Source: a virus. Taken from it: a stretch of 64,000 nt of DNA. Shown one piece after another: positions 1 to 64,000 of the stretch. The stretch's first letter is position 1. Every line of letters begins with the position of its first letter. The position numbers were made by a program, and so were the translations under genes. The notes beneath the pieces were generated by a model. That model had not been told where the DNA came from, ran no database searches, and saw only the letters and a list, made by a program, of their open reading frames with translations. Where the stretch lies: the IMG/VR virus record IMGVR_UViG_3300031455_000001, positions 32,001 to 96,000 of that record; one strand, given 5' to 3'.

Positions 1-6
1 AAAACT

Positions 7-270
7 TTATCCATCGTGATCCCCATTTCTAATTTCTTTGTAAACATCAAAGTTGGAAATGTAGTCTCTATTAAGCCTTTTAACTGCTACTCTTTCACAT
101 GTGTTCAGTGCTTCTGCTACATCAGATTGGCTTGCGAATCGCCTGTTTTCATGTTTACCAGATCGGTCTTTGTAAATGTAATAAATCCCACCAGCAATCT
201 CTTCGAAAACAGTTGATGCGTAGTTGTTTAATTGATGGTACTGTTCATGAAATTTGTAGTAAATGTGCAT
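7..270 (-). CDS. hypothetical phage protein
   Basis: ORF track; AAGGAG RBS upstream. Confidence 0.6.
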   Translation of the reverse strand: MHIYYKFHEQYHQLNNYASTVFEEIAGGIYYIYKDRSGKHENRRFASQSDVAEALNTCERVAVKRLNRDYISNFDVYKEIRNGDHDG

Positions 271-281
271 TTTCCCACTCC

Positions 282-431
282 TTATTGATCTTCTTCGCCA
301 CAGTCTTTACAGACAAAAAGCCTGTTTCCTGTTGCTCTGTTTGTCGGATATCTTTTTAAATCAGATTCCTTTATGTATTTCTCCAAGACAAGATCGCAAT
401 CCCAACATTCTAATTTAACTTTTATCTTCAT
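282..431 (-). CDS. small zinc-finger-like protein (49 aa, not in ORF track)
   Basis: Manual translation MKIKVKLECWDC...FVCKDCGEEDQ, two CxxC motifs; RBS and promoter (458-486) upstream. Confidence 0.6.
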   Translation of the reverse strand: MKIKVKLECWDCDLVLEKYIKESDLKRYPTNRATGNRLFVCKDCGEEDQ

Positions 432-457
432 CCCATCTCTCCTTTTATTATAATCTA

Positions 458-486
458 ATTATATCATAATTTGTTGCAGTTGTCAA
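458..486 (-). promoter_or_regulatory. sigma-A promoter (class 1)
   Basis: TTGACA-17 bp-TATAAT on minus strand. Confidence 0.8.
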
Positions 487-1034
487 TGGCTTTTTAAAAC
501 AACTTCTAAAGTTTTTGGTTGTAGATGGATAATGTTTCTCTGTCTTTTAATAGTGTATTTTATGCAGTTCCAAGTCCCTCCATTCTCCACTCCATCCCAA
601 ACAGCAATCACAAACCTTGAATTATCAACCATCCACTTATTCCTATTCTGCATACACCATGCGGTATAGGAATCTTCTGAAACATAATGCACATGATCTG
701 CCTCCCTTGTTATATGAGTCCAAGTTTCCTTATCTGCATTTTTCCACTTTGATGAGTGATTAGAGCAAGGTACTGCGCACACAAGTCTGATATGAGGATA
801 TTTCTCTTTCAACTTTAAAACAGTTAGAGCAGACCAAGTATCAATCCCCAAAGCCATTCCAGAAACAAAAGTATCAATACCACGTTTCACAATAAGCCTT
901 TCGATGACTGCTCTTAGTTTCAAGATTATCTTTCGATTTCCATCTGTTCTATAATCATATCCAAACCCAAGTTTATCTGGTCTGTGACCCGTGAAACAAG
1001 CTGTCTTTTCAAATTTAATATCCAATCTTATCAA
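483..1034 (-). CDS. SLOG family protein (YspA/DUF1273-like)
   Basis: ACFTGHRP, SGMALGIDTW, RNKWMVD, GGTWNCI motifs. Confidence 0.85.
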   Translation of the reverse strand: MIRLDIKFEKTACFTGHRPDKLGFGYDYRTDGNRKIILKLRAVIERLIVKRGIDTFVSGMALGIDTWSALTVLKLKEKYPHIRLVCAVPCSNHSSKWKNADKETWTHITREADHVHYVSEDSYTAWCMQNRNKWMVDNSRFVIAVWDGVENGGTWNCIKYTIKRQRNIIHLQPKTLEVVLKSH

Positions 1035-1071
1035 CCCCTAAAAAAATAAGAATAGCCTTTTGACTACTCTT

Positions 1072-1100
1072 ATTTTACCATTATTTATTGTATTTGTCAA
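1072..1100 (-). promoter_or_regulatory. sigma-A promoter (class 1)
   Basis: TTGACA-AATACAATAAATAATGG-TAAAAT. Confidence 0.75.
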
Positions 1101-1494
1101 TCGTTAATTCATTGTTTTCGCAGTTGTTTTTAAAGATAAACATTCGATTATGTGGATCTCCATCTGTATCTAAGTTTGAGTATCGACCCTCACTTATCAA
1201 CACTGTCTCCAAACTGTTGATCTGATCGCCAAGATTGTGATCAATATATAAGTGAGTGGCATTTGCCGTTTCAAAAGTTTGATGAGACGGTCGCATTGAT
1301 ACTGTAGACCCATCGCTGAACCTTACATATCGTCCTTTATTATCCATACTACTATTTCTTGCTTCTCTTTCACCATCTAACAATTCGTTGACGATTGAAT
1401 TAAAAAGCTTCTCTCTGACAGCAATGTTTTTGAAATCACCGTTATCAAGATATAGAATTACAATTTTCTTAGCTCTCATTGTTATCATCTCCAT
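1081..1494 (-). CDS. hypothetical protein, paralog of 1469-1927
   Basis: Shares KIVxLY, RF(S/K)DG and YID motifs with the neighbour. Confidence 0.65.
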   Translation of the reverse strand: MEMITMRAKKIVILYLDNGDFKNIAVREKLFNSIVNELLDGEREARNSSMDNKGRYVRFSDGSTVSMRPSHQTFETANATHLYIDHNLGDQINSLETVLISEGRYSNLDTDGDPHNRMFIFKNNCENNELTIDKYNK

Positions 1495-1927
1495 ACTGCT
1501 TCATAAATTCTAAGAATGTAAAATCCCCGCCATGAGTATTTAATTTAAACGTCTTGAGTCTTTCTTCAATTGGCTTATCGTAGTCATACAAACTTTGGGT
1601 CAACCTGTCATCTAAAAGTGATGGCATGATTTTTGTAAGCATATACATCCGTGCATCTGGTTCTGTGTATCTGATATCATCGTCAATATAGACGTCTGTA
1701 AATTTCATTCCTGTCAACCCGTAATCAGAAATAGGGTATAGCACAATGTCTGTGCCATCTTTGAATTGAACCCTAGAGATTTCACGAGTAATTCTTTCTG
1801 AACTTACAATTCCATTGCTATCTCCAGAATACAATACATTGTGAGCTAACTCATAGACTAATCTCTCACCAATTTGCACATTGTTATACTTCTTTTCATT
1901 ACAATATAAAACAACTATCTTCCGCAT
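1469..1927 (-). CDS. hypothetical protein with terminase/ASCE-ATPase-like fragment
   Basis: FKDGTDIVLYP...GMKFTDVYIDDD resembles the FxNGSxI...RG...hhhDE segment of terminase ATPases. Confidence 0.55.
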   Translation of the reverse strand: MRKIVVLYCNEKKYNNVQIGERLVYELAHNVLYSGDSNGIVSSERITREISRVQFKDGTDIVLYPISDYGLTGMKFTDVYIDDDIRYTEPDARMYMLTKIMPSLLDDRLTQSLYDYDKPIEERLKTFKLNTHGGDFTFLEFMKQYGDDNNES

Positions 1928-1929
1928 TA

Positions 1930-2295
1930 TTACACCTCTTTATCTTTAACAAACCCTCCACGAACAACATATCCATGAGCAATAATTTCACTAATCATCT
2001 TTGAGTCAACTGATTCATCAATCAGCACTCCATTAGGATAATTATCAATGTTGTTTTTCAACTCAATAGTAAAGTTTTGCGCAACTCTTATAATTTTAAT
2101 ATCAGGATTTATTTTAAGAAAATTATCAGCCTGTAATTGCTTTCCTACAATAATAGCTAGGTCTTCTTTTACCGCTTTATCTGCAAGCAATTTATTCTTG
2201 TTGATGATGTCATGAGCATGTATCAGCTCACCTTTTTTAAGCCTGTACTTAACTGTCATCTCTAAAAGGATATGATTTACTTTCAATTTATCCAC
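1930..2295 (-). CDS. hypothetical protein (Walker-B-like GVLIDE)
   Basis: ORF track; tightly coupled to DNA ligase. Confidence 0.6.
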   Translation of the reverse strand: MDKLKVNHILLEMTVKYRLKKGELIHAHDIINKNKLLADKAVKEDLAIIVGKQLQADNFLKINPDIKIIRVAQNFTIELKNNIDNYPNGVLIDESVDSKMISEIIAHGYVVRGGFVKDKEV

Positions 2296-3618
2296 CTACT
2301 CACCATAGTTGATATCTTCTACGCCCTTGTCTTCTCTGATTCCTTTGTATACTGGAAATCTCAAAGAAGGCAATCCAGTTTTTTCGCTCTTAGATTCTTC
2401 AAAATAAGAAACTTCAATTATTTTACCGCAAATTAAGTCTGGGTTATCGATGAATGCTTTTCTGTCTTCAAGTGTAAAGCCAGATCCAACACCGCAAAGA
2501 CCACCTTTGTATTCAACATTTACTCTTGAAAGCAAACCCTCAAATTGACCATCAATTGCTTTCTCTACACTCATAACTAAAAGATCTGCTGTCTTCATCG
2601 TTTTCACTTTCAAAAGGTCAGTGGTTCTTTTTGTTTGATATAAGCCCTCAGCAGTATTAACCATTACGCCTTCCAATCCACGCGATTCGACTTCTCTCAC
2701 GATTAAAGGAATTACACCTTTATCATCGCCTTCGTAGATGACAGGAAGTACATGAATGAATTTGCTCTCATTTGCGAAGTTTAAGATCACAGAGTCTAAA
2801 GTGTTTCTTCTCATAGAGTAATTTCTCTTTGATACTCCATCTTGAAATTCGGCAACAGTCAAAGTATCAAAAATGTGAAATTCTAAGTTCTTCTTTTCTC
2901 CATCTTTTCTTACAACCTTCTGTGTAGCTCTAAATAGTTCATCTGAAGGCAGACTGTATTTATTGTTCAACAACAATTCCCCATCGTAGACACCGTGAGG
3001 GAACTTGCTAAATTGCTCTTCAAGCTCTAACATTCCTTCAATTGCCTGACCTTTTCTAGAAAAGAATTTAACTCCATCTTTCTTTACAATTGCTACGCTA
3101 CGATTTCCATCTAGTTTTAAAGTTACAAAAAATTTACCTGTGACTTTGTTTTCTTTTTTCTCAAAAGATTCTGCTAACATAACGGCAAACGTTGGGATAA
3201 CACCTTTGCCGTAAACTTTGTTTACAGTTTTTTCAGAAATCCCTAGCTTTAAATCTTTCGTAACAATTTTTCTAACAAACTCTCTTAATTCAACGGATGC
3301 CTGTTTTTCTATGAAACTTTGCACTACATAGACATCATAATGACTGCCTGTATTACTCCGTCTTAAATAAGCCAATAAACTACCCATATTGTCAAAATTG
3401 TGATTTCCTATTTCCAAATCAAAAGGCTCAATTTCTTTTTTCATTTTCTTAGTTGAAATACCAGTCACTACGTATGGGTTGAGGAGAAATTCTAAAACCT
3501 TGCGAAATCCTTCATTGTTCTCATTGTCTTTAAGAATTTTCTCTTTTACAGCCCTGACTCCTGTATCTTGAATTGATTTGAAGATATTATATATATTCAG
3601 TAAATCCAACCACGACAC
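2296..3618 (-). CDS. lig: ATP-dependent DNA ligase
   Basis: KLDG adenylation motif, DGEL, EGVM, LLKVK, OB domain with GVGSGF and SLRFP. Confidence 0.95.
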   Translation of the reverse strand: MSWLDLLNIYNIFKSIQDTGVRAVKEKILKDNENNEGFRKVLEFLLNPYVVTGISTKKMKKEIEPFDLEIGNHNFDNMGSLLAYLRRSNTGSHYDVYVVQSFIEKQASVELREFVRKIVTKDLKLGISEKTVNKVYGKGVIPTFAVMLAESFEKKENKVTGKFFVTLKLDGNRSVAIVKKDGVKFFSRKGQAIEGMLELEEQFSKFPHGVYDGELLLNNKYSLPSDELFRATQKVVRKDGEKKNLEFHIFDTLTVAEFQDGVSKRNYSMRRNTLDSVILNFANESKFIHVLPVIYEGDDKGVIPLIVREVESRGLEGVMVNTAEGLYQTKRTTDLLKVKTMKTADLLVMSVEKAIDGQFEGLLSRVNVEYKGGLCGVGSGFTLEDRKAFIDNPDLICGKIIEVSYFEESKSEKTGLPSLRFPVYKGIREDKGVEDINYGE

Positions 3619-3632
3619 CTCTTATTATATTA

Positions 3633-4247
3633 TTATTTTTTACGCTTTGATTCTAAGATAGCATCGACCAATCCTAATTCTACTGCTTCTTTTGTGCGGA
3701 TATACCAGTCGCGCTTTTCTCTTTGTACTTTTTTCAGCTTTTTCTTTTCGATTTTAGTCAGGCTGACAACATACTCATCGTACATATTATTTAGTACATC
3801 TGCTTGCTTGCAATAGTCTCCAATGCCTTCAAACTTATCATGAATGCCGCCACTGCCTTGATGATACATAAAAGTTGCAAGAGGATGAGCGAATCGCTTA
3901 TGCCCAAATGCAAAGATCAAAAAACCCATACTCATAGCTTTTCCATAACAATATGTATAAATTGGAGTTACACTTGTATCAATAGCACCACATAGAGCGA
4001 ACCCATCATATATAGATCCTCCATATGTATTAACGATAATCTTAATGGGTTCACGCACATGTTTGTCATCTTTTGACTCTTTCTCTTCGTCAATTCTGTT
4101 GATTTCAAAAATGCTCATGATGATGTTCTCAATCGACTCAGCATTAACATCCTTATTAAGAATAAATTCACGCGCATCTCTTTTTTCCTCAATAGTGGTT
4201 GTAGTCTTAACTTCAACTTCATTCTTCGGTGTTTGTTCGTTCCCCAT
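3633..4247 (-). CDS. clpP: ClpP-like protease proteolytic subunit
   Basis: NTYGGSIYDG, AMSMG (Ser), FMYHQ (His), RDWY (Asp), EAVELGLVD. Confidence 0.9.
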   Translation of the reverse strand: MGNEQTPKNEVEVKTTTTIEEKRDAREFILNKDVNAESIENIIMSIFEINRIDEEKESKDDKHVREPIKIIVNTYGGSIYDGFALCGAIDTSVTPIYTYCYGKAMSMGFLIFAFGHKRFAHPLATFMYHQGSGGIHDKFEGIGDYCKQADVLNNMYDEYVVSLTKIEKKKLKKVQREKRDWYIRTKEAVELGLVDAILESKRKK

Positions 4248-4261
4248 TTCAATTTCCTCCT

Positions 4262-5278
4262 TTAATGTGCTTTAGTATCAGCGTTTCGCAATATTTCTAA
4301 CTTTTCAAAAATCCCTTGCCCAACCTTGTCTTTTAATTTATTTTTATTAGCTTTGTCATCTAATAAAACCATGTGAAACTGGATAAGTGTTGAAGCTTCT
4401 TGTATAAACTCTTCTGAGAAATTCAACTTTCTCAAGAAATTAACAGCCAGTTGAGCGCCTACATTTTCATGACCATAGAAGTTTGCGTATCTTGTTTCTT
4501 CACCTTTTCTATTTACAAAGCTTTTACAGAATGCTTTACCTGTATCATGTAAAATCGCAGTCCATAACAACAATTCCTTGTCTTCACCTTCGTAGTTGTC
4601 CAATATGTACTTATAGACATAGTAGGTATGTCTGCTAACAGAGAAACTATGGTATTTTGAATCCTGTGATAGCTCGTATATGTCAAAAAACTCATCAAAA
4701 AACTGAGATAGAAACATCATCACTTCATACCCTTCTCGACCGAAAAGCACGCCTACTCTGATAGCATCTGTGAATTGTTTAGGTAATTCATTCAACTCGT
4801 CTTCAACATCTATATCGTATTGAGTGATAATCTTATCCCATCCCTCAGAATAGATAGGGATTTGAAAAGTTTTATACATTCTGTCTATTACTTCCTTTGG
4901 GACGATTCTTTCTCTTTTAGAGTTTTGCTCTAGAGTATTTTTATACGATGTCGCTATGTAATAAGCAATCTTTTCAACTTTCTTTGGTAATTGTGTAAGA
5001 AGACCTTTTCTTTTCTTGCTGTTGATATTTGTAGCGTCATATACAACATGTTTACCATCATTGAGTGCTTGCAATGTTCGCTTTCTCATTGTTTCAAACA
5101 CTTCTGTATTAATATTCTGATTTTCTTCATTGCCAGAAAGTTCTTTTCTTATATCATCAGAAGATAGATAAACAACATCATTCTCTTCTGCTAAACCTCT
5201 AGCAATGGTAGATTTGCCACTGCCGGGCAAGCCGATCATCATTATGAATTTTTTATTAGACAATGTTCTCACCTCCAT
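4262..5278 (-). CDS. polynucleotide kinase (P-loop) fused to HD phosphohydrolase
   Basis: GLPGSGKST, SSDDIR, YDATN; C-terminal H...LHDTGK...GHENVGA...H..D. Confidence 0.88.
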   Translation of the reverse strand: MEVRTLSNKKFIMMIGLPGSGKSTIARGLAEENDVVYLSSDDIRKELSGNEENQNINTEVFETMRKRTLQALNDGKHVVYDATNINSKKRKGLLTQLPKKVEKIAYYIATSYKNTLEQNSKRERIVPKEVIDRMYKTFQIPIYSEGWDKIITQYDIDVEDELNELPKQFTDAIRVGVLFGREGYEVMMFLSQFFDEFFDIYELSQDSKYHSFSVSRHTYYVYKYILDNYEGEDKELLLWTAILHDTGKAFCKSFVNRKGEETRYANFYGHENVGAQLAVNFLRKLNFSEEFIQEASTLIQFHMVLLDDKANKNKLKDKVGQGIFEKLEILRNADTKAH

Positions 5279-5357
5279 AAAAATCTTTTCTATTTATTTC
5301 TCCATTAAAATCTTTATGTATTATTTCTTCTGCTTTCTTGTGTCACCTGTTAAATCT

Positions 5358-6635
5358 TTAACTTTCTTCATTTTTCATCGACTCTTCTTCTTCAATATCT
5401 AAAATATCGTCAGCTTTAATTAACCCTTCCAAAATTTTGAAGTCAACTGATTTTTGTTTTAATGCTGTGAATTTTTCTCTGTTATCTATTCGTGCAATAA
5501 TACCCTCTCTAATGTGTGTTCTGCCAATTGGATCTGCCCCATCTTCATGAAGCTTCACACGTTTCATTAAATTTTCTTCCGTTGTGAAGAGAAACTTGTC
5601 TAGTTCTGGCACGTGCTTAACTCCCATCTGCTCACATCTGATCTTTACTAATTCCCAAGGATATTCAACTACATGACCATCTTCATTTGTCATTGTCATT
5701 CTATAAACATAGATATCACTCTCACCATTTTCACAACCGTATGTAAATCTTGTCTTTTCACCATATGTTCTAATAAACTCTTTATCTTTAGTTTTTCTAT
5801 TATCACACTCTGGCATAATTAATTGATCTTCATTTACATATCCAGTTACTTCTAGAAAAACCTCTTCACCTTTATTCAGTTTTCCTTCAAAGAAGTTATG
5901 CCACTTCTTTCTAAACTCGTTTCCACCATAAAATCCACCGTTAAAGTTGTTTAATGTTACTCTTCGTGTACCGCTTATGTACTGCCAAGAAGTGTGCTCA
6001 GACTTAAATACTTTCAATAGCTTATTAATGATTCCATTTTTCTTCTTTACTGTATGTGCTGTACGTTGGGAAGTACCATGAAGCTTCAAGGTGATGTAGC
6101 ACAAATCTCCCTCTTTAAAGCTGTTTGTGCTATAGGCTAATTGAGAAGTATCACTATGCCTTTCAAAGAAAGGAAAAGCCTCTGAGTCTTTTTTCTTTTT
6201 ACCTTTTTGTTGTTTGACTGGCTCCTGTACTTTTTTACTCTTAGGTACATATTTTTCACAAATCAAAACGCCTTTTAACGTTGTGATTGCATCTCCCTCT
6301 TGTAGACTTGAAACCTTACAGAATCTAGACAATGAATCAATTGGCATGAATAAACCATCCGATTGCTCTCCTCTAAGCTTAATAGTGGTAACATGTCTTT
6401 TTGCAGGATCTAAATACCCTCCAGTGTTACTTCCACTAATACGCACTAAATTATTCTTCTCAGCGTACTCAACTCCCAACCTACCATCAGTAGGAAAATA
6501 CACTCCCAAATCTCCGACCTTTACATCCAAACCAACTATGACATTATTGCCAAAAACAGTTGCAACTTGTAATTTGTCAGCATTAGAGTGACCTCTTAAT
6601 TCTTTAACCGTGGTAATGTAACCGCAATAACTCAT
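5358..6635 (-). CDS. RNA ligase (Rnl2/DRB0094-like) with N-terminal OB domain
   Basis: HSNADKLQVA and KLRGEQSDGL N-domain; TLKLHGTS adenylation motif; REGII; ALKQKS. Confidence 0.85.
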   Translation of the reverse strand: MSYCGYITTVKELRGHSNADKLQVATVFGNNVIVGLDVKVGDLGVYFPTDGRLGVEYAEKNNLVRISGSNTGGYLDPAKRHVTTIKLRGEQSDGLFMPIDSLSRFCKVSSLQEGDAITTLKGVLICEKYVPKSKKVQEPVKQQKGKKKKDSEAFPFFERHSDTSQLAYSTNSFKEGDLCYITLKLHGTSQRTAHTVKKKNGIINKLLKVFKSEHTSWQYISGTRRVTLNNFNGGFYGGNEFRKKWHNFFEGKLNKGEEVFLEVTGYVNEDQLIMPECDNRKTKDKEFIRTYGEKTRFTYGCENGESDIYVYRMTMTNEDGHVVEYPWELVKIRCEQMGVKHVPELDKFLFTTEENLMKRVKLHEDGADPIGRTHIREGIIARIDNREKFTALKQKSVDFKILEGLIKADDILDIEEEESMKNEES

Positions 6636-6869
6636 TAGAAAACCCCTTTTATGTTATTATTTATTATACTTGTTAAGATAAAAAAATTAGAGCATTAAGC
6701 TCTATAAGTTAAAAACTTTTATAATCCAATTACCTGCGACTATGATTGAGACAATGATAAACAATGGATATAAGAAAAAATAATAAACTGACTTCCAAAG
6801 TTCACTCAGCATACTTTCCACCCCTGCCACAATCATATCACATATAGGTATAAAAGTCAATGATATATA

Positions 6870-7724
6870 CTATATTTTACTAATTAAATAATCTATGTCA
6901 AATATTCCATTACCATTATGGTGACTATGTTCTCCTAAATTGTCAATTAGCATTCTTATATCCTTAGATTTAAGATATACTCCCTTATTTCTTGCGTGAG
7001 AAATCAAAAGTGCTATGCCGCCCGCAACTAGAGGTGATGCCATAGAAGTTCCAGATTGTACTATGTAATTTCCATCTTTATATGTAGAAAGTATATTCTC
7101 AGCAGGTGCTACAGTATTCATTTCTTTTCCGTAATTGGAGAAGGATGCTAAATTCATACTTCTATCCAACCCTCCAACCCCGATTACTTCATCCATAAAT
7201 GCGGGGTATTGAGGTTCATAATGTGAAGAGTTTCCTGTAGCACAAACTATGGTTATTCCTTTATGATAGGCTTCTGCAATACGCTCACGAAGAATGATAG
7301 GAAGATCTCTCTCTACCCCTAGACTCATCGATAAAATATCTACTTCATGATTTATTGCAAATGTAATCCCATCCATGATATGAGATAAATGTCCTCTACC
7401 CTGATCATCTAAAACTTTAGCTATATATAAATCTGCATTTGGTGCTACTCCAGTTTTTTTACCGACTAGCAAACCTGCTACAGAGGAACCATGCCCAAGC
7501 ATATCTTTTACATCTTCATTTTTCTTAGCCATATTTATCTTGGATTTAATACTGTCTTTTAAGTCTGGATGATCCTCATCTATTCCACTATCTATGACAG
7601 CTATCTTCACACCTTCACCTTTTGTAAGGAGCCAAGCTTTATGAGCATTGATAGCTTTTAATCCCCAATCAATCTCTGGCAAACCGTCTAGAGATTCAAT
7701 CACTGTTGATTTTAAATCGGTCAT
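6870..7724 (-). CDS. S8 subtilisin-family serine protease, no signal peptide
   Basis: IDSG (Asp), GHGSSVAG (His), ATGN oxyanion, SGTSMASP (Ser). Confidence 0.93.
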   Translation of the reverse strand: MTDLKSTVIESLDGLPEIDWGLKAINAHKAWLLTKGEGVKIAVIDSGIDEDHPDLKDSIKSKINMAKKNEDVKDMLGHGSSVAGLLVGKKTGVAPNADLYIAKVLDDQGRGHLSHIMDGITFAINHEVDILSMSLGVERDLPIILRERIAEAYHKGITIVCATGNSSHYEPQYPAFMDEVIGVGGLDRSMNLASFSNYGKEMNTVAPAENILSTYKDGNYIVQSGTSMASPLVAGGIALLISHARNKGVYLKSKDIRMLIDNLGEHSHHNGNGIFDIDYLISKI

Positions 7725-7932
7725 CCTTATACTCCTTGTCTATCTCTTGTCTAGCCATTATCTTCTTATATTCAGCTTCAGAAACACTTCTCTCACCTTT
7801 ACATTTTGGGCAATAGATACAGAAAAACTCCTGCAAACTATATCCTACACCTTTGTTTGTATTCTTTTTTTCAGATGTTAATAAATGATAATGGTGTTTG
7901 CACAATCTATTTCTTAATAAACTTAACAGCAT
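7696..7932 (-). CDS. small Cys/His zinc-binding protein
   Basis: CxH...YCPKC; similar to 26523-26819. Confidence 0.6.
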   Translation of the reverse strand: MLLSLLRNRLCKHHYHLLTSEKKNTNKGVGYSLQEFFCIYCPKCKGERSVSEAEYKKIMARQEIDKEYKDDRFKINSD

Positions 7933-8537
7933 TATTCCACCTCCATTGGTGCGACCTTTTTGAAGTGCGTTTTTAACATATTGTAGATCGGTTTAAATTG
8001 CTTATCTATTTCATCCCAATCATTGCCCATAGCAAACAGTTTGCCATTGAAGTGATTGGCGCTACTATATTTTACAATTCTTCCATACTTAGCTATTTGA
8101 ATACCAAAGTTCAAAATACGTAATGAATGATACATACTTTTCTTACCGTTATAGTTGTAGTTTTCTTTCATTTTCTTTTTGCACTTAACATAGCTAACTG
8201 AGGAAGCAGATGAAATAGCGTGTCGTAGCTGATTGTAATTTAGTTTGAAATAACCAACATAAGGATCATCTTGCTTTTGAAATATACATTCCAAAACACT
8301 AATAGTGTGAGCTTCTATGTTTTTAATAAATAAAGATTCACTATAAACTTTGAAGTCAACATTCGCCTTGTGATTCTCAACACTGTAGACAAAATCAATT
8401 GGATCGCTCTCATTAGGTTTCACTACCAAGATAAAGTCATAATCACTTGCAGGATTATTCACACCATAAACTCTCGATCCGTAACTGTAGCATTTTAATA
8501 TTGTATGTTCGATTTTCTCTCTGGTTTCCCACGCCAT
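7932..8537 (-). CDS. Pol-beta superfamily nucleotidyltransferase
   Basis: YGSRVYG...SDYDF motif. Confidence 0.8.
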   Translation of the reverse strand: MAWETREKIEHTILKCYSYGSRVYGVNNPASDYDFILVVKPNESDPIDFVYSVENHKANVDFKVYSESLFIKNIEAHTISVLECIFQKQDDPYVGYFKLNYNQLRHAISSASSVSYVKCKKKMKENYNYNGKKSMYHSLRILNFGIQIAKYGRIVKYSSANHFNGKLFAMGNDWDEIDKQFKPIYNMLKTHFKKVAPMEVE

Positions 8538-8640
8538 ATGAGATCAACTCCTTTATGTTTTGTTAAAGTATTTAGCCGAAAAACTCAAACCTTACTTGTA
8601 GACCAATCATTTAGACATTCTTCTTCCCCAAAAAGAAGAA

Positions 8641-8656
8641 TGTTTCACGTGAAACA
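8641..8656. promoter_or_regulatory. parS: parS (Spo0J/ParB binding site)
   Basis: TGTTTCACGTGAAACA, consensus palindrome. Confidence 0.9.
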
Positions 8657-8703
8657 TTATCTCCATCGCTTAATAGGATGCTTTATTAGTAAAAATCACT
8701 AGG

Positions 8704-8862
8704 TTACAATCCGTAGGTTGCATACCCGCAGTAAATGCCACAAAAGCCATATCGCATACTATAAGAGTCTCTTGTATCCATTCGCTTTCCACAACCGCTA
8801 CAATAGTAACGTTCTATATCCTTTTTAGAGATCTTGGTAAATCGCCATCTTTGCTTTTTCAT
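8704..8862 (-). CDS. small Cys-rich protein (52 aa, not in ORF track)
   Basis: MKKQRWRF...CSGC...FCGIYC; GGGGAG RBS. Confidence 0.55.
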   Translation of the reverse strand: MKKQRWRFTKISKKDIERYYCSGCGKRMDTRDSYSMRYGFCGIYCGYATYGL

Positions 8863-8897
8863 CCTATACTCTCCCCTATTTGATCGAACGGAAACAA

Positions 8898-9146
8898 TTA
8901 ATATTCCCGAATTTTAATATCCCACGTAGTAGAAGATATTTTTCTCTTCATAGATTCTATAGATTCAGATTCTTTAATAATACCCTTAACATACAAGCGT
9001 TGCTTTTCTCCCTTGTTGGTACCATTTATATTCCCGAACCGTTTCAAAAGACGTGTTTTAAATTCTTCAAAGCTTGTGTATTCCAGTTCATATTTCTTCT
9101 CGATGATCGTACCGCACGATATAGTCACTTCCACACGCTTTTCCAT
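8898..9146 (-). CDS. hypothetical protein
   Basis: ORF with GGAGGAG RBS. Confidence 0.6.
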   Translation of the reverse strand: MEKRVEVTISCGTIIEKKYELEYTSFEEFKTRLLKRFGNINGTNKGEKQRLYVKGIIKESESIESMKRKISSTTWDIKIREY

Positions 9147-9178
9147 TCGTTTTTCTCCTCCCTTTTTGTTCGAACGGT

Positions 9179-9382
9179 CTATTTTTCAACTACTTCTAAA
9201 TTCCATTCCTTAATAAGTTTTGCCATTAAAGGTTTTGTAAATCTAAACTCACCATTTTCAGCGCATAGAAGCATTGAACCTCTTTCTTCTTCATACACAG
9301 GGTAGGATTCATCTTTGTAAAATACTCTTCCTTCTGCTTCACAATTTTCATCAAATTTAACGTGGTATGCTAATTTACTCAT
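9179..9382 (-). CDS. hypothetical protein
   Basis: Start moved to ATG 9382, downstream of AGGAGG. Confidence 0.6.
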   Translation of the reverse strand: MSKLAYHVKFDENCEAEGRVFYKDESYPVYEEERGSMLLCAENGEFRFTKPLMAKLIKEWNLEVVEK

Positions 9383-9423
9383 TCCAATTCCTCCTTTTTG
9401 TTTAAAACCGTTTGGTTCTACTG

Positions 9424-9621
9424 TCACTTACTCACCCATAGACTGTCTAACAACTCTAGGTAATCATTTAGATCTTCTTCATCCATATTGTCTACGTCTC
9501 TACACTGTAAATCGAACTTTTTTTCTGTATTCCTTATATACTCTCTATAGGTTTCAGTATTTTTGGGCAAATAACAAAGATCACATATACGTGTATCTAA
9601 ATCCCCTGTTTTGATAACCAT
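9424..9621 (-). CDS. hypothetical protein
   Basis: ORF track. Confidence 0.55.
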   Translation of the reverse strand: MVIKTGDLDTRICDLCYLPKNTETYREYIRNTEKKFDLQCRDVDNMDEEDLNDYLELLDSLWVSK

Positions 9622-9667
9622 TTTTCGCTATTCACCCTTTCTCTTTATGGTTCTATTACGTCAAAAT

Positions 9668-9683
9668 TGTTTCACGTGAAACA
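9668..9683. promoter_or_regulatory. parS: parS site
   Basis: TGTTTCACGTGAAACA within a 22-bp palindrome. Confidence 0.9.
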
Positions 9684-9831
9684 ATTCCTACTCAGTAATT
9701 AACCAATAAATCATCATAGAGTTTATTGACCATGCTATTATCATAAAAAGTATATATATACATGCATATGTCGAACAGTTTGTCTTTCCATGTAAATAAT
9801 TTATATTTTTTCAAAGTCTTCAACCTCCCTA

Positions 9832-9847
9832 TGTTTCATGTGAAACA
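9832..9847. promoter_or_regulatory. parS: parS site (1 mismatch)
   Basis: TGTTTCATGTGAAACA. Confidence 0.8.
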
Positions 9848-9966
9848 TTATTCTTTAAATAACCAAATAGTTAATCCAGCAAAGATAACAGCATACAGCC
9901 ACCAGTAATCTAGAAAGAAATTTAAATCTAATATGAGTCTCTGTTTAGCATATTCAATCATTCATA

Positions 9967-10239
9967 TCACTCCTGCAATTTATCTATTATCTTTATTAAG
10001 TTCTCTTCAATCCATTGTTCTGTTAGAAATCTTGTCTCATATTCATTTTCTCCTTGAATGTAATGATCACACTCAACAATCTCTTTATCACCAAGATAGA
10101 TTGAAGGTTTAGCAGTATTATCTCTACTCCAATATCTTGTTAAAACTTTAACAACAACAAAGTCAAAGTCATATTTATCTTGTGTGTCATATTTCCATAC
10201 CGCATCAAATTTAACACCATTAATATTCATATTCTTCAC
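9967..10239 (-). CDS. hypothetical protein
   Basis: ORF track. Confidence 0.6.
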   Translation of the reverse strand: MKNMNINGVKFDAVWKYDTQDKYDFDFVVVKVLTRYWSRDNTAKPSIYLGDKEIVECDHYIQGENEYETRFLTEQWIEENLIKIIDKLQE

Positions 10240-10285
10240 CTCTTTAGAGTTTTGATAATACCCGTCTTTTATCCAAATGATGTTC

Positions 10286-10331
10286 GAGCATTATGGAGCA
10301 TTTGGGAGTATAACGGAGCATTCGAGAGCTA
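10286..10331 (+). repeat. 10-bp periodic tandem repeat array (4.5 units)
   Basis: GAGCATTATG GAGCATTTGG GAGTATAACG GAGCATTCGA GAGCTA. Confidence 0.75.
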
Positions 10332-10514
10332 TTTTAGAAGTATTAACAACTCGTTTCTACTTAATAAGAAATCATCTCCACTGTCACTCATGAACCATAC
10401 ATAATTCTTATCTGCTAACTTTGCAATCCCTTTTATGTAATAATCCTCATTTACTCTAGTAATAGCAGGATAAACATTCCCTACCTCCATATCCGCCACT
10501 TGCTTTTTAACCAT
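10329..10514 (-). CDS. hypothetical protein
   Basis: ORF track; GGAGG RBS. Confidence 0.55.
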   Translation of the reverse strand: MVKKQVADMEVGNVYPAITRVNEDYYIKGIAKLADKNYVWFMSDSGDDFLLSRNELLILLK

Positions 10515-10800
10515 TTAGTTTCCCTCCAGTCAACATAGCAACAGACATAGTAAGGAGAAAGATTACTCTATCTCCAAGATTTTTGTTGTTATATTGTTCA
10601 ATAATAAGCTCTGCACCCATTCTTGATTCGTCACTATATGTTTCATTTTTTAAGATGCTCTCAGCGGATTTTATTATTGAAAATCCATGAAGTAAGAGAA
10701 GGGCGATCAACCAACCCACAAAAGTTATTCCAATTGTATACTCTGGGTTACTCATAGCATCAATTATCATGATTTCCTCCGTGATGATGGTTATGCCCAA
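10507..10800 (-). CDS. predicted membrane protein
   Basis: Two hydrophobic segments; true start probably downstream of 10800. Confidence 0.55.
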   Translation of the reverse strand: MGITIITEEIMIIDAMSNPEYTIGITFVGWLIALLLLHGFSIIKSAESILKNETYSDESRMGAELIIEQYNNKNLGDRVIFLLTMSVAMLTGGKLNG

Positions 10801-11071
10801 GTTGTAATGCCCATCCTGTTAATAAAGAAAAAGCGCCTAGTACAAAATTTTCAATGATCGGCAACCAAATTCGAAAATCATAAACACTGATGTCTATTGC
10901 TCCCCAAGTACCAATTAAAGCTACAATCAAATGAATGACTCCTTCTAAAGCATTTAAAACCGCCATAGAAGCCATTATCCAGATTCCAAATTTTGTTTCT
11001 ACAAAGAAATACTTTGCATAAGATTTTGATTTTTCGTTTAATTTCTTCATAATGTTTGTCATGTTTATCAC
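10760..11071 (-). CDS. membrane protein with His-rich C-terminal tail
   Basis: 2-3 TM segments, ends GHNHHHGGNHDN; own promoter at 11085-11113. Confidence 0.65.
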   Translation of the reverse strand: MINMTNIMKKLNEKSKSYAKYFFVETKFGIWIMASMAVLNALEGVIHLIVALIGTWGAIDISVYDFRIWLPIIENFVLGAFSLLTGWALQLGHNHHHGGNHDN

Positions 11072-11127
11072 CTCTTATGTTAATATTATACCATTATATT
11101 TTGCTTTTGTCAATGGCTTTATTTCAT

Positions 11128-11388
11128 TTATCTATTATTTCTCTTAGATTTGTTGGCAGATTTTCGTTTAGATTTTTTCTTTTTTGCTTTCTCTTTTTTA
11201 ATCTTCATTTCTTTAGGTTTATTTTCCAAATCAAGCTTTAATAACTCAAAGTGTTTTTTCAATTCATTCTTATCGACACCGTACTCTTCTGCTACTTCAT
11301 TGATGATTTCCTCATCTGTCTTTTCTTCCATACCTTCGATTAGATCAGTCTTGCTCATTGCCTTGCTCATCGTCATCTTTCCCTCCAT
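11128..11388 (-). CDS. hypothetical protein with basic C-terminal tail
   Basis: ORF track. Confidence 0.6.
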   Translation of the reverse strand: MEGKMTMSKAMSKTDLIEGMEEKTDEEIINEVAEEYGVDKNELKKHFELLKLDLENKPKEMKIKKEKAKKKKSKRKSANKSKRNNR

Positions 11389-11704
11389 CTCTCAAAAACC
11401 CTTTATTTATACTTATGTAGTCATCAACAAAATCATCTGAACCCTCATGTAACTGCTCTTTCTTTTCATCGAATAACTTTTCAAGTTCTTCCTGTGTATA
11501 TATATCTTCTAAAATATGCATCAACACCACTTGATCTTCCAGTACATCTAATGCGCTATTGGTCATATCTTTGATAAATTCATTTTTATCGTGAATAAGA
11601 CGATTTGCTTCATTAATCTCACATTCTTTTTTCATCAACTTAAACTCTGACACAGCCGCAATAATAGCTATAATAAGAATAGTAGATAACCACCAACTTA
11701 ACAT
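11345..11704 (-). CDS. N-terminally anchored membrane protein
   Basis: N-terminal hydrophobic helix; AGGAGG RBS. Confidence 0.65.
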   Translation of the reverse strand: MLSWWLSTILIIAIIAAVSEFKLMKKECEINEANRLIHDKNEFIKDMTNSALDVLEDQVVLMHILEDIYTQEELEKLFDEKKEQLHEGSDDFVDDYISINKGFLRDGGKDDDEQGNEQD

Positions 11705-11761
11705 AATTGAAACCTCCTTTAGGTTAAAAAAATAAGGAAGAGAAAACTCTTCTCATCCTTA

Positions 11762-12571
11762 TCACTTACCACTTTGACCAAGCATTGTCATACCACGATC
11801 TGATTTAATTTTCTTCAATTCATCATATGTCTTTTCAATAATCTTTGCCTCTGGAACGATATCAATTGTTCCTTGGCAAATAGCTTTTGATAAAGGATAT
11901 AAAATATGTGTATCATTTTCTTCTACTTTATCAACTTCACTTGTGATAATTACTGCTTTATACATAGGCGTTAGCGCAACAAAGATCTCATTACGAAAAC
12001 CGCTATCAACAACTCCAGCAAGCACACCCATTGATTGAACTGCCGTGCTACCTCTTTCGTGACGAATATCAAGATAGTGCGTATCTGGCATTGCCACTGC
12101 CAATCCTGTTGGAATGAGAGTTGTTTTGAGGAGTGGACACTCAATTTCATATATCGTTCCCTCGTCTGTTTCTTGTTTGAAGTTTTCTAAGTTTGAATAA
12201 ATATCATAGCCAGCATCCTCTTTACGCTTAGTTGGGATGATAGCTGTTTCACGTACTTTTGCAAAGTATACTTCTGGATAGAGTAAATTGTTTAATGTGT
12301 CCTGCATATCAGATAAAAATTTTACCAAATTATCTGTATGGTTTGAGTATGATTTCTTACTTTCTAACTCTTCTTTAGCTTTGTATTTCAATACATCTAC
12401 TGACCATAGAGGAAATGTGTGTTCTTGATCATTAGATTTATCAATCACAGTAATTTCAATTTTCTTTGTATCAACTGACTTTACTTCAACTTCCTTTTTT
12501 AAATCTAAAGACCAAATAGTCTGACCTTTTTTATAAAATCTCTTCTTCTTCTTCTGTTCGTTGTTGTTCAT
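11762..12571 (-). CDS. dut: trimeric dUTPase with N-terminal extension
   Basis: DAGYD, ERGS, GVVDSGFRNEI, AICQG, RGMTMLGQSG motifs. Confidence 0.9.
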   Translation of the reverse strand: MNNNEQKKKKRFYKKGQTIWSLDLKKEVEVKSVDTKKIEITVIDKSNDQEHTFPLWSVDVLKYKAKEELESKKSYSNHTDNLVKFLSDMQDTLNNLLYPEVYFAKVRETAIIPTKRKEDAGYDIYSNLENFKQETDEGTIYEIECPLLKTTLIPTGLAVAMPDTHYLDIRHERGSTAVQSMGVLAGVVDSGFRNEIFVALTPMYKAVIITSEVDKVEENDTHILYPLSKAICQGTIDIVPEAKIIEKTYDELKKIKSDRGMTMLGQSGK

Positions 12572-12709
12572 AATTTAATTCCCCTTTTGTCATTGTGTTA
12601 TTCTATGTAGAAGTTATATAGGATGTACAAGTTGCATAAGGGAGTAAACTCTCCCTTATCTTGTTTGTTATCTTAGTATATCATTATTTGTTGCGATTGT
12701 CAAGAAGGC

Positions 12710-13657
12710 TTAATAGTCGTAATCCGAATCTTTCATATCTTCAACTACAGACATGAGATAACCATTTCCTACAGCGCTGAAAAAGTCATGGTTTGTAGTA
12801 ACTGTTGACAACCCATTTAATACAATAGGGTTGACGTCATCTGCTGTATCTGGGAACAGCGTAGATAACCCAAGGTTCATCAATGCTTTATTTGCATTGT
12901 ATCTTAAGAATGTTTTAACATCTTCTGTCCAACCAATATCATCATATAGATATTCAGTATACTTACATTCATTATTGTACAGTTCATATAGGAAGTTGTA
13001 TGCCCACGCTTTAATTTCTTCTTGCTCAACATTGCTTAACTCTTGGAAATCAAGTTTGAATTTATAGCCAATATATGCGCCATGTTGAGATTCATCTCTG
13101 ATAATTAACTTGATTACTTCTGCCACGTTCATCAATCGTTGAGTCCCAAGGTAGTATAACGGTGTGTAGAATCCCGAATAAAACATAAACGATTCTAGAA
13201 AAACACTCGCTATTTTAATCTGTAGCCCCGACCCGTTTTTATATACTTCACTTATCATATGAACCTTCTTTTGAAGAGGTTTATATAATTCGACCCACTC
13301 AAAAATGTCTCTAATCTCTTTCATATTATTAAGTGTGCTGAATATCGATGAATAACTACGGGCATGTTCTGACTCCATAAATCCGATATTGTTATATACA
13401 GCGATCTCATGCTTGGTTCTGGCGTATTTTTTTAGTGAATCAACACCGATCTCAGACTGTAAAGTATCAAGTAATGTAAGTCCACCGAAAACCTTTTCAA
13501 CCATTCTCTTTTCTTTATCTGGCAACTTACCCCAATCATGGAGATCTTTTGACACAGGCATTCGTGTAGCCAGCCAAAACTGAGTTGTTAGCTGTTCGTA
13601 TGTTTTCTTATCTAGTATATCTTCAATTTGATTCCAATTTATTGCTTTATATTCCAT
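12710..13657 (-). CDS. nrdF: ribonucleotide reductase class Ib beta subunit
   Basis: LLDTLQ, MESEHARSYS, FLESFMFYSGF, RDESQHG, C-terminal HDFFSAVGNGY. Confidence 0.96.
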   Translation of the reverse strand: MEYKAINWNQIEDILDKKTYEQLTTQFWLATRMPVSKDLHDWGKLPDKEKRMVEKVFGGLTLLDTLQSEIGVDSLKKYARTKHEIAVYNNIGFMESEHARSYSSIFSTLNNMKEIRDIFEWVELYKPLQKKVHMISEVYKNGSGLQIKIASVFLESFMFYSGFYTPLYYLGTQRLMNVAEVIKLIIRDESQHGAYIGYKFKLDFQELSNVEQEEIKAWAYNFLYELYNNECKYTEYLYDDIGWTEDVKTFLRYNANKALMNLGLSTLFPDTADDVNPIVLNGLSTVTTNHDFFSAVGNGYLMSVVEDMKDSDYDY

Positions 13658-13687
13658 AATTCAAACGCCATCCCTTTTGCTTCTTTG

Positions 13688-15874
13688 TTAGATACCACAC
13701 GAAGTACACCCATTTACACCAACCTCTTCACCATCTTCAGTGAATGTCCGTATGTAGTAGACAGATTTTATATTTTTCTTCCATGCATAATTTCTCAAGA
13801 TGCTCAAATCGCGTGTTGTTTTCTTTGTTGGGTATTCGCTACCAACTTTCCACTCATACATACCCTCTGGAAGTTCCGACCTCATAAATAAAGTCATACT
13901 TAAACCTTGATCAACATGTCTCTGTGCTTTGGAGTACATATCAATAATTAATCTTTGGTCAATATCGTACGCTGAGACATAATAAGGTAGCGTTTCATCT
14001 GAAAGGTATGGCGCTGGATAGTAAACCTTGCCTCTTTTGCCCTCTGTACGTTCTTCAATTCTTTGGGTGATCGGATGAAGAGACGCTGTGGCTTCATTTA
14101 CATATGAAATACTTCCAGTAGGAGCCGTGGCTAATCTGTAGGAGTTGTAAACCCCATATTTCATTACTGATTCCTTCAGTTTCAACCAGTCGGACTTACT
14201 AGGAATAAAAATTCCTTTGAATAACTCTCTGATTTTATCATGTGAAAACTCAAACTCTGGCTCATCTAAATACATGTTAAAATAGCTTCCATCAGCATAA
14301 GCAGACTTTTCAAAATCGTAAAAGGTGCTACCAGTTTCAATAGAGATATTGTTGCTCTCCATGAGTGTCCAATAATTCAACAACATAAAGTATGCATCTA
14401 CAAATTCTAATGCCTCTGGGCTACCATAATGGATTTTGTTTTTAGCTAAAAATCCATGTACATTCATAACTCCTAAGCCAACAGAATGATACATATCATT
14501 TCCATTCTTAATTGTAGGTACAACATCGTTGCTAGATGAATCACTCACATATGTTAAAGCTCTGAGCATAGTTCTCACTGATTTACCTAAATCTGGAGAC
14601 GCCATTAAATTATCTGCATTTGTAGAGGCTAAATTACAACTAATATCGTTCCCTAAAACACTATATGATTGATCATCGTTGATGACTGAATCTTTTTGTA
14701 CTTGAAATATCTCGGTGCAAAGATTAGACATTACAATTTTTCCATCAACAGGATTAGCTCTATTTGCAGTATCAATATTAATGATATAAGGATAGCCACT
14801 TTCATTTTGCAAATTGCTAATTTCATTCTCTAATTCACGAGCTTTGATTTTTGATTTATTAATTTCTGGATTATTAATCATATTGTCATATTCTTTTGTA
14901 ATATCAACATATGAAAATGGGATTCCATAAAACTTTTCAACATCATGAGGAGAGAAAAGATACATATATTCATTCTTTTTAATCAATTCATAATACTTAT
15001 CTGGCACTACTAATCCCAAGGACAATGTTTTAATTCGTACTTTTTCATCTGCGTTCTCTTTTCTAACAGATAAAAAATCAACTACATCTGGATGGAAAAT
15101 GGATAAATATACCACTCCGGCTCCATCTCTAGATCCCCCTTGATTTGCGTAAGAGAAGGCATCTTCAAACATTTTCATGACAGGTATGACTCCATCAGCC
15201 AAACCATAAACACCTCTAATTGGATCATTATTAGCGCGTATATTGGTTAGATTTATCCCAACTCCACCTCCAATTTTAGACAATTGAAGAGCTGAATTGA
15301 TACTTCTGCCAATAGAGTTCATATCATCTCCAACAGATAAAAGAAAACACGATACCATAGCCCCTGCTCTCTTTTTACCTATATTCAAGAATGTTGGAGT
15401 TGCCATCTGTAATCTCTGACTGATCAATTCATCCATAATGCTTAAAGCTAAAGATTCATTGCCATTTGCTAATGATAATGCGTTAAAAGCTAATCTGTCT
15501 TCGAATCTTTCTAAGAATCGCTCTCCGTCATTCGTTTTCATTGCATACTGAGAGTAGAATTTAAAAGCCCCCATGAAGCTTCTGAAGCGGAATTTCTTAT
15601 CATAAACATTTTGAAATAAACTTTTTACGAATGATTTAGTGTAAAGATTTAGAAAATCTTCTTTTATGTAATCATTTTCGACAAGATAATCCAGCTTCTC
15701 TTCTAGTGTATGAAAGAATACTGTATTAGGATTGATATGCTCTAAGAAATAAGCCTTTACTGCTTCTGCATCTTTCTCAATCTGAATCCTTCCATCTTTT
15801 GGTATATTGAGAAGATTGTTTAATTTAAAATATGTGTTCTCTTTAGATTTCTTTTGTAGTTCTGGTGATTCCAA
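13688..15874 (-). CDS. nrdE: ribonucleotide reductase class Ib alpha subunit
   Basis: ATPTFLN, VSCFLL, SNLCTEI, APTGSISY, C-terminal CTSC. Confidence 0.96.
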   Translation of the reverse strand: MESPELQKKSKENTYFKLNNLLNIPKDGRIQIEKDAEAVKAYFLEHINPNTVFFHTLEEKLDYLVENDYIKEDFLNLYTKSFVKSLFQNVYDKKFRFRSFMGAFKFYSQYAMKTNDGERFLERFEDRLAFNALSLANGNESLALSIMDELISQRLQMATPTFLNIGKKRAGAMVSCFLLSVGDDMNSIGRSINSALQLSKIGGGVGINLTNIRANNDPIRGVYGLADGVIPVMKMFEDAFSYANQGGSRDGAGVVYLSIFHPDVVDFLSVRKENADEKVRIKTLSLGLVVPDKYYELIKKNEYMYLFSPHDVEKFYGIPFSYVDITKEYDNMINNPEINKSKIKARELENEISNLQNESGYPYIINIDTANRANPVDGKIVMSNLCTEIFQVQKDSVINDDQSYSVLGNDISCNLASTNADNLMASPDLGKSVRTMLRALTYVSDSSSNDVVPTIKNGNDMYHSVGLGVMNVHGFLAKNKIHYGSPEALEFVDAYFMLLNYWTLMESNNISIETGSTFYDFEKSAYADGSYFNMYLDEPEFEFSHDKIRELFKGIFIPSKSDWLKLKESVMKYGVYNSYRLATAPTGSISYVNEATASLHPITQRIEERTEGKRGKVYYPAPYLSDETLPYYVSAYDIDQRLIIDMYSKAQRHVDQGLSMTLFMRSELPEGMYEWKVGSEYPTKKTTRDLSILRNYAWKKNIKSVYYIRTFTEDGEEVGVNGCTSCGI

Positions 15875-16232
15875 CCTTATGCACTTCCTCTATAAATTCT
15901 TCTAAATCTTTTTCAGTCCCACTAAATTCAAAAGTAAAAATAAGTGGTTTATTGTATTTCTTTGATAAATCCTTAGCATTAAAACAAAAAGATTGATCAA
16001 AATTTAAATTACCACTGCCAATGAATCCATTTAGTTTTTCTAAATTGTTTTTATGATCTATAAAATCACTAAATAGATCTGTTATATCATCATCATATGT
16101 AGGACAAACGATTAAATAATCTGAATCAACCTCTATAAAAGGATTTGAATAATTGATCTCTACACTATCCATATTAGTTGATTCGACAAATCTCTTTACA
16201 TTTCCAGTTAAAGAAAGATAAACTAAGATCAT
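15843..16232 (-). CDS. nrdI: flavodoxin NrdI
   Basis: SLTGNVKRF, GSGNLNF, FEFSGT. Confidence 0.92.
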   Translation of the reverse strand: MILVYLSLTGNVKRFVESTNMDSVEINYSNPFIEVDSDYLIVCPTYDDDITDLFSDFIDHKNNLEKLNGFIGSGNLNFDQSFCFNAKDLSKKYNKPLIFTFEFSGTEKDLEEFIEEVHKVGITRTTKEI

Positions 16233-16453
16233 TTTAAATTCAATAGTTTATCTGGTTGAAATCCAGTGAATGGTTCTTGACCATCTACTACAACCACTGG
16301 CATTGATGTAAGCTCTAAAACATCTTTGACATAATGCATAGCCTCTTCATCTTCATTGACGTTAATAGCAGTAAATTCAATACCTTCACCTTTCAATACG
16401 TTCTTCGTCATGTCGCATTGTGGACAACCATTCTTTGTGTAAACTGTTACCAT
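16229..16453 (-). CDS. nrdH: glutaredoxin-like NrdH
   Basis: CPQC, MPVV, GFQPD. Confidence 0.92.
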   Translation of the reverse strand: MVTVYTKNGCPQCDMTKNVLKGEGIEFTAINVNEDEEAMHYVKDVLELTSMPVVVVDGQEPFTGFQPDKLLNLK

Positions 16454-16480
16454 AAAAATACCTCCTATTTAGTTAGACAC

Positions 16481-16510
16481 AAAAGGCACAATTATCAATG
16501 TGCCTTTTCA
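16481..16510. terminator. intrinsic terminator hairpin
   Basis: AAAAGGCACA...TGTGCCTTTT. Confidence 0.65.
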
Positions 16511-16560
16511 TGCGTATCCTATAATTATATCATAATTTATTGCATTAGTCAAATATTATA

Positions 16561-16977
16561 TCAATACTTGGCATCTTTGAATATCTGATAACATTCATTA
16601 GCAACAGACACCATTTCAGAAATCGTATCGAATAAATACTCTCCACTTACTTTTGAAAATCTTGGTTTCTCTTCATTATCGATCAAAACGTTCTCAACAA
16701 ACATCTCTCTTGGTCTTAGCCAAAATCCACCGTAGATATCTTTATATAAAACGTATACACCATTAAGATTTTTGTCTTCAAAACAAAACTGTTCAGCGCC
16801 TGATCTTTTGTCTTTTACTTTAACAATGGTAACGTTTTGATTAGGATCTTCAGTATGAATAGCCACAGTAACATTTTCAATCAATGATCTTCCAATGAAT
16901 CCTTCTGACAGCTTGGTTACATATCCAATAACATAATATAATCCACCTTTATAATGTCGGTAAATCATCATAACCAC
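16561..16977 (-). CDS. DUF1653-like protein
   Basis: YRHYKGGLY...WLRPREMF...PRF. Confidence 0.8.
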   Translation of the reverse strand: MVMMIYRHYKGGLYYVIGYVTKLSEGFIGRSLIENVTVAIHTEDPNQNVTIVKVKDKRSGAEQFCFEDKNLNGVYVLYKDIYGGFWLRPREMFVENVLIDNEEKPRFSKVSGEYLFDTISEMVSVANECYQIFKDAKY

Positions 16978-17062
16978 CTCTTTTATATGTAAGTGTGCAG
17001 ATATTTCTTACACCTAATCTTAGTATACCATTATTATTTGTAATTGTCAAACTTCAATAACA

Positions 17063-18580
17063 CTAAACAGCTTCTTCTGTATTGTTCTCTACTGTTCTTT
17101 TCACACCTTGGAAGTTTAAATTGAATTTTCTAGCAAATGATCTTAGAGCTGAATTTTCTTCTGGTGTGGCACTTCTATTGTGTTTTCCTCTAGCTTGGAC
17201 AATAGCGTATGTATTAGGATTAATTTCCACTGTGAGCAATGACTCATCTGGATTCTTTCTAGTTCGTAAAAAGATGATTAACGATCTATGATTGGATACG
17301 CGACTGACATATCCTCCAACGCAATGTGATTGTTGAGATCCTTCATTTACTAACAATGAGCTTGTGAATGGCACTACAACAACATATTTTTCTTTTGTCC
17401 AACCATCCCATTCTTTGTATTCTGGATTATTCATTGCTAATTCATATTTTTCACTCTGTATTTTATCTTTTACAAAGCTCAAGTTTCTTGCTACAACATC
17501 ATGGTATGTTCGTAGAAACCTTGGATACTTAACATACTTGGGGGTTCTTAAATCTGCATGCATCTTAAGATAGTCAAAGAGATATTGTATCGTAGCTGAT
17601 TTACTCAAACCTTGGGAGACTTCACACTCATATACATACTCTATCAGCCTCTTGACATCTAAGTTCATATATTTTGACATTGAAAACAAACCTGTAAATC
17701 CATTATTTCTAAAGCTATATGATTCATTTCTGCCGTATAAGGTGATGTAATGAGCAGATATAAAAGCGCCAAGCCTTAAACTTCTTGTATCATAAATAGT
17801 GACACCATAGTACTCTTCCAACTCTTTGTTGTATTCAATCAAAGAGTTGAATTTATCATAATAATGTCTTAAACTCTTTATTTCTTCTCCTTTATCCTCT
17901 CCTCTTTCAAAATTAACACGGAGGCGTGATAGCTGTGCTTTTGCATTGGACACTTCTTTATAAGCTTTTTCTTTATAGTTTCCATCCATGTTTGCCGATC
18001 CTTGAAGTTCTCTGACTATTTCTTTATATATCTTCAATTCACCTTTTGTCCATCCGACTATCTCATGAGGTTTTGTTGATGGGTTATTGTAGGACAATTC
18101 TACAACTTCCCCAATAATCGGAAGACCAGCTTTATAAAGAATCTCCAGAGTGTTGTAATTTTCAATTAGACGCTTTAAAGCCCTCCCCATCATTGCAACT
18201 CTTTCTCTCCCCATATATCCAATTTCTCTAAGCAAAAGGGTATACATACCTTTATTTGCTTCAACTTCAATAAGATCAATGATCTCCTCGTCTCTACCCA
18301 TGAATCTGTCAAAATTATCTACACTACTAGTTACTGTATGCAGATTTCTTTTGATGTAGTATTTTCCGAATCTTAAATCATAAAACATCTCTGATAGTGT
18401 TTCTTTCTGTTTAATTGGAGTCTCTTCTATTTTATACAAATGGAAGCTGTAGTCGTTTTTGTCCTTCAAATAAAATGTTGATTTCGACCCATCTGAATGA
18501 TTAAATTCCATTTTGTCTTTGATCTTTTTTACTTCGTTAATTGAATAACTAAGTTCCTCTTTTACTGTTTTAAATTCCAC
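17063..18580 (-). CDS. PcfJ-domain protein
   Basis: YHD...EGSQQSHCVGGY...TVEI...QARGKHN. Confidence 0.8.
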   Translation of the reverse strand: MEFKTVKEELSYSINEVKKIKDKMEFNHSDGSKSTFYLKDKNDYSFHLYKIEETPIKQKETLSEMFYDLRFGKYYIKRNLHTVTSSVDNFDRFMGRDEEIIDLIEVEANKGMYTLLLREIGYMGRERVAMMGRALKRLIENYNTLEILYKAGLPIIGEVVELSYNNPSTKPHEIVGWTKGELKIYKEIVRELQGSANMDGNYKEKAYKEVSNAKAQLSRLRVNFERGEDKGEEIKSLRHYYDKFNSLIEYNKELEEYYGVTIYDTRSLRLGAFISAHYITLYGRNESYSFRNNGFTGLFSMSKYMNLDVKRLIEYVYECEVSQGLSKSATIQYLFDYLKMHADLRTPKYVKYPRFLRTYHDVVARNLSFVKDKIQSEKYELAMNNPEYKEWDGWTKEKYVVVVPFTSSLLVNEGSQQSHCVGGYVSRVSNHRSLIIFLRTRKNPDESLLTVEINPNTYAIVQARGKHNRSATPEENSALRSFARKFNLNFQGVKRTVENNTEEAV

Positions 18581-18594
18581 TCATATACACTTCC

Positions 18595-20739
18595 TTATTG
18601 TGTTAAAGATGTAAAATCATCTTTTTTAAGATACTTTCCAATACCAGCGTTTGAAGCTCTATAATAACCAGCCTCTTTATATTCTTCTTCTAATAAATAA
18701 TAAGAAACTACATGACTACCGTTTTTAGACTTCATCACTTGACTTCCTTGAGCCGTTTTACTTGTTTTTGAGTTGACCATTGAAGTATTGAATACTAACG
18801 CTTTATCAATAGAGGAGATCGCTAACATGTCAACGTCTTCATGTGTATGTTTGAAAACTAATGGTTTTTTATTCGCATATGCATTCTTAAGCATCGATCT
18901 ATTCTGTTTAGTTTGATAGGCTGATAACTCAATCTTTGCAACTTTACCATCATCAAACCCGATAAGTAAATTGCCAGAATAATCATTAGTGACGGTTACG
19001 TAAAGAATCTTTTCATCATTTTCTAACTCTAAGAGAGTAGGCAGGTATTCTCCTAAGACAGATGGTTTATGATCTTTTATTTCATATGATTTATATTTAA
19101 AGACATTTTTCTGGTCTGTGAAAACCAAAATATCTGAATTGTTAGTTGTCTCGAACTCGCTAATGATCCTATCTCCATCTTTAACGTTAATAGCGAAGTT
19201 ACCACGTAATGATGTGAGAGGAATTTTCTTTATATATCCTTCTTTAGTTATAAAGATTTTTACATTATAATTATCTACGGTTAGAGATTCACTTTCAATT
19301 TTAGGTACATCTGAGATATTTATGATATTTGATTTGCGCTCTTGTCCGTATAGATCTTTGACAATCTTAAGTTGACTAATTATTAGCTTTGCAATTCTCA
19401 TTTTGCTGTTAATCAGATCTCTAAGATCAGCGATTTCATTTTCAAGAGTATCAATTTCATTTGTACGTTGAATTAAATACTCTTTATTTAAATGTCTTAA
19501 TTTAATTTCTGCAACAAATTCAGCTTGCAATCTATCTATGTCAAAAGCCTTAATAAGATTGTTTACAACCTCACTATTAGACTTGGTTTCACGAATAATC
19601 TTAATAGCTTTGTCAACATCAAGAAAAACTTTTTTAAGAGCTAATAACAAATGCCTCTTCTCTTCTTTCTTTGTAATTTCAAAATTGAGTCCTCGCTTAA
19701 TTGCTCCAGAGCGAAATTTTAACCATTCGTTAATAATTTGTTTTACGCCCAACACTTTAGGTCTTCCATCTACAATTATATTAAAATTGCAACCAAAAGA
19801 AGATTGCAATGGTGTGAGTTTAAATAACTTCTCCACTAAAAGCTCTTTGTTGGTATTGTTTTTTATAGTAACTTCAATGCCTTTAGAGTCTTTCCCATAA
19901 ATATCTTCAACATCTACAATATCTTTTATTTTTCCATCTTTAACAAGTTGAGAAATTTTTTCAATAACTACTTCGAAATTCGTATTATATGGCATTTCCT
20001 CAAATATAATTGAATTTTTTTTAATTATATACTTCGCCCTAATATCAAAAGAGCCGCGACCAGTATTGAAGATATTATTAAATGCAGTTTCGTTGTAGAC
20101 AATGCTTCCGCCAGTAGGGAAGTCTGGTGCTTTAACATGCTCTGATACTTCAACTTTCGGATTCATGATGAGGGCAATTGTAAGATCGATAATTTCATTC
20201 AAATTGAATGATGCAATATTGCTTGCCATACCTACTGCCATTCCGCTTTGAGGATTGACAAGAATATTTGGAAATGTAACTGGAAGCAGTTTTGGTTCTT
20301 TTAAAGTATTATCGTAATTATCAATCATATCTACTGTATTTTTATCAATGTCTTTAAAAAGCTCTTTTGCAACATCTGATAATCTTACTTCAGTGTAGCG
20401 CGCTGATGCGTATTTCATGTCTCTAGAATATTGTTTGCCAAAATTCCCTTTAGAATCGATGAACGGTAGCAAGAGCGATTCTGCATCTACAGACATTCTC
20501 ACTAATGTTTCATAAATACTCATATCGCCATGTGTATGTAGAAACATAGTCTGCCCTACTACCCCTTGAGATTTTTTCCTAGAGCCTTTTAACAATCCCA
20601 TCTTCATCATGGTGTATAAAATACGTCTTTGAGATGGTTTAAAGCCATCAATTTCTGGTAGCGCTCTGTCAGTAATGACATAGGCTGAATATGGCATGTA
20701 ATTCTTCTCTAGAGCTTCTGTTATGTTTTGTTTAAGCAA
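18595..20739 (-). CDS. type IIA topoisomerase subunit A (GyrA/ParC-like)
   Basis: RALPEIDGFKPSQRR, HTHGD, ARYTE catalytic Tyr, GMAVGMAS, PDFPTGG. Confidence 0.93.
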   Translation of the reverse strand: MLKQNITEALEKNYMPYSAYVITDRALPEIDGFKPSQRRILYTMMKMGLLKGSRKKSQGVVGQTMFLHTHGDMSIYETLVRMSVDAESLLLPFIDSKGNFGKQYSRDMKYASARYTEVRLSDVAKELFKDIDKNTVDMIDNYDNTLKEPKLLPVTFPNILVNPQSGMAVGMASNIASFNLNEIIDLTIALIMNPKVEVSEHVKAPDFPTGGSIVYNETAFNNIFNTGRGSFDIRAKYIIKKNSIIFEEMPYNTNFEVVIEKISQLVKDGKIKDIVDVEDIYGKDSKGIEVTIKNNTNKELLVEKLFKLTPLQSSFGCNFNIIVDGRPKVLGVKQIINEWLKFRSGAIKRGLNFEITKKEEKRHLLLALKKVFLDVDKAIKIIRETKSNSEVVNNLIKAFDIDRLQAEFVAEIKLRHLNKEYLIQRTNEIDTLENEIADLRDLINSKMRIAKLIISQLKIVKDLYGQERKSNIINISDVPKIESESLTVDNYNVKIFITKEGYIKKIPLTSLRGNFAINVKDGDRIISEFETTNNSDILVFTDQKNVFKYKSYEIKDHKPSVLGEYLPTLLELENDEKILYVTVTNDYSGNLLIGFDDGKVAKIELSAYQTKQNRSMLKNAYANKKPLVFKHTHEDVDMLAISSIDKALVFNTSMVNSKTSKTAQGSQVMKSKNGSHVVSYYLLEEEYKEAGYYRASNAGIGKYLKKDDFTSLTQ

Positions 20740-20783
20740 ATTTATATCACTCCTTACTTGTTAATATATCATTATTTATTGCA

Positions 20784-22739
20784 TTAATCAAGCGATTCTT
20801 TTAGGTATTCGTGAAGATTATCTTCAATAAACTGCTTTCTTTCTTCTAGGTTATCACCAAGAAACATGTTAAATGCTTTAACGGTTTTTTCAACATCTTC
20901 AGGTACAACTTGAATCAATTTTCTAGTTTCTGGATTCATTGTTGTTTCCCACATCATTTCTGCTGTGTTTTCTCCCAAACCTTTTGATCTTTGTACAGTA
21001 AAACTACCCTTCATTTTTGAAACAATTAAATCTTTCTCCTTATCACTGTATGCGAAAACAGAAACATCATTCTGTTCTATTTCATATAGAGGTGATTCAA
21101 CAATATAAACACAACCATCTTCAATTAGAGTTGGCATGAGTCGATGAATGAGAGTCAATATTAATGTACGAATGTGGAAGCCATCAACGTCTGCGTCCGT
21201 TGTGATTACAATTTTTGACCATCGCAAATTATTCTTATCAAATGTATGAAGGTCTTTAGCGTGTTTTGATTTTACTTCTACTCCACATCCAAAAAGCCTA
21301 ATCATATCAACTATAATATCGTTTTTAAATATCTTATCGTAGTCAGCCTTTAGACAGTTGAGAATTTTTCCACGCAAGGCATAGATGGCTTGAATTTTCT
21401 CATCTCTTCCCATCTTTGTTGAGCCTAATGCTGATTTCCCTTCTACAAGATATAATTCAGTTTTAGTATTGTCTTTTGATTTACAGTTCACGAAGCCATC
21501 TACTCTATTGCTAAGATTGTTCACTGTTCCAGAGAGCTTCTTTTTGATATCTAATCTTGTTTTTTCCGAATGCTCTCTAACCTTCTTGCTAACCAATACA
21601 TGTTTTGCGATTAAATCCATTTCGCTTTTGTTCTCAATAGAATAAGAAGCAAAGAAATTATCTAAAATATCCCTCATTACCGATTCATAATATTTTACGT
21701 AAGATGCAAACTTGGTTTGATTTGCGAACACAGGAAAATAAGATTTAAAATCAATTACATAATTTAAACCCAATAAAACATCTTCTCTAGTTATTTGCTT
21801 TTCATTCTTTTTATACATTCCATTATCACGAATATATTTATTTAAAATACTACGCAATCCGTTTACCAGTCCATCAAAAATTGTTCCGTGGTGTATTAAA
21901 TTGCTACCATTTAAAAACTCAATCTGTGTACAATCTTCATCTTGTCTTGTGTATTTTATGGAAATTGAGGCTTGTATATCATCTACAACATTTTCACCAT
22001 TCTGTTTAGAATTATGAGATGTATTTTTAGAAAAGTGAATTGTTTCATGGATTGCCTCCAGATCAGAAGTGCTATATTCTAAAAACTCTTTCGTATCTTC
22101 ATAACTATACAATTCTTTTACTCCATTAACCTCATCGAAAACCTCAACTGAGCCATTAATTAAAGATGCTTGCTGAGATGCTATTTCACAAAGCTCTTCA
22201 AATGTGAAGTAATTTCCCTCGTATATATCATCGTCTAAAGTGTATTTGATCTTTGTATATGTATTATCTGATTTTCCAATTATACTTAAAGGTTTTACAT
22301 TTTCACCTTTGTGATAAGAAATTGAGTAAATATTCTTGTCAGGTCTTGACACCTCAAATGTTACATCTTGTGCTGAGAAAGTTAGTACGGTGTTGAAAAC
22401 GCCATTCACCCCAACAGTGTAATCGCTATTGTTTATGCCATTATCATATTTTGTCCCTGCAAACAATGTTTCAAATAGTAATTTATAATTCTCAACTCCC
22501 TCTGAATTTACTCCATCTATAGGAAGTCCTTGACAGTTATCTTCTATCGTTAAAGTCTTATCATTATGTAAAGTGATTTTTATCTTATCTCCATTGCCCT
22601 TATTGATCTCATCTGCACTATTTCCAACCAATTCCTTCACGGTGTGAATGACGGCAATGTGATTGGACGCACCTAACCATACCGAAATCTTTTTTCTAAC
22701 TTTCTCTTTTTCAGTTAACTGCTTTATATTCTCTGACAT
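20784..22739 (-). CDS. type IIA topoisomerase subunit B (GyrB/ParE-like)
   Basis: GHKL ExxxNSADE, EGKSA, LRGKILN, DADVDG, KGLGE. Confidence 0.93.
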   Translation of the reverse strand: MSENIKQLTEKEKVRKKISVWLGASNHIAVIHTVKELVGNSADEINKGNGDKIKITLHNDKTLTIEDNCQGLPIDGVNSEGVENYKLLFETLFAGTKYDNGINNSDYTVGVNGVFNTVLTFSAQDVTFEVSRPDKNIYSISYHKGENVKPLSIIGKSDNTYTKIKYTLDDDIYEGNYFTFEELCEIASQQASLINGSVEVFDEVNGVKELYSYEDTKEFLEYSTSDLEAIHETIHFSKNTSHNSKQNGENVVDDIQASISIKYTRQDEDCTQIEFLNGSNLIHHGTIFDGLVNGLRSILNKYIRDNGMYKKNEKQITREDVLLGLNYVIDFKSYFPVFANQTKFASYVKYYESVMRDILDNFFASYSIENKSEMDLIAKHVLVSKKVREHSEKTRLDIKKKLSGTVNNLSNRVDGFVNCKSKDNTKTELYLVEGKSALGSTKMGRDEKIQAIYALRGKILNCLKADYDKIFKNDIIVDMIRLFGCGVEVKSKHAKDLHTFDKNNLRWSKIVITTDADVDGFHIRTLILTLIHRLMPTLIEDGCVYIVESPLYEIEQNDVSVFAYSDKEKDLIVSKMKGSFTVQRSKGLGENTAEMMWETTMNPETRKLIQVVPEDVEKTVKAFNMFLGDNLEERKQFIEDNLHEYLKESLD

Positions 22740-22777
22740 TGAATCACCGTCCTTTTATCTATATGTTTATTATATCA

Positions 22778-23524
22778 TTAATTATTGCACTTGTCAAGAA
22801 CACTTCTTTTAACAAGCTCCATGATTAAGTTTTCGATCTTCTTTTTTAATTCCTCATTAGGTTCAAATGAGTGATATTTCTGCTTTAAATTAACAAATTT
22901 AGAGTCGTGATAATGCTTGATAAAATTTACGAAAACATCTTTTGTAAAAAAACCCTCTCTGATTGATTGCATGAACTCTAAGTCTTCACCTTCATATGTG
23001 ATTGCGCCTTTAAAATCTTCAAAATTAGTTGCTTCAAAATCAACGATCACCTTAAGACATCTATATGCATGTTGGGCTTGTTTTGTATCATAGGAGTATC
23101 TCTCCACCAGATGTTGTGTTCCTTCTGTACCTTTATGTAACAAAGACATCTTTCGATTGTGCATGCCACCACAAGCATTAAATAAGTAGGGCAGATTCAT
23201 TTTAAAAATATCTTTTCTTAGTGAAAAAATCTCTTCTAGTTCTGGATTCCCTTGTGGAATGGTCAATTCATTTGATGCTAACACTTCAAGAAAATTTATA
23301 TTTGATTTAAAAAACAATTGAGATAATTTTCTGACATCATGGATATCATGATCTTCTGTTTCAGTTACCGTCATTTTTGAATACTGTTTTCCTGTATATA
23401 GATCTTCAAATGTTGGAGCAACAAATAATTTATAATCTTTATCAGATTCTTCTGTTGCAAGGTTATAATTCCATGAACCAACAAGGGCTTTTAGTAAAAT
23501 TTCTCTGTCTTCAATTTTCATCAA
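22778..23524 (-). CDS. nucleotidyltransferase (Pol-beta superfamily, YcgL/RlaP-like)
   Basis: VGSWNYNLATEESDKDY; YDTKQAQHAYR. Confidence 0.8.
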   Translation of the reverse strand: MMKIEDREILLKALVGSWNYNLATEESDKDYKLFVAPTFEDLYTGKQYSKMTVTETEDHDIHDVRKLSQLFFKSNINFLEVLASNELTIPQGNPELEEIFSLRKDIFKMNLPYLFNACGGMHNRKMSLLHKGTEGTQHLVERYSYDTKQAQHAYRCLKVIVDFEATNFEDFKGAITYEGEDLEFMQSIREGFFTKDVFVNFIKHYHDSKFVNLKQKYHSFEPNEELKKKIENLIMELVKRSVLDKCNN

Positions 23525-23526
23525 AT

Positions 23527-24306
23527 TTACTCCTTACTATATAATTCTGGATATTTATCTTTTAAGTAGCTCCAACTTACACCTTTAAGTATAGACCTCA
23601 CTTGGGATATGGAAATACTATATTTTTTAGATAATTCTTTTTGTGTAATTTTACCTTTCCTATATTCTTTTATCATGCAGATAACCGATCCTTCTGCCAT
23701 CTTTGATCTTGGATGTTTTTCTCCAGTATTTAAATCACTCAAATGATTTTTTAAATCATCCCATTCTCCATTTGCAAACTTGTCTTTTCTAGTTTTACTG
23801 ATCTTTATATAGGCTTCATCTGGTAATTTTCTATTACTATAGTCTAAACCCATATGAGATTCGCTTATCTTCTTTTTTGTTTCTTCTGATAATTTCTTAC
23901 CATAATTATAATGTTTTTCACCACTACGATTTTTAAAATTTTCCTTTGTTTCTTCTGAATGTTTGAAACCTAATGTAGAACCTGCGTTCTTAAGTATATT
24001 GTATCCAATCTCTCTATTGTATGACTGCAAATAATCAAGCCAATATTGTTCTCTGATAAGTATAGCATCTACCTCCACTATTTCGATTATTAAAAATTCA
24101 AAAGCCTTTTCTTCGTATTTATTCCAAGCATTTTGTAAATATTTATTTCTGTGCTTATTTCCCCTTAGATTTCTCCTATGATCGGAAAATCTAAGTTTTA
24201 TATTAACAGAGCTACCAATATACATTTTTCCATTAATAACATTTTCTAATTTGTAAATTCCGCTCTCCACAACATTACTCTTTCCCTTATGTTTCACATG
24301 AAACAT
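23527..24306 (-). CDS. free-standing GIY-YIG homing endonuclease with NUMOD3 repeats
   Basis: SGIYK...YIGSS...R...REQYW, GYN, HSEETK and LSEETKKKISE; start uncertain because it overlaps parS. Confidence 0.9.
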   Translation of the reverse strand: MFHVKHKGKSNVVESGIYKLENVINGKMYIGSSVNIKLRFSDHRRNLRGNKHRNKYLQNAWNKYEEKAFEFLIIEIVEVDAILIREQYWLDYLQSYNREIGYNILKNAGSTLGFKHSEETKENFKNRSGEKHYNYGKKLSEETKKKISESHMGLDYSNRKLPDEAYIKISKTRKDKFANGEWDDLKNHLSDLNTGEKHPRSKMAEGSVICMIKEYRKGKITQKELSKKYSISISQVRSILKGVSWSYLKDKYPELYSKE

Positions 24307-24508
24307 TTTTTATAATCTCATTTGCTAAATCTAATGCTTCCTCTTTTGTTATTGCCACTACTGCACTAAATTCAGCTTCAAACTCCTCATCATAGTTAAT
24401 TACTTCAATAAAAAATAAATCAGAATTTGCTTCTTCATTATCAATTACTACACGATCTCTTTTATAATCATCTATTTTAGTGAAATATATTTTTTTCATA
24501 TGAATCAC
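24287..24508 (-). CDS. hypothetical acidic protein
   Basis: ORF track; flanked by two parS sites. Confidence 0.55.
   Translation of the reverse strand: MIHMKKIYFTKIDDYKRDRVVIDNEEANSDLFFIEVINYDEEFEAEFSAVVAITKEEALDLANEIIKNVSCET
24290..24305. promoter_or_regulatory. parS: parS site (1 mismatch)
   Basis: TGTTTCACATGAAACA. Confidence 0.8.
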
Positions 24509-24514
24509 TCCTTA

Positions 24515-24530
24515 TGTTTCACGTGAAACA
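24515..24530. promoter_or_regulatory. parS: parS site
   Basis: TGTTTCACGTGAAACA. Confidence 0.9.
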
Positions 24531-24531
24531 T

Positions 24532-24939
24532 TTAATAATCCCTTTTTCCACAGTCTTTACAAAGTGGAAAATCAACCAGATTGTGAATAGTCATTTCTAC
24601 ACAACAATCGACACAAAAATCTTTACCGCAAGACTCACACTCTGCAATGTAGTCTTCACTTGTGCTTTCGCACATGTGACAAAATTTATAGTTGCGAATA
24701 TATTCATTATTATCTAACATTTCTCTAATTACTTTAATTTGATCCACCGTTGCGTCTGGATTTCTGTTTAGCCAGTGACCCAATTCATTCCATCTTATTG
24801 CCTGCTTATTTTTATATGTATTACATATTTTCTGAATATGAAAACGTGCTTGATCATTCAAATGAATACTATGTGCAACATTGACCTCATGAATTAATCT
24901 GTCAATCATTTCTTGTGTTAATTTTTCATAATTTTCCAC
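24532..24939 (-). CDS. protein with C-terminal multi-Cys zinc finger
   Basis: CHMC, CESC, CVDC, CKDC. Confidence 0.7.
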   Translation of the reverse strand: MENYEKLTQEMIDRLIHEVNVAHSIHLNDQARFHIQKICNTYKNKQAIRWNELGHWLNRNPDATVDQIKVIREMLDNNEYIRNYKFCHMCESTSEDYIAECESCGKDFCVDCCVEMTIHNLVDFPLCKDCGKRDY

Positions 24940-24973
24940 TAGATTAATCTCCTCCTTGTTATGTTCAGATGGG

Positions 24974-25300
24974 TTACTTGAAACTGTTGGCTTTAATCAT
25001 TCCTAGTAACCCTTCATATATATGTACTTCTCTTTCAATTTCTATTAAAAGTTGAGGTTGCTCCTCATAGATCGTACCTTCGTGATGCTTCAATAATTCC
25101 TTTGACCGTTCTACTCCATCATTCATAAATCCAATTAGGCGATCTATATCGACTTGAATATAAGGATTTTTATCTATTCCTATTTTCGATGAATTACATT
25201 TAAACTCTTTTGAAATGGCTTTGCTAGTCATGCTTTTCCTCATGGTATATAGGAGTAACAGGTGGCATCTTTGGGTTAATTTCGTGACTTGGCTTTTCAA
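24974..25300 (-). CDS. hypothetical protein
   Basis: ORF track; start uncertain. Confidence 0.5.
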   Translation of the reverse strand: MKSQVTKLTQRCHLLLLYTMRKSMTSKAISKEFKCNSSKIGIDKNPYIQVDIDRLIGFMNDGVERSKELLKHHEGTIYEEQPQLLIEIEREVHIYEGLLGMIKANSFK

Positions 25301-25365
25301 CTGATAGGCTACTGTTAATCTGTTGAAACGGACGAAACAAGATTCTTACTATAAGTTCAATTGGA

Positions 25366-25551
25366 TTATTTTTTCTCATTAAAAATCCCTCCTTTTGAAA
25401 TTTCAGACATAGGCATGAAATTTCCTTCGTAACATCTCTTGCAGTGGTATATACTTAAGTCTATTTCCTCCCAATAAGTCTTAACCATCTCATTTGATAA
25501 AAATTCATCTCCACAATGGTCGCAATTTCGTTTTGGTTTTACATTTTTCAT
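25366..25551 (-). CDS. small zinc-finger protein
   Basis: CDHC...CKRC. Confidence 0.6.
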   Translation of the reverse strand: MKNVKPKRNCDHCGDEFLSNEMVKTYWEEIDLSIYHCKRCYEGNFMPMSEISKGGIFNEKK

Positions 25552-25594
25552 ATAACAACCACCCTTACCACCCTTTTTGTGGACAAAGGTTTAG

Positions 25595-25867
25595 TTAATA
25601 AGAAACAAATACCTGTTTCCCATCTTCAAAATCTCTCTTAGCAGAAATATATTTTTTATATTCCTCGCAGTATTTTTTAAGTTCATTGAATCCTCTTCCT
25701 GTCTCACTTCTGAATTGCTGTAACGCACTTCTATCATCATCTTTTTCAATCAAAGCCTTTACTTCGTCACTCATATACCTAAAATGGTCATACTGTATGT
25801 CATATCCAGTAAAATCATCTTTTGTTGCAGGTCTGAAAAACATTACCTCCCCTCCTATATCGTTCAA
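25595..25867 (-). CDS. hypothetical protein
   Basis: ORF track; likely starts at MFFRP after GGAGGGGAGG. Confidence 0.6.
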   Translation of the reverse strand: MNDIGGEVMFFRPATKDDFTGYDIQYDHFRYMSDEVKALIEKDDDRSALQQFRSETGRGFNELKKYCEEYKKYISAKRDFEDGKQVFVSY

Positions 25868-25891
25868 CTGTCCGACAGTTTAATCGAACGG
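25855..25891. repeat. family C double junction site
   Basis: CTATA-TCGTTC-AACTG TCCGA CAGTT-TAATCG-AACGG. Confidence 0.8.
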
Positions 25892-25896
25892 TTCGG

Positions 25897-26130
25897 CTAT
25901 TCTTGACCAACAAATGTGTTGTAATTAGTAGGAATATTTAATTGTACATAAAAGTCTTTTTCGCAATGATCGCATTCCGTTTCAATAACCTCTTCATCTT
26001 CAAATATTTCAAAGCACCTGTTTAAATCAGTTACCTCTTGTTCTTCTCCACAATGAGGACAAATCGGATATTGATTCTTCCATAGCTTTATATCATTATC
26101 TTGATACAATCTTTTACTCATTACTTTCAT
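25897..26130 (-). CDS. small zinc-ribbon protein
   Basis: CPHC...CDHC. Confidence 0.65.
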   Translation of the reverse strand: MKVMSKRLYQDNDIKLWKNQYPICPHCGEEQEVTDLNRCFEIFEDEEVIETECDHCEKDFYVQLNIPTNYNTFVGQE

Positions 26131-26161
26131 TCCTCCCTATATGGTTCTATTACGTGGTAAT

Positions 26162-26177
26162 TGTTCCACGTGAAACA
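26162..26177. promoter_or_regulatory. parS: parS site
   Basis: TGTTCCACGTGAAACA. Confidence 0.9.
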
Positions 26178-26208
26178 ATTAGATAAAATTCTTCTATTAT
26201 CCAAATAT

Positions 26209-26254
26209 TATCTCCCGAATACTCCCATATGCTACCGAATACTCCCATATGCTA
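26209..26254 (-). repeat. 10-bp periodic array (20-bp unit x2)
   Basis: Minus strand TAGCATATGG GAGTATTCGG TAGCATATGG GAGTATTCGG GAGATA. Confidence 0.8.
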
Positions 26255-26269
26255 CAATTACCTAACCCT

Positions 26270-26536
26270 TTAATTTAACTTATTTTTTAGGAACTCAATA
26301 AAGTCATCGTCTTCAACATTGTAGAGTTCTATTTCGATGTCTTCAATAATATACCTGTCATAACTTTCTCTCAAAACTCTATACTCGTATTTGCGATTGT
26401 TGAGACTGTTATATTCCCAAGTTAAATTGCTTATTAATTGATTAAACCTTGTGTCTGGTTGTTTTTCCCAAATTTCTTCCAACAAGCTCATGACCACTTT
26501 AATTCTTTTTGGATCTCTAGTGTTATGATTTTTCAT
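26270..26536 (-). CDS. conserved phage protein (RDPKRI...W...PDxRFxQL)
   Basis: Motif typical of a widespread small phage family. Confidence 0.65.
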   Translation of the reverse strand: MKNHNTRDPKRIKVVMSLLEEIWEKQPDTRFNQLISNLTWEYNSLNNRKYEYRVLRESYDRYIIEDIEIELYNVEDDDFIEFLKNKLN

Positions 26537-26819
26537 TTAAACCACTATTCCTTCTCTTGTAGTTTTCTCGTAGCTTCTCTTTTTTCAGCTTCCTATAGTA
26601 GTCATCTTTATTTACTTTTTTCTCTTTATTACATTTAGGGCAATATAAGATAAGTGATTTGTAAAGCCGAACTTTTCCTACTTCGTCAATGTAGGGCTTG
26701 GTTATTGTATCTATCTCTTCATATTCATGATCGCACTTGTTGCGTGATTTAAAAAAATCTCCTGAATATACTCCTAACCATAACGATGATATAAGGATCA
26801 TTCCGATAATAAAAGTCAT
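26523..26819 (-). CDS. membrane-anchored Cys/His protein
   Basis: N-terminal TM; CDH...YCPKC. Confidence 0.6.
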   Translation of the reverse strand: MTFIIGMILISSLWLGVYSGDFFKSRNKCDHEYEEIDTITKPYIDEVGKVRLYKSLILYCPKCNKEKKVNKDDYYRKLKKEKLRENYKRRNSGLNEKS

Positions 26820-26831
26820 ATTATCACCTCT

Positions 26832-27287
26832 CTACATTAGTTTGTATAATGTTACTGAATATCCATCAAAGGCATCCATTAAATGATTGTCAACTACGCT
26901 CCATTTTGCGCCACCAAGACCACAGCCAACCCTGTAAGGCATTGCCACTGAGAGGCTGTTCAGTTCAGCAAACTTCCTTACAGTATTGAAACATTGTAAC
27001 AATGCGTCTGTATCAGTGTATTGTTTATCTCTGCCATAATAATTTTGACCAAACATATTAAATATCATTTTATCCTCAACTTTGACTCCTTGGATATACC
27101 CCAGAAGATTCTTTCTTTTTTCATCACTTAGATCTTGTGTTAAGTCTTTGTAATCGTAAAAGACTTGTGGATATTTCTTTTTGATCTGTAAAGCTAAACC
27201 TGCTCCAAAAACTCCTCTGCAATTTACTTGATGTGCAATGATATCTTCCTTAGCCTCTAGAATGTCTCCATAGATAAGCTTTATCAT
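26832..27287 (-). CDS. macrodomain ADP-ribose hydrolase (Poa1p/TARG1/DarG-like)
   Basis: GDIL, AHQVNCRGVFGAGLA, PYRVGCGLGGAKW. Confidence 0.9.
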   Translation of the reverse strand: MIKLIYGDILEAKEDIIAHQVNCRGVFGAGLALQIKKKYPQVFYDYKDLTQDLSDEKRKNLLGYIQGVKVEDKMIFNMFGQNYYGRDKQYTDTDALLQCFNTVRKFAELNSLSVAMPYRVGCGLGGAKWSVVDNHLMDAFDGYSVTLYKLM

Positions 27288-27751
27288 TAAATCACCTCAT
27301 CCATCCCTAAATTGGCAAGTGCATCTGCGCGCTCGTTCCCTTCGTGACCCGCATGACCTTTTATTTTTAAGATTTCAATATCACTTTGTAACGATACAAG
27401 TTCATCTAGCCTTTTCCATAAATCTAAATTTAAAATAGGTTTCTTGTCAGCCTTTCTCCATCCTTTTTTCTTCCATCCTGCAACCCACTGATTAATTCCA
27501 TTTACTACATATGCTGAGTCTGCATAGATGCGTATAGGTGTATCTCTCGTATGTACAGCTTCAAGCGCTTTTATAACTCCTGTTAATTCCATTTGATTAT
27601 TGGAAGCACCTTTTTCACCGCCATACAGCTCTTTTTTTATTTCACCATATTGGAGCAACGCACCCCAACCTCCAATGCTATCAAGGCTTCCATTCCCGCG
27701 GCTTCCACCGTCTGTGTATACGATTATTTCTGACATATTAAATCTCTCCAT
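27287..27751 (-). CDS. rnhA: ribonuclease HI
   Basis: YTDGGSRGN, NNQMEL, DSAYV, KGHAGHEGNERADALA. Confidence 0.95.
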   Translation of the reverse strand: MERFNMSEIIVYTDGGSRGNGSLDSIGGWGALLQYGEIKKELYGGEKGASNNQMELTGVIKALEAVHTRDTPIRIYADSAYVVNGINQWVAGWKKKGWRKADKKPILNLDLWKRLDELVSLQSDIEILKIKGHAGHEGNERADALANLGMDEVI

Positions 27752-28406
27752 TTTCTAATTGTTCTATTCTTGCCCTCAATTCTCTTTCTGTCTCATGAGA
27801 TTTAATTATTCTTTTTAAATGAGGCACGATAGTTGTTTTTGCACTATGAAAATATGCAGAGTATTCTGGATGTTCTCTCCGTGCGTATTTGAAGAATGGT
27901 AAGAAATACATTTCAGTATCACGTGCCTGACGAATTTCTTTTTCTGGAGTTACAGAGTCTAAAGTGCTGAAATTATGTTTTCTGTCTGCTGTTTTGACTA
28001 AGCATTTTCTGAAGCTTGGAATCATATCTCTTAAATATGCAATCTTATATAGCGAATTATCATAATCCACTCCATCTTTCTTCGTAACCCCTTCTACTAC
28101 CTCTGCAACTTCATCCCCAAACATGTCTTTTACAAATGTATAATCAACATAGTCAATATCTTCAATTGAATCATGCAATATGTATGATGTTAAAGTGATT
28201 TCATCTCTTATTCCATGATTTATTAAATCTTGACAACCATCAACTAAATGATAATAATAGTGACTTCCATCATTGCGTTCGAATCCATTTTCTCTATTCA
28301 TTATAGATATCATTAACTCTAATGCTTTCAATGCATCTATATAGCCGAACCTCTGTAAGTCTCTTCTTAAATGATCTACTCTAGCCTCTATAGCCATATT
28401 CGACAC
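27738..28406 (-). CDS. small alarmone hydrolase ((p)ppGpp HD hydrolase, Mesh1/SpoT-like)
   Basis: R..GSHYYYH, LHDSIED, FGDEVAEVVEGVTK, VKTADRKHN. Confidence 0.85.
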   Translation of the reverse strand: MSNMAIEARVDHLRRDLQRFGYIDALKALELMISIMNRENGFERNDGSHYYYHLVDGCQDLINHGIRDEITLTSYILHDSIEDIDYVDYTFVKDMFGDEVAEVVEGVTKKDGVDYDNSLYKIAYLRDMIPSFRKCLVKTADRKHNFSTLDSVTPEKEIRQARDTEMYFLPFFKYARREHPEYSAYFHSAKTTIVPHLKRIIKSHETERELRARIEQLENGEI

Positions 28407-28410
28407 CTCT

Positions 28411-28671
28411 TTAAAATGGTTTGTTCGAACTTTGACATTGCTCTTCTTCTTTAACTTTAGAATTTTTAATTTTTAAATCGCTCTCTACAACTTCCAATGT
28501 GACCATCGTTTTGTGCCAAATATCATCTTCAAAGAATGCATTTTTCACAGTGTATCCTTGTTCGTTCGCATAGTTTTCAATTAATTTCATCAATTCTTCA
28601 TTAGTGATAGTCGTCATTAATCGTTTTTCCAATTTAAACGCCTCCTCTTTAATGTATATTAAGTATATCAT
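28411..28671 (-). CDS. hypothetical protein
   Basis: ORF track; promoter 28662-28690 implies a later start. Confidence 0.5.
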   Translation of the reverse strand: MIYLIYIKEEAFKLEKRLMTTITNEELMKLIENYANEQGYTVKNAFFEDDIWHKTMVTLEVVESDLKIKNSKVKEEEQCQSSNKPF

Positions 28672-28738
28672 TATTTATTGCTTTTGTCAACAGGGTAAAA
28701 GAAAAAGATGAGAATTAACTTCCCATCTTTAATTTGCA

Positions 28739-30427
28739 TCAGACTACTTTATAATCATCAATAAGTATTTGTGGCATAACTACTCTTTTTTTGATTTTAA
28801 AATTGAACCATATATTTAATTGTAGCTGACCAACCACATCAATTGTGTCGTATAATGATAATTCAGAAGCATATTTTGGATTCACTCTGAATTTAATCAG
28901 TTCCAAATCATCTAATGTCTGAATTTTTACTGTCTCCAAAGTTTTACCTATGCATTCTGGTTCATAAACGGTTATTCCAGTTACTTTTACTAATACTTTC
29001 GGAAACCCATTACCAACCAGCGTGTTAAATTCTTCAATTACTGGTATAAACTCTGCAACTTCATCCACTTTTAACTCTAGATCATAAATAACAGTGGGTT
29101 CACTATCCTCCATATTTGGAAGATTTAATTGAATGTACTCTTTCAGAGCTTCAAGATTTCTTTCTTTGATTACGAATCCTCCAGCTTGATTATGACCCAT
29201 AGCCTCTTTAACCAAACCAGATTCCATCAAGAAGTTTTTGAAGTTGAATCCCGCATAACTTCTGAAGCTTCCACTTACTTCACCTTTATGTAATCGACCC
29301 ACAATAGCAGGTCTTTGATACTTATCAGATAATTGTTGAGCAATTAAGCCATTAAATCCTTTAGAAGAATGATCATCCAGCACAATCAAAACTTTATCAT
29401 CTGAATTAATCTTAGTTTGATACTGCTCTGTGATTTCTTTTTGTCTTTCTTTTCGTGCATCATTTAATTTGTGCATTTTAAGGCGTAATCTTTTACACTC
29501 TTTATCGTCATCAGCCATAAGAAGATCAATAGCTAATTCAATCTCATCCATTCGTGTCGTGCCATTTATTAGTGGTGCAATCCCAAATCCTATCGCATTA
29601 CAATTGATGTTGTAGGTATCAATTTTTGCACCTTTTAAGATTCTAATAAGACCAGCATTTTTGATATTTCTCAATCCATGAAGAATCATAAATCTGTTCT
29701 CTAAAACATCAACCCTCATAACATCTGCATACATTCCCAATGCCACAAGATCCATGTATTGGAACGGATCTACTGTGTTAAGAGTGTCCTCCATAACTTG
29801 AACCACCTTGAAAACAAGTCCAGCACCGCTAATAAATTTATTAGGATATTCACAGTCTTTTTGCTGAGGGTTAACCATAAGTACATGAGGATTTTCTCTT
29901 TCTATCTCATGGTGATCAATAATAACAATTTCTGTTCCCCACTGTTCTTTTATATACCCACAAACATCTGCATCGTTAGATGATGAGTCAATTAGAATCA
30001 ATAGATCGGCATCTTTCACTTTTTGTATATTGCTTTTATTTAGAGCTATCCTTTTTTCATCTTTTACTTCATTTAACCCTTTTAGAGTTAGCATTTCTTT
30101 GATACCATGACCGTTGCTACGTTCACCGAAAATATAATCTACACTTTCTGTGTAATTTGATAAATATCTTCTCATGATTGTTGCTGAGGATATTCCATCT
30201 GCATCGCAATCATATGAAACTACAATCTTCTCACCGTTGCTTATCGCCATGATGATCCTATTAATGGCTTCTTCGATATTTTTAAGAAAATAAGGGTCTA
30301 CTAGATGCTCCTGTGTTGGATTTAAAAAGGTGTCTACATCTGAAATTCCTCTTATTTTGGCAATTTTCTGTTTTACTGTATCCTCAACGTTAAGTCTGGC
30401 TTTATGCCTCTTTTCTACCCACTTCAT
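28739..30427 (-). CDS. recJ: RecJ-like DHH single-stranded DNA exonuclease (SPbeta YorK-like)
   Basis: DCDADG, IDHH, GSFRS, GHNQAGG; start reset to ATG 30427 after GAGGAGG. Confidence 0.9.
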   Translation of the reverse strand: MKWVEKRHKARLNVEDTVKQKIAKIRGISDVDTFLNPTQEHLVDPYFLKNIEEAINRIIMAISNGEKIVVSYDCDADGISSATIMRRYLSNYTESVDYIFGERSNGHGIKEMLTLKGLNEVKDEKRIALNKSNIQKVKDADLLILIDSSSNDADVCGYIKEQWGTEIVIIDHHEIERENPHVLMVNPQQKDCEYPNKFISGAGLVFKVVQVMEDTLNTVDPFQYMDLVALGMYADVMRVDVLENRFMILHGLRNIKNAGLIRILKGAKIDTYNINCNAIGFGIAPLINGTTRMDEIELAIDLLMADDDKECKRLRLKMHKLNDARKERQKEITEQYQTKINSDDKVLIVLDDHSSKGFNGLIAQQLSDKYQRPAIVGRLHKGEVSGSFRSYAGFNFKNFLMESGLVKEAMGHNQAGGFVIKERNLEALKEYIQLNLPNMEDSEPTVIYDLELKVDEVAEFIPVIEEFNTLVGNGFPKVLVKVTGITVYEPECIGKTLETVKIQTLDDLELIKFRVNPKYASELSLYDTIDVVGQLQLNIWFNFKIKKRVVMPQILIDDYKVV

Positions 30428-30767
30428 CTTCAGCAATGCCCTCCTCTGGCTGTGAATGCAGGTCTTCATAAGAGATGGTTTTGTTAATTTCACCCATTTC
30501 ATCATATCCCTTTGCCATGCTCATAATTTTATCTAAAGATTCAATACATTTAATGTATTGATAAAAAGCTTCATGCTCTAATTTTGTAGCGTAATCTTTT
30601 TGATCTTTATATAAACTGTTGATAAATTTTGAAATATCTTTTAATTTTTCATCTGAATATCCTAGTTCATTCAAAACAAAAACCAATCTTTCTCTCTTAC
30701 CCAAAGTGTCAATGAGATATAATGATGAAGTCATTTTTGCTACTGTTTTATCTAGATCTCTACCCAT
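30402..30767 (-). CDS. hypothetical protein
   Basis: ORF track. Confidence 0.6.
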   Translation of the reverse strand: MGRDLDKTVAKMTSSLYLIDTLGKRERLVFVLNELGYSDEKLKDISKFINSLYKDQKDYATKLEHEAFYQYIKCIESLDKIMSMAKGYDEMGEINKTISYEDLHSQPEEGIAEDEVGRKEA

Positions 30768-30820
30768 CTCTGCAACTCCCCTTATCTTTAAGCCATATAA
30801 CCTAATGTTTTATTAGGTTA

Positions 30821-31033
30821 TTATTTTCGCAAACTTAAAACTGGCGTAGTGATCTTACCTTTATTAGCTTTAGCTACTGCATCAAAATAATTTTTAGCAT
30901 CAATTCGAGTGCCTTCAAACGTCACGACCACATCTTTCTTGTCGATTGTCATAACTACATAGAAATTACGCTTCTTAACTGTTTTAAGATCTGCAAATCG
31001 ATTACCTTTTAGAATATTTTTGTCTACACGCAT
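30821..31033 (-). CDS. hypothetical basic protein
   Basis: ORF with GGAGG RBS. Confidence 0.6.
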   Translation of the reverse strand: MRVDKNILKGNRFADLKTVKKRNFYVVMTIDKKDVVVTFEGTRIDAKNYFDAVAKANKGKITTPVLSLRK

Positions 31034-31056
31034 TGTTAAATTCCTCCGTTAAATGA

Positions 31057-31512
31057 TTATTTTTTGTATTTGTAATTATTAAATCCTTCTAATTCGTGAA
31101 ATGCTTTAAGTTTGTATTGTGTGTGAACCCTCTGTTTCTTCAGAGTCTCAAACATTTTTAGGCTACTATCTACTGGCGTTTTAATTGTTCTATTGTATTG
31201 TTGAATAAACGACTGTAGCCTCTGTCTTTCTTGCATTCTATTTTTGATCTTACGTCTCTCTAGACGCACCTCTTTAATCATTGCAGAAAGATTGTATCCT
31301 TCAGAAGCGTTGAATTTGTGAAACTCAATCATATGTAAAATATCTTCTTGCATTAAATCTAATCTCTGAAGCTCTTTTCTTATTTCATCATCACTACTTA
31401 GATCCATTGAAATCTCTTCCATTGCTTTCATTGCTATTGCCAAATTCTCTCTGTAGTCAATTTGATGAATCTTTTCGTTTTTAACAAAATCTAATTTTGA
31501 CATTCGCCACAA
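31057..31512 (-). CDS. conserved coiled-coil phage protein
   Basis: QEDILHMIEF..FNASEGY...RRKIKN. Confidence 0.65.
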   Translation of the reverse strand: MWRMSKLDFVKNEKIHQIDYRENLAIAMKAMEEISMDLSSDDEIRKELQRLDLMQEDILHMIEFHKFNASEGYNLSAMIKEVRLERRKIKNRMQERQRLQSFIQQYNRTIKTPVDSSLKMFETLKKQRVHTQYKLKAFHELEGFNNYKYKK

Positions 31513-31544
31513 CTCCTTATGTTTAATATATTATTAGTATACCA

Positions 31545-32636
31545 TTATTTTTTGTTGTTGTCAATGGGCTTTGTGTTTTTAATTTCGAATATACATTCAT
31601 TAACAAGTCTATTCCAAACTTGCAATCCTCTATCAATGGGCGAATCTTTATTTCCCAATAGATCATTATTGTCGTACATAGCAAAAACCTTTCGACCGTC
31701 AAAGATCTTTGATTGATTCCTGATATCATCAAGATTGATGCCTTTGTCATAGCACAGTACAATCTCTACATCTAAACCTAACTGTTTAATAATGTGAGCC
31801 TGTTCAATAGAAATTTCTGATGATCCAATGCCAAGCGTGTTGTATACTTTGTTGCTGAAAGCTTTCATGCATGATTTTTCTGCCTCAAAAATATAAACCC
31901 TTTTTTCACTTAAAATATACGGATGAGCCATATGGAGATTAAACCATTCCATCCTATTTTGAAATCTGTGTAAGTAAAGATATTTTCTATCATCATCTTC
32001 ATCTCTTAATATTCTACCTTTAATTCCTACTAATTTGCCAAATCGATTCCTCATAGGTATTGTGATTCTTTTGGACTCAAGATCAAATCCAACTCCATAA
32101 TATTTTTGAGTTCTATATGAAATACCTTCCATTAGCCAATCGTATGAAGGGTATGGGATAAAGTCGTTCAATACTGTTTCAGGTAATATAGGGTTAGGCT
32201 GTATATTCACATCGTTCTTTCTCTTATTTCTTATTCCTAATAACCAATTTAAACTTGAATCTTTTTGATCTTCTTTAAAAGCATCATTAGCTAAATGCTT
32301 TAACCCACAAATGTCACTGATAAAATTCTTTGAATTGTTTAGGTTGCTCTTTATTTCCTCTCCACGCTTGTCAAAGTGGACATAACTGATTAAATCAAAT
32401 AGATCAGAAGAAGGAAAGTCTGACTGATTTCTAATAGTAGATGATAATGAATCATTCAATTTCACCTGTACTGCCCTTTTGTTTTTACTGTTAAATTTGC
32501 CAAATGGCAGTTGGCACGTGATGAGGTTTCCATTCTGTTCATATTTTACATATTCACAATCAATTTCCTCTAATAACTTTTCGATTTTTTCCGTATTATC
32601 TAGGAGATGTTTTTTTATGATTTTGAATACATTCAC
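31545..32636 (-). CDS. DNA primase (TOPRIM, SPbeta YorJ-like)
   Basis: RITIP..N..G.LVGIKGR, KYLY, IFEAEKS, LCYD; next to helicase. Confidence 0.85.
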   Translation of the reverse strand: MNVFKIIKKHLLDNTEKIEKLLEEIDCEYVKYEQNGNLITCQLPFGKFNSKNKRAVQVKLNDSLSSTIRNQSDFPSSDLFDLISYVHFDKRGEEIKSNLNNSKNFISDICGLKHLANDAFKEDQKDSSLNWLLGIRNKRKNDVNIQPNPILPETVLNDFIPYPSYDWLMEGISYRTQKYYGVGFDLESKRITIPMRNRFGKLVGIKGRILRDEDDDRKYLYLHRFQNRMEWFNLHMAHPYILSEKRVYIFEAEKSCMKAFSNKVYNTLGIGSSEISIEQAHIIKQLGLDVEIVLCYDKGINLDDIRNQSKIFDGRKVFAMYDNNDLLGNKDSPIDRGLQVWNRLVNECIFEIKNTKPIDNNKK

Positions 32637-32664
32637 GTTGAAACCACCTTTTTAATACGGAAGC

Positions 32665-34188
32665 TTACACTTTCGCCATTCTTGTAACATCAAAATAAGC
32701 CACTTCTCTCCATGTATTGAAATTATAATTTACATCATAGACAATACCAATATCTGATTCACCTTCTCGATTCTTAGCAATAAACAGCAACATGTATTGC
32801 CTTTCTGGTTTTAATTCATATGGCTTCCTACTCCATTTGCCAGAAAGCTTATGTAGTTCCTCGTCCCAATTATAGGCGTGGATTGGGTTTTTACCACCTT
32901 CAAATTCGTCATGGTAAATTAATCTACCCATTAAGACTACTCCAGCAACTTCAACTATTTCTAATGATTTACCAACTGATGATAGGTCTAAAGCTCTGTA
33001 TTCCTTACCTATTTTCAGTTGAACCGTTGCTAAGGTGGCGCAATTATTAGCATCTGACTTTATTGAGTCATAAAGTTTTTGTGCTGAATCACTAAATTCT
33101 TGCCAACGTGCATTTTCTCCAGTTCCTACTTCTGGTTTAAATGTGTCAAAGAATACGTATTTATAACCAAGAGGGCGATACAATTCAATCCTGCTGATCA
33201 CATCATCGATTCTATATTTAGTTAGTTCAACAAATTTGATCATGTCTTTTCGATGTGTGTAAAGCCATTCTTTAGCTTCTATGAGCCTATCTTTTGTCTC
33301 TTTGTCAAATTTACCTTCTGCCAACTTAGTTCTGGAGATAGGCTTATTTAAGATGCTTGAAGATACTGTTGCAAGCAGAAGTATTCTCCACTTTAAAACA
33401 CCTTCCTCATTAGCAAATATAATGCCTTTCTCATTATCATGTAGCAAGCTCATTACCCCTGCGTGCATGCCGAATGAAGTCTTACCCATTCCAGAAGATA
33501 AAACTAGATACATCAACGTGCCTTCTTTCCACCCTTTTATCTTCTTGTTTAATCTAGGCGTGTCATGAAAAAGAAGACCCATTGTCTCTCCAGCATCCAT
33601 CATTGCTATTGTCTCATCTAGATCGTCAATAAGATTATGTTCTTTAACCTCACCGCTGTTTACATTCATGAATGCTTCCTTATGTTTGAATTGAAAGTAC
33701 ATTTTTAACTGTTGAAGGTTCATTTGTGCCAATTTGTTCACCAAATTAGTATTATATGTATTGATTAATCCGTTTTTTGCGAATTTCCTTAGTGTTTCAT
33801 ACTTCTGCACTTCACTGAAGTGATATTCATCATTTTCTTTATCTACGTGGCATTCTTCCTTCAATATTTTTATGCTATTATACTCCCCAAACTCTTCATA
33901 ATAATATTGAATACCTTTTTTCCCTTTCTTTTCTTTTCTAGAAGAAACAAATGAATACGCTGTAACATCGTCAAATGTTCTAACGCCATTATCATACATC
34001 TCTTTGCCTAGCCAAAAATAAAAAAACCACTTATTGTTTGTAAAAGTTTCTTTTTCTATATTATGACTTCTATATTTTTGATAAAGAGAAGGTGTTTTCC
34101 ATAGATAACCCACAAATAATTGTTCATGAATTTCACTTGGTACTATAAATTTCTCTTTGCTGTCTATCAATTCTGCCAAATAAAACAC
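32665..34188 (-). CDS. replicative DnaB-like helicase (YorI-like)
   Basis: SSGMGKT Walker A, FANE, VFFDT Walker B, TVQL, KNREG. Confidence 0.87.
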   Translation of the reverse strand: MFYLAELIDSKEKFIVPSEIHEQLFVGYLWKTPSLYQKYRSHNIEKETFTNNKWFFYFWLGKEMYDNGVRTFDDVTAYSFVSSRKEKKGKKGIQYYYEEFGEYNSIKILKEECHVDKENDEYHFSEVQKYETLRKFAKNGLINTYNTNLVNKLAQMNLQQLKMYFQFKHKEAFMNVNSGEVKEHNLIDDLDETIAMMDAGETMGLLFHDTPRLNKKIKGWKEGTLMYLVLSSGMGKTSFGMHAGVMSLLHDNEKGIIFANEEGVLKWRILLLATVSSSILNKPISRTKLAEGKFDKETKDRLIEAKEWLYTHRKDMIKFVELTKYRIDDVISRIELYRPLGYKYVFFDTFKPEVGTGENARWQEFSDSAQKLYDSIKSDANNCATLATVQLKIGKEYRALDLSSVGKSLEIVEVAGVVLMGRLIYHDEFEGGKNPIHAYNWDEELHKLSGKWSRKPYELKPERQYMLLFIAKNREGESDIGIVYDVNYNFNTWREVAYFDVTRMAKV

Positions 34189-34190
34189 CT

Positions 34191-34793
34191 CTAATTCAAT
34201 AAATCTGATATATCCATTTCATCTGTCTTTTTACCTTTGCCACTCTTAGTTTCAACTGTTTTTATAATCTCATTATCAATATTTTGTGCGGCTACTTTTC
34301 TCTCAGCAATAGATTCTCTCATCTCATTTTCTTTAATTCTACTTTCAACGAGTGATAATTTATCACAGACAATAGCAAGTGCGTATCTCAAAGCATTAGT
34401 TAATCCGCCAAAATCTTTTTTTGAGTTCCAGTATTGTATTGTCTCTGAGCAATATTCAAAAGTTTTTGCTATTAGGATATAGCTGTAGCCTTTTTTATAT
34501 TTATAATCATCTCTGCCAAAAAATTTAGTCCCATTACGTAAATCTTGAAGAAAAGGGTATATGCCATTAGGGATGGTTTTTGCTCCATATATCTTCTTTA
34601 TCACTTCAATAAGAATATCTAATTCTTCTTTCTCTTTTGCTTTAAACTTTTTCTCTTTCAAATGGTGAATGTGACATTTTTTGTGATAAAATTTGTTTAC
34701 AGGCTTCTTAACCCCAACAACTTCAATGATCATATCATCTTTATTTGTATCATCGATCTTACACCTTGCACATTTTCTTGTTTTTTTTGCCAA
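34191..34793 (-). CDS. replication-module protein (YorH-like position), N-terminal CxxC/HxxC
   Basis: Directly upstream of helicase; zinc-binding residues. Confidence 0.55.
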   Translation of the reverse strand: MAKKTRKCARCKIDDTNKDDMIIEVVGVKKPVNKFYHKKCHIHHLKEKKFKAKEKEELDILIEVIKKIYGAKTIPNGIYPFLQDLRNGTKFFGRDDYKYKKGYSYILIAKTFEYCSETIQYWNSKKDFGGLTNALRYALAIVCDKLSLVESRIKENEMRESIAERKVAAQNIDNEIIKTVETKSGKGKKTDEMDISDLLN

Positions 34794-34857
34794 ATCAACA
34801 ACCTCCTAACGTATATTAATTATACCATTATTTATTGCTATTGTCAAGGCTATATGA

Positions 34858-34888
34858 TAAATGGACACCCTTTTGGAGTGTCCATTTA
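34858..34888. terminator. intrinsic terminator
   Basis: TAAATGGACAC...GTGTCCATTTA. Confidence 0.75.
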
Positions 34889-34892
34889 CTTA

Positions 34893-35438
34893 TCAAAGCT
34901 TTCTCTTTAAAAACATCTTTGTCTCTACATTATTTGAAAATTCTAATATCATAGATACAGCTAGAGGCATTTCTTCTTTGCTGATATTGCTGGTGTTAAT
35001 GTTTAAGGCTAACGATTGACCTAAATTACTAGACAGTACCTCATCGTACTTTTCTAAAATAGATCTTACATTTTCTGACTTAATCATATCATCGCCGCGC
35101 GCCATCATTCTATTTTTTATTTTTTCTTCCGATGCAGTAACATATACCATCAGTGCATTTTTACTGGTTTTATCTGCCAATTCATCAAACTGTAGATAAT
35201 TCATTAGAGGATAGTCAAATAATGTTCCATATACCAAATTAGACATATAAAATCTATCAATGATTATATTCTCACGATCCAACAACTTAGACATATGATC
35301 GTACATTCCATCTCCGCCAAGCTCAGAGATTTGAAATGAAGACCCTTTTACAATTTTATAGCCTGTTTTTTTAGAAAGCAACTCTGCTATTGTTGATTTT
35401 CCAGCACAATCACAGCCTTCAATGATAATTATAGACAT
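34893..35438 (-). CDS. deoxynucleoside monophosphate/thymidylate kinase
   Basis: IEGCDCAGKST, IIDRFYMSNLVYG, RGDD. Confidence 0.85.
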   Translation of the reverse strand: MSIIIIEGCDCAGKSTIAELLSKKTGYKIVKGSSFQISELGGDGMYDHMSKLLDRENIIIDRFYMSNLVYGTLFDYPLMNYLQFDELADKTSKNALMVYVTASEEKIKNRMMARGDDMIKSENVRSILEKYDEVLSSNLGQSLALNINTSNISKEEMPLAVSMILEFSNNVETKMFLKRKL

Positions 35439-35442
35439 CTAT

Positions 35443-36225
35443 TCACTTTCCTTCTCTCAATACAGTTATTGTTGCGCTCTGCCTTCCAAAATTTAATGCC
35501 TCATCTGTGCTACCCACTAGGAAATCGACTATATTTCCATTAATAGCTCCTCCAGTGTCAAGGCTGACGGCTTCAAATACTTCACCATTATTCAGCTCCA
35601 CACTGACAATGGAGTGCATTGGTATTACATTGGGATCAGTTGCGATAATTCTTCTACCTTCATAGTAAATGGTATCCCTTACATCAACGCCTGTAGCTGT
35701 TACGCCTGTGCATCCTTCAGCGCACATACCGATATAGGCTGTCATCTCTGCATTTATTTGACGACCACTTGCAACTTGAGCTTCAGTTTCTACAATGTCA
35801 ATTGCGTCCACAACACTTCCTTCGTCATCAATCTTAAAATTTACTTCTGCAACCTCTTGTTTTTCCAATTCCAATTGTAACTGACTTGACTTTTCTTTTT
35901 CCGATACCAATTCTGACTCTAACTGCTCAACTTGACTGACTAATGTGTCAATACTATCTTTCTGCTCATTGATTTGAAGTTCCTGCTCATCGATAACCTC
36001 TGTCTTGGCATTCAAATCATTATCCTTATCCTCAATAAAAACCTCTAGGTTGGCTATCTCGGTTGACTTATTTTTTATGTCATCCTGTAGTTCAATGTTT
36101 TCATTAATTGACTCACTATATAAGTGTTGTGTGTAGAGTAAGGCAGATACTACGCAAACTGTTAAAGTCAATGCCAATGCTGTGCTAACCTTTTTTATTG
36201 TTTTGTTATTTTTCATAACTATCAC
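35443..36225 (-). CDS. membrane-anchored coiled-coil 3D-domain cell-wall enzyme
   Basis: TM, coiled coil, TAY..., IATDPNVIP, DTGGAINGNIVD. Confidence 0.9.
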   Translation of the reverse strand: MIVMKNNKTIKKVSTALALTLTVCVVSALLYTQHLYSESINENIELQDDIKNKSTEIANLEVFIEDKDNDLNAKTEVIDEQELQINEQKDSIDTLVSQVEQLESELVSEKEKSSQLQLELEKQEVAEVNFKIDDEGSVVDAIDIVETEAQVASGRQINAEMTAYIGMCAEGCTGVTATGVDVRDTIYYEGRRIIATDPNVIPMHSIVSVELNNGEVFEAVSLDTGGAINGNIVDFLVGSTDEALNFGRQSATITVLREGK

Positions 36226-36314
36226 TCCTAGAATCGTTACTCTAGAGTTTTATTGAGAGGATTATAAAATATTATAGGTTAGGAGAAAAATCTCCCAACC
36301 TATGTTTTTATGTA

Positions 36315-37358
36315 TTAAGCTTTACTTTTTACAAATTCTAATGCTTTGGATAATTCAACTTCATCATCTGATTTTCTATAGTCAACACTTCCTAGATGTT
36401 CTTTGAAATAAGCGCCGCACTCTTTCTTATCTGCAACTTTTAAATCTTTAACGATCAGTCCAATTTCCTCGATAAGCTCATCTGCTGTCTTAACATTTTT
36501 AACACTGTCAACATAAGATTCAACTTTTTTATCTTGTTCAACCTTTTGTTCTTTTTTAGCCTTTTCTACAGCTTTTTTATCTCCACCATACTCTGCTAGA
36601 ATAGCCTCTTCTACAGTATCGATGAAAAGCTTAAAACCATATTCAATTCTATTTGGAACATGGTTGAACCGACTTCCAGCTTCAAGACCAGATTCTCCAC
36701 GGAAATACATATATCGTTTGTCTACTGGAACACCTTTGATTAGTTCTTTAGTCAATTCAATAAAAACAATGAAGTCAACCATGTTTAATACAAGATCTCT
36801 CACACGACCGCTTAGAGAGAGTATTGTCTTGTCATATTTTAACCCTTCACGTGTTTCAAACTGCTTATCCTTATCATGTGTTAGAAAAAACAAAGAAAAT
36901 CCTGCTCGATCTAACTTTGAAATCTGATCGCCCATCTCACGTTCTAACAATTCGTATCCTTTGCCATATGCCAAGTCATTAATTGCCGTATATCGCTTTC
37001 CATCTTTACGTGATTGAGTTTTTAATACATAATCTGTAGCCATCTTACCCATTACGTCAACTGTATCTAGAGCTAAGACTTTATACGTAATGTCATCTTT
37101 GCTTTCTACTAGTTCATCTACCAGCTCAATAAAGTCATTCCAATCATTAATATCATCTGCATGAACTCCATCTAGTGCGCTATATCCTTTTTCAAAAGCG
37201 ATAAGAAGCAATTTTGATAAATCACCATCGAACTTTTCTTTGATGATTCCATGAATTAAAGATGTTTTTCCACTTTTTGGACGTCCAGCAATAATGTATT
37301 TATATTGAAAAACGTCTGCGACAACTTTATGACCTTTTACCTTAGACAATCTACTCAT
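36315..37358 (-). CDS. AAA_24/Sak4-like ATPase (YorG-like)
   Basis: GRPKSGKT, AFEKGY, LDTVD, YGKGY, AGSRF. Confidence 0.85.
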   Translation of the reverse strand: MSRLSKVKGHKVVADVFQYKYIIAGRPKSGKTSLIHGIIKEKFDGDLSKLLLIAFEKGYSALDGVHADDINDWNDFIELVDELVESKDDITYKVLALDTVDVMGKMATDYVLKTQSRKDGKRYTAINDLAYGKGYELLEREMGDQISKLDRAGFSLFFLTHDKDKQFETREGLKYDKTILSLSGRVRDLVLNMVDFIVFIELTKELIKGVPVDKRYMYFRGESGLEAGSRFNHVPNRIEYGFKLFIDTVEEAILAEYGGDKKAVEKAKKEQKVEQDKKVESYVDSVKNVKTADELIEEIGLIVKDLKVADKKECGAYFKEHLGSVDYRKSDDEVELSKALEFVKSKA

Positions 37359-37473
37359 TTATTTAATTTTCCCCTTTTTCTCCATTATTTATGGAGCAGG
37401 GGGATTTCCTGCTGTTTTTTAATACCCTATGTTTTATATGTGTTATACCGTTATTTTATGTAATTGTTACATG

Positions 37474-37509
37474 TATTAGCAATAATTCGGGTGTTCTGTT
37501 ATATGTTTT
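37474..37509. repeat. 36-bp exact dispersed repeat (copy at 45792-45827; degenerate copy at 49370-49399)
   Basis: TATTAGCAATAATTCGGGTGTTCTGTTATATGTTTT. Confidence 0.9.
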
Positions 37510-37539
37510 TTACAACATCTCATAAATTCAGCTTATGAA

Positions 37540-38658
37540 TCAAAACGGAAGGTCGTCTTCATCTTCTTCATCATCATCTACTTCAAATGGGTTAGAAGAC
37601 TTTTTATTCTTGCCACCAAATTCATTGGAATCATCTTCTACTAATTCATCTTTTACAAAGTCGTCTTCTGTATAAACTGCTTTATCCCATCCTTCGACAC
37701 CATTAACCTGCATCTCATTGATATAATTCGTCACAGTGTATGTCTCTGCATGTTTTGGTTTTTGCTTACCACCGAAATCCTTAAACAGATCATCGTCATC
37801 ATCTTCATCTGACTCAACCTCTGTTTTCAAAGCTTTATTCCAAGTTTCTCCATGCAAAGTTAAGACATCACCAAACTTAACCTTATCCTTGATGGTCGAC
37901 ACCATTTTCACCATGCCTTTGTCCGTCTCGCCATTTTCATCAACCCAACGGATAACCATTGTCGTATCATGCCAATCTTCTTTAAAGTCAATAATTCGAC
38001 CAGACAGATAAGCAACTGATTCTTTTTTATCAATATCGATTCCTAGATAAACAATATCTTGCTCAAAGTATGAAACCTCTTCAAATTTCTCATCTTCAAA
38101 ATCGATATCTTTAATCTTGAAGCATCGTTCAATAACGTATTGTTTTTGTTCTACTTCTTGACCTTGTTGATTAGTCCAACGGCTATAACGAATCTCGCCC
38201 TCAATAACAACACTGTCGTCATTAGTCAGGTTTTCATATATCTCTTGAATCGCTACATAATGTGGCAATCCTCTAGTAATCAATTTTCCTTTATCATCAA
38301 GATCAAACCCGATTCGTGACTGAATAACAGCCCAACCATCCTCACGAAGATCGTCTTCAGTTTCTTCCCAAGTTCCAAAAGGAATTTTTTTTCCTTTAAA
38401 GTTTTCATCTTTCTTCCTAAGCTCACTATTCCACATGAACACTTCTGTTGGCTCGTATTCAAAGCGTGTGACATTGATTCTATTTGTATCAGAAGTCTTT
38501 ACTCCAAAGCGAATGCTACGATATGTCTGACCTTGCCGATTGCCTTCCTTGGTTTGTTCCTCTTCTTTATAAGCACCTTGCTGATCAATACCAGCAACCT
38601 TACCAATTACTTTAAATTTGCTTTTTGATTGTACTAATTTTGCTTTTTCTTTTGCCAT
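37540..38658 (-). CDS. single-stranded DNA-binding protein (YorF-like)
   Basis: OB-like VVIEGEIRYSRW; acidic tail ending EDDLPF; next to Sak4-like ATPase. Confidence 0.8.
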   Translation of the reverse strand: MAKEKAKLVQSKSKFKVIGKVAGIDQQGAYKEEEQTKEGNRQGQTYRSIRFGVKTSDTNRINVTRFEYEPTEVFMWNSELRKKDENFKGKKIPFGTWEETEDDLREDGWAVIQSRIGFDLDDKGKLITRGLPHYVAIQEIYENLTNDDSVVIEGEIRYSRWTNQQGQEVEQKQYVIERCFKIKDIDFEDEKFEEVSYFEQDIVYLGIDIDKKESVAYLSGRIIDFKEDWHDTTMVIRWVDENGETDKGMVKMVSTIKDKVKFGDVLTLHGETWNKALKTEVESDEDDDDDLFKDFGGKQKPKHAETYTVTNYINEMQVNGVEGWDKAVYTEDDFVKDELVEDDSNEFGGKNKKSSNPFEVDDDEEDEDDLPF

Positions 38659-38788
38659 ATTACTAAATTCTCCCCCATTATACTATTATTTATAACACTT
38701 GCATAAAAAATTGGAGGAAAAAGAGTCTCACCTTTTCCCTCACTCAATATATTAAATTATACCATAATTATTGGTTTTTGTCAAATCG

Positions 38789-39163
38789 TTATATTACATA
38801 CTTTACAACATTCGTCAAAGGGTTGATCCTAAGATCATTGAAAATACTGTCCAGATTAACCTTTCCCTCTTCTACCGCCATTTTAACCATACTCATCTCA
38901 CTTACACTAAATCCTCTTTGGAAAGCGTTCTCAAAGCTTGCCTTGTAACCTTCTGTCTCACACATGATGATGAAAGCAGATAGCCCCATATCTACGGTCA
39001 TCATCTTATGCATTGCGTAATCGTGAAGATCGTCAAAAGCGAAATCATTCTTATTGTAAAACTGTATGTAAAACACTCTAAACTCTTCGAGTGTTCTAAT
39101 CACACTTAAAGCAAACTTTCTTGGTAATTCAAATTGCTCAATTAACTGGACGATTTTTTCCAT
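38789..39163 (-). CDS. hypothetical protein
   Basis: ORF track. Confidence 0.6.
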   Translation of the reverse strand: MEKIVQLIEQFELPRKFALSVIRTLEEFRVFYIQFYNKNDFAFDDLHDYAMHKMMTVDMGLSAFIIMCETEGYKASFENAFQRGFSVSEMSMVKMAVEEGKVNLDSIFNDLRINPLTNVVKYVI

Positions 39164-39223
39164 TAATGCATCTCTCCCCTATCAATGTAATATTATAGTA
39201 ACATAGGCAATAATATCTGTCTA

Positions 39224-39553
39224 CTACTTTTTTAATGGATATTTTTTTTTGAATATTTCCTTTTCTTTTTTAACTTTATCCACATCAACATCGATAATTT
39301 GGAAAAAATCGTTATAATTTAATCTTAACACTTCGGCTATAGCATGAGCGTACAGAAGTTTCCATGTCGCCCGATTAGATAGGAGGTTCATGAAACCCTT
39401 ATATGTCAAATCTAATCCGTAACGGTCTGTAATCCTCCTGTGTAGCTCTGTATAATCTACTCCTTGCTGATCCATGAACTGCTTTAATTTCACCTTGTCC
39501 AGCACCATATCCTTCTTATGGATTGTTGGTGTTCTGATCTTTTTCTCCTCCAT
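39224..39553 (-). CDS. XRE-like helix-turn-helix protein
   Basis: LKQFM...TELHRR...LL...AIAEVL...DFF helical pattern. Confidence 0.6.
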   Translation of the reverse strand: MEEKKIRTPTIHKKDMVLDKVKLKQFMDQQGVDYTELHRRITDRYGLDLTYKGFMNLLSNRATWKLLYAHAIAEVLRLNYNDFFQIIDVDVDKVKKEKEIFKKKYPLKK

Positions 39554-39559
39554 TTAATA

Positions 39560-40633
39560 TCATCCCTTCGTCCCATATGTCTTCTCGATGTTTTCAACAG
39601 TCACGATGCCTTTTAAATTATGATAAGAAGCAATATTAAATCTGTCTGCAATTATTTTTAATTCTACAATTGAAATTTCTGGTTTACCATCTGTTATAAA
39701 TTCTCTTGCCTGATGAATCATACCACTACGTTGAATATACTTTGCAGTTAGGTTGTCAATTTTCAAACTATCTGCAATTGTTTGTATTCTTCTATATACT
39801 ACGAATTTATCCACAGGTGCATTATGATTAATTGTCTTTGTTATGGACGCTCTGACTACATATTCATTCTTGACTAAGTCGTTAAAATTTCTGATATTAG
39901 ATATTTCTTCCATATCTCCATTTTTCTTAACGTATATACTCTTTTCAATAGCTCCTGCAATCAATGATAGCGTTCTGTCATCCACTTTTACAATTCTTTC
40001 AGTAAATCTAAGAGGCTTGCCATTGTCATCGTATTTTAAAGTGTTGAATAAGTGTAATTCCTTTTTATCCCAATCAATATCATTCTTAGTTAAGTTTCTT
40101 ATTTCACTCATTTGCTTACCACCAACACCCATAAATAGCAGACGGATAATTACTGAATCTTGATAATTTACACATGATTCTTCATATCTTATCAAGTCTT
40201 CATTTGTAAAATAAATTTCACTATTAGTTAGATATTTTTGGAAATCATTGGGTTTTAAGTTATAAAGTGGGTTAAACATTACATAGCCACTTTGAACACT
40301 CCAGTTGATATAACTTGAAATTATTCTGCTATAACTTTCAATTGTGTTTCGGTTATTCGCTTTAAATCCAAAAAGAATTACTTCAATTTCCTCTAATGTA
40401 AATTCTGAGAGGTCTTTCTCCAATAAAGACTCATTGGCATATGTTAAGCCAAATATTCTCAAGTAGCTTCTAGATGTTTCCTCTGATATGACATTAGAAC
40501 CGATCATGTAGCTTATAAAGTCCATTTTTCTTTCTTCTCTGTACAAAGGGTTGTTTTTCTCTACAATTGTCATCGTCACTATAACCACTCTCCTGCTTTG
40601 CGTTTTTTTATTGCCTAAATATATTATACCCAT
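39560..40633 (-). CDS. tyrosine-recombinase-fold protein, probably catalytically degenerate (SPbeta YopR/MrpR-like repressor)
   Basis: LLFMGVGGKQMSEIRNL..DID (box I lacking Arg), KYIQRSG (HxxR lacking His). Confidence 0.75.
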   Translation of the reverse strand: MGIIYLGNKKTQSRRVVIVTMTIVEKNNPLYREERKMDFISYMIGSNVISEETSRSYLRIFGLTYANESLLEKDLSEFTLEEIEVILFGFKANNRNTIESYSRIISSYINWSVQSGYVMFNPLYNLKPNDFQKYLTNSEIYFTNEDLIRYEESCVNYQDSVIIRLLFMGVGGKQMSEIRNLTKNDIDWDKKELHLFNTLKYDDNGKPLRFTERIVKVDDRTLSLIAGAIEKSIYVKKNGDMEEISNIRNFNDLVKNEYVVRASITKTINHNAPVDKFVVYRRIQTIADSLKIDNLTAKYIQRSGMIHQAREFITDGKPEISIVELKIIADRFNIASYHNLKGIVTVENIEKTYGTKG

Positions 40634-40917
40634 TATTTAATACATTTATTCCTCTTATATAAAAAATAATAGCATATTTTTTTTTATTAGTCAAAATTGA
40701 CTTGTCGAAATATGTCTATTGAGAAATTATGGGTAATCGACAATTTTATAAAACACTTCTGCGTCCACAGGGAGAATCTTAAAAGATCGTCAAATCTTTA
40801 AGATAACAGCATCAGTAACTATGTGTGTTTTGGTTTTAAATCACCTTTGTTGATATTATTATACTTACAACGTTCCTTGTATATATTTTATCACAAATAA
40901 TAGTATAAGTCAATAGC

Positions 40918-41352
40918 CTATAGTCCGAAAACCTTTAAATTTTCATCATAAATTGACCAGTCAAGTGTTTTATGACGATCTTTTATATGGTTCATCCATA
41001 CCGTAATAACTTTATTGTTGCTTAAACTGTAAACAACGTGAATATTATAACATCTGTTCACTATAGACTTCGATCTAAGAACTACTCTTTCTTGATATGT
41101 ATCCTCAAATTTCAATTTATCAATTTTATATTCAATAAGTTCTGAATTGTGAATTGCTGAGGTTAAATCTTTTTTCGTTATTTTAATTCCCTTTTCCAAT
41201 GATCTGATGAATGTATGATCTGTAAAGATCCATTCATCCTCTTTCACTTTTTTTAATCTGCTCCAAATAGATGAAGCTTCTTCCCTTGTCATCTGCGATC
41301 CATGCTTTCTTTTTCCTGCATATTTAGCAAGATCGTATTGCTTCACAATCAT
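40918..41352 (-). CDS. DUF4258-like protein (possible RelE-fold nuclease)
   Basis: FTDHT..R..EKGI...RVVLR...HVVYS...VITVW. Confidence 0.55.
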   Translation of the reverse strand: MIVKQYDLAKYAGKRKHGSQMTREEASSIWSRLKKVKEDEWIFTDHTFIRSLEKGIKITKKDLTSAIHNSELIEYKIDKLKFEDTYQERVVLRSKSIVNRCYNIHVVYSLSNNKVITVWMNHIKDRHKTLDWSIYDENLKVFGL

Positions 41353-41426
41353 TACAATACCTCCTATATCATTATTTTTTGTATTTAAGGGAGATTACGA
41401 ATGGTTGATGCAATCTCCCTCTGTGT

Positions 41427-41843
41427 TTAGCTTAACTCTTTTTCGCCTTGATTCTGTTCATTGCATAGCTCTTTAAACTTCTTCTCATCTCTATCTGTTA
41501 AAGCTTGATTAATTCTTTGTTGAGGAACTTCTTTAAGCACATGATTTAGCAGGCTTTCAACATCCTCATTTAAAACATATTCATTTTCCACTCCAAGATA
41601 TGGTTCTAACATTGCATCCGTAAACCTATGTAGTCTGTTGCTGTCAATTCCCAACTTGTAATACTTTCCATCCTCAATATCTACAATTGTGGCAGTCAGT
41701 CCACGATACTCTTTCATTCTGTGAGAGAATACCTCTGAAACATCGCTTTGATTATTTGAGTATTTCGCATTGACCACTAGAGAATTTTTCACGACTACAG
41801 ACTGACCTACTTTAAATTGAAGGTTATCATTTTTGCTCTCCAT
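41427..41843 (-). CDS. SH3-like N-domain plus C-terminal IDEAL-like domain
   Basis: FKVGQSVVVK...; RINQALTDRDEKKFKEL. Confidence 0.65.
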   Translation of the reverse strand: MESKNDNLQFKVGQSVVVKNSLVVNAKYSNNQSDVSEVFSHRMKEYRGLTATIVDIEDGKYYKLGIDSNRLHRFTDAMLEPYLGVENEYVLNEDVESLLNHVLKEVPQQRINQALTDRDEKKFKELCNEQNQGEKELS

Positions 41844-41865
41844 TCAAATCACTCCCTTATAGTTG

Positions 41866-42153
41866 TTATTCAATGCTCTCAACGATCGTTACTGTACCTT
41901 CAAATACACCAAATACGGTGTCAGCTTGGAATATGTATGTTTCTGCTTTATCATTTTCAGTCATCGGTCTTGTAAGATACCAGAGAGTATCATCTTTCCA
42001 CGTGACATTAACGAGTTTTTCACCAATAGGTAATTCATGTGTGTAACTACCACCAAAATTTCTAGACTTCCATTGATCGCAACCAGTTAAGGCAAGTACC
42101 GATGTTAAAATTAACACAATCATAAGGGTTTTAATCCTACTCATTAAAATCAC
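41866..42153 (-). CDS. lipoprotein
   Basis: Lipobox LTGC; conserved FGG...KLVNVTWK...WYLTRPM. Confidence 0.75.
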   Translation of the reverse strand: MILMSRIKTLMIVLILTSVLALTGCDQWKSRNFGGSYTHELPIGEKLVNVTWKDDTLWYLTRPMTENDKAETYIFQADTVFGVFEGTVTIVESIE

Positions 42154-42287
42154 CTCTTCGCAATTTATCTTTCACTTCTTTTCTATTATTCTTTTTCTTT
42201 TTATCTTCTTTGATTTTTGTAACAGGACTAATAGTTCCCCAATTATTCCGTGAATTAGTAATAGAACCGATTGTTTTCTTTTTCTTC

Positions 42288-43201
42288 TTAGCCATATTGC
42301 TCATCTTTTCTTCTATTCCAACTTGCTAAATGATAATTTACATAATGATCAAAAGATGGTATTGGGATAGCATTGCTTTCTCTGAGACATTCAACATATA
42401 ATAAATACCTGTGTCCGAAGTGGTTTAAAAGTTCGTCTGTAAGAATTATTTGAGTCATTGCCATCATCTCCTTTGTTGTGTTAAGTATATCATTATTTTT
42501 TGCATTAGTCAAGATCTTTTTTTGCTAAAAAACACTGAATATTTGTCCAAATCAATCCAATATGAAGGCATATTCTTGCTTCGAATTTTGATATTTTTTC
42601 CTTTATTGCAAAATCACTAACCCACTCATCATCAACTTTGATTTTATATGGATTCCATTTACTCATTAATCTTCACCTCACTTATTTAATATTATGGACA
42701 TTGTAGAAAAGTAACATTTTATCCAATTAGTTTTTGTACTACTTCTTGATGTGTAACTATCGTCAGTTCTACAATCGCCACAGGCTCATCACAACATAAT
42801 ATATAATTCCAACTACCATTACCTGTTACCATACTTCTAGCTTCGTGTTCTGCTTTTGATTTTGATTCAAATAGATGTGCCTGTGTAGGAGTTGGCGTAG
42901 AGTAAACATCCACATCATTACTTCCAACTTGCTCCATATATAAATATTGTTCATTTTCATCTATCAGTGCAAATCCTTTAATTTCCATTAATACCACTCC
43001 TTTTATAAAACGAGACTTTTATAAAGTTAATTCAAGCTTTCGTTTTTCAATCCAAAATTCGTTTCCATCATGAATATCATAAACCCTAACCATTTCTCCA
43101 TCTGTTTCAGATATTTTGACTTCATCAATGTGATAATATAAAGAGTTTTCACGCTCAAATTCTTTTCTAATTCTAAATGTTGGCTTCATAAATATCACCA
43201 C
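42288..43201 (-). CDS. small hypothetical genes (42288-42512, 42719-42997, 43019-43201)
   Basis: ORF track; stops of the last two lie inside family D sites. Confidence 0.55.
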
Positions 43202-43440
43202 CTGTTTAAAACAAGATTTTTATCCAATAGGCACTTTATTGTTCATATATATAAACATCATTATTACAACTGCAACCAATAGTTATTCCATCACTCTGTA
43301 CATGGCTGAATGTAAATCCACTATCTTTATAATCTCTATTTGTAGTGTCATCTCTTACTGTAACTTCTCTCCCACAATCATTACAGATTATTTTGAACCC
43401 TTCCATATTATCATCTCCCTGTATAAAATTAACTTTTTAA
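42705..43440. repeat. family D junction sites (42705, 43005, 43206, 43423)
   Basis: (A/T)(T/G)AAAA-N6-TTTTA(T/A), e.g. ATAAAA-CGAGAC-TTTTAT. Confidence 0.7.
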
Positions 43441-43781
43441 CCAATTCTTCATCTATGGGTTTATTGTATAACAGTTTAGTCGAGCTATTTTATTTTAATT
43501 AGTATTATTTCTTAGTTTCTGTATCTCTTTCACCATGTAATGATTAAAGCTACACTGACTTGTAAACGCAAGTATGACTCCAATAGTTAATCCAACCATA
43601 AATAAGACCATCCTATATCTCTCCTTTTATCTTGGTTTTCTCTTACCACATTCCTTGCACTTATAATCTGATGTCCTTGTCATACTCCAAACCCAATAAT
43701 GCCCTAATAAAATACACTTTAATTTCATGTATTTACTCCCTCCTATTTAGTTCAACTGCACTATATGTTCGAACCGTTTAG

Positions 43782-44066
43782 CTACTCGTATCCAATAATT
43801 TCGGTTCTTGTTCTTGTTTTCGGTTTAAGTTCCTTTGCTGTATAACCTTCACCATCGCAAACTTCGCATTTGACTTCTTTGTGCTTTATGTCTTGAACCC
43901 ATTCGCTATGTAGCAATCCTTGTGGGTATGTGTTATAACTAACAAACATTGCGCCTAAGCCTTTGCATTTCGGGCAAGCGAAAGGTTTGTTTTTCAAATC
44001 AATGATTTCACTTATTTTTAAATCTCCGTATCGATCCATTAACTGTTTTAAATCATGAATTTTCAT
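43782..44066 (-). CDS. DnaJ-type CxxCxGxG zinc-finger protein
   Basis: CPKCKGLG and CEVCDGEG. Confidence 0.7.
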   Translation of the reverse strand: MKIHDLKQLMDRYGDLKISEIIDLKNKPFACPKCKGLGAMFVSYNTYPQGLLHSEWVQDIKHKEVKCEVCDGEGYTAKELKPKTRTRTEIIGYE

Positions 44067-44117
44067 TTTATCCCTCCTGTTTTATTCTACTGTCCGACAG
44101 TTTATTCGAACGGTTTG

Positions 44118-44372
44118 TTAAATTCGTTTATTCCATGATGTAATTAATTCTTCTTCACTGTCAAAAAGAAAAGTCCCAACTATCCCACCATCCTCATAAT
44201 GGTTTGCAATAGGGCAATCTTTATTCTCTTTATTGTCGTGTACAATAGAATAAGACAAGCCACTCCAAGGGTTTAACTTATAATCTTCGTCCCTTAAATT
44301 TCCTTCATCGTCACTAACTTGAATTTTTGCTTTACCGCCACAAAAAGGACATGGTTTTAAATTTTCCATCAT
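44118..44372 (-). CDS. Lar-family restriction-alleviation-like protein
   Basis: LKPCPFCGG...WNKR. Confidence 0.7.
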   Translation of the reverse strand: MMENLKPCPFCGGKAKIQVSDDEGNLRDEDYKLNPWSGLSYSIVHDNKENKDCPIANHYEDGGIVGTFLFDSEEELITSWNKRI

Positions 44373-44385
44373 ATTTCACTCTCTT

Positions 44386-44685
44386 TCATTGTTTATTCGA
44401 ACAGTGAATGAAATCACTTACCTCTTTTATCTCTTTCACACAATGATTTACATCATACTCGATTCCTTCAAAAGTATTTGTTCGTTCAAATTCTGATTCG
44501 ATAATTGCTAAGAAGTAATAGTCCTCACTCTTGCCAGTTTTAATGTTATCAATTAAGGTGTGATCTAAATCGCAAAATATTTCTGTGCCTTTATGATCAT
44601 TGTCAACTTGAGTGAGGATTTCAATATCTTTTTCACCTTTTTCATCAAGATATATATGCCCTGATACTATTGCTTTGAACTCCAT
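44386..44685 (-). CDS. hypothetical acidic protein
   Basis: ORF with AGGAGG RBS. Confidence 0.65.
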   Translation of the reverse strand: MEFKAIVSGHIYLDEKGEKDIEILTQVDNDHKGTEIFCDLDHTLIDNIKTGKSEDYYFLAIIESEFERTNTFEGIEYDVNHCVKEIKEVSDFIHCSNKQ

Positions 44686-44734
44686 TTATATCTCCTCCTA
44701 TTTGGTTCAACTGTCAGGCTATTTATTCGGACGG

Positions 44735-44959
44735 TTAATCTATTTCAATATCTTTCGTTGCCTCTTTCACCTTATCTTCAAGAGAATGAAGTTCTTCATA
44801 TAGATCATCTAATGTATTTTCTATTGCTTTTTCAAACTTTCTCCAGGTCACACCATATACAGGTTTACTATTCACTTTTAAATCCAAAAACCAATTATTA
44901 ATTTTCTCTGTTTCGCTTTTTAGTCTTTGAACTTTCTCTATTGCCTTGTAAAGTTCCAT
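44735..44959 (-). CDS. hypothetical protein
   Basis: ORF bounded by family C sites. Confidence 0.65.
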   Translation of the reverse strand: MELYKAIEKVQRLKSETEKINNWFLDLKVNSKPVYGVTWRKFEKAIENTLDDLYEELHSLEDKVKEATKDIEID

Positions 44960-45010
44960 TTCTTATCTCCTTTCTACCGTTTGGTTCAACTGTCGGACTA
45001 TTAGTTCTAA

Positions 45011-45262
45011 CTAATCTTCAAACTTGCTGTAAGTCTTTTCAAAAATATCTGGTTTACAAGGGTAAAACTCACCGTTTACACCTTTGATAATATAGTCGCC
45101 AATATTAGCTGTCATAAGTCCCTTTAAAGTTTGTATGACAATAAAACCTTGTGATGGGTATGTTTCATACAAATCTTCAATAAATTCTTCTAAATCAACC
45201 CAATTGCTTCCTGTAAATTCAATGGCTTCGATTACTACAGCTTTCTTTTTAAATTTAGGCAT
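45011..45262 (-). CDS. conserved phage protein (PGDYG-like family)
   Basis: KKAVVIEA...TLKG.M.A..GDYIIKGVNGEFYPCKPDIFEKTY. Confidence 0.75.
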   Translation of the reverse strand: MPKFKKKAVVIEAIEFTGSNWVDLEEFIEDLYETYPSQGFIVIQTLKGLMTANIGDYIIKGVNGEFYPCKPDIFEKTYSKFED

Positions 45263-45311
45263 CGTAATTCCCTCCTTTTTGGTTCAAGTGTGCGATAGTT
45301 TATTCGAACGG

Positions 45312-45539
45312 CTAATCTTCATATATATCAAATTCATCTGCGTGATCTTCTAAAAAATCATTCAAATGATCCTCTAAACGCTCTGAAAATCTAATTAGAA
45401 AATCATCATTGTTTGTTACAGATAATACGATCTCCTCGATTTTTTCTTGTGGGACTTCAAAAGCTAAATTCCCTTGATTATTTTGCAATCCATCCTTAAC
45501 AATAGTTTCCATAGCTTCTCTTAAATTCATTTTTAACAC
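45312..45539 (-). CDS. hypothetical acidic protein
   Basis: ORF track. Confidence 0.6.
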   Translation of the reverse strand: MLKMNLREAMETIVKDGLQNNQGNLAFEVPQEKIEEIVLSVTNNDDFLIRFSERLEDHLNDFLEDHADEFDIYED

Positions 45540-45939
45540 TCCTTATTTTTATTGTTTGGTTCAATTGCAAAGTTGTGTATTATTTTTCAATAGGGTTTGC
45601 ACTATAGCTTTTTCTTTGCTACTGGTTGAAAGTTTACCTTCTACAAGAAAAACAATATCCATTCAGAACCTCCTCTCTAATATTTATTTTCCACTCGAAC
45701 GGTGTTTCAATAATCAACTGTATTTATTGATACTTTTATAAATATTATTATATCATTATTTATTGTCTTTGTATATAATTATTTTACTTTATATTAGCAA
45801 TAATTCGGGTGTTCTGTTATATGTTTTAATTTTGCTACACTCTATGATGCTAAGAAAGATTTGTGGCATATGTGTCCACTTCTATACCTTGTTCATTATT
45901 CTTTGTGTGAAATTGTTGAGCATCGAATCGCTCAACAAT

Positions 45940-48757
45940 TTATGAGTCTTGCTGTTTTTTGTGATTAACTTCTTTTAAGATTTCTTTAGTTGCATCGACA
46001 TAGCCTTTATTAAGTAATTCCTCACAAATAATTAAAACTGTTTTTAAATCCTTCATTTTAACCATCTCCTTTTCTCTGTTTTTTAAAGAATTTTTACCCA
46101 AATGATTTTCTTGCATCAGCTCCATTATCGTATATAGAACATCCCCAGAAACTCATATTTTCTTCATTAAAATGTCTTGCAAAATTTTGATCTTTCTTAG
46201 CAAGATTTCTACAAGCATCTTTTAAGTCTATTCCTACACAATGACCTAAAAGGACAGCACCGCTACTTTGACCTGTGGCTCTATAACCTTCGCACCAGAT
46301 ATCATAATCTTTCATGTGAGCCACCTACATTTCTTCATGATTACTTTCAATTTCCACATAGTTTTCGTATTCAATCACTCTGATAGCCTCACCATATGTT
46401 TTTGTCATGCCGCCAATTTCAACTACTTTGTTTTTCGGTAATTTTTTCAACTCTGCAATTAATTCCTCTACAGTCATTTTATTTTCCCCCTTTGATTCTA
46501 ATTCGTGTTGTGCTTTTCTACTCATCTTCACCAATTACACTCAACAGAAAATCACTTAAACATTGCTCTTTTTATGCAAGATTTCAGAAATCCTACCTAC
46601 CGAAACGACACCTCCTTTTACTCTCCCCATCTACTCGAACTACGCATTGAGTCTTTTTCCATTAGGTTCTCCAAGAAGCCTATTTGCTTTGCAATATAAA
46701 AAGTATTGGTCATTGTGTGAAATACGCATATTTTCATTGGTACTTCTGGATTCAAGATATACGCTATAATAAGTTTTGACAAAACCTTCAAGTTCTGAAA
46801 TCCTATCTTCCAATTCTTCAGACATAAAAATCCTCCTTTCGCACATTAGGTTTTCAGTTCAGTATTTGGTTCCACTGACCGACCGTTTGATCGAACGGCT
46901 CACTTCATACATTTTTCACAATGTTTAAATGGATAGCCTTTCGATAATTCCACAACTCCGCATTTAGGGCAATGATCTTTGTTTAGCCAATCATACATTT
47001 CTTTTTCTTCATCTGATTGTTTAGTCAATTCCATCCCTCCTATTTGTTCGTACTACGCTGTATGATACTTATACTCTTTGATTCTTTCGTGGCTAATTTG
47101 GTGATAGTAGCTAACTTTTATCATTCCTTTACATTGATTACATTTGTATATTTCAGCTATATAACCAACTTGAAGCATATCATCAACGCATTTTGTATCG
47201 TTATTTTTGCATTTAATACAAAACATCTATTTCCCCTCCTAGTTTGTTTCAACAGTCCTGCTGTTTATTCGTACTATGTGACATGTAATTTTGGTTATGC
47301 CCTACTTTATTTCCTTTAATATTGGACGAACACCTATCGCAATACTCACGCCATTCATAGCATAAAAGATGGTTTTAGCCGAATAATATTCGTGGTTTTT
47401 TCCTATTTTTGCAGCTTTATTTAGTTCTTCCAATATATCTTTATATTCTCGTTTAAGTGCTTCTACATCACTTTCACTTAAATTGCAATAGTCCTTAATT
47501 TCAAATTCTAGCTCGTACATATTGATAATCTCCTCTTTTGTAATTGTACCGCACCATTTATTAATAGGATGAAATTTTTGTTCCCGTGTTCAAGAAGATC
47601 CCCTTAACCTTTTTCCCTTGCATTAGCTCAAATTCAGCCACTTCATATCCCATTTCTAATGCCTTTAGAACCATTTCATCATAAATGTAAGCGTGAGCAC
47701 GTTCTTTTCCATGTCCGCAACAACTGAGTCCCATTGTCGCTAATCCACTTGCTAAGAGTGAGGACAACTCTTTTGCAATACAATCATCTACACAAAAGCT
47801 CTCTTTCTCGTAAAGATGCTGGATAGAAGGATGAAAATTCTCTCTTTTCATGATTACTCCACCACTATATCTTGTTCCTAAACACATATTACCCCTCCTA
47901 TATCGTGCGGTTAGATCACGACGCAATTTATTCTAACGGAATTAATAAACTTCACCAGTATCAGACTCTTGTTCAGCGCATGGCATACACCACATTTGAC
48001 CTTCCTCGTCCATGATAAAGTCGTAATTAAATTTGTCGGTTGGTAGTGTTTCTTTTTTGCAAAAAATACATTCCTTAACCGACAGTTTACTCGAACGGTT
48101 AATTTTCTATAGCAGCCCAACCCGAATCTAAATAGTTCCCTTCCCAATCTTCATACATTTCTTGAATAGCTTTTTCCAGTTCCTCTTCACTTTGGGAATT
48201 TAAATCCTCTTGTGTGAATCCTAGTTCTTCCAACGTTGAAATTTCTTCTTCTACCTCTCTACCTAATGCTACAGCGAACCTTATTTTAGTCTTTAATGTA
48301 TATTTCATTTACTGTGTCTCCTTCTCGATAATTGCTTTTATTTCTTTGTAACCTTGTTCAATACCCTCTCTTTGTTCATCCTCTAAATCACCAGTAATGT
48401 AATGGTCAAAAAGGTGGTTCAAAATATCAATAAGGTCTTTTTTCTCCATCTCAATCCTCTCCTATTTGGTTCTATAGCTCGGTTCGTTAAATGGAGTATC
48501 CGATTTGTAATTCAACCCCAACAACCATCTTGCTTTCTATGCAGTTGAACAGATCAACAATGCTTGGTTTTTATAATTTGCTTCCTCGATTGAATCTCTT
48601 CACTGTGAAATGGATTGTAGTCTTCTGAGTTATGGTATAGAACTGTTGTTTCTAGAGTCGTTCGGTAGTCACCTTCATAAATATTTACTTCAATTGCCAG
48701 TTCATTGTCGCGAATCATTTCAACGATAGTTTGTTTAATTAGCTTTTTATTTAACAT
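45940..48757 (-). CDS. cluster of small hypothetical genes (45940-46125, 46094-46324, 46325-46534, 46640-46846, 47302-47520, 47561-47926, 48099-48308, 48554-48757)
   Basis: ORF track; RBSs; 47561-47926 has VDDCIA...SCCGHG. Confidence 0.55.
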
Positions 48758-48960
48758 AGACTATCACCTTTTCTTTTTTTATTTAGAAAGTATGAGATTC
48801 AACTTCTTCACCATACTCGTTTGGCATTCATCACAAACGTCACTGTATTTACTGTTTATAGTGTCTCTTTCACCACATATAGTACACTCATCAGTTATTT
48901 TAATATTGCTTTTAAGACTATCTTTAAAGTTAAATTCTTTCTTCATCTTACTATCACCTT

Positions 48961-49362
48961 CTATCCGTAAACAAGTTCATTGAACAATGCGTATTGTACA
49001 ATACAGTCGGCAGTTGTCGCATCCCCGTTTTCAATATTTGAGTCATGAGGTCTTCTTTTATAGTTCATTGCATAGCCATCGATTAATTTATCTAATGTTA
49101 ATTCCCAAATCTCATCTTCGTCTTCTGAGTCAGAAAATTCAACCGATTTTCCTTCTAATAATAGTTTTGTCGCCCACAAAGATGCAGGCTCATCACTTGG
49201 CTTATCAATCCAATCTTCGCCTATATTTTCTAATCTAGCCCAATAACCAATTCCACCCTCTATTGCACTAATTATAATGTTTGATATATCGTTTGCGCTT
49301 AGTTCTTTTTCGACAACCGCAATTCCCACGATTTCGCTACCAAATTCCAACATATCAATCAC
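48961..49362 (-). CDS. conserved acidic phage protein
   Basis: AIEGGIGYWA...DATTADCIVQYALFNELVYG. Confidence 0.7.
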   Translation of the reverse strand: MIDMLEFGSEIVGIAVVEKELSANDISNIIISAIEGGIGYWARLENIGEDWIDKPSDEPASLWATKLLLEGKSVEFSDSEDEDEIWELTLDKLIDGYAMNYKRRPHDSNIENGDATTADCIVQYALFNELVYG

Positions 49363-49405
49363 TCCTATTTTAGCAATATTTTAACGTTTCTGTTATATGA
49401 TTTAA

Positions 49406-49717
49406 TTATTTCAGTCTGTACTCCCAATCAGTAACTTCTCCGTCAACATACATGACTTTTAACACATAGGTTTTAGAGTATTCATCAAATCCTTGTGTAA
49501 AGAAGGCGGTTCCACTAATTTCATATAGATTATCCTTAACTTCAACAATTTCCGTCATTGACTTTGAAGATAATTCCATTTTCTCTTGATATCCTAAATC
49601 CATATTCTCAGTTAAAATTTGTACTGCATCATCAAACACCTTGTCATCACTTACAGAAGAACACGCTGTCAAAAGTACCACCATCATCATAACAGATAAG
49701 AATTTAATTGCCTTCAT
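49406..49717 (-). CDS. lipoprotein
   Basis: Lipobox LTAC; own promoter at 49768-49796. Confidence 0.75.
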   Translation of the reverse strand: MKAIKFLSVMMMVVLLTACSSVSDDKVFDDAVQILTENMDLGYQEKMELSSKSMTEIVEVKDNLYEISGTAFFTQGFDEYSKTYVLKVMYVDGEVTDWEYRLK

Positions 49718-49845
49718 AAAACATCAACCTCTCTTTATTTAATTTTTTTATCCTTTTCTATAAGTTAATTATATCATAATTTTTATCTTTCGTCAAGCGA
49801 TAATTGATTAAAAAAATAATTATATTTTGTTTTTGTGGCGATTGT

Positions 49846-50952
49846 TTACTCGTCTTTCTCTTTTGTCAATGATTTTAATATTTCATACAAAGTATCTGGA
49901 TCTAATTTCCATGCACCCTTTCCTTCTCTTTCCTGTGCATATTCAAAAACCTTGATCCATTCTTTACTTATGCTTGATGATTTTAGAAATTCCTTATTGA
50001 TTCTTTTTAATACAGCTTTTTCAATGCTTTCTAAATTTAATGATTGCTCTATCGATTTTTCCACTTTCATTAAAACATTATTGACTGCTGATTCAATGTT
50101 TTCTGGATTGTGTTTTTCTAACAGTGTTATAATTTTCTCATTCTGCTTTTTGATGAGACTCATTTCTTTTTCAAGATCATCAATTCGCCTAGCCAACGGT
50201 TTTTCTACCACGATGCAACCACCTTATTCGATAGTATCAAGTTGAGCTGGTGTGACGGTCAACGTATAGGGAAGACCACCTGTCTTTGATAATCCAAAAT
50301 AACCCATCCTTGAAACCACCACTACTGTGAAATCTACACCTTGAAACTTGACCTTATCACCTTTTAGAATCCCATTATAACCAATTATATGAGGAAATTC
50401 ACATTGCTCCAACGCAATAGTCGATATCCCATCTTCATTTTCATTGGCTTCATACCATTTATAAGGTTTTAGTTTCATCTACACCGTCTCCCTCCAGTTC
50501 GCTAATGTGATAAGTAGTAACTTTTCCATTCTTGCCTTTGACTCTTTTCTTCTGCCTCTTAACAGGTGTATAGGTTTGAGCCATTTTTAATCTATTTCTT
50601 AGCTCCCAATATTCTTCTCGTTCTTTTTCAAATTCAGCTTTAGTTTGATTAGCTTTGCGTTTGAGTCCCATTCTTATCCCTCCAATAAAATTATCAGCCA
50701 ATTTTATCATATGTAAAAATGTTTTACATCTTTAAATCATAACACTTTAATCTTTTGTATATAATTAAAAACAATACGAATCTCTTCTCCAGTGTTTAAA
50801 TCATTGCAAACTAAAACAATGTCTCTGTCTCTTCTACTAATTCCTTTAAATCCCAATCTCTGCACTTCAACTTCAACTTCATGAGACATACGATACACTT
50901 GTACTCTCAATTTCTTTCCGACATAGTCTTTTATGCTTACTTCTCTACCCAA
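49846..50952 (-). CDS. four small hypothetical genes (49846-50211, 50224-50478, 50459-50710, 50737-50952)
   Basis: ORF track. Confidence 0.55.
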
Positions 50953-51036
50953 TCCTCATCATCCTCCTGTTTTAATTATATTAAACATATAACCACACCT
51001 TATAAGATGTGGTCTTTTATTGATTTTAGTCTCTTA

Positions 51037-51540
51037 TTAATTATTTTTGATTTCTTCAATAAAATCATTTATGTCGTCATGTATATTACTGAAGGTATTA
51101 TTGTTATCATAAGATTCAGATATGTTTCTAATTCCGCTTTTTATATAAGACATATCTAATGAGTCAATATCTAAATCACATTCAGAGAGAAATGCATTCA
51201 TTTTATCAACCATTATATTAAAAACCATTATATCTAGATTATCATAAAGAGATCGTGTGTAGTATTGGTAGTAGCCAGCTTTCATGAAGTCTTCAATATT
51301 AGTGCAACCTTCTGTCAAACCTTCGCTAACAGCTTCTTCTATATACTCTCTGATATCTTTTGCGTTCTCCCACAGATCATGGGTGTAAATGGGTATGAAA
51401 TTGTCTGCAATTTCTGAGATTGCATCACAAAGGTAGACATCATCATTGTAGTCTGAAACAAAAGAATTTAAAGCGTCTTCCTCATTTTTTAAATTTTGTA
51501 AAAGCTTATAATCATCTTTAACAATAATCTCTGTTGTCAT
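51037..51540 (-). CDS. Ocr-like acidic DNA-mimic anti-restriction protein (candidate)
   Basis: LCDAISEIADNFIPIYTHDLW matches the recalled T7 Ocr segment [21 protein letters not shown]; strongly acidic. Confidence 0.65.
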   Translation of the reverse strand: MTTEIIVKDDYKLLQNLKNEEDALNSFVSDYNDDVYLCDAISEIADNFIPIYTHDLWENAKDIREYIEEAVSEGLTEGCTNIEDFMKAGYYQYYTRSLYDNLDIMVFNIMVDKMNAFLSECDLDIDSLDMSYIKSGIRNISESYDNNNTFSNIHDDINDFIEEIKNN

Positions 51541-51594
51541 AAACAAGCACTCCCTTATGTTATGATTTATTACGTCTGACAAACCATTGGGCAA

Positions 51595-51915
51595 TTACTT
51601 AATAATGATCGTTGAGTGATAGTTGTTTCTGATCGCCAACATTCTACAAGTAGTCAATCTTCTACCTGTTTTCATTATCCATCCCACACCTTCATTAAAG
51701 GTTATTGGTATGCATTCAGAGTCAAGTATCACATCGCTTGTTTCACCCATAAATCGACCATTGATAGTTCCATCTGTCATAAGATTAACATTTGTAAGAT
51801 AGATGTAGAAATCTTGTTCAGAACTAAAAATCACCTTATCATCTTTCACTACTTCGAAGTTGTCCTCATTATTAAAGATCACATTTACTCTTTTGTTTCT
51901 CATAGGTTTTCTCAT
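51595..51915 (-). CDS. hypothetical protein
   Basis: ORF track. Confidence 0.55.
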   Translation of the reverse strand: MRKPMRNKRVNVIFNNEDNFEVVKDDKVIFSSEQDFYIYLTNVNLMTDGTINGRFMGETSDVILDSECIPITFNEGVGWIMKTGRRLTTCRMLAIRNNYHSTIIIK

Positions 51916-52091
51916 GTTGTATCAATCCTCTCGTATAGTTGCTTTATACGATTATTATATGCACTTATTGAGGATTTTATACTTATCAATGACTAGGATT
52001 TTATTTTTATTTGTCACTCAAAAATGTGCTTAAATAACTGTATTAATCATATTAACACTCCTTTTGGTAAAAGGGAGAAAAATCTCCCTTG

Positions 52092-53129
52092 TTAAATACG
52101 TCTCAATTGAAACATTAGATCCCTTAATGATTCTCTGCTTAATACTACTTCATTGTCACCTTGTTGAATTACTGCATGATCTCCTACCTCATAAGCCCAC
52201 ACATCTCCGTTTTCATCGTTTACTTCTGCCCAGATTTCTTCTTCTGCCCAATCACTTGCATAGTTGTAAGCTGAACTGCTGTAACCAAAATCGTTATGTC
52301 TATCTTTTGGATACCAAGCTTTAACCCACTTGTTTTCGTTGGGTACTTCGTTGAACTTTTCACAGTGTAAATTGATGATTGCAAATGTTTGCATAATAAG
52401 CCGAACCGTGTCTCCCATGTCGCTTAGTGATACAAACTCTCTGTCTGTATGTTCGTTCATGTAGCCAGCGCTTAAGTTGATTGAATTTACTCCATTTTGT
52501 GCAAAAGTCATTGCATCTGAGATGCCACCTCCAACACATGCCCAATCCTGCTCAATCAAACCAGAAACATTCTCCATGAACTCACCTACAGAATCACTAC
52601 AGAATGCCATTCCACAGCCTACAACGATATCTCGATTGCCTCTACGATCAACAACAATTGCCAAATCAGCATCTTCATAGAATCTCGGGTCAATTTTTTC
52701 CGATCCAACACAACCTACCTCTTCTTCTCTAGAGAAAGCAACTTTCACAGTGCCATTAAATCCTTCAAGTTGTTTAAGATTTCTAAGAACAGTCAGTACA
52801 ATTGCAATCCCTGCTCGGTCATCCGCTCCTAAAATAGCAGGCTTACCAGATGGAAGTTCCGCATTGATCATCCCATCTACTTCAACCAACACCTTATCTC
52901 TCATCACTCCACTAACCGTGTCCATGTGAGCCGATAGTAAAACCGTTGCACCTTTTCCATTTCCCATTTTCTTCTCTGCTAAAAGATTGCCATAATGATC
53001 CACCTTAACCATGTCTACTAGTGGAGTTAAAACAGGAATTAAATGCTCTCTAACTGGAGCCTCCATTCCACTCACTCCATATATGTTAAGTAGGTCAATC
53101 AGTTGTTCTCTCATTAGTTTCATTAGCAT
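52092..53129 (-). CDS. M20/M28/M42-family zinc peptidase
   Basis: GVSGME, AHMDTV, LGADDRAG, REEEVG, SDA, EHT. Confidence 0.88.
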   Translation of the reverse strand: MLMKLMREQLIDLLNIYGVSGMEAPVREHLIPVLTPLVDMVKVDHYGNLLAEKKMGNGKGATVLLSAHMDTVSGVMRDKVLVEVDGMINAELPSGKPAILGADDRAGIAIVLTVLRNLKQLEGFNGTVKVAFSREEEVGCVGSEKIDPRFYEDADLAIVVDRRGNRDIVVGCGMAFCSDSVGEFMENVSGLIEQDWACVGGGISDAMTFAQNGVNSINLSAGYMNEHTDREFVSLSDMGDTVRLIMQTFAIINLHCEKFNEVPNENKWVKAWYPKDRHNDFGYSSSAYNYASDWAEEEIWAEVNDENGDVWAYEVGDHAVIQQGDNEVVLSRESLRDLMFQLRRI

Positions 53130-53210
53130 CTGCCCCTTTAATTGTTTTTCTTATTATATTAAGTATACTATAATTTATTGCTTTTGTCAAGAGATTATTT
53201 AAAGCTTTCT

Positions 53211-53855
53211 CTAATTTCTTTTTACATATTCTTTCTCCATATGTAATCGTTCTAATAAATTTTGATTCATAGCGCTTAACTGTGCATCTTCGATTTCTTC
53301 TATCCTCATTTTCACTTCTTCTATTTCACTATTGAAGCTTTTCAACAACTCAATAGTTGCTTCTTTAATCTCACTTAAGATTTCACCATTATAACTTATT
53401 GATTCAATAAGTGTCTTATATATAGTTATAAGTGTTATCTCGTATCTAATCATCGTATAGGAGTACGGCTCAATGTCTTCATGGGTCGATAACATGGTGT
53501 GAATATTTTTAGCATGATTTATAACTACGTAATCACCACTATGATAAAATTGATTATATTCGTCAAGACAAGCGGTATACCCACCTGTGATTAGATGATT
53601 TTTAAAAACTTCACTAACTAAGGATTTTAATGGCACATGTTCATAAATGAAGTTATCGTCACGGTGATAGAATGCTATAATGTTTTTACTTTTGTAAATT
53701 CTGAAATGAGAAAACTCAATTGGATCGATCGCACCTGAGTCTATATTCTCTAGAATCATCTGTAAATATTTTAATGTATTGAATTTAATATCTTCAACAG
53801 CTCGATCCTCACTTTTATTGAATAACCTTTTAAAGATATTGTTTAGAAAACACAC
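53211..53855 (-). CDS. hypothetical protein
   Basis: ORF with promoter at 53877-53905. Confidence 0.6.
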   Translation of the reverse strand: MCFLNNIFKRLFNKSEDRAVEDIKFNTLKYLQMILENIDSGAIDPIEFSHFRIYKSKNIIAFYHRDDNFIYEHVPLKSLVSEVFKNHLITGGYTACLDEYNQFYHSGDYVVINHAKNIHTMLSTHEDIEPYSYTMIRYEITLITIYKTLIESISYNGEILSEIKEATIELLKSFNSEIEEVKMRIEEIEDAQLSAMNQNLLERLHMEKEYVKRN

Positions 53856-53907
53856 AGCTAACGCCTCCTTTATTTAAGTATACCATTATTTATTGTTATT
53901 GTAAAGT

Positions 53908-53955
53908 CCTATTTTAATACAGCCTCTTACAAGAAAGAGGCTGTATTAAAATAGG
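53908..53955. terminator. perfect 21-bp inverted repeat
   Basis: CCTATTTTAATACAGCCTCTT-ACAAGA-AAGAGGCTGTATTAAAATAGG. Confidence 0.7.
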
Positions 53956-55649
53956 TTTCAACATGGTCTGGATCATCCCAAGTAGACCACAGGGTGGTGG
54001 AGTCTTCATTAATATGAAGCCTATACGCTACTAAACCATTACTAGGGTATATCTCCAATTTATACTCTCTGCCATCAACCCTGTCAGTAACATTGACGAA
54101 CTGACTTAAACCATGAAAAGAACCGAATAAAGATTGAATGTACAATAATTGTTGTTTATTATCCATTAATAAACACCCTCTCCTTTTAAGTTTAAATTGT
54201 GAACTTATTAAGTGACTGCGCCAGTGTCAGTTGATCATTGTTTAACATTGCTGTTTTTAATTTGCCATTCATATTCTGTATATGCAGAATACCAATCATT
54301 TCCATATAATTCTTCTACAAAACCAATCGCTTCCTTAATGGTGCTTGCCAATACCTCTGCAACTTCATTTTTTTGCGGGCTGTTTTTGCTAAATGTAAAA
54401 TAATATTTGTTCATTTTCATCCCTCCATCTAAGCTGAAATATTATTCTTATTAAATCACCCTAAGCACTGCTTCCTTTACTTCATAAGGAAGGCTACCCC
54501 ATTCCATCTGTTTGCCGATATTTTTATTATATTCCTCATCGTTTTCTAGTTCATCTAAATCAATGTAACCATTTTCATCCAAAGACCAAACACCTAAAGG
54601 ATGAGATGGGTTATAACTAGTTGCAACTGTAAAACTATCTCCATTCTCATAAAGTATACATATAGTATATCTGTCAATTGTTTCACCTTCATTATCAAAA
54701 ATGTACATAACTTCCTCTGGTTGCTCAATAGTTTTCATTTTCTTTTCCTCCTTATAGTTTAAAATATATTAAAGACTTATATTATTTATTGTGCATCTCT
54801 TATCTTAATTTAATTATAACACGCACATTATCTTTTGTCAAGAGACATTAAAAGAAAAATTTTACTTCTTTACCAGTTAGATTTTCCACCGCTTATTTTT
54901 ATAAGCTCTCTATCTGTAACCCATCCACGCTTCCCCATTTTATCTTTAACACCGTAATTAGTGCCATCGCGTGAAGGGAAATAAGTCTCCACGCAAACCT
55001 CTTCTAATATCTCAAATGAGTGTCCATAACCAAACTTGGATTCCTTATTGGATATAACAATTAAATGCTCTCCTATTTTATGCTCAACCTGTTCATACAT
55101 ACAATCAACCCCTATTATCTTATATCATTATTATATGCAATTGTGAGAAGGAATAGAATAGGTATAATATACTATTTATAATTATACTCTGCATATTAAC
55201 CACAATTTGAGCATTTAAAACTTAAGATATCTTCATTTCCACTCATTCTCCATGATTCTATTTTGTAATTGATCAACCATTCCTTCAATCTCTTTTTTTA
55301 CATAGAAAACATCTTTATAAGTTCCTCCGCTTAATATTCCTAATCCCATATTTGCCATGCTTGGAACTAGATCATCAAAATGAGCTGTATCAAATCCAAT
55401 AACATAGTCATCATCACTGAAATATTCCTTCATTTCATCAAAAACATTCTCGGCTTCTACAAAATAAGTTACTCCACCATGCACACCAACACTATGCTCA
55501 TCAAAATCTTCAATTTTTTTCATTCCTACATATCCGCATAGATGCCCTAGTGATTGATGTCTATAGATAGCGCACTTGTGTCCTTTGTATTCAAAATAAA
55601 CTTCATCAGGTTCATCTTTCCATACCATCACTAATTCATTTTCACTCAT
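53927..55649 (-). CDS. small early genes (53927-54166, 54235-54420, 54451-54738, 54870-55100, 55233-55649)
   Basis: ORF track; DNEGETIDRYT and GHLCGYV..VHGGVTY..GFDTAH conserved phage motifs. Confidence 0.6.
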
Positions 55650-55880
55650 TTAAACCACTCCTTTTATAATATCAGCTTTTTATATAGACTGTTTAATGAT
55701 TTCAATTGCTTTCTTTTGAGTTATTTTTTGTACTGCTCCAATACTTGAAATATAGAATTTGCCACGATAGTAATTTACGCCATGATAATTAGTACCTTCA
55801 TCACTTTTCATCTTTTCAATAATTGCTTTGATTTGCTTATCCATATTATCGCCCTCCGTTATTTTGATAAAAGTCGCATT

Positions 55881-56099
55881 TTATTTATTTTCTTCCAACC
55901 ATTCAATTTTATCTATTGTATAATCTTCAAGACTGCAACTTTCCTCTCCTTCTCCCTCATTTATTTCTACGTATTCGTCATATTGTTCTGCAACCGTTTG
56001 AATAAATTTATCATCCTTTTTCAACTCAATGACAATCGCATCTTGCACTAAGTTATCCATAATTTTTTTCACATTATTTAATGTAGTCATAATTATCAT
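55881..56099 (-). CDS. acidic small protein, paralog A
   Basis: Close duplicate of 56844-57062. Confidence 0.75.
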   Translation of the reverse strand: MIIMTTLNNVKKIMDNLVQDAIVIELKKDDKFIQTVAEQYDEYVEINEGEGEESCSLEDYTIDKIEWLEENK

Positions 56100-56320
56100 C
56101 CTCCATTTTTAAATTAAGTATAGAATATCACCATTTTATACATTTTTAACTACAATATAAGTGTAATAATATCCATCATCTGATTGCGTTTGTTCGACAA
56201 CCTTATAATTCAATTGCTCTAACACAACTTCAACAGTATAATAATTTTCAACACGACAGATTACTTTTTCTCTCTTTTCCATATTATCATCTCCTTTTTA
56301 TTTTGTAGAAAATGAACATT

Positions 56321-56736
56321 TTATGCATATTTGAAATCAATATTGCCATCATTCACAACAGGTTTATAGAAGTTCCCAGATGTCGATTCGAATAATAATC
56401 CTTCATGATTTTCTACTTGTTTTAGATTTCCATATTCAATCCTAGTCAAAAGTAACTTATCATTGTTTTCAAGAGTTATTTTGAAGTGCCCTGCATTTTC
56501 AACAAATTCACTATTTTTAGTTTTTACCACTTTAATCATCTCCCTGTATAAAATTAGAATATTATCAATTAATACTCTTCTCTGTATTCTGATACAGAGA
56601 GAACTCTGTCTCTATCGTCATGTTTGTAAACCATCTTATTCGCTTGCTTCCACGCTTCTGCCTCATTTCTTGCGCTTACCACCTCGGCATAATCTTTACT
56701 GTTAGCGCTTTGATATTTGATTAGATAGGATTTCAT
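56321..56736 (-). CDS. two small genes (56321-56539; 56569-56736 MKSYLIKY..., not in track)
   Basis: ORF track plus manual translation; GAGGAGG RBS. Confidence 0.55.
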
Positions 56737-56843
56737 TTTGGTTTCCTCCTCTTTTTATCTTATATTAAGTATACACTAAATTAATTCTTTTGTCAAAAGA
56801 TTTTATCATTAATTTTTTAATAAAAAACTATTAACTTGCTTGC

Positions 56844-57062
56844 TCATACATTTTCTTCCCACCATTCAATTTTATCAATCGTGTAGTTTTCAAGATTGCA
56901 ACTTTCTTCTCCTTCTTCTTCATTTATCATTACATAGCCATCATATTGTTCTGCGACCGTCAAAAGAAATGCAATATCTTCTTTCAACTTAGTGACTGTT
57001 GCATCTTGTACTAAATTTCCCATAACCTCTTTTACATTTTCTAAAGTAGTCATAATTATCAT
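56844..57062 (-). CDS. acidic small protein, paralog B
   Basis: Close duplicate of 55881-56099. Confidence 0.75.
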   Translation of the reverse strand: MIIMTTLENVKEVMGNLVQDATVTKLKEDIAFLLTVAEQYDGYVMINEEEGEESCNLENYTIDKIEWWEENV

Positions 57063-57275
57063 TTTCCTCTCTTCTTCAGAGTTTTCAGAACACTTGTTTC
57101 TCCACGCTCATAACCGAAAGTAATAAAACCCTTTATGGTTCTCCTATCTTTTTCACTTAAATGACTCAACTGCATATCAACCATCTTGAACAATGATTTT
57201 AAGTTTTCCATGTTACCACTCTCCTTTAGCTTAATACCATTATATCATACATTTGTATCTTTTGTCAAAAGATTT

Positions 57276-60200
57276 TTAATCTTTCTTCCAATATTTTTGT
57301 GGTAGTGGAATTGTTTTAAATGAGTGACCAACACCATAAGCGCTTCTGTAATTATCAAGAAGATCATTTAATTCTGGTTTGTCTACAGCATAGTCACAAT
57401 GCTCATATGCTCTGTCATAAGGCGTTTTAACTAAGATCTGATACTTATATCCTTCTTCTGGTGAGTAAGCTTGTGGATAAGCCATATCAATCACGCTCCA
57501 TTCGTTCTTTTTAGGTTTTGTAATGCACTAACTAAAAACTCACGTTCCTCATCATCTATCCATGTTATTTTATCAGCATTGGAAATATGCTCATCAACAT
57601 CTTCAAGATTGTTTATATATTCACTAGATCCTAAACCCCAGCCATTTGACGTGTGAATTGTTGCTAATGAGTTTGTATTTTCAACGCCAATCCAATCACA
57701 TACTTTTATAGTGCCACCATGATTACAGTTTATTTTATATTCTATGCAATCATAACCCTCTTTAATCCCTTTGTGACAGCCGACATATTCTACATATCGG
57801 GCGTGATCATCTGGATTAACCTCATTTAATTTTATAAGTGCCAAACTTACAAATCCATTTACTCTATAGTTATTCATTTTTTGTTTCTTTAATTGTTGAG
57901 CCAGAACAATCACATCATTCATTGTTGCCACTTGATTTATATAATCTTCTATTGTCATCATCATCTCAATCACGCTCCGATCTGTTTTCTAATACCATTA
58001 TATCATACATTTATATCTTTTGTCAAAAGATATAAATGTGAATTTGTAAAATATTTTTATTGTATGATTCCAATAAGATTTACTCTCTTTTGATAATCAG
58101 CAAGTCGCTTTGCTTTTTCAATAGTTGGTAATAATCTACCATTAGAATGCTCTACAGAAAATCCTATCTCACCATTTTCCTCAACTGTCCAGATCATTTG
58201 TCTTTTATAAATAACGCAACCAATAACTTTTCTCATAACTATCAAACCCCTTCCTTATGTTTAGTGATATAACAGTAATCAATTTCCCAACCCTGATAAA
58301 TGTAATGATCTAACCTCACACCTATATCAATGCCATCTAAGCAGTTGCCAAAAATAGAGTTTGCAATTTTACTAGGATCAAAATATCTACAATCATGATT
58401 AACCTTATAACTTCTTTCCAGCTCTGTATAAGGCTTATCAAAAGTATCTTCGGTAAAGACAATTACCGCTTCTTCCCAAGTTTTATCATTAGCAAGTTCA
58501 TGCAATGTAGTTTTTTTCATTATCATCATTCCTTTCCTGTCTGTAATACCATTATAACACATGATTTATCTTTTGTCAAAAGATATTTTGCGCTATCAAA
58601 TTAATCTTTATCTACATCTAAATAATCTACATAATACTTATCAACACTACCTTTATTAAAGTCATCTGCAACCTTCTTTGCTTTTTCTTCTGATAAATAT
58701 GCGATATCATTTAATATTGAATCGTATGAATCCATTTCTTCCTGTCTTTTAACAATCCAAATTCTATCCATTTTTATCTCTCGCACCATTCCAAATTTTC
58801 AATTAACTTTTGATGATCCGTTCCTATATAAAATTGCAATTCACTTTCAATATTCTCTAGTCCATAAAACCCAAAACAACTTTCAATAATATCACCTTCA
58901 CTATCTTCAAAGAAGAATCCAAAAACATCACCTCTTAAATATTGATCATAAGTTTCAACTTCAGATACTAGACATTTTTCAGCTACTTCCAATCCATCAC
59001 ATTCTTTCAAAGCCTTCTCATTGCTTACGTGAGTCCAACCGATCTGACCACTATCCCAATTACAAGAAAAACCCGTTGTATTCATACTAAGTCCAGAATG
59101 ATCATAAAGATAAAGAGGTTTAATGATATATTTTTTCTCAATAATCTCCATCAAGCTTTCCATATTCATCACATTTAAATCAATATCAGGATCAATCTGA
59201 TTCACTAAATCTTCTAACAGATCTCTGGGATCTGAATAATTATGATTATCACCTAAATTATATTTGCTATGAAAACAAATCATTGTTCCAAGATTATCAA
59301 AGTCTTTTCTTGGTGATTCAACATCAGTATCTTGCATGATTTTAAGAACATGAGTATCATTTTTTGCAATTTTAACGGTGTGTGACATAATTATCAATTC
59401 CCTTCTTTTCTTATATTTTTATTATACGGTTATATTGCATTTATAACATTTTTTTAAAATATTACTTTTATCCATGAACATAGTGAGCAATATTTCCGTT
59501 ACTCAAAACAGTATATTTATTTTCAAATTCCAGACTATAATCAACTTCCTCATATTCTTCTTTGTTTTCATAAATTTCTATATCCCCATTTTCAATATCT
59601 ATTCTTACATCTTCATGGCTTGTATAATTTGAATCCTCTACAATCTCTTGAATTAATTTTTCGTTAAGTTTGCTCATTTTAATTCCTCCATTTTCTGTAT
59701 CAAGATTTATTTTAACTCTTAACAATATTATAACAAGTAAATTATCTTTTGTCAACAGATTATTGAAGAAAAAAGAGAAGTTTTCACCTCTCTGTTAAAA
59801 GAAAATCTTGACACCTTTTTTGTTGATTGCTTCCTCAACATCATTTTTTAAACTGTCAATTGCAGTTGGGTCTAATCTTTCCAATTCTTCCTTAAGGCGA
59901 GAGTCGATTGATTTAATATCCCCAATCAATTCAATTGCGTTATAGATACTGCCACTTGCATCATCTAAATGCTTCCATATTTCTTTTAAATTGTTAGCTG
60001 TTTTATATTTTGCCATTTAAATTCCTCCTGTTTAAAAGTTCTTTAAAATATTTCAGTAACTCTATAAGCGATGATTTCACCTTCATTATCATATTGAGGA
60101 GTCAATGCGTAGGAATCTTGTTTGTCGATGTGATTATTAATATCTTCTTTATCAACTTTCCAACAATCATTATACTTCTCACCATTCCAACCATTCAAAA

Positions 60201-61312
60201 CATAATGTGAGCCTCTAACTTCAACAACTTCCATTAAATTTGTTGAAAACTGATTAATATAACCTACTGTTTTCACTCCTATCACCCTCCTATTTGTTTT
60301 ACTAATATCATTATATCACACCTAATTTCTTTTGTCAAGAGATATTGAAATGTTTTACTCCATATTCACCAATGTGACAGCATCACTATTGTAACAAGCT
60401 AAAAATCCATCTTTAGTGAATACCGTAACAGTTGATTCACCTTTTTTGTTTCCACACTCATCATAATAAATCTTATGACTAATATCTATAACATCATGCA
60501 GTTTGCCATTAACTCTTGCTTTTATGTTGTGCAATTTCATCACCTTCATATGCCCTCACTCCTTGTTTTGTTTTGGGTTATGGTTTATGATATGCATTAT
60601 CTTTTGTCAAAAGAACAATAATTAAAAATAAATTTCATCCCTCATACAGCTTCTCCAGTCTATACTTGTACTCTTCAAGATCTTCATTTCTTTGCTTCAA
60701 TGCTTTCTCTTGAATTGAAATATCCTCATTGATCTTCTTAATATGGTTTTTGATATTGTTGATTTCAATCATCTTAACCATATCTTCAATTGTATTCTCT
60801 TCAATATTTATATTCTGCAATGTAGGTTTGATGATTATATTTTCAACTTTTCCGATTCTTTTATAAAGATACCTCTTGTCTTCTTTTAAAGAAACATCTA
60901 ATTTAAACAGTGTTATCGTCTTATTCTTCTTTAGTGAAATACTCCAAATGTGGTAATACAATCCCAAACCGCCAAGCTTTTCATCGATAATATCTTTAAA
61001 ATCATTATGACTTTCTGAAACATCAATTCTTTTATTTAAGAACTTTTTGCTCAAAGCACTGTTAGCGTCATTTATTGCCTCTATAAGCCTCATTGTTCAC
61101 TCCCCATTCTTTATATCAGAATAAGCTTTATAAGCCGCTAGAAACTCTTGTGTGCTAATTCCCAACGTCTCTGCTGACAACTGAACTCCTAGAGCTTGTT
61201 GATATGTCTGATTGGATAGTTCACCGCATCCCATCTCTTTACATGCTCTAGCTGATTGCAGTTGTTTATAGAAGAATCTCACCAGATTGCTCAACATTTC
61301 TTCTTTGCTCAT
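57276..61312 (-). CDS. early-region small genes (57276-57494, 57491-57973, 58057-58245, 58242-58562, 58601-58789, 58774-59397, 59468-59755, 59795-60016, 60043-60285, 60355-60549, 60635-61093, 61097-61312)
   Basis: ORF track; RBSs; 58774-59397 carries the conserved YLYDHSG motif. Confidence 0.6.
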
Positions 61313-61496
61313 ATGCGTTCACCTCTTTGATCTGCTTTATATCTACAATATACCATAAAAATTTGTACTTGTCCACTCATAAATGTTAGAAATAAGCGAT
61401 AAAAAGGTTATATGATAGATTAATTTAAAAATATATTGTCAATCCATGTAGTTATGTGTAGAATGAAAGACAAATAAAAAAATAAATAAAAAAAAA

Positions 61497-61563
61497 CGAA
61501 AGGATTCGCACTCCTTTCGCTCACCACCAAAAGTGGATGTGATTCGCACTCACGCAAATCCAC
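61497..61563. other. twin hairpins with identical TTCGCAC loops
   Basis: CGAAAGGA-TTCGCAC-TCCTTTCG and GTGGATGTGA-TTCGCAC-TCACGCAAATCCAC. Confidence 0.7.
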
Positions 61564-61665
61564 AAAAAAACACCACAAAAACCAAAATCAAAACCAAATA
61601 TATGACTTTATTATAAATGCTTATATAAGAAATTGCAACACTAAAATTAGCATTTACATAATTTT

Positions 61666-62114
61666 CATGGTGGTGAGTGAAACAGGCGAATCCTTTCCTA
61701 TACGGAAGGGATATTTGTGTTTCTTCCACATGGAATTGCCTGTACACCATGTAAAAAACTGTTTGATTTGGAAGAAATCGTGCATAATGTCCTTAGTAGG
61801 CGTTTAAAATATCTTCCACCCGCCTGATTATTCCTATTCATATGAGGGCGGTGGTGGTCGCTACCATTAAAGGCGAGGGCGGTAGACGTTGTGATCAAGG
61901 TCACAGGTCGTCTTATCTGTTATCATTCTAGGGGCGTTTTTAGAATGGGATAAGGCTCAACGGAAGTTGAAAAGTCGAATAGGTTTATACATACGGATAC
62001 CTGTTAATGCTCCCGATTTTCAGATGAGGAACAGTATAAAGATTTTGACTCTATGTTGACATCATTTTACATTTAATTGTATTTTGTTGCCAACATAGGG
62101 TCAAAATCTTTTTT
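61666..62114 (+). ncRNA. candidate large structured non-coding RNA (~450 nt), family unknown
   Basis: GC-elevated, no convincing ORF, >=9 stems with plus-strand G-U pairs, GGAA tetraloop, 3' long hairpin plus T6. Confidence 0.65.
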
Positions 62115-62338
62115 CCAGCCGTTTCCAGTTCGCAACCCATTTTCAGAAGGGGTAAACCTAAAAGTCAAGAGCATAAAGAACTAAATAAACAATTTTTATG
62201 CTAAATAAGAGCATTGTAGGTTTGGATAACCACTATAAATATATAGTGGTATATATAGAGAGTATAGGAAATGTAGAAATTTAAAGAGAAATTGACTCTG
62301 ATATAAGTATACCATAATATTTTGCATTTGTAAATAAG

Positions 62339-62530
62339 TTAAAGGATGAATTTGTTATTATTAAAGATCCCTAAACCATACTGTAATTCAATAGCATAAA
62401 CAATATAATTTTCGATATTCTTTCCTTTGCCTGTTTCATTGGCTAACTGTACAATTTCTTTAGCTTTTAATTTTGGAATCCCAAAGCTGGATATTTTCTT
62501 TATGTATTTACGTTCCATGATTTCACTCAT
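62339..62530 (-). CDS. small hypothetical protein
   Basis: ORF with AAGGGG RBS. Confidence 0.5.
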   Translation of the reverse strand: MSEIMERKYIKKISSFGIPKLKAKEIVQLANETGKGKNIENYIVYAIELQYGLGIFNNNKFIL

Positions 62531-62697
62531 ACAAGCAACCCCTTTTGATTTTCATATCTGATTAATATAGCTATTATATAATTATTATACCCACTTGTAA
62601 GATTTTTTAAACAACAAAAAAAGGACTTACGCCCTTTAAATTTTTGAAGTCCAATATAGGGGTATTGCAGATATATTTTTTGAGTTTGTTTATAATG

Positions 62698-63129
62698 TTG
62701 ATCCAGTTTTGAGTCAATTTTATATAAGGGATATGAAGGGTAGATTTTAGAACGCTACATGAATATTGATCCACTTTTGAGTCAATTCTATAATAAGCAT
62801 TAGAAAATGATGATTGGATAATAAATTGATAAGTGAGAGGGATATTGAATAGATATTGATCTAGTTTTCAGTCATAAGGATAGAAGAAATGTGGCATGAG
62901 AGAATAAAGATGAAATTTGTTTACATAATTAAATTATTTTGCTTTTCACAGTCTGTTTAAATATTGATTCACATTTCTATCATGGTGATTAAAGTTGATT
63001 AAGATGTAATCGTTGTTATTGTGATTTTGTTTTTAATGTTGATTGGTGAATAGCTATAAAGAGATAGGATCAATTTGATTAGAGATAATTCAGACAATAC
63101 CTAAAAACTGATCCAGTTTTCTGTCATGG
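62698..63129. repeat. five iteron-like 22-bp direct repeats
   Basis: TTGATCCAGTTTTGAGTCAATT-like at 62698, 62766, 62856, 62964, 63108. Confidence 0.75.
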
Positions 63130-63456
63130 TGATTGTAAGATGGTTAGATGTTTAATTGACTTAAAAAGCAAAACAACATATATAATTTCATATAATGATC
63201 TACTTTCTTATGGCTGTGATCGTTCAGCAATCGTCCTACAGTAGGTTTTGTTAACACTTTAAACTTCTTGCTTAGGAACATTGCGTAAAGTCTCCTTCGC
63301 CTCTCTACACTTGTTAAAATAGCAGGTGTATCTAATGAAAGAAGCTCTGTCTTATGGATCGTAATAAAAGTCAAAAATGAGAGGATGGAACACCTGTCTG
63401 ATTTTCTGATCTTAATAATTTTAGTAATTTCTTATTTTCCCGTAATCGTTATTGAG

Positions 63457-63885
63457 CTAGTTTAAATTCCCATAAATCACACCTTCTCTAATCATATTAA
63501 TCCAATCCTGATCTAACTTCTGTGCTTTTAGGTTTTTGAATGTGTCCAACCCTAAAACAAGATTAAATTTTTGATGCAATAGACTAGTTGTGAATTTTGA
63601 CTCCAGAGCCACCTTAACACATTTTGCACTACGTTCCGACCTAAATAAAAGCTCTCCTTCCGTAATGATAGAGTAAAATCTTGATGTTAATTCTGAAAGA
63701 GTAACATGACATCCGTGTTCTGCAAAAAAACTGTTAATCTCAAGATGGTTGGTGATAAATCCATTTTCAAAGTGGTTGCTGAGCATTTTTATCTGCCATA
63801 AATCACCGTATTCCTCTTTATGAATCTTCACAAGATCTATAGCCAAGCATGTTCTATTCGATTTTGTCATATTAAACAACTCCAT
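63457..63885 (-). CDS. hypothetical protein
   Basis: ORF; class 1 promoter at 63904-63932. Confidence 0.65.
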   Translation of the reverse strand: MELFNMTKSNRTCLAIDLVKIHKEEYGDLWQIKMLSNHFENGFITNHLEINSFFAEHGCHVTLSELTSRFYSIITEGELLFRSERSAKCVKVALESKFTTSLLHQKFNLVLGLDTFKNLKAQKLDQDWINMIREGVIYGNLN

Positions 63886-64000
63886 TCTTTTCTAATTGAC
63901 TTAATATTACCATTATTTATTGCTTTTGTCAACAAGTTTTCTTGATTTTTAAATTAATGATCTCTTCTTATTATATGTAGGATTTAATTTTTGTTTTCGG

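Follow-up and report, generated by a model that had tools for sequence, protein, structure and literature searches.

Several described systems invite comparison with the locus reported here, a noncoding module carried by a 155 kb phage. In ColE1, which replicates by the class B theta mode, the primer RNA II is paired with an antisense RNA, RNA I. The module resembles ColE1 in having a long noncoding RNA of several hundred nucleotides, a short counter-transcript (predicted here) whose whole length is complementary to the 5' region of the long RNA and which ends near the start of that RNA, stem-loops on both partners, and possibly no dedicated initiator protein. In contrast to ColE1, the module has Gram-positive hosts and no sequence or Rfam similarity to the ColE1 RNAs, it places a terminator-like hairpin between the antisense target and the core where ColE1 has none, and its core is far more conserved and pseudoknotted than is known for RNA II. 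The attenuation systems of the Firmicute plasmids pT181, pIP501 and pAMbeta1 also direct an antisense RNA against a leader, as is predicted for the module, and in these systems a leader segment pre-empts a downstream intrinsic terminator, a geometry that folding predictions place clearly in the phage copy but that differs in the module's plasmid copies. They regulate a rep mRNA, whereas the module has about 450 nt of conserved structured RNA with no reading frame. No rep reading frame was found downstream of the attenuator, there being no conserved ORF in the core and only variable genes beyond it.

Single-strand origins of rolling-circle plasmids are orientation-specific, highly folded and noncoding, and they reside together with a rolling-circle Rep and a double-strand origin; no such Rep was seen in the carrier plasmids of the module that were examined. 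Like the ROOL and GOLLD RNAs, the module is about 500 nt long or longer, has numerous covarying helices and resides on mobile elements of Bacillota hosts, but it matches neither of their Rfam models and is distinguished by a dedicated antisense RNA (predicted) and a parA neighbourhood. Few large RNAs are known to covary so extensively, and most of these are still without a function. The replicon of the B. thuringiensis plasmid pHT1030 (ori1030) reportedly requires no plasmid protein, and its minimal form is said to adjoin a stability locus. Were the module to be ori1030, the replicon would already be known, and the RNA structure, the antisense partner and the phage copies would be new. A search of papers and supplements with a diagnostic 12-mer gave unrelated matches only. 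The use of ori1030 in the vectors pHT304/pHT315 and pBS0E is the subject of a passage in PMC13001229.

The phage genome and the position of the module

The source IMG/VR virus record comprises 155,345 bases, of which bases 32001-96000 form the window, i.e., the whole 64,000-nt stretch that was analysed; positions are those of the window unless genome coordinates are specified. Its two ends overlap, which makes the assembly circular or permuted. The ribonucleotide reductase of the phage is ~76% identical to those of large Bacillus siphophages such as pW2, Thrax5, Sophrita, PJN02 and FADO. Nearly all genes of the window are carried on the minus strand, and the RNA element sits within an ORF-poor gap (61313-62338), with a G+C content of 41-50% against a background of 30% and with more G than C on the plus strand. 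The 63-aa gene adjoining the element has homologues in 34 Tsamsa-like phages, and in the Tsamsa-like relatives this gene is followed by a protein gene in place of the module; whole-record searches of three such relatives did not find the module. No homologues were found for the flanking 152-aa gene, and a search for loci related to the element region likewise returned none.

The module lies between two copies of a direct repeat:

61349-61372, left copy of a 24-nt direct repeat
62308-62331, right copy of the same repeat, 83% identity

Both copies form part of extended -10 promoters on the minus strand (TGGACA/TTTACA-17-TGGTATAYT), which the promoter scan places at 61375-61347 and 62334-62306. 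This bracketing points to insertion of the module into early promoters or to its recombination between them, and the flanking repeats, taken together with the relatives that lack the module, are consistent with an insertion into the early region.

Predicted fold of the phage copy

The sequence-only reading of the window had proposed a large structured RNA at 61666-62114, transcribed opposite to the surrounding genes. Folding of these 449 nt agrees with a large structured noncoding element, with stems at the positions given in that reading and a plus-strand minimum free energy (MFE) of -149.6 kcal/mol as compared to -111.6 +/- 5.95 for dinucleotide shuffles (z -6.4; no shuffle among 100 did as well). 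On the minus strand the element folds well too (z -7.2), and since both strands do so, the direction cannot be read from the folding of a single sequence. The features of the predicted fold are as follows:

61728-61752, plus strand, hairpin with loop AAUUGCCUG, followed by AAAAACUG at 61756-61763
61764-62167, plus strand, core domain with closing helix 61764-68/62163-67 (consensus of 21 copies)
61770-75/61811-17, 61820-31/61840-51, 61853-57/61864-68 and 61889-95/61900-06, plus strand, inner helices of the core
61910-17/61949-56, 61925-31/61940-46 and 61957-61/61966-70 (GGAA loop), plus strand, further inner helices of the core
61833-61839, plus strand, pseudoknot arm CCTATTC in the loop of helix 61820-51, with its partner at 61977-61983
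61977-61983, plus strand, pseudoknot partner GAATAGG, with covariation among distinct copies
62038-62111, plus strand, long hairpin, an inverted repeat with 37-nt arms that are 81% complementary, then T6 at 62109-14
62115-62169, plus strand, conserved 3' tail with the blocks CCAGCCGTTTCC (62115-26) and AAAAGTCAAG (62160-69)

The core measures about 410-470 nt, and the leader brings this to about 700 nt. The long hairpin is found at the same position in the plasmid copies with another sequence (CTTATCC...GGGATAAG; helix 14 of the consensus), and this hairpin, as part of the earlier proposal, is supported. The proposal that the RNA ends at its T6 is doubtful: because conserved blocks and the closing helix lie beyond the T6, and half of the U-run is taken up in the stem, a 3' end at 62114 is unlikely, and by this conservation the RNA probably ends farther downstream.

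The view that the element belongs to no known Rfam family was upheld. No match to Rfam 15 was obtained at gathering thresholds in the whole window, the models searched including ROOL, GOLLD, OLE, raiA, HEARO, RNAI, 6S, tmRNA, RNase P, group I and group II introns and the Bacillus-plasmid motif. A permissive Rfam scan yielded only chance miRNA-type matches on the long hairpin, at 14-23 bits against cut-offs of 54-200, and two plasmid homologues (L014 and L015) gave zero Rfam matches at E<=1. A protein-coding explanation of the element was considered as well and is ruled out: the longest ORFs of the core are 30-80 aa and differ in frame and strand between copies, the gap lengths do not favour multiples of three (231/92/67), and the ORFs of the element in the phage have no PHROG or Pfam match.

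Relatives on plasmids and phage-plasmids

BLAST against a plasmid collection gave the first leads, which were B. cereus plasmids of 7.3 kb and a Pediococcus element of 13 kb, and the matches on them fall in unannotated, G+C-rich DNA. With a B. cereus plasmid copy as the query, 99 PLSDB plasmid records ranging from 7 to 260 kb were retrieved, along with Bacillus phage C30-2. Scanning for the conserved hairpin pattern gave 15 true contigs among the GTDB species representatives, plus one chance match, and 87 IMG/VR stretches, mostly on contigs of 50-56 kb. A blastn search of the element region in distant mode against 50,697 phage records produced no match, and a viral pattern scan with an exact 22-mer produced zero. 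The family, with pBFH_1 of strain G9241 and pALH1 among its carriers, numbers over 180 copies across B. cereus-group plasmids and phage-plasmids, and the module, roughly 0.9 kb in length, is widespread on these elements and present as one copy in the phage (about 61436-62170). One 61.7 kb viral contig (IMGVR_UViG_3300036783_000190) contains two copies of the module's signature hairpin (L048 and L062).

The phage copy is ~50% identical overall to the plasmid copies, with conserved blocks interspersed. A covariance model built from 13 plasmid copies, with the phage copy left out, has a single match in the window, on the plus strand at 61869-61984 (score 41.7 bits, E 4.6e-9). All marks of the family are found in the phage copy, namely the AAUUGCCUG hairpin with AAAAACUG, the CCURUUC/GAAYAGG pairing, the GNRA hairpin and the long 3' hairpin, as are the family blocks CAGCCGU (62117-22) and AGUCAAG (62163-69). 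By these sequence comparisons, the putative RNA element is a member of a large family absent from Rfam and is not a phage-specific novelty. The suggestion of an undescribed phage noncoding RNA therefore holds as to its absence from Rfam and fails as to its being phage-specific, the family living mainly on B. cereus-group plasmids and phage-plasmids, and the boundaries proposed for it (61666-62114) were too narrow, as the module spans about 61436-62170 and includes a predicted antisense small RNA.

Regions from Pediococcus and L. plantarum have a near-exact 24-mer and a few blocks in common with the phage copy. A sub-domain covariance model did not confirm these Lactobacillales regions (best E 0.044, partial), and it is possible that they are distant relatives of the element. 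The Pediococcus element pKPP02 (circular, 13,190 bp) encodes small and large terminase subunits, a portal, a major capsid protein and a head-tail connector, with no tail genes, and looks like a capsid-forming satellite or a mini phage-plasmid.

Covariation, strand and pseudoknot

The consensus analyses are based on an alignment of 21 copies in which one B. cereus lineage dominates, and for this reason counts of alignment cells overstate the number of independent events; the numbers of pairs and of pair types are the more reliable measures. The RNAalifold consensus of the plus strand contains 103 pairs at -94.1 kcal/mol, and that of the minus strand 78 pairs at -48.2 kcal/mol. Standard pairs occupy 96.7% of the cells, as compared to 89.2% in shuffled alignments and 40-47% when the partners are slid by 1-3 columns. 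Among the homologues, where the sequence-only reading had advised looking for covariation, compensatory double-sided changes were found in 50 pairs, against 17.5 +/- 2.7 in shuffles and 13-24 with slid partners. The observed measures of the consensus fold were reached by none of 500 shuffles. The plus-strand consensus also contains 314 G-U cells versus only 15 A-C cells, and this ratio, together with the RNAalifold energies, identifies the plus strand as the one that folds, as had been deduced from the phage sequence by itself. The covariation shows that the plus strand carries a large predicted fold, with more than 12 helices and one pseudoknot kept by compensatory substitutions, and we consider it very likely that a functional structured element exists on this strand.

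The phage copy is misregistered by MAFFT L-INS-i in the long hairpin and near 61976, and its pairs in these places were read directly. Compensatory changes were found in the phage helices 61728-33/61747-52, 61770-75/61811-17, 61820-31/61840-51, 61889-95/61900-06, 61910-17/61949-56 and 61957-61/61966-70, the last with its GNRA loop. The stem of the 61728-52 hairpin covaries, with G-C in 19 copies and A-U in 2. Its loop motif TGGAATTGCCTG is identical in all 21 aligned copies, an invariance that is partly by construction, since the motif doubled as a search pattern.

Of the individual stems drawn in the sequence-only reading, comparative data back the 5' hairpin at 61690-61712 (ATCCTTTCC/GGAAGGGAT at 61690-98/61704-12), the GGTGG/CTACC stem (61853-57/61864-68), the TTGTGAT/GTCACAG stem (61889-95/61900-06), the TCAAC-GGAA-GTTGA GNRA hairpin and the hairpin at 61925-46. 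Two others had to be given up. The first stem of that reading, CATGGTG (61666-72) with CACCATG (61745-51), has both of its motifs present, but it clashes with the conserved local hairpin 61728-33/61747-52, and the AGGCG/CGCCT stem clashes with the conserved helix 61820-31/61840-51. The segment 61769-77 had been noted as complementary to two loops, and of the two pairings, TGGAAGA/TCTTCC (61770-75/61811-17) is supported, and the alternative with 61720-28 was not seen in the relatives.

The long-range pairing of CCTATTC with GAATAGG (61833-39/61977-83), also drawn in that reading, covaries without exception. As the CCTATTC lies in the loop of helix 61820-51 and pairs with 61977-83, the interaction is a pseudoknot. 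Both motifs are present in 92 of 96 distinct copies (in the other 4, one or both were not found), and in these the pairs are CCTGTTC/GAACAGG in 77 copies, CCTATTC/GAATAGG in 14 and a G-U variant in 1, with no mismatches. Both pseudoknot states occur within pairs of copies that are otherwise close (L014 vs L024 and L022 vs L027), which argues for several independent switches.

Predicted promoters, antisense RNA and attenuator

Upstream of the core, scans for promoters, terminators and inverted repeats gave the following features:

61436-61464, plus strand, promoter TTGTCA-17-TAGAAT (P1; 10 of 12 matches in the scan), predicted start near 61471
61471-61665, plus strand, leader of the putative long RNA, with twin hairpins at 61497-61519 and 61533-61563, both with the loop TTCGCAC
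61486-61603, minus strand, predicted ~118-nt antisense small RNA, complementary to the leader throughout and deduced from a minus promoter and terminator
61638-61610, minus strand, small-RNA promoter TTGCAA-17-TATAAT, with a palindromic -35 box common to the plus-strand candidate promoter 61633-61662
61522-61494, minus strand, intrinsic terminator, with a T9 run at 61493-61485
61498-61529, plus strand, leader segment X, the predicted antiterminator arm, complementary to segment Y at 61668-61697 (inverted repeats)
61668-61725, plus strand, segment Y, then the 5' hairpin 61690-61712 and a U-rich tail, a terminator-like attenuator (terminator scan)

Both plus-strand promoters suggested from the sequence alone were found again by the promoter scan, and the conserved one is the distal promoter at 61436-64. 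An alignment of the 420 nt upstream of the core places a -10-like element (TGTAGAAT / GGTAAAAT / GTTAAAAT), with a -35 box 16-18 nt upstream, at the same position in divergent plasmid copies. The plasmid leaders contain twin hairpins with identical UACCAC loops at the same place as those of the phage, and twin stem-loops with identical loops are predicted on both RNA partners. On the minus strand, equivalents of the terminator are found in 9 of 12 family lineages and are more stable on that strand, and nearly all lineages have a promoter immediately ahead of the 5' hairpin, at -87 to -129 relative to the anchor. From the conservation of this promoter and terminator, a small minus-strand RNA is predicted, ~118 nt long in the phage and up to ~190 nt in the plasmids, which would stop a few bases from the start site of the long RNA.

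All 18 lineage representatives have a hairpin with a U-run at the position of the 5' hairpin, and the sequences of its stem are unrelated among them. Segment Y includes the 5' arm of the hairpin 61690-61712, and in the MFE structure of the free phage leader, X pairs with Y; when the antisense target is blocked, the 61690-61712 hairpin forms. The free-leader MFE structures of four plasmid copies retain the 5' hairpin, and the conserved complementarity of the plasmid copies is to the 3' arm of the 5' hairpin and its U-run. Given this persistence of the plasmid hairpin in the free leader, the attenuation switch is well defined only in the phage. The 5' hairpin and U-run could also simply be a structural helix.

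Genomic context of the copies

A divergent parA operon adjoins the module in pALH1, pBFH_1, pN451-2.3 and one L. plantarum plasmid. pBFH_1 is a complete siphophage genome with DnaD and IstB-like lytic replication genes 12 kb from the module, and the 1.66 kb gap beside its parA contains the module alone. In phage-plasmids such as P1, such a place is occupied by the plasmid-prophage replicon. Carrier plasmids of 7-14 kb have no typed replicon, and larger carriers have various typed replicons. The 7.3 kb plasmid encodes, 500 nt downstream of the module, a 164-aa protein with an HTH_36 and a weak DnaD_N match, which could be a small initiator. In general, the genes downstream of the module are variable and belong to no known family. 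Short direct repeats with a spacing of ~35-36 nt lie downstream of the module in some plasmids; they are absent from the phage and were accordingly rejected as a defining part of the module. In pALH1, parA and the module are separated by dense arrays of GAAATAGGGA-type repeats in both orientations (L023, 3057-3420), and these arrays are probably the pALH1 partition site.

The phage genome contains ten exact or near-exact matches to the host Spo0J/ParB parS site (consensus TGTTNCACGTGAAACA) and has no obvious parB. In genome coordinates (window positions being these minus 32000), the sites are at 26497, 26927, 40641, 41668, 56515, 58162, 97199, 97558, 98111 and 124417, and three of them are 3.2-4.1 kb from the module. 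GC skew gave no origin signal, as it follows gene orientation both in the phage and in pBFH_1.

A candidate replication or copy-control RNA

With this context in hand, we favour the reading that the module is a counter-transcript-controlled, plasmid-type replication or copy-control RNA, to which we assign a probability of roughly 0.45. Among the functions guessed at from the sequence alone, that of a replication primer or control RNA is thus the one that the context favours. The long RNA would start at the conserved promoter 61436-64, and the convergent ~118-nt antisense RNA (61603 to 61486) would overlap its first ~130 nt. In the phage, pairing of the leader segment 61498-61529 with 61668-61697 would prevent the terminator-like hairpin 61690-61712 with its U-run, and binding of the antisense RNA would free this hairpin such that transcription stops before the core. 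The core RNA would be the rate-limiting positive element of a plasmid-type replicon, acting as a primer or an activator RNA, and the module together with the host-type parS sites would allow the 155 kb phage to persist as an episome. It is the logic of plasmid copy control, as in RNA I/RNA II of ColE1 and the attenuation of pT181 and pIP501, together with the parA neighbourhood, that makes a positive replicon element the most likely role of the core.

Several observations count against a replicon. Larger carriers have other typed replicons, three related phages do without the module, no parA adjoins the module in the phage and no plus-strand gene lies downstream of it there, and the GC skew is uninformative. 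With the possible 164-aa initiator of the 7.3 kb plasmid, the module may depend on a Rep protein. A more specific form of the proposal, i.e., a ColE1-like, RNA-driven family of Gram-positive replicons with a pseudoknotted RNA of ~500 nt, throttled by an antisense RNA and having no dedicated Rep, which a virulent-looking 155 kb siphophage would have captured and would use as an episome with host parS sites, is one that we consider rather doubtful.

A reading that may well be correct, even if we do not lean towards it, is that of a large ornate RNA of mobile elements with a non-replicative role, whether as a switch RNA in immunity or in the lysis-lysogeny decision, as a decoy or anti-defence RNA, or as a ROOL/GOLLD-like scaffold, its level being set by the antisense RNA. 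The structural evidence is identical for such an RNA, and the conserved unpaired blocks, GNRA loops and pseudoknot are typical of a tertiary architecture or of protein partners. The module has HTH regulators on its flanks in the 7 kb plasmids, the possibly related region of the 13 kb Pediococcus capsid/terminase element comes just after a CI-like gene, and some carriers of the module have other typed replicons. Antisense attenuation from convergent promoters also drives non-replicative switches, as in prgQ/Anti-Q of pCF10. Nevertheless, no protein partner or downstream gene is consistently found with the module, no similarity to the ROOL, GOLLD, OLE, raiA or HEARO models was detected, and its location next to parA in phage-plasmids is more in keeping with a maintenance module.

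That the fold acts in single-stranded DNA when the plus strand is exposed, either as a signal for lagging-strand or single-strand initiation (sso/ssi-like) or as a single-strand promoter, is improbable. Covariation and a G-T wobble bias would look alike in such an element, and the first matches were to small plasmids. However, the module is two to three times the length of known single-strand origins, its carriers are mostly plasmids of 50-260 kb and tailed phages, and no rolling-circle Rep was found among the plasmids examined, including the proteins of the 7.3 kb plasmid. Conserved promoters and an intrinsic terminator surround the module, and GNRA tetraloops are kept over covarying stems (consensus helix 12). 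Finally, a product of the minus strand is very improbable, namely an ~800-nt transcript that would run from the promoter 62334-62306 to the terminator 61522-61494 and act on the leftward early genes as their leader or attenuator. In its favour, that promoter and a good terminator are present, the neighbouring genes are all on the minus strand and the single minus-strand sequence folds well. Against it, the consensus fold of the plus strand has twice the stability of that of the minus strand, the 314 G-U cells become A-C mismatches on the minus strand, and the promoter at 62334, which lies outside the plasmid homologues, copies a generic phage promoter found on either side of the insert.

The replication or copy-control reading, if correct, would explain the upkeep of many seemingly replicon-less Bacillus plasmids and phage-plasmids, would supply a missing class for plasmid typing schemes, and might reveal the RNA basis of a vector origin that has been in use for decades. 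If the module is not a replicon, it would be a new ornate RNA with a built-in experimental handle in its antisense RNA. The family sits where a prophage replicon is expected, appears to have its own antisense regulator and is missing from Rfam, and for this phage the module suggests an episomal way of life not shared by its relatives.

Other features to the right of the module

Several further features were observed beyond the module. At 62694-63134 of the window, five or six plus-strand (A)TTGATCCAGTTTTGAGTCA repeats lie in ORF-free, G-rich DNA at irregular spacings of 68-144 nt. Several of these repeats read as TTGATC-17-TATAAT promoters facing away from all genes, and they could be iterons or operator sites instead of promoters. 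Three of the parS sites cluster in and just right of a 1.7 kb gap where leftward genes switch to rightward ones. The first large rightward gene after this control region (L046, 5689-7362; genome 98688-100361, plus strand) encodes a 557-aa protein with a weak match to a DnaJ-type CXXCXGXG zinc finger.
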